A stretch of DNA of 10,006 nt from Octopus vulgaris (Eukaryota), in assembly GCA_951406725.2 (NCBI GenBank), contig CATOCA020000065.1, forward strand, positions 1 through 10,006. Direction: 5' to 3'. The notes below the pieces were generated by a model that saw only the letters and a list, made by a program, of their open reading frames with translations, made no database searches and was not told the origin of the DNA. Made by a program: the position numbers and the translations under genes. Below, in pieces: positions 1 through 10,006 of this stretch. Positions within the stretch are counted from its first letter, which is position 1; each line of letters begins with the position of its first letter.

Positions 1-1
1 A

Positions 2-1677
2 GAGGGACCAGCTATCCGAGTTGATAGTTCCGTGGTAGCTAAGGCAATTAGAAGCATGAAGACAGGGAAAGCCCCAGGCCCATCAGGAATTACTGCAGAG
101 ATGCTCAAAATATCTGGCAGTGTCGGCTATAACCTAGTCACCCGTATAGTCAACCAGGTGATACACGAAGGAGTCATACCCAATGACTGGTGCAGCAGCA
201 TACTAGTCAACTGCTACAAAGGTAAAGGTGATGCCCTAGATACAAATAATTACAGAGGTATCAAGCTGTTGGATCAAGTAATGAAGGTTACGGAGAGGGT
301 CATAGCCCAACTAATTAGAGAGAGAGTTAGTTTAGATGAGATGCAGTTTGGGTTCGTGCCAGGGAAAAGTACCACTGATGCTATATTCCTGGTAAGGCAG
401 CTGCAGGAGAAATACCTAGCCAAAGATAAGCCCCTGTACCTGGCTTTTGTTGACATGGAGAAAGCTTTTGATAAAGGTCCCCCGATCCCTTATCTGGTGG
501 TCAATGAGGAAACTAGGGATAGATGAATGGCTGGTGAGGACTGTGCAAGCCATGTACAGAGATGCCATAAGTAAGGTTAGGGTTGGCAACATGTACACAG
601 AAGAATTCAAAGTAGAGGTTGGGGTCCACCAGGGTTCAGTACTCAGCACCCTCCTATTTATCATAGTCCTCCAGGCAATTACGGAGGAATTCAAGACAGG
701 TTGTCCCTGGGAGCTCCTCTACGCTGACGACCTTGCTCTTATTGCTGAGTCACTATCAGAGCTGGAGGAGAAGTTCCAGGTGTGGAAGGAGGGTTTAGAA
801 TCGAGGGGCCTTAGAGTCAACCTAGCTAAAACCAAAGTACTAATAAGTAGGAAGGTAGACAATCCACAAATGTCTTCAGGAAGATGGCCCTGCTCGATCT
901 GTAGAAAAGGTGTAGGTAGAAACTCTATAAGATGTACCCAGTGTAAGCTATGGACACATAAGAGGTGCAGCAATGTCAAAGGTAGGCTAACTGGGAAGAT
1001 AGTTTTTGTATGTGGCAGATGCTCGGGAGCATTAACCTCCGAAAATCTGCAGAAAACAACTTCCGTCACTTTCCAGGGGGAAAAACTAGAAGTAGTTGAT
1101 AGCTTCCGTTATCTAGGTGACCAAGTCAGTAGTGGGGGTGAGTGCGCTGAAAGTGTAACTGCTAGAATAAGAATAGCCTGGGCAAAGTTTAGGGAGCTCT
1201 TACCTCTGCTGGTGACTAAAGGCCTCTCGCTCAGAGTAAAAGGCAGACTGTATGATGCGTGTGTACGAACAGCCATGCTACATGGCAGTGAAACATGGGC
1301 CGTGACTGCTGAGGACATGCGTAAGCTCGTGAGGAATGAAGCCAGTATGCTCCGATGGATGTGTAATGTCAGTGTACATACTCGACAGAGCGTTAGCACC
1401 TTGAGAGAAATGTTGTACCTAAGAAGCATCAGTTGTGGTGTGCAAGAGAGACGATTGCGCTGGTATGGTCATGTGGCGAGAATGGATGAAGATAGGTGTG
1501 TGAGAAAGTGCCAATCCCTAGCAGTTGAGGGAACCCGTGGAAGAGGTAGACCCAGGAAAACCTGGGACGAGGTGGTGAAGCACGACCTTCGAACTTTAGG
1601 CCTCACTGAGGAAATGACCAGCGACCGAGATCCTTTGGAAATATTCTGTACGTGAGAAGACCAGGCAGGACAAGTGA
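2..1677 (+). pseudogene. Frameshifted reverse transcriptase ORF of the RTE LINE
   Basis: The frame is open from position 2 (EGPAIRVDSSVVAKAIR...). An extra A at 473-475 breaks KAFD/KVPRSLIWW. A second extra base at ~1631-1633 breaks DRD/LWKYSVREKTRQDK*, whose inferred natural stop is TGA 1675-1677. No in-frame stops otherwise. Confidence 0.88.
891..1022 (+). other. PHD-type (C4HC3) zinc finger coding segment inside the RT domain
   Basis: CSIC-x10-CTQC-x4-HKRC-x14-CGRC, with a W two residues before the His. It is in frame between GLRVNLAKTKVL and GEKLEVVDSFRYLG. Confidence 0.8.
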
Positions 1678-1713
1678 GCCCAGCCCACTTATGAATGCCT
1701 TTCCTCCCTTGGA

Positions 1714-1860
1714 CACCACTACCACCTACGCCACCACCACCAACACCACCACCACCATCATTACCCTCGCTACCGCTACCACCATTGCCGTCGCCATCAT
1801 AAACATCATCATCAAATCTGCTCTCATCATAATTATCACCCTTGTCGACGTTCACATTGT
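1714..1860 (+). repeat. Degenerate (ACC)n/(ATC)n trinucleotide repeat abutting the LINE 3' end
   Basis: accactaccacctacgccaccaccaccaacaccacc...catcatcatc; either the element tail or its insertion target. Confidence 0.7.
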
Positions 1861-1867
1861 TGTGGTC

Positions 1868-2042
1868 ATATATGCATACAAGTGAATGTCTGCGCATATG
1901 CCTGTGTGTGCAAATGTGTGTGTATTATATATATGTGGAGATATGTATGCATATATATATATGTATATATACATATATGTATATGTATACACACATATAT
2001 ATATGCATATGTATACATATATATATATATGTATATGTATAC

Positions 2043-2098
<56 letters not shown>

Positions 2099-2480
2099 AT
2101 CATATAATTATATATAATACAATACAGTTGCGTATACGTACATCTATATTGCGTGTATGTGTAAATGTGTGCTTGTATGAATCACACATAAATATACAGA
2201 GATGAGATGCATACACATACATATACACACACATATAAACACACATCCACACACACACAATATATTTTACGAATACATCATATTTTTAATTGGTTGATTT
2301 TTATGAATAAACCATAAGTTATATTTCTATAACGATTTACATACACACACATATACACACAAACAAAAGCACACACACACACATACACGCACACACATAC
2401 AGGCACACGTACACGTACGTAGTCCCCACCACACACAAACGCCGCACTCGCATATACACACCCACACACGCACACACATC
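1868..2480. repeat. Compound (TA)n/(TG)n/(CA)n microsatellite region
   Basis: Pure (TG)n at ~2062-2096, TA runs at 1950-2061, and CA-rich sequence at 2210-2480. Confidence 0.9.
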
Positions 2481-2774
2481 TATGCACCCCTCACCGCGAT
2501 ACCACTCCACCCGTTCTGTTTCTATTTATATATTCAACAGATTTGATTCGATGAGAGAATTATGTAAATTCTTAAACACCCCCTCCCACCTCTTTGAATC
2601 TATATTTTATGGAAGTATTTTTGGTAATTCTCTCTGCAACAGCTTAAATCTGTGGAACCGATGCAAAATGCCGGAATTATATTTTTCAGCAGTTCATTCT
2701 TAAATGGTGATTTTATTGCGCCGCAAAATAACCGTCATTTTTTTTCCAGCCATTTCTTCTCAATTCCTCTTTCT

Positions 2775-3060
<286 letters not shown>

Positions 3061-3270
3061 TGTCATCGTCATCATCATCATTATCGTCATCAATGGCAGT
3101 GTTATCATTATATGTAATATATTCTTTTTCAGACAACTATCATTGTTATTATCATCATCATCATCATCCTCATCATCATCGTCATCACCATCATCATCAT
3201 CCTCATCATCCTCCTCCTCATCATCATCATCCTAATCGTCATCATCATCATTCTGATCAATGCCATAATG

Positions 3271-3306
<36 letters not shown>

Positions 3307-3425
3307 TTCACCATTGTCCTCATCATCATCATCATCATCATCATCAGCCGTCATCATCATCATCGTCATCATCGTCATCATCATTATCATCATCGTCATC
3401 ATCAGCATAATCATCATCATCGTCG

Positions 3426-3457
<32 letters not shown>

Positions 3458-3465
3458 GTCGTCAC

Positions 3466-3502
<37 letters not shown>

Positions 3503-3520
3503 GTCGTCATCATCATCATA
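3061..3520. repeat. (ATC)n trinucleotide microsatellite
   Basis: CAT/ATC array with GTC/CTC variants and a short interruption at ~3090-3150; source of the poly-H/S/M/D ORFs. Confidence 0.96.
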
Positions 3521-3657
3521 CTGTTTTTTTTTAGCCTTCTATGGATTCGGTTTATTTCCACTGTACGCTTATTTTGTTTTTGGGTTTTTTTTTAAATGCA
3601 AACTTATGGAATTAATTCAAAGGCCATAAATTACCTAAATATATACATAAATAAATC

Positions 3658-3660
<3 letters not shown>

Positions 3661-3699
<39 letters not shown>

Positions 3700-3718
3700 G
3701 TATATGTATATGTATATA

Positions 3719-3807
<89 letters not shown>

Positions 3808-3808
3808 A

Positions 3809-3853
<45 letters not shown>
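3661..3853. repeat. (TA)n microsatellite with (TATATG)n interruptions
   Basis: Read directly from the sequence. Confidence 0.97.
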
Positions 3854-3857
<4 letters not shown>

Positions 3858-3870
3858 AAATAAATAATAT

Positions 3871-3994
3871 AAAATAAATATAAGAGAGTGGTCACTATAT
3901 TAATCACTCTAGCACCAGTTAATCCAAAAGGTTTCAACCACGAAGATACATGTTTCCCATGAAAGCCAGTACGACTGTTAGCTCACACGGACAG
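3871..3994. repeat. 124-bp direct repeat, copy 1
   Basis: aaaataaatataagagagtgg...gctcacacggacag is identical to 4403-4526 on manual comparison. Confidence 0.95.
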
Positions 3995-4024
3995 GGCAAA
4001 TAAAAAATAACAAAAATACAGATT

Positions 4025-4106
4025 ATTTTGGGACAATTGTTTCGCTATTAATGAATTAAATGTAACATTACTTACAATAATCCATTTGTAGCTCTTCAGC
4101 CAAGAC
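4025..4106 (-). ncRNA. Type I hammerhead ribozyme (PLE-type, extended helix II)
   Basis: Minus strand reads GUCUUGG-CUGAAGA-GCUA[long imperfect hairpin]UAGC-GAAA-CAAUUG-UC^CCAAAAU. Core is intact, helix III is the palindrome ACAAUUGU, the triplet is GUC, and predicted cleavage is between 4032 and 4031. Confidence 0.85.
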
Positions 4107-4402
4107 TATCTGGATGAAATCCACTCAATCACACGCCAGATTTTACCATAACGATAAATACGCGTGCGGTTCAATTGATTACATCGGACGTTATAATTCA
4201 AATGCCCCAACCAACAGCGCGCCAAACTCACACGGAAAACAAATACAGCATTTAGAAATAAATGCAGCATAATTATAATTAATTAATAGGGTGAGAGAAT
4301 TAGATACTAATTTAATAGTATATTTATTCCACACCAAGTGGCCTAGTGCTACGAGAAACCTGGATTATTATAATATTTTATAACATATTATAATATTTTC
4401 AC

Positions 4403-4526
4403 AAAATAAATATAAGAGAGTGGTCACTATATTAATCACTCTAGCACCAGTTAATCCAAAAGGTTTCAACCACGAAGATACATGTTTCCCATGAAAGCCA
4501 GTACGACTGTTAGCTCACACGGACAG
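4403..4526. repeat. 124-bp direct repeat, copy 2
   Basis: Identical to 3871-3994, with a 408-bp spacer between the copies. Confidence 0.95.
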
Positions 4527-4552
4527 ACCCGTTGAATTCTTCAGCCACCGGT
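4446..4552 (-). ncRNA. Degenerate type I hammerhead-like motif
   Basis: Minus strand reads ACCGGUGG-CUGAAGA-AUUCAACGGG...UUCGUGGUU-GAAA-CC UUUU GG-AU-UAACUGGU. Helices I, II and III are recognisable, but conserved U16.1 reads A and helix II has mismatches. Confidence 0.42.
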
Positions 4553-4657
4553 TCTCAACATACACTGATAAACAGTTTCGCCATGGGCTCTTAGGAGCAT
4601 AGTTCGATTTGTTTTTGCTCCGCCTCTGTTCTGTTTTTGTTTTTCCAACGGATTTCC

Positions 4658-4750
4658 TATTTTCTTCCTGAAGAGAAAGACACAATATGGTCCCATTATT
4701 CCATCGATTTTGGTAATTTGTGCCTTTCGAAACACGTGTAGAATGAAATA
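4658..4750 (+). ncRNA. Type I hammerhead ribozyme (PLE-type)
   Basis: UAUUUUCUUC-CUGAAGA(4668-4674)-GAAAGACACAA...UUGUGCCUUUC-GAAA(4729-4732)-CACGUG-UA^GAAUGAAAUA. Helix I pairs 9/10 and helix II 10/11; helix III is the palindrome ACACGUGU. GUA triplet, predicted cleavage after 4740, AATAAA at 4747-4752. Confidence 0.9.
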
Positions 4751-4796
4751 AAACGATTTCTGTTCAATCTGCGTTCAGCTCCATTTCTTCAATTCA

Positions 4797-4800
<4 letters not shown>

Positions 4801-4857
<57 letters not shown>
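4801..4857. repeat. (TA)n microsatellite between two convergent HHR-bearing element ends
   Basis: Pure TA run. Confidence 0.97.
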
Positions 4858-4860
<3 letters not shown>

Positions 4861-4926
4861 GGTCCCGGGTTGATTCGGGGTTAACCACAGTAAGTAAGGT
4901 ACTCAATACATAGCAGAGTAAAATTA

Positions 4927-5226
4927 ATTTATTATATAGAAGGAGCTTCTACAGGACTAGTACTGTTTCATTCAAGAGAAATCTTCAGGAAGCTATTTAA
5001 CAAGAATTGTATTAGCATTTATACATTTAGGCAGGTTTAAAGGAGTGGTGGTGGGGGACTTTTGGGGGTAGGCATAGCGCAAAATATCATACTTGGGGGA
5101 GTGGTCAAGGAGTCAGTGGTAAGTTAGATGAAAGAATAGATAAATAAAAAAAAAAAATAAAAATAAAAAAAAATAAAAAATATATATAAAAAAATATATA
5201 TATATAAAAAATATATATATATAAAA
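4927..5226 (-). repeat. Inverted repeat, left arm (pseudo-LTR)
   Basis: Reverse complement of 8246-8566; the inner A-rich boundary is approximate. Confidence 0.93.
4944..4994 (-). ncRNA. Minimal type I hammerhead ribozyme, copy A
   Basis: Minus strand reads AGCUUC-CUGAAGA-UUUC UCUU GAAU-GAAA-CAG UACUAGUC CUG-UA^GAAGCU. Helix I is a perfect 6 bp, helix III is near-palindromic, the triplet is GUA, and helix II is weak (3 bp closed by U-U). Confidence 0.82.
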
Positions 5227-5274
5227 AAAGGGGGGATAGAGTTATAGGTAAATAAGGAGATTCTCACTTATACT

Positions 5275-5318
5275 TATACACATATGTATACGTATCTACA
5301 CACACACACATATATATA

Positions 5319-5362
<44 letters not shown>

Positions 5363-5818
5363 TATATACACATATACATACATATCTACATACACACATA
5401 CATACACCCGCCCACATGTACAAATTTATACACATGCACATGCATATACCTGTCTACACATACACACACGTATATATGCATACACTCACTCCCATGCATG
5501 CACGCATACACACATGTATATATATATATACACACGACCACACATACATATATACACAGAAAAAAATATATTCATACGCACATACACTCATGCACACACA
5601 ACACACCTAGTTCCCTATATACACATATTTACACCTATATATACATACACCCACATACACACATGTACATATATATATATATACACATATATATATATAT
5701 ATACATATACACGCATACATATATATACATATATATACATGTGTGCACATACATACATATACACATATACATACACACACACATACACATGTGTACCTAT
5801 ACATACCTACACATACAC

Positions 5819-5865
<47 letters not shown>

Positions 5866-6254
5866 CCAATACAGGCCCATTCCCTAATTTTAATTTAATT
5901 ATTTTCATTTATTACTTTTGTTATCTTTGATCGCTAGAGCTAAGGATCCTGGCAATGGCAGCATGTCCATTTGTCTGTCTACTAGAAGGCAAGTACTCAT
6001 TCCCGCACGCACACTCATTAGCACGTACATTCACCCATTCGTACACTCATACACATACACGTACGCACGCGTTATATTCATACATACAAACATCTACATA
6101 CGTTCACGTATATACACATACGTACTCGTACCTACAGATTCGTGTCTACACTTTAGGAGGCTAGTCTATACATATACACCAATAAATATACATATATATA
6201 TATACACATATACATACACACACACACATATACTTCTACATACAGATACATACC

Positions 6255-6306
<52 letters not shown>

Positions 6307-6522
6307 CATACATACACATACACACACACATATATATACACACACATACATACACATATATATACATACACAAACATATATACACACATATATATATATA
6401 TATATATACACACATACACACACATACATACATATACACACAAACACATACATACGTATACATACATACATACATCCATACATCCATACTTACATGCATT
6501 TATACGCATACACACACCCCCA

Positions 6523-6565
<43 letters not shown>

Positions 6566-7065
6566 TCACACATACATATACAAATATACGCACACACATA
6601 CATACATACACGTATACGCATACACGCACATACACATATACATGCGTACCCATACACGTGCACACACGCACGTGCATCCATATATATACACACACACACA
6701 TATATACACGTGTGCAAGCATACATACATACTCATACACGCACACATACTTACATATACATATATGCACACACTTACACACATATATACATACACATATA
6801 CATGCATACATACATATATGCATACATACACATACACGCACATACACATATACATGCGTACCCATACACGTGCACACACGCACGCGCATCCATATATATA
6901 CACACACACACATATATACACGTGTGCAAGCATACATACATACTCATACACGCACACATACTTACATATACATATATGCACACACTTACACACATATATA
7001 CATACACATATACATGCATACATACATATATGCATACATACACACACACGCGCACTCATATATAC

Positions 7066-7096
<31 letters not shown>

Positions 7097-7269
7097 CATA
7101 TATATATATATACATATATACACATACACATACATACACACATACATATACATACACATACATACATATATATACATATATACACATATATACACATATA
7201 CACATACATATATACACATATACATACATATACATACACATACATATACACTGATACACATACCCATAC

Positions 7270-7302
<33 letters not shown>

Positions 7303-7388
7303 TATACACATGCATATACTTATATCTCACATACTCACATATAAACATATATATATATACACACATACATATATACATACATGTACAT

Positions 7389-7461
<73 letters not shown>

Positions 7462-7713
7462 TATACACATATACATGTATACATACGCAATAATGATACA
7501 CATATATACACATACACACACACAGACAGATGCATATACATACATATATATATAAATTACATATCTATATAAATACATACATAATACACATATACACACA
7601 CATATATATACATTCATGCATATACATATACAAGTATACATACACATACATACACACACACGCGCACACATACATATACACACACACATATACAAATACA
7701 TACATACACACAT

Positions 7714-7746
<33 letters not shown>

Positions 7747-7780
7747 CATACATGTACACATATACATATGTATATATATA
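5275..7780. repeat. Degenerate (CA)n/(TA)n/(CATA)n low-complexity array
   Basis: CA/TA-rich on the + strand throughout, with a more unique island at ~5861-6185; source of the long Y/I/H/T ORFs. Confidence 0.93.
6619..7042. repeat. 212-bp tandem duplication (2 copies) inside the CA/TA array
   Basis: The landmark catgcgtacc occurs at 6641 and 6853. Copies are 6619-6830 and 6831-7042; one substitution noticed (cacgtgcatcc vs cacgcgcatcc). Confidence 0.88.
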
Positions 7781-7989
7781 TCAACAAGGGAGGGTAAAGT
7801 TAATTAGTTATTAATCAATTTCATCAAGTGTTCAGTATGTAAAGGGACCATTATTATTTTGAGTAAACAATGTTAGAGGGAAAAAAATTCTCTAAGTAGT
7901 GGAAGAGGCTAAAAACTTTATTGGCTGCTATTTCTAGAAAGTTTAGTATGTGGCAAAGTAATTTATTTTATTTTCCTAAGCCCTAATTA

Positions 7990-8110
7990 TATAATATTTT
8001 ATACATACACATACATAAGCACATACATTTACACATACATATGCATATACATATATACACATATACATACAAACACATATACACATATACACACACACAC
8101 ACATACAAGC

Positions 8111-8159
<49 letters not shown>

Positions 8160-8245
8160 AATATATATACATATATATCTTTACATGCATACATACACAC
8201 ACACACACATAATACATGCGTATATTCCTACTGTACCCATGCATA
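7990..8245. repeat. CA/TA microsatellite
   Basis: Read directly from the sequence. Confidence 0.9.
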
Positions 8246-8566
8246 TTTTATATATATATATTTTTTTATATATATATATATTTTTTATATTTTTTATATT
8301 TTTTATTTTTTTATTTATTTTTTTATTTTTTATTTTTTTATTTTTTATTTATCTATTCTTTCATCTAACTTACCACTGACTCCTTGACCACTCCCCCAAG
8401 TATGATATTTTGCGCTATGCCTACCCCCAAAAAGTCCCCCACCACCACTCCTTTAAACCTGCCTAAATGTATAAATGCTAATACAATTCTTGTTAAATAG
8501 CTTCCTGAAGATTTCTCTTGAATGAAACAGTACTAGTCCTGTAGAAGCTCCTTCTATATAATAAAT
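8246..8566 (+). repeat. Inverted repeat, right arm (pseudo-LTR)
   Basis: Reverse complement of 4927-5226; ends immediately after AATAAA (8560-8565) and runs into (TA)n. Confidence 0.93.
8499..8549 (+). ncRNA. Minimal type I hammerhead ribozyme, copy B
   Basis: AGCUUC-CUGAAGA(8505-8511)-UUUCUCUUGAAU-GAAA(8524-8527)-CAGUACUAGUCCUG-UA^GAAGCU; identical to copy A, predicted cleavage after 8543. Confidence 0.82.
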
Positions 8567-8567
8567 A

Positions 8568-8642
<75 letters not shown>
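8567..8642. repeat. (TA)n microsatellite
   Basis: Read directly from the sequence. Confidence 0.95.
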
Positions 8643-9037
8643 CTAACAGTATCGCCCGGCGTTGCTCGGGTTTGTAAGGGAAATAATTATATAAGCATTT
8701 TTAGAGATGTAAAGTATAATAGCCATCTCAATATGGCTAACCACAAAGGGGGAGGGGTGTTACTGTAGCTTTTTACGTTCTGAGATTTAATAATAAATTT
8801 TAGAGAGTTACTTCCCTTATATATGTCAAAAATGGATTAAAAATGGGAAAAATTGATGGTAAATTTTTTTTTAAATCGTAGCCTCATCGTAGACGCGCGC
8901 TAATACCCAGACGGTCTCGATATGAATCACGACTATAAGATACCCGGTTTTGGTTAAACTGCACCGCAAAATGTGGGAGTAGTTAGGAATGTAAATCGTA
9001 GGAGACAGACACACAACCTCACTTTTATATATAAAGA
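8643..9037 (-). mobile_element. Non-autonomous Helitron (395 bp)
   Basis: Minus strand starts TCTTTATATATAAAAG (5' TC at 9037-9036) and ends ...CCCGAGCAACGCCGGGCGATACTGTTAG, i.e. a GC-rich hairpin ~11 nt before a CTAG-like (TTAG) end. It is flanked by A and T with no target duplication and has no Rep/helicase ORF. Confidence 0.85.
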
Positions 9038-9142
9038 TTTCCTCTATTTACATAATATTGAGGTCTCTTTCTTTCTTTTGTTATCTTACTGTTTTTACCA
9101 ATATACATATATATATATATATATATATAAATATATATATAG

Positions 9143-9465
9143 TTACAGAGATGTACTTGCATAGCAAGTGACTTGATCTGAGATCGTGTGTTGGAACGAA
9201 AACAGTTGCAGCGTTGAAGGTGTTTATAAGCCATTTAAGAAACACACAAAAACCGTTAGATTCACTTCAACATTTAAATTTAATTTGTCAAAATATTTTC
9301 GTCGCTTTGAGACCGCGACCTGTTAGCACGATATTTTTGTCAGTGAACAGGTCGCGGTCTGAAAGCGACGAAAATACTTTTGGCAAATTAAATTTAAATG
9401 TTGAAGTGAATGTAACGGTTTTTGTGTGTTTCTTAAATGGCTTACAAACACCTTCCACGCTGCAA
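9143..9465. mobile_element. Fold-back insertion: inverted pair of truncated PLE-like termini with a one-sided 3' extension
   Basis: Arms 9206-9324 and 9346-9465 are reverse complements (5 substitutions and 1 indel counted) with a 21-nt spacer. The left arm extends ~63 bp further (9143-9205). TA repeats lie on both sides and the right arm carries an HHR-like fold. Confidence 0.7.
9336..9387 (+). ncRNA. Candidate variant type I hammerhead ribozyme (G3-C8 core swap, extra G after A9)
   Basis: UUUGUCA-GUGAACA-G-GUCGC GGUCUGAAA GCGAC-GAAA-A UAC U-UU^UGGCAAA. Helix I is 7 bp (perfect UGACAAA in the other arm), helix II is a perfect 5 bp, and helix III is minimal (palindromic AAUAUU in the other arm). 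Confidence 0.6.
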
Positions 9466-9483
9466 TATATATATACACACATA

Positions 9484-9514
<31 letters not shown>

Positions 9515-9550
9515 GTGTATATGTGTATGCATGTATGTGTGTGTGTGTGC
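9466..9550. repeat. TA/TATG/TG microsatellite
   Basis: Read directly from the sequence. Confidence 0.9.
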
Positions 9551-9767
9551 GTGTCTGTGCTTGTGATTGTCCTCCACCACTGCTTGACAACGAATGTTGG
9601 TTTGTTTACATCCCTGTCACCTAGTGGTTTGACAAAGGAAACAGATAGAATAAGTACAATGCTTACAAAAATAAAACTGGAGTTGATTCATTAAACTACA
9701 ATTCTTCAAGGCATTGCCCCAGCATGGCCACAGACCAATGGCTGGAAAAAGCAGAAGAATAAAAGTA
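9551..9767 (+). mobile_element. Diverged 3' part of an abundant octopus-type SINE
   Basis: The order of motifs gcttgacaac...tgtttacatcc...gatagaataagtac...ccagcatggcc...gaataaaag following a TG repeat resembles my recollection of a high-copy octopus SINE 3' region. No tRNA-like head is seen. Based on recall, not a search. Confidence 0.6.
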
Positions 9768-9834
9768 TACATTCTCTGCTTTGGTCTTATGTTCAAGGCA
9801 TGAGAAAGCTTGAGTTTACATGAGAAGGCCTAAC

Positions 9835-10006
9835 AGACCTGGTAGAAACAGCAGCCAAATTTCCCCCAAATCACACCTTACTGTCTTATCTATGTATATA
9901 TATATGTATGAGCCAATGAGGGGGACCTCTACATGGTAGCTAGACCTGGTAGAAATAGCAGCCAAATTTCCCCCAAATCACACCTTACTGTCTTATCTAT
10001 GTATAT
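9835..10006. repeat. Direct repeat of at least 65 bp with period 107 (9835-9899 and 9942-10006)
   Basis: agacctggtagaaa(c/t)agcagccaaatttcccccaaatcacaccttactgtcttatctatgtatat occurs twice with one mismatch; the second copy is cut by the window end. Confidence 0.92.

Follow-up and report, generated by a model that had tools for sequence, protein, structure and literature searches.

How do several hammerhead ribozymes (HHRs) come to lie within about one kilobase of octopus DNA, on both strands? A sequence-only reading of this locus had counted four different motifs between positions 4025 and 4994 and offered two explanations: a hotspot where several families of Penelope-like elements (PLEs) pile into one (TA)n region, or a composite non-coding mobile unit that would cut transcripts from either strand. 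The window analysed here is an entire unplaced contig of 10,006 bases from an assembly of 2.8 Gb and 227 contigs. We consider it likely that the cluster consists of three separate insertions in (TA)n, from families named here A, B and C and probably placed by a PLE reverse transcriptase (RT)/GIY-YIG protein, that a target deletion brought A and B together, and that in family C the RT jumps a nick and leaves scars.

The surroundings are rich in TA, CA and ATC repeats, a landscape that appears cephalopod-like, and the repeat-finder output is dominated by simple repeats. Among the other sequences of the window are a frameshifted fragment of a LINE-type RT followed by a PHD-like finger (2-1655, plus strand; Pfam RVT_1, E 2.8e-14), an imperfect, MITE-like inverted repeat of about 220 bp (9226-9445) to which sequence flanking another locus (L270) is similar, a non-simple segment amid TA tracts that is probably another dispersed repeat (8643-9037), and, where the contig ends, a directly repeated stretch of about 65 bp (9835-9900 and 9943-10006).

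Which of the four motifs are real? HHRs were sought with a structure-aware scan that requires the core and three helices, with 2,000 dinucleotide shuffles as control. A full type I HHR was found at the CUGAAGA positions 4099 (-), 4668 (+) and 4988 (-), with predicted cuts after 4032, 4740 and 4950. These are HHR1 of family A (4025..4106, minus strand, cut 4032/4031), HHR3 in the HHR-bearing repeat, or pLTR, of family B (4658..4750, plus strand, cut 4740/4741) and HHR4 of family C (4944..4994, minus strand, cut 4950/4949, with 4994 as the first base of stem I). All three motifs that had been called intact were thus recovered with matching cuts. Shuffling gave none in 1,979 cases and one in 21. 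A fifth HHR, identical to the 4988 motif, lies outside the cluster, with its CUGAAGA at 8505 (+) and its predicted cut at 8543/8544. HHR1, 3, 4 and 5 all show the type I features (CUGANGA, GAAA and UH core, helices I-III, open helix I), and in HHR4 a U.U mismatch opens helix II at its base. A palindromic helix III, named in the sequence-only reading as a mark of Penelope-like pseudo-LTRs and retrozymes, is present in HHR1 (ACAAUUGU) and HHR3 (ACACGUGU), which are predicted to fold as dimers only, and not in HHR4, whose helix III of 4 bp is predicted to fold as a monomer. The long helix II, short helix I and 1-2-bp palindromic helix III of previously described HHRs recur in A and B, whereas C differs in its monomer-folding helix III.

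The fourth motif, read as a degenerate HHR at 4446..4552 (-), does not hold up. It fails the scan, and its core and helices do not lie within one element: the CUGAAGA half is antisense family B and the GAAA half is family A, fused at 4526/4527. Since intact B copies run on upstream in B sequence, this motif is a non-ribozyme chimera over a junction found once in the assembly. The genuine motifs are each present in well over a thousand copies. Compensatory changes in stem I of HHR1 are seen in two diverged A relatives, from UUGG/CCAA to UCUA/UAGA (L128) and UCGG/CUGA (L211), the variants being few; no covariation was seen in the hammerhead helices of B or C among family members. Rfam gave no HHR in 3870-4795, nor among the 150 of 257 whole-window matches listed, where only microsatellite-driven miRNA noise appeared; both HHRs of the 3870-4795 stretch were missed.

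Genome searches with 3880-4800, 4527-4800 and 4858-5140 as queries retrieved, besides the window, 87 partly overlapping loci with 1.5-kb flanks, 29 for each family. Matches to the first query end at its base 647, which is window position 4526, and return with a period of 533 bases; this defines family A. The second and third queries each retrieve a separate set of near-identical copies, which define families B and C. The ribozymes occur as exact patterns 2,165 (A), 1,800 (B) and 3,930 (C) times in the assembly, and the reversed controls not at all. Mutual alignment of the three families gave nothing beyond two 21-nt AT-rich matches.

Laid out along the window, a (TA)n/(TATATG)n target tract (3661..3870) is followed by the family A arm (3871..4526, minus strand), 1.2 units of a non-coding tandem retrozyme with a tail-less 3' end at about 3871 and a 5' truncation at 4526. 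Head-to-head with it, across a junction with 1-nt microhomology (4526..4527), lies the family B arm (4527..4802, plus strand), the 5'-truncated, tail-less 3' end of a 3,624-bp PLE. A (TA)29 target tract (4800..4857) separates B from C. The tailed arm of C (4858..8243, minus strand) is the 3' part of a 5,104-bp PLE and comprises a 65-nt tail (4858-4922), the pLTR and a 3' UTR of about 3 kb; it is followed by an inverted, tail-less arm (8243..8566, plus strand) that carries the fifth HHR and ends in (TA)n. A reading of 4930-8560 as a TIR element or MITE was rejected: the inverted repeat is the inverted arm of the PLE.

The linkage to PLE RT/GIY-YIG reading frames that had been suggested is found for B and C, while A has no parent pLTR in the loci examined. 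Family B is an autonomous PLE in tandem units, with an intact RT plus GIY-YIG ORF of about 895 aa (L091:6661-9360, minus strand) and many further full-length ORFs without stops. The ORF of C, seen at L093, likewise holds RT and GIY-YIG but is frameshifted. Both families have the structural marks of PLEs, namely tandem pLTRs, an inverted 5'-truncated arm, a one-sided tail and an HHR in the pLTR, and their proteins match at 41% over 492 aa. Pfam gave no significant match for the B ORF; among the Atlas neighbours, GIY-YIG/HTH_animal appears on a minority of members. Further long PLE-like ORFs lie beside C insertions at L100:3453-5796 (781 aa) and L113:7869-9783 (638 aa).

PMC8557442 describes Hydra-clade PLEs by an RWK-like motif, DKT, a CxCX5C linker, CxxC/CxH, no CCHH and (TA)n targets. 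A single ORF with RT and C-terminal GIY-YIG and an HHR in the pLTR are common to them and to B and C, and their arms, tandem and inverted with 5' truncation and a tail on one side, are as here. Judged by its predicted protein (RWRS, SDKT, CNCHDKTTC, CDLC...E...N...CMH; no CCHH), C carries the marks of this clade, including the CxCX5C linker and the (TA)n targets. The B ORF (RWLI, SDKT, CNLC...CPH; no CCHH) has a long low-complexity linker instead of CxCX5C, and B is for this reason called Hydra-like and not a clade member. Its insertions nonetheless lie in (TA)n, and that linker has been proposed as the guide of TA targeting; if true, family B would be a case of TA targeting without the linker zinc finger. 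The sizes given there are usually below 3 kb and the tails 30-40 nt, which both families exceed with 3.6 kb (B) and 5.1 kb (C), as do the tails found here (65 nt in C, about 130 in A and about 160 in B). Family C is further unlike the usual members described in its 3' UTR of microsatellite-like sequence and in its many fold-back insertions, a large class here called minis. The 3' UTR (5140-8243), with a 212-bp internal repeat inside, is conserved among copies; what appears to be a host microsatellite is part of the element, and PLEs may be spreading simple-repeat DNA.

How are these insertions built? In every family, copies end 3' at two fixed points within (TA)n, one tailed and the other tail-less. 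By hand count, every two-arm insertion with both ends in view pairs a tailed with a tail-less arm (22 of 22 for B, 32 of 32 for C and 12 of 12 for A). The count leaves out duplicates, B rows that a locus edge cuts off and rows in which the pLTR leads on into an ORF, and 20 of the C loci were retrieved by a tail-bearing query. The C insertion of the window (4858-8566) obeys this rule. Arms diverge less within than between insertions, by 0.39% versus 1.8% in B and by 0.92% versus 1.4% in C, where the within-insertion value is inflated by homopolymer indels and only modestly lower. For the anole PLE PAc, PMC11167929 reports that both strands are cut at AT-rich DNA and that two internal RT starts downstream of the HHR set the tail; the two fixed 3' ends seen here match these two priming sites and the double-strand cut.

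Family C carries two further footprints. The first is a scar at the predicted cut. Copies altered at the first base after it number 355; a control G, seven bases upstream, is altered in 37. Among the first 100 of the 355, counted by hand, 51 had lost both G of GAAG, 33 the first G, 7 had other indels and 9 substitutions; the 37 control changes were 30 substitutions, 6 deletions and 1 insertion. Substitutions are therefore similar at the two positions (about 32 versus 30) and indels about 50-fold apart, with longer fixed flanks in the control pattern. Exact copies of the commonest scar number 161, and 30 of them, inspected individually, fall on at least four subfamily backgrounds and on tailed as well as tail-less arms, 29 of the 30 in minis. 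The partner arm never had the same scar (0/30): 28 were intact at the cut and two had a different scar. Because the scar sits in single arms only, scars would arise per arm, during copying. Inheritance from one master copy was rejected, given the scar-free partner arms and the several backgrounds, and so was mutation of a palindrome at the DNA level, since the scar position is fixed and the palindrome centre varies. No cut-site scar was seen in 309 read-outs of A or 145 of B (overlapping loci), in line with dimer-only folding of their helix III and the ability of C's to fold alone, as treated in PMC4209133. The double-G loss of the commonest scar has no clear mechanism and counts against a reading by cleavage, as do the scar-free copies of A and B and the finding that PAc could dispense with cleavage in vitro.

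The second footprint lies at the start of the arms. Of the 3,930 C copies, as many as 1,250 start precisely on the first base of stem I of the HHR, with a non-T before it, versus about 1% expected from substitution. Ten back-to-back inverted pairs that were fetched are minis of about 200 bp, ordered (TA)n-tail-HHR-inverted HHR-(TA)n. When 29 arms with this start were inspected, 27 belonged to fold-back minis, one joined (TA)n via an extra G and one joined other DNA; none had a long partner arm. A non-genomic G ahead of the start is needed in at least 7 of the 29 and is ambiguous in 7, where the partner arm may supply it; at locus L315 a lone extra G stands directly against the target TA. Relative to 4994, a TATAAA that is a candidate TATA box (5018..5023, minus strand) spans -29 to -24, and an ATG follows at +183. 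We infer that 4994 would be the transcription start of C and the minis double copies of the mRNA leader. Short arms of B start within -5 to +8 of the predicted cut in 4 of 19 cases (L129, L171, L172, L180), with several others at -89 to -95, too few to claim a pattern.

These footprints suggest a mechanism. The endonuclease would cut both strands within (TA)n, and each DNA end would serve as primer for a cDNA of one shared RNA, begun at either of two internal positions downstream of the HHR (in C, roughly +72 and +137 relative to 4994). Microhomology would then join these cDNAs head-to-head. The C mRNA likely starts at the first base of the HHR, as the TATA at -29 and the extra G at arm starts suggest, and priming on its 5' leader rather than on the 3' pLTR would yield the fold-back minis. 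Where the HHR had already been cut, the RT would jump the nick, sometimes leaving a scar. A fuller version, in which a capped C mRNA starts at the HHR, the ribozyme removes the capped 45-nt leader in vivo, the RT primes both ends on one RNA and crosses the nick, the roughly 1,250 arms and 320 indels are the fossil record of this process, and B targets TA without the linker finger, has in our judgement an even chance of being right.

Could the same patterns arise at an intact ribozyme? The alternative that survives best accepts the independent pile-up and ascribes the patterns of C to an RT that pauses or slips at a folded, uncleaved HHR; cDNA snap-back at stem I would produce the -45 starts and strand displacement the deletions, and neither a promoter at 4994 nor cleavage in vivo would be involved. 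Stem I does end exactly at -45, where the 3' end of a new cDNA can pair with the copy of the 3' strand that the cDNA already contains, and about half of the -45 starts are simple palindromic overlaps (48 A, 49 G and 3 C in the first 100, by hand count); unprocessed RNA is also the main substrate in the anole PLE, according to PMC11167929. Pausing would, however, leave unaccounted for the concentration of indels on the first base after the cut, the TATAAA at -29 and the lone G abutting target TA at L315. Pausing alone does not predict that short arms pair with short ones (0/27 long partners), and the stems I of A and B are comparable yet scar-free. We regard this alternative as unlikely.

Cleavage during copying would set C apart from the anole PLE. 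In PMC11167929, HHR cleavage of the Poseidon element PAc of Anolis is dispensable in vitro and no RNA reads end at the cut, whereas the genomic scars of C instead point to cleavage during copying. Self-cleaving 5' ribozymes that aid translation are on record in PMC13725137, which cites R2/LINE HDV-like ribozymes. C would likewise have a ribozyme in its putative 5' leader, upstream of the ATG, with the difference, predicted from DNA, that its HHR would strip a capped 45-nt fragment off a Pol II transcript.

Family A is a tandem retrozyme by its layout. Its unit measures 533 bp (532 in the window, where 3880-3994 repeats at 4412-4526), is low in GC and contains no ORF; units stand in tandem, each with one type I HHR and no LTR, in arrays that reach at least 11 identical units among the loci examined. 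This fits the definition of non-LTR retrozymes in PMC7229834 and bioRxiv 10.64898/2026.07.22.740005, although A is larger than the invertebrate range of 170-400 nt. The arrays differ from those known from these sources in their PLE insertion anatomy, with inverted arms, a tail and TA targets, which is direct evidence for PLE-type mobilisation. A search for an autonomous parent with a pLTR covered the retrieved loci together with the units of B and C and gave only A-type relatives of 67-88%.

What joined A to B? The pair breaks the arm rule, as both its ends are tail-less. At L136:1145-4150, a B arm and an older C-type insertion that lacks its tailed end are joined in one orientation, which again leaves both ends tail-less, and at L139 a cut LINE is the partner of an A arm. 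Inspection of 18 single-arm loci shows most arms joined straight to (TA)n; a B arm at L132:6550-6813 has a 5' junction with an inverted copy of flanking target DNA. Given that both mixed-family joins are tail-less on both sides and that L139 joins a LINE, a later insertion with target deletion would be the likeliest origin of the A|B join.

Two other origins have been weighed. The join could be a single event in which two DNA ends were primed on different RNAs, with B as the mobiliser of A. Its geometry and 1-nt microhomology resemble those of inversion junctions within families, the A and B arms are 99-100% identical to young copies, L136 offers a second mixed join, and in one C mini (L258) the arms differ at one subfamily site. 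Two tail-less ends, however, never occur in the 66 single-family two-arm insertions, the L136 elements differ in age and share one orientation, L139 shows that joins to unrelated DNA occur, and A and B have no common sequence; we find this origin improbable. As a general scheme, arms from different RNAs are not supported either, L258 being the one discordant C site and the other differences nearly all homopolymer indels. The junction might also be an assembly or chimeric-read artefact, the window being a whole unplaced contig of 10 kb. None of the contig pieces listed bridges 4526/4527 (590 more lie beyond these), which makes an artefact possible, and pieces from four sequencing runs stop at 4526 and go on in their own family; the summed depth of A and B is very high. 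Against this, L136 and L139 show similar joins on contigs of chromosome scale, low depth would be expected at a single-copy junction, and most contig pieces are outside those listed. An artefact thus seems quite improbable as well.

The three families are young and independent of one another. No two of the three window segments occur together in any of the 87 other loci, one B locus having a 73% A-type relative about 1 kb off, and a 27-mer that spans the A|B junction has a single match in the assembly. A composite multi-ribozyme unit that cuts transcripts of either strand, to which the proximity of the motifs in the window had pointed, can be set aside for this assembly with near certainty, as the junction is unique, the segments do not co-occur, each extends elsewhere into its own element and the fourth motif is not an HHR. 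The proposal of independent families piled into a (TA)n region is borne out, with A as a tandem retrozyme and B and C as 3' arms of PLEs.

Is such a cluster unusual? In 40 arbitrary 10-kb stretches (400 kb; L218-L257), 14 HHR-like motifs were found against 1-4 in five shuffles, a net density of about 12 per 400 kb or one per 33 kb, from many families with differing palindromic helix III loops. Two of the 40 stretches held two independent insertions within 500 bases. Extrapolation gives about 85,000 HHR-like motifs in the genome (41,000-152,000), at which density about 20 clusters of three insertions would be expected even with uniform placement and without TA targeting. The pile-up is therefore real but ordinary for this genome, and to call it a hotspot was an overstatement.

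Much of what the locus contains is already in print: HHR-bearing PLEs, retrozymes, TA targeting, tails and opposite-strand HHR pairs, the last recorded in Schistosoma at distances of 100-700 bp. No description of cut-site scars or of minis anchored at stem I was found in the open-access literature; supplements S1 and S2 of PMC8557442 may list the families. The function of the HHR in EN+ PLEs is called 'still unclear' in that paper. With the cluster itself ordinary, the value of this locus lies in the footprints of family C. The model for C gives exact predictions, with a start at 4994, a cut at 4950/4949 and priming near 4923 and 4858, and the intact, apparently active ORF predicted for B could be used for biochemistry. 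If the model is true, the excess of scars would amount to genomic evidence for cleavage of the transposition RNA by a PLE hammerhead in vivo and for an RT that can cross the break, and the footprints would make such cleavage in vivo directly testable.

What the first reader, a model, noticed from the sequence alone, without database searches (positions are those of the whole stretch)
4858..8566. 3.7-kb non-coding element: near-identical inverted ribozyme arms enclosing ~3 kb of microsatellite
Seen: arms 3 kb apart whose unique ~225 bp differ only by a 1-bp indel, each with HHR plus AATAAA facing outward, both ending in (TA)n. The interior is CA-rich on one strand throughout and has no ORF. Established: PLE insertions often carry an inverted pseudo-LTR at the 5' end. 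Inference: one recent retrotransposition event of a non-autonomous PLE whose body is mostly simple repeat, which would make it a vehicle that spreads microsatellite DNA. A read-through transcript could also pair the arms into long dsRNA, a potential ADAR substrate.
Basis: partly seen in the sequence, partly recalled or inferred. Interest (0 to 1): 0.72.

Follow-up and report, generated by a model that had tools for sequence, protein, structure and literature searches.

The report
Inverted pair of truncated Penelope-like retrotransposons
The 3.7-kb stretch is two 5'-truncated copies of a very young, high-copy Penelope-like retrotransposon joined head to head inside a (TA)n microsatellite, its "microsatellite" interior being the element's own long low-complexity untranslated region; this is an already described kind of insertion, likely made in a single event.

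Summary
Arms 4927-5148 and 8342-8566 match apart from a 1-bp homopolymer indel, and each carries a hammerhead-like motif and AATAAA facing outward next to (TA)n.

The interior is not free microsatellite. Its unique islands and low-complexity spacers recur in fixed order beside the same arm at many loci. In longer copies they run into an RT + GIY-YIG ORF on the opposite strand. The element is therefore a Penelope-like element (PLE) with the marks of the Hydra clade: DKT, a CxCX5C linker and (TA)n targeting.

- Window 4858-8244 is one 5'-truncated copy (sense on the minus strand) made only of the 3.4-kb pseudo-LTR/3'UTR.
- Window 8245-8566 is a second, inverted, 0.32-kb copy.
- The extra 69 nt at the left end (4858-4926) is the known PLE "tail". 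It sits at exactly one outer end in 32 of 32 resolved inverted pairs.

The family is autonomous, so "non-autonomous PLE" is wrong for the family, though the window copy has no ORF. The hammerhead motif has a complete core and is far from chance, but Rfam misses it, helix II is weak, and no insertion shows a cleaved template.

In passing: 584 mini-palindromes mark a discrete template 5' end 29 nt below a TATAAAT.

Verdict: a new member of a known kind, of modest interest.

The parts
4800..4857 (.). (TA)29 target microsatellite, left flank
   Evidence: TRF reports period 2, 29 copies, 100% matches. In 29 of 30 other loci the same element end abuts TA repeats.
4858..4926 (-). PLE 'tail': a 69-nt 3' extension of the long copy, absent from the right arm
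   Evidence: It is absent from the right arm. It sits at exactly one outer end in 32 of 32 resolved inverted pairs. In ORF-bearing copies it lies directly upstream of the ORF leader. It matches the 'tail' described for PLEs.
4927..5148 (-). Left arm core: the 3' end of the long copy's pseudo-LTR. On the minus strand it holds TATAAAT (5017-5023), the hammerhead-like motif (4944-4994) and AATAAAT (4927-4933).
   Evidence: Alignment, descriptor scan and direct reading of the sequence.
5149..8244 (-). Body of the long copy, which is the low-complexity pseudo-LTR/3'UTR. In order: A-rich tract 5149-5225, island 5226-5280, island 5861-6185, a 212-bp tandem unit within 6546-7067, island 7781-7990, island 8205-8244.
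   Evidence: The order and spacing are fixed in 70 + 19 loci. It aligns end to end at 95-97% identity to L112, L116, L117 and L118. Other copies continue past 8244 into EN and RT ORFs on this strand.
8244..8245 (.). Inner junction between the 5'-truncated ends of the two copies
   Evidence: The window departs from six other copies right after ...CCCATGCAT. The junction was not verified by reads.
8245..8566 (+). Short inverted copy. It comprises a T-rich tract (8245-8341) and the arm core (8342-8566), which holds TATAAAT 8470-8476, the inferred template 5' end 8499-8501, the hammerhead-like motif 8499-8549 (predicted cut after 8543) and AATAAAT 8560-8566. It has no tail.
   Evidence: plus the sequence.
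8567..8642 (.). (TA)n target microsatellite, right flank
   Evidence: TRF reports 8555-8642, period 2, 45 copies, 90% matches.

Best explanation
Window 4858-8566 is two 5'-truncated copies of one young, high-copy Penelope-like retrotransposon (PLE) lying 5'-end to 5'-end with their 3' ends outward in a (TA)n microsatellite, likely the product of a single integration in which both cut target strands primed reverse transcription.

**Shown.**
- The long copy (4858-8244, sense on the minus strand) is only the element's 3.4-kb low-complexity pseudo-LTR/3'UTR.
- The short copy (8245-8566, sense on the plus strand) is the last 0.32 kb of the same region.
[quoted passage not shown] That ORF bears marks described for the Hydra clade of PLEs.
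- The same pseudo-LTR also stands in direct orientation upstream of the ORF.
- Copy number falls from the 3' end to the 5' end.
- Every resolved inverted pair has the 69-nt tail at just one outer end.

**Inferred.**
- The endonuclease cuts both strands of a (TA)n tract.
- Reverse transcription starts at one of two internal sites, after AAUAAAU or 69 nt further on after ...CCUAC.
- The two cDNAs run inward, stop at different points, and are joined.
- Each arm would also carry an outward-facing promoter (TATAAAT, start about 29 nt downstream) followed at once by a hammerhead-like motif. Whether that motif cleaves is not known.
For: **The arm and the interior are one repeat.**
- The arm is a dispersed repeat: at least 1036 candidates, with 40 of 40 scored at about 100% identity.
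- Islands 5861-6185 and 7781-7990 have at least 1232 and 922 candidates, with 40 of 40 scored at 99-100% each.
- Tail, core and the four islands lie in a fixed order across the loci.

**The family carries a PLE ORF.**
- Beyond the last island, L072 and siblings carry EN (225 aa) and RT (385 aa) frames on the opposite strand.
- L097 has one 718-aa frame with SDKT, CNCHDKTTC, YRDDG and YIGMTSNSFKTRW. These fit the Hydra-clade description: DKT, a CxCX5C linker and (TA)n insertion.
- 1086 homologues were found at E<=1e-5. They are about 700 aa long, and some are annotated GIY-YIG.

**Structure of the copies.**
- A direct pseudo-LTR lies upstream of the ORF (e.g. L125).
- 5'-truncation gradient: 1878 exact hammerhead 39-mers, 409 copies of the island-2 40-mer at up to 2 mismatches, and 96 candidates for the RT 5' part.
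- One tail per pair in 32 of 32 pairs, although single ends split 10 with tail to 10 without.

**Literature.**
- PLE insertions are 5'-truncated and form partial tandems. They often have an adjacent inverted copy and a tail at one end only (passages of PMC8557442).
- A PLE protein cuts and extends both strands and initiates at two internal sites that delimit the tail (main text of PMC11167929).
Against: - The window is a whole unplaced contig of only 10,006 bp.
- The inner junction 8244|8245 could not be checked with reads.
- Pfam finds neither RVT nor GIY-YIG in the ORF. The protein call rests on motifs, homologues and the Atlas leads.
- No target-site duplication can be read inside (TA)n.
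- The two arms differ at a homopolymer that is polymorphic in the family. Only 10 of 13 pairs agree there, so one template RNA for both arms is not shown.
- The unit (about 5.7-5.9 kb) is twice the length given for Hydra elements (<3 kb).
- No phylogeny was made.
Confidence: 0.88

Rival explanations
1. Two independent insertions of the same PLE family landed in one (TA)n tract, in opposite orientation, and happen to abut.
For: The family has about 1900 copies and a strong (TA)n preference. The arms differ at the polymorphic homopolymer. Back-to-back separate insertions do occur (L017).
Against: 32 of 32 resolved inverted pairs have exactly one tail, although single ends are 10:10; independent hits would give about half concordant pairs. 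No (TA)n remains between the two copies at 8244|8245. The second insertion would have had to land exactly at the first one's 5' end.
Confidence: 0.06
2. This is a non-autonomous, retrozyme-like PLE derivative whose body is microsatellite, mobilised in trans.
For: The window copy has no ORF. Most copies hold only pseudo-LTR sequence (against 20). A preprint abstract links animal retrozymes to PLE pseudo-LTRs (10.64898/2026.07.22.740005; abstract and outline only).
Against: The same sequence is collinear, at 99-100% identity in its islands, with ORF-bearing copies. No copy was seen in which the pseudo-LTR forms a unit of its own without being a 5' truncation. The inner ends are scattered, as in 5' truncation. 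There are no short tandem hammerhead monomers.
Confidence: 0.04
3. It is an assembly artefact or a foldback-type DNA element, not a retroelement insertion.
For: The contig is 10 kb, unplaced and almost all repeat. PLE structures are said to trouble assemblies.
Against: The same architecture, with unequal arms, is found at more than 30 loci on contigs of 118-226 Mb. The arms are very unequal (3.4 kb against 0.32 kb), unlike a symmetric read-through palindrome. The ORFs, the 5'-truncation gradient and the pseudo-LTR all fit a retroelement.
Confidence: 0.02

Closest known systems
Hydra clade of Penelope-like elements (Craig et al. 2021, PMC8557442), including Hydra-1_Obim of Octopus bimaculoides
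   Same: - A single ORF of about 700 aa with a C-terminal GIY-YIG domain.
- DKT in place of DKG, and a CxCX5C linker.
- Insertion into (TA)n.
- A sense-strand hammerhead motif about 100 nt from the 3' end, with the same CUGAAGA heptamer and a 4-bp helix III.

Sources.
   Different: - The unit here is about 5.7-5.9 kb because of a 3.4-kb low-complexity pseudo-LTR. The paper gives <3 kb for the clade, and 2507 bp with 'no pLTR' for Hydra-1_Obim.
- The protein is only loosely similar by eye to the printed Hydra-1_Obim excerpt. No alignment or tree was made.
- Helix II here is 3 bp plus U.U, against 7 bp there.
Poseidon PAc of Anolis carolinensis, studied in vitro (Frangieh et al. 2024, PMC11167929)
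   Same: - Both target strands are cut and extended.
- Reverse transcription starts at two internal sites whose interval is the genomic 'tail'.
- The target is AT-rich.
- Uncleaved RNA is the template.

These match the outward 3' ends, the tail and tail-less ends, the (TA)n flanks and the 0 of 11 junctions at the hammerhead cut site seen here.
   Different: - It belongs to a different clade.
- Its tail is 30-40 bp and its start sites lie inside the ORF. Here the tail is 69 nt and both sites lie upstream of the ORF.
- In vitro no strand difference in start site was seen. Here each insertion has exactly one tail.
Animal (non-LTR) retrozymes
   Same: They carry a type I hammerhead in a PLE-related repeat. 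An origin from PLE pseudo-LTRs has been proposed.
   Different: Retrozymes are tandem 150-300-bp monomers that give circular RNAs. Here there are dispersed, 5'-truncated, inverted copies of an autonomous element, with no tandem monomers.
L1 twin-priming inversions
   Same: A second priming event on the other target strand gives an inverted 5' segment.
   Different: In L1 the two segments are different parts of one RNA, and only one carries the 3' end (recalled, not checked here). Here both copies carry the element's 3' end and overlap in sequence.

Membership tests
Penelope-like elements (EN+) | One ORF with a reverse transcriptase and a GIY-YIG endonuclease | tested here: met
   This is met in sibling copies, not in the window itself. 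L097 has a 718-aa frame with YRDDG and ...VYKCEV...YIGMTSNSFKTRW. Homologues and Atlas neighbours carry PF01541 and PF00078. Pfam on the ORF itself gave nothing.
Penelope-like elements (EN+) | Pseudo-LTR: a partial tandem with a 5'-truncated copy upstream of the ORF | tested here: met
   A direct island2-island1-core-tail series stands immediately upstream of the ORF in 12 of the 27 ORF-anchored loci, and more show core and tail only. L125 shows pLTR-ORF-pLTR.
Penelope-like elements (EN+) | Frequent adjacent inverted 5'-truncated copy | tested here: met
   Seen in the window, in 15 further long pairs, and in 584 short-pair junctions genome-wide, 16 of which were inspected.
Penelope-like elements (EN+) | [quoted passage not shown] | tested here: met
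   32 of 32 resolved pairs have it at exactly one end. The tail is 69 nt here, against 30-40 bp in the literature.
Penelope-like elements (EN+) | Hammerhead ribozyme in the pseudo-LTR | tested here: inconclusive
   **For.** Complete core and three helices by a relaxed descriptor, rare by chance. It lies on the sense strand, at the same place as in Hydra-1_oBim. The two subfamily changes fall on N7 and loop III.

**Against.** No Rfam hit, a weak helix II, folding no better than shuffles, and no cleaved-template junctions.
Hydra clade of PLEs | DKT motif, CxCX5C linker, insertion into (TA)n | tested here: met
   SDKTKNIY and CNCHDKTTC in L097. (TA)n lies at both ends of the window insertion and of 16 of 16 mini pairs.
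Hydra clade of PLEs | Loss of the CCHH motif in the EN, and phylogenetic placement with Hydra references | not tested
   No alignment with reference PLE sets and no tree was made. The reference sequences were seen only in a paper's supplement and were not entered into tools.
Hydra clade of PLEs | Short element (<3 kb) | tested here: not met
   The unit is about 2.2 kb of leader plus ORF, and about 3.3-3.5 kb of 3'UTR/pseudo-LTR.
Non-autonomous PLE derivative / retrozyme | A family without a coding partner of the same sequence, with short tandem hammerhead monomers | tested here: not met
   ORF-bearing copies share the same pseudo-LTR at 99-100% identity in its islands. No tandem monomers were seen.

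The most novel reading that the evidence does not exclude
The family's about 1900 near-identical insertions record the integration chemistry of a Hydra-clade PLE.

- Exactly one tail per insertion (32 of 32) would mean the two reverse-transcription start sites are each used once, one per target strand, by a single (dimeric) complex. They would not be picked at random, as in-vitro data suggested.
- The 584 mini-palindromes would map the element's mRNA 5' end to the first base of hammerhead helix I, 29 nt below a TATA box. The ribozyme would then be the very 5' leader of an outward-firing promoter at every insertion end.
- The 3.4-kb CA/TA-rich pseudo-LTR would make this PLE a seeder of microsatellite-like DNA.
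Probability: 0.3. Interest if true: 0.55.

Novelty: new member of a known kind. Interest (0 to 1): 0.33.

Why it matters
For annotation, a 3.7-kb "non-coding palindrome with microsatellite" turns out to be an ordinary PLE insertion. Its CA/TA interior should be masked as transposon, not scored as microsatellite.

For transposon biology, the family is unusually clean material: about 1900 copies, with islands 99-100% identical. It could be used to study PLE integration through three features:
- the strict one-tail rule;
- the discrete template 5' end;
- the absence of any trace of hammerhead-cleaved templates.

It also shows that a Hydra-clade PLE can carry a multi-kilobase low-complexity pseudo-LTR. 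Short-read work reported "no pLTR" in a related octopus element.

Each long copy adds up to about 2.4 kb of repeat-like DNA. The total is small, however: a few hundred copies reach 1 kb or more.

Tried and rejected
1. **SINE reading.** My first reading was a tRNA-like head GTAGGTCCCGGGTTGATTCGGGG with an A-rich tail on the + strand. I dropped it when the sequence proved collinear with an ORF on the other strand and the 'head' proved to be the 3' end.
2. **Rfam.** The hits were only microRNA-like matches on CA/TA repeats, all below their gathering scores. No hammerhead appeared among the best 150 of 169 matches on the window (19 lower-scoring ones not shown) or at E<=10 on the arm.
3. **Thermodynamic folding** of the motif and of the 137-nt leader: the energies were not better than shuffles (z -0.42 and -0.82), and the MFE of the leader is not the hammerhead fold.
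4. **Pfam** on the ORFs gave nothing meaningful.
5. **Reads.**
   - The second, on 8170-9000, skipped the repeats 8170-8362 and 8555-8651, so the junction, the flanks and expression stay unverified.
   - The 8 raw reads laid are too few to use.
   - It did show that 8646-9000 is itself very high-copy, and that the arm core is in contigs of runs labelled organism A and organism B.
6. **Same template for both arms?** The only polymorphic core site is a slippery homopolymer. 10 of 13 pairs agree, which is not decisive.
7. **Are hammerhead-cleaved RNAs used as templates?** There are 11 inverted junctions near the cut site and none at it. Palindrome-driven joining as the cause of the 584 junctions was rejected: only 17 junctions fall in loop III (5 at ACTAGT) and 3 at the AGCT near the cut site.
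8. **The search of earlier findings**, by place and by sequence, showed nothing.
9. **A 'tail-only' partner in L117** was a threshold artefact. The partner is a short arm that starts inside the hammerhead.
10. **Bacterial promoter/terminator scan** is irrelevant here.
Full report
**1. The observation**

The window is a whole unplaced contig of 10,006 bp. Aligning 4800-5300(+) with the reverse complement of 8200-8660 shows two arms, 4927-5148 and 8566-8342. They are identical except for one base in a T4/T5 run.

Both arms end outward in AATAAAT and TA repeats: (TA)29 at 4800-4857, and 45 units at 8555-8642. The left arm has 69 extra bases (4858-4926) between AATAAAT and its (TA)n.

Each arm holds one match to a relaxed hammerhead descriptor, at 8499-8549(+) and 4944-4994(-). 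It reads AGCUUC / CUGAAGA / UUUC-UCUU-GAAU / GAA / ACAG-UACUAGUC-CUGU / A | GAAGCU.
- The descriptor hit once in 300 shuffles of the window.
- In 1.22 Mb of fetched loci it hit nothing but this motif and four variants of it (130 of 130).
- Rfam reports no hammerhead among the best 150 of 169 matches on the window (19 lower-scoring ones were not shown) or at E<=10 on the arm.

About 70% of the interior is called tandem repeat. Its long open frames are translations of CA/TA repeats.

**2. The arm and the interior are one dispersed repeat**

| Segment | First-look candidates | Scored copies |
|---|---|---|
| Arm 4858-5150 | at least 1036 | 40 of 40 at about 100% |
| Island 5861-6185 | at least 1232 | 40 of 40 at 99-100% |
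| Island 7781-7990 | at least 922 | 40 of 40 at 100% |

In 70 loci the parts stand in one order: tail, core, A-rich tract, island 1, island 2, island 3, island 4. Spacing is conserved:
- island 1 to island 2 is about 580 or about 146 bp;
- island 2 to island 3 is mostly 1350-1410 bp.

The whole left copy aligns end to end with four other copies at 95-97% identity, with indels of 4-224 bp in the low-complexity stretches. The islands are not single-copy, and they travel with the arm.

**3. What the repeat is**

Copies longer than the window's continue past island 4 into two frames on the opposite strand:
- a 225-aa frame with a Cys-rich linker and a GIY-YIG core;
- a 385-aa reverse-transcriptase frame (YRDDG).

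Of the 27 copies holding the exact anchor among the 30 loci fetched with the RT 5' part, one (L097) has a single 718-aa frame through both domains. One has 680 aa, and nine have a 506-aa frame that ends before the endonuclease.

The sense strand of the window's long copy is therefore the minus strand. The GTAGGTCCC end is the element's 3' end.

In sense orientation the same island 2 - island 1 - core - tail series also stands directly upstream of the ORF, about 45 nt before the ATG. It is truncated at various points (L125). That is a pseudo-LTR.

Counts fall from the 3' end to the 5' end:

| Probe | Count |
|---|---|
| Exact hammerhead 39-mer | 1878 |
| Island-2 40-mer, up to 2 mismatches | 409 |
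| RT 5' part, first-look candidates | 96 |

The window's own island-2 variant is unique in the genome.

The ORF has SDKT, IRWR and CNCHDKTTC. Craig et al. 2021 (passages and sections 6, 11 and 20 read, plus supplement tables) describe the Hydra clade of PLEs:
- a C-terminal endonuclease;
- DKT in place of DKG;
- a CxCX5C linker;
- canonical hammerheads;
- insertion into (TA)n in almost all families;
- members in Mollusca.

Their Hydra-1_Obim (2507 bp, (TA)n, "no pLTR") has a sense hammerhead about 100 nt from its 3' end, with the same CUGAAGA heptamer.

Homology search gave 1086 proteins at E<=1e-5. They are about 700 aa long, and the best are 37-52% identical. A few are annotated GIY-YIG. Atlas neighbours carry GIY-YIG, RVT_1, HTH_animal and DUF8422 (leads only). 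Pfam on the ORF itself gave nothing. No tree was made.

**4. The architecture in the window**

The long copy runs 4858-8244. At 8244|8245 the window departs from six other copies and enters the T-rich start of a second copy in the opposite sense (8245-8566). Both 3' ends face outward into (TA)n.

This is the structure that Craig et al. describe for PLEs: 5'-truncated copies, often with an adjacent inverted 5'-truncated copy, and a 30-40-bp 'tail' often at one end only.

Frangieh et al. 2024 (main text read) showed four things for a Poseidon PLE protein:
- it cuts and extends both target strands;
- it starts reverse transcription at two adjacent internal sites whose interval is the tail;
- it prefers AT-rich DNA;
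- it uses uncleaved RNA.

The 69 nt at 4858-4926 are this tail.

*One tail per pair.* I resolved 32 inverted pairs:
- the window, L011, L021, L025 and L028;
- 11 of 19 ten-kb stretches around island-2 hits;
- 16 of 16 short pairs picked by spacing alone.

All 32 have the tail at exactly one outer end. Yet single ends in island-2-selected loci split 10 with tail to 10 without.

*Left out of the count:*
- L110, L119 and L125 (one end outside the stretch);
- L109, L113 and L123 (no inverted partner found);
- L120 and L121 (3' end missing or complex);
- L003, L010, L017, L083, L086, L104 and L105 (complex, or partner's end out of range).

Random pairing would give about half discordant pairs. The pairs therefore arise as units, and a single event for the window is likely.

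Whether both arms copy one RNA is open. The only polymorphic core site is a homopolymer. 10 of 13 pairs agree there, and the window's pair does not.

**5. The hammerhead**

*For:*
- a full catalytic core, three helices and the sense strand;
- the position matches the annotated motif of Hydra-1_oBim;
- it is rare by chance;
- an older subfamily (37 copies, 93-96% identical to the young core) differs at 9 of 225 core positions. Two lie in the motif, at N7 and in loop III, both free positions. A third variant adds two loop II changes;
- loop III holds the palindrome ACUAGU, which could extend helix III in a dimer. PLE hammerheads are reported to act as dimers (review PMC7761336, passages).

*Against:*
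- no Rfam match;
- helix II is 3 bp with a U.U at 10.1-11.1;
- folding energies are no better than shuffles;
- of 11 inverted junctions near the predicted cut site, none lies at it.

The last point agrees with the report that unprocessed RNA is the template. It gives no support for cleavage. I rate activity as open.

**6. A by-product: the template's 5' end**

There are 584 junctions genome-wide, against 0 for the reversed control. In each, two inverted arms meet 2-10 nt upstream of CUGAAGA. Of the 50 on contig C1, 18 read GAAGCTTC and 16 read GAGCTTC or its complement.

Only 17 junctions fall in a 13-nt window in loop III, 5 of them at the ACTAGT palindrome. Only 3 fall at the AGCT near the cut site. 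Palindromic microhomology therefore does not explain the peak.

The arms thus start at 8499-8501-type positions. That is the first bases of helix I, and 29 nt downstream of TATAAAT (8470-8476).

I infer a promoter in the pseudo-LTR whose transcript begins with the hammerhead. The mini pairs would then be reverse transcripts of the short leader. This is inference; no RNA data could be laid. If right, both arms of the window fire outward. A hairpin RNA pairing the arms would then need read-through from outside. The ADAR idea was not tested.

**7. Limits**

- The locus lies on a 10-kb unplaced contig.
- The junction and flanks could not be checked with reads.
- No target-site duplication can be read in (TA)n.
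- Clade assignment rests on motifs, not on a tree.
- Supplementary sequence files of Craig et al. were seen only as excerpts.

**8. Verdict**

This is a new member of a known kind: a Hydra-type PLE family with an unusually long, repeat-like pseudo-LTR. The window shows it as a standard inverted pair of dead-on-arrival copies.

Noticed in passing
G000 genome-wide; e.g. L159-L174 (contig C1): 584 mini inverted pairs of the same PLE join 2-10 nt upstream of CUGAAGA, each flanked by (TA)n and carrying one tail. They point to a discrete template 5' end 29 nt downstream of a TATAAAT in the arm (window 8470-8476 and 8499-8501).
   Followed up: partly
L080-L105 (RT-bearing copies of the family): Of 27 copies, nine share a 506-aa RT frame that ends before the endonuclease, which then continues in another frame. 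One copy has a single 718-aa frame and one has 680 aa. Whether the split is a shared defect or is read through was not examined.
   Followed up: no
L121:6545-6790 and L129-L158: An older subfamily of the same PLE has at least 1733 first-look candidates. Its copies are 93-96% identical to the young arm core and carry CUGAUGA instead of CUGAAGA. The family has therefore been active over a longer time.
   Followed up: partly
window 2-1652 (+): A fragment of a non-LTR retrotransposon: RVT_1 (E 2e-9 and 3e-14) in two frames, split by a frameshift near 420-526, followed by a PHD-like finger (E 2e-4).
   Followed up: partly
window 8646-9000: The right flank of the insertion is itself a very high-copy repeat. 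Its word depth in contigs of three runs is as high as, or higher than, that of the PLE arm.
   Followed up: no
window 9206-9465: A near-perfect palindrome: 88-nt arms, 95% complementary, 84 nt apart, with further pairing inside. It looks like a hairpin or MITE; the Rfam microRNA matches are below threshold.
   Followed up: no
window 3847-3994 and 4379-4526: A direct repeat of 148 nt (93% identity), 532 nt apart start to start, enclosing AT-rich unique sequence. It may be the ends of another small element.
   Followed up: no
window 2760-3520: About 750 bp of (ATT)n passing into (ATC)n trinucleotide repeat, with further TA/TG/CA microsatellites at 1860-2500 and 3660-3850. Almost the whole contig is repeat.
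   Followed up: no
window 9835-9899 and 9942-10006: A 65-nt direct repeat (98% identity) running into the contig end.
   Followed up: no
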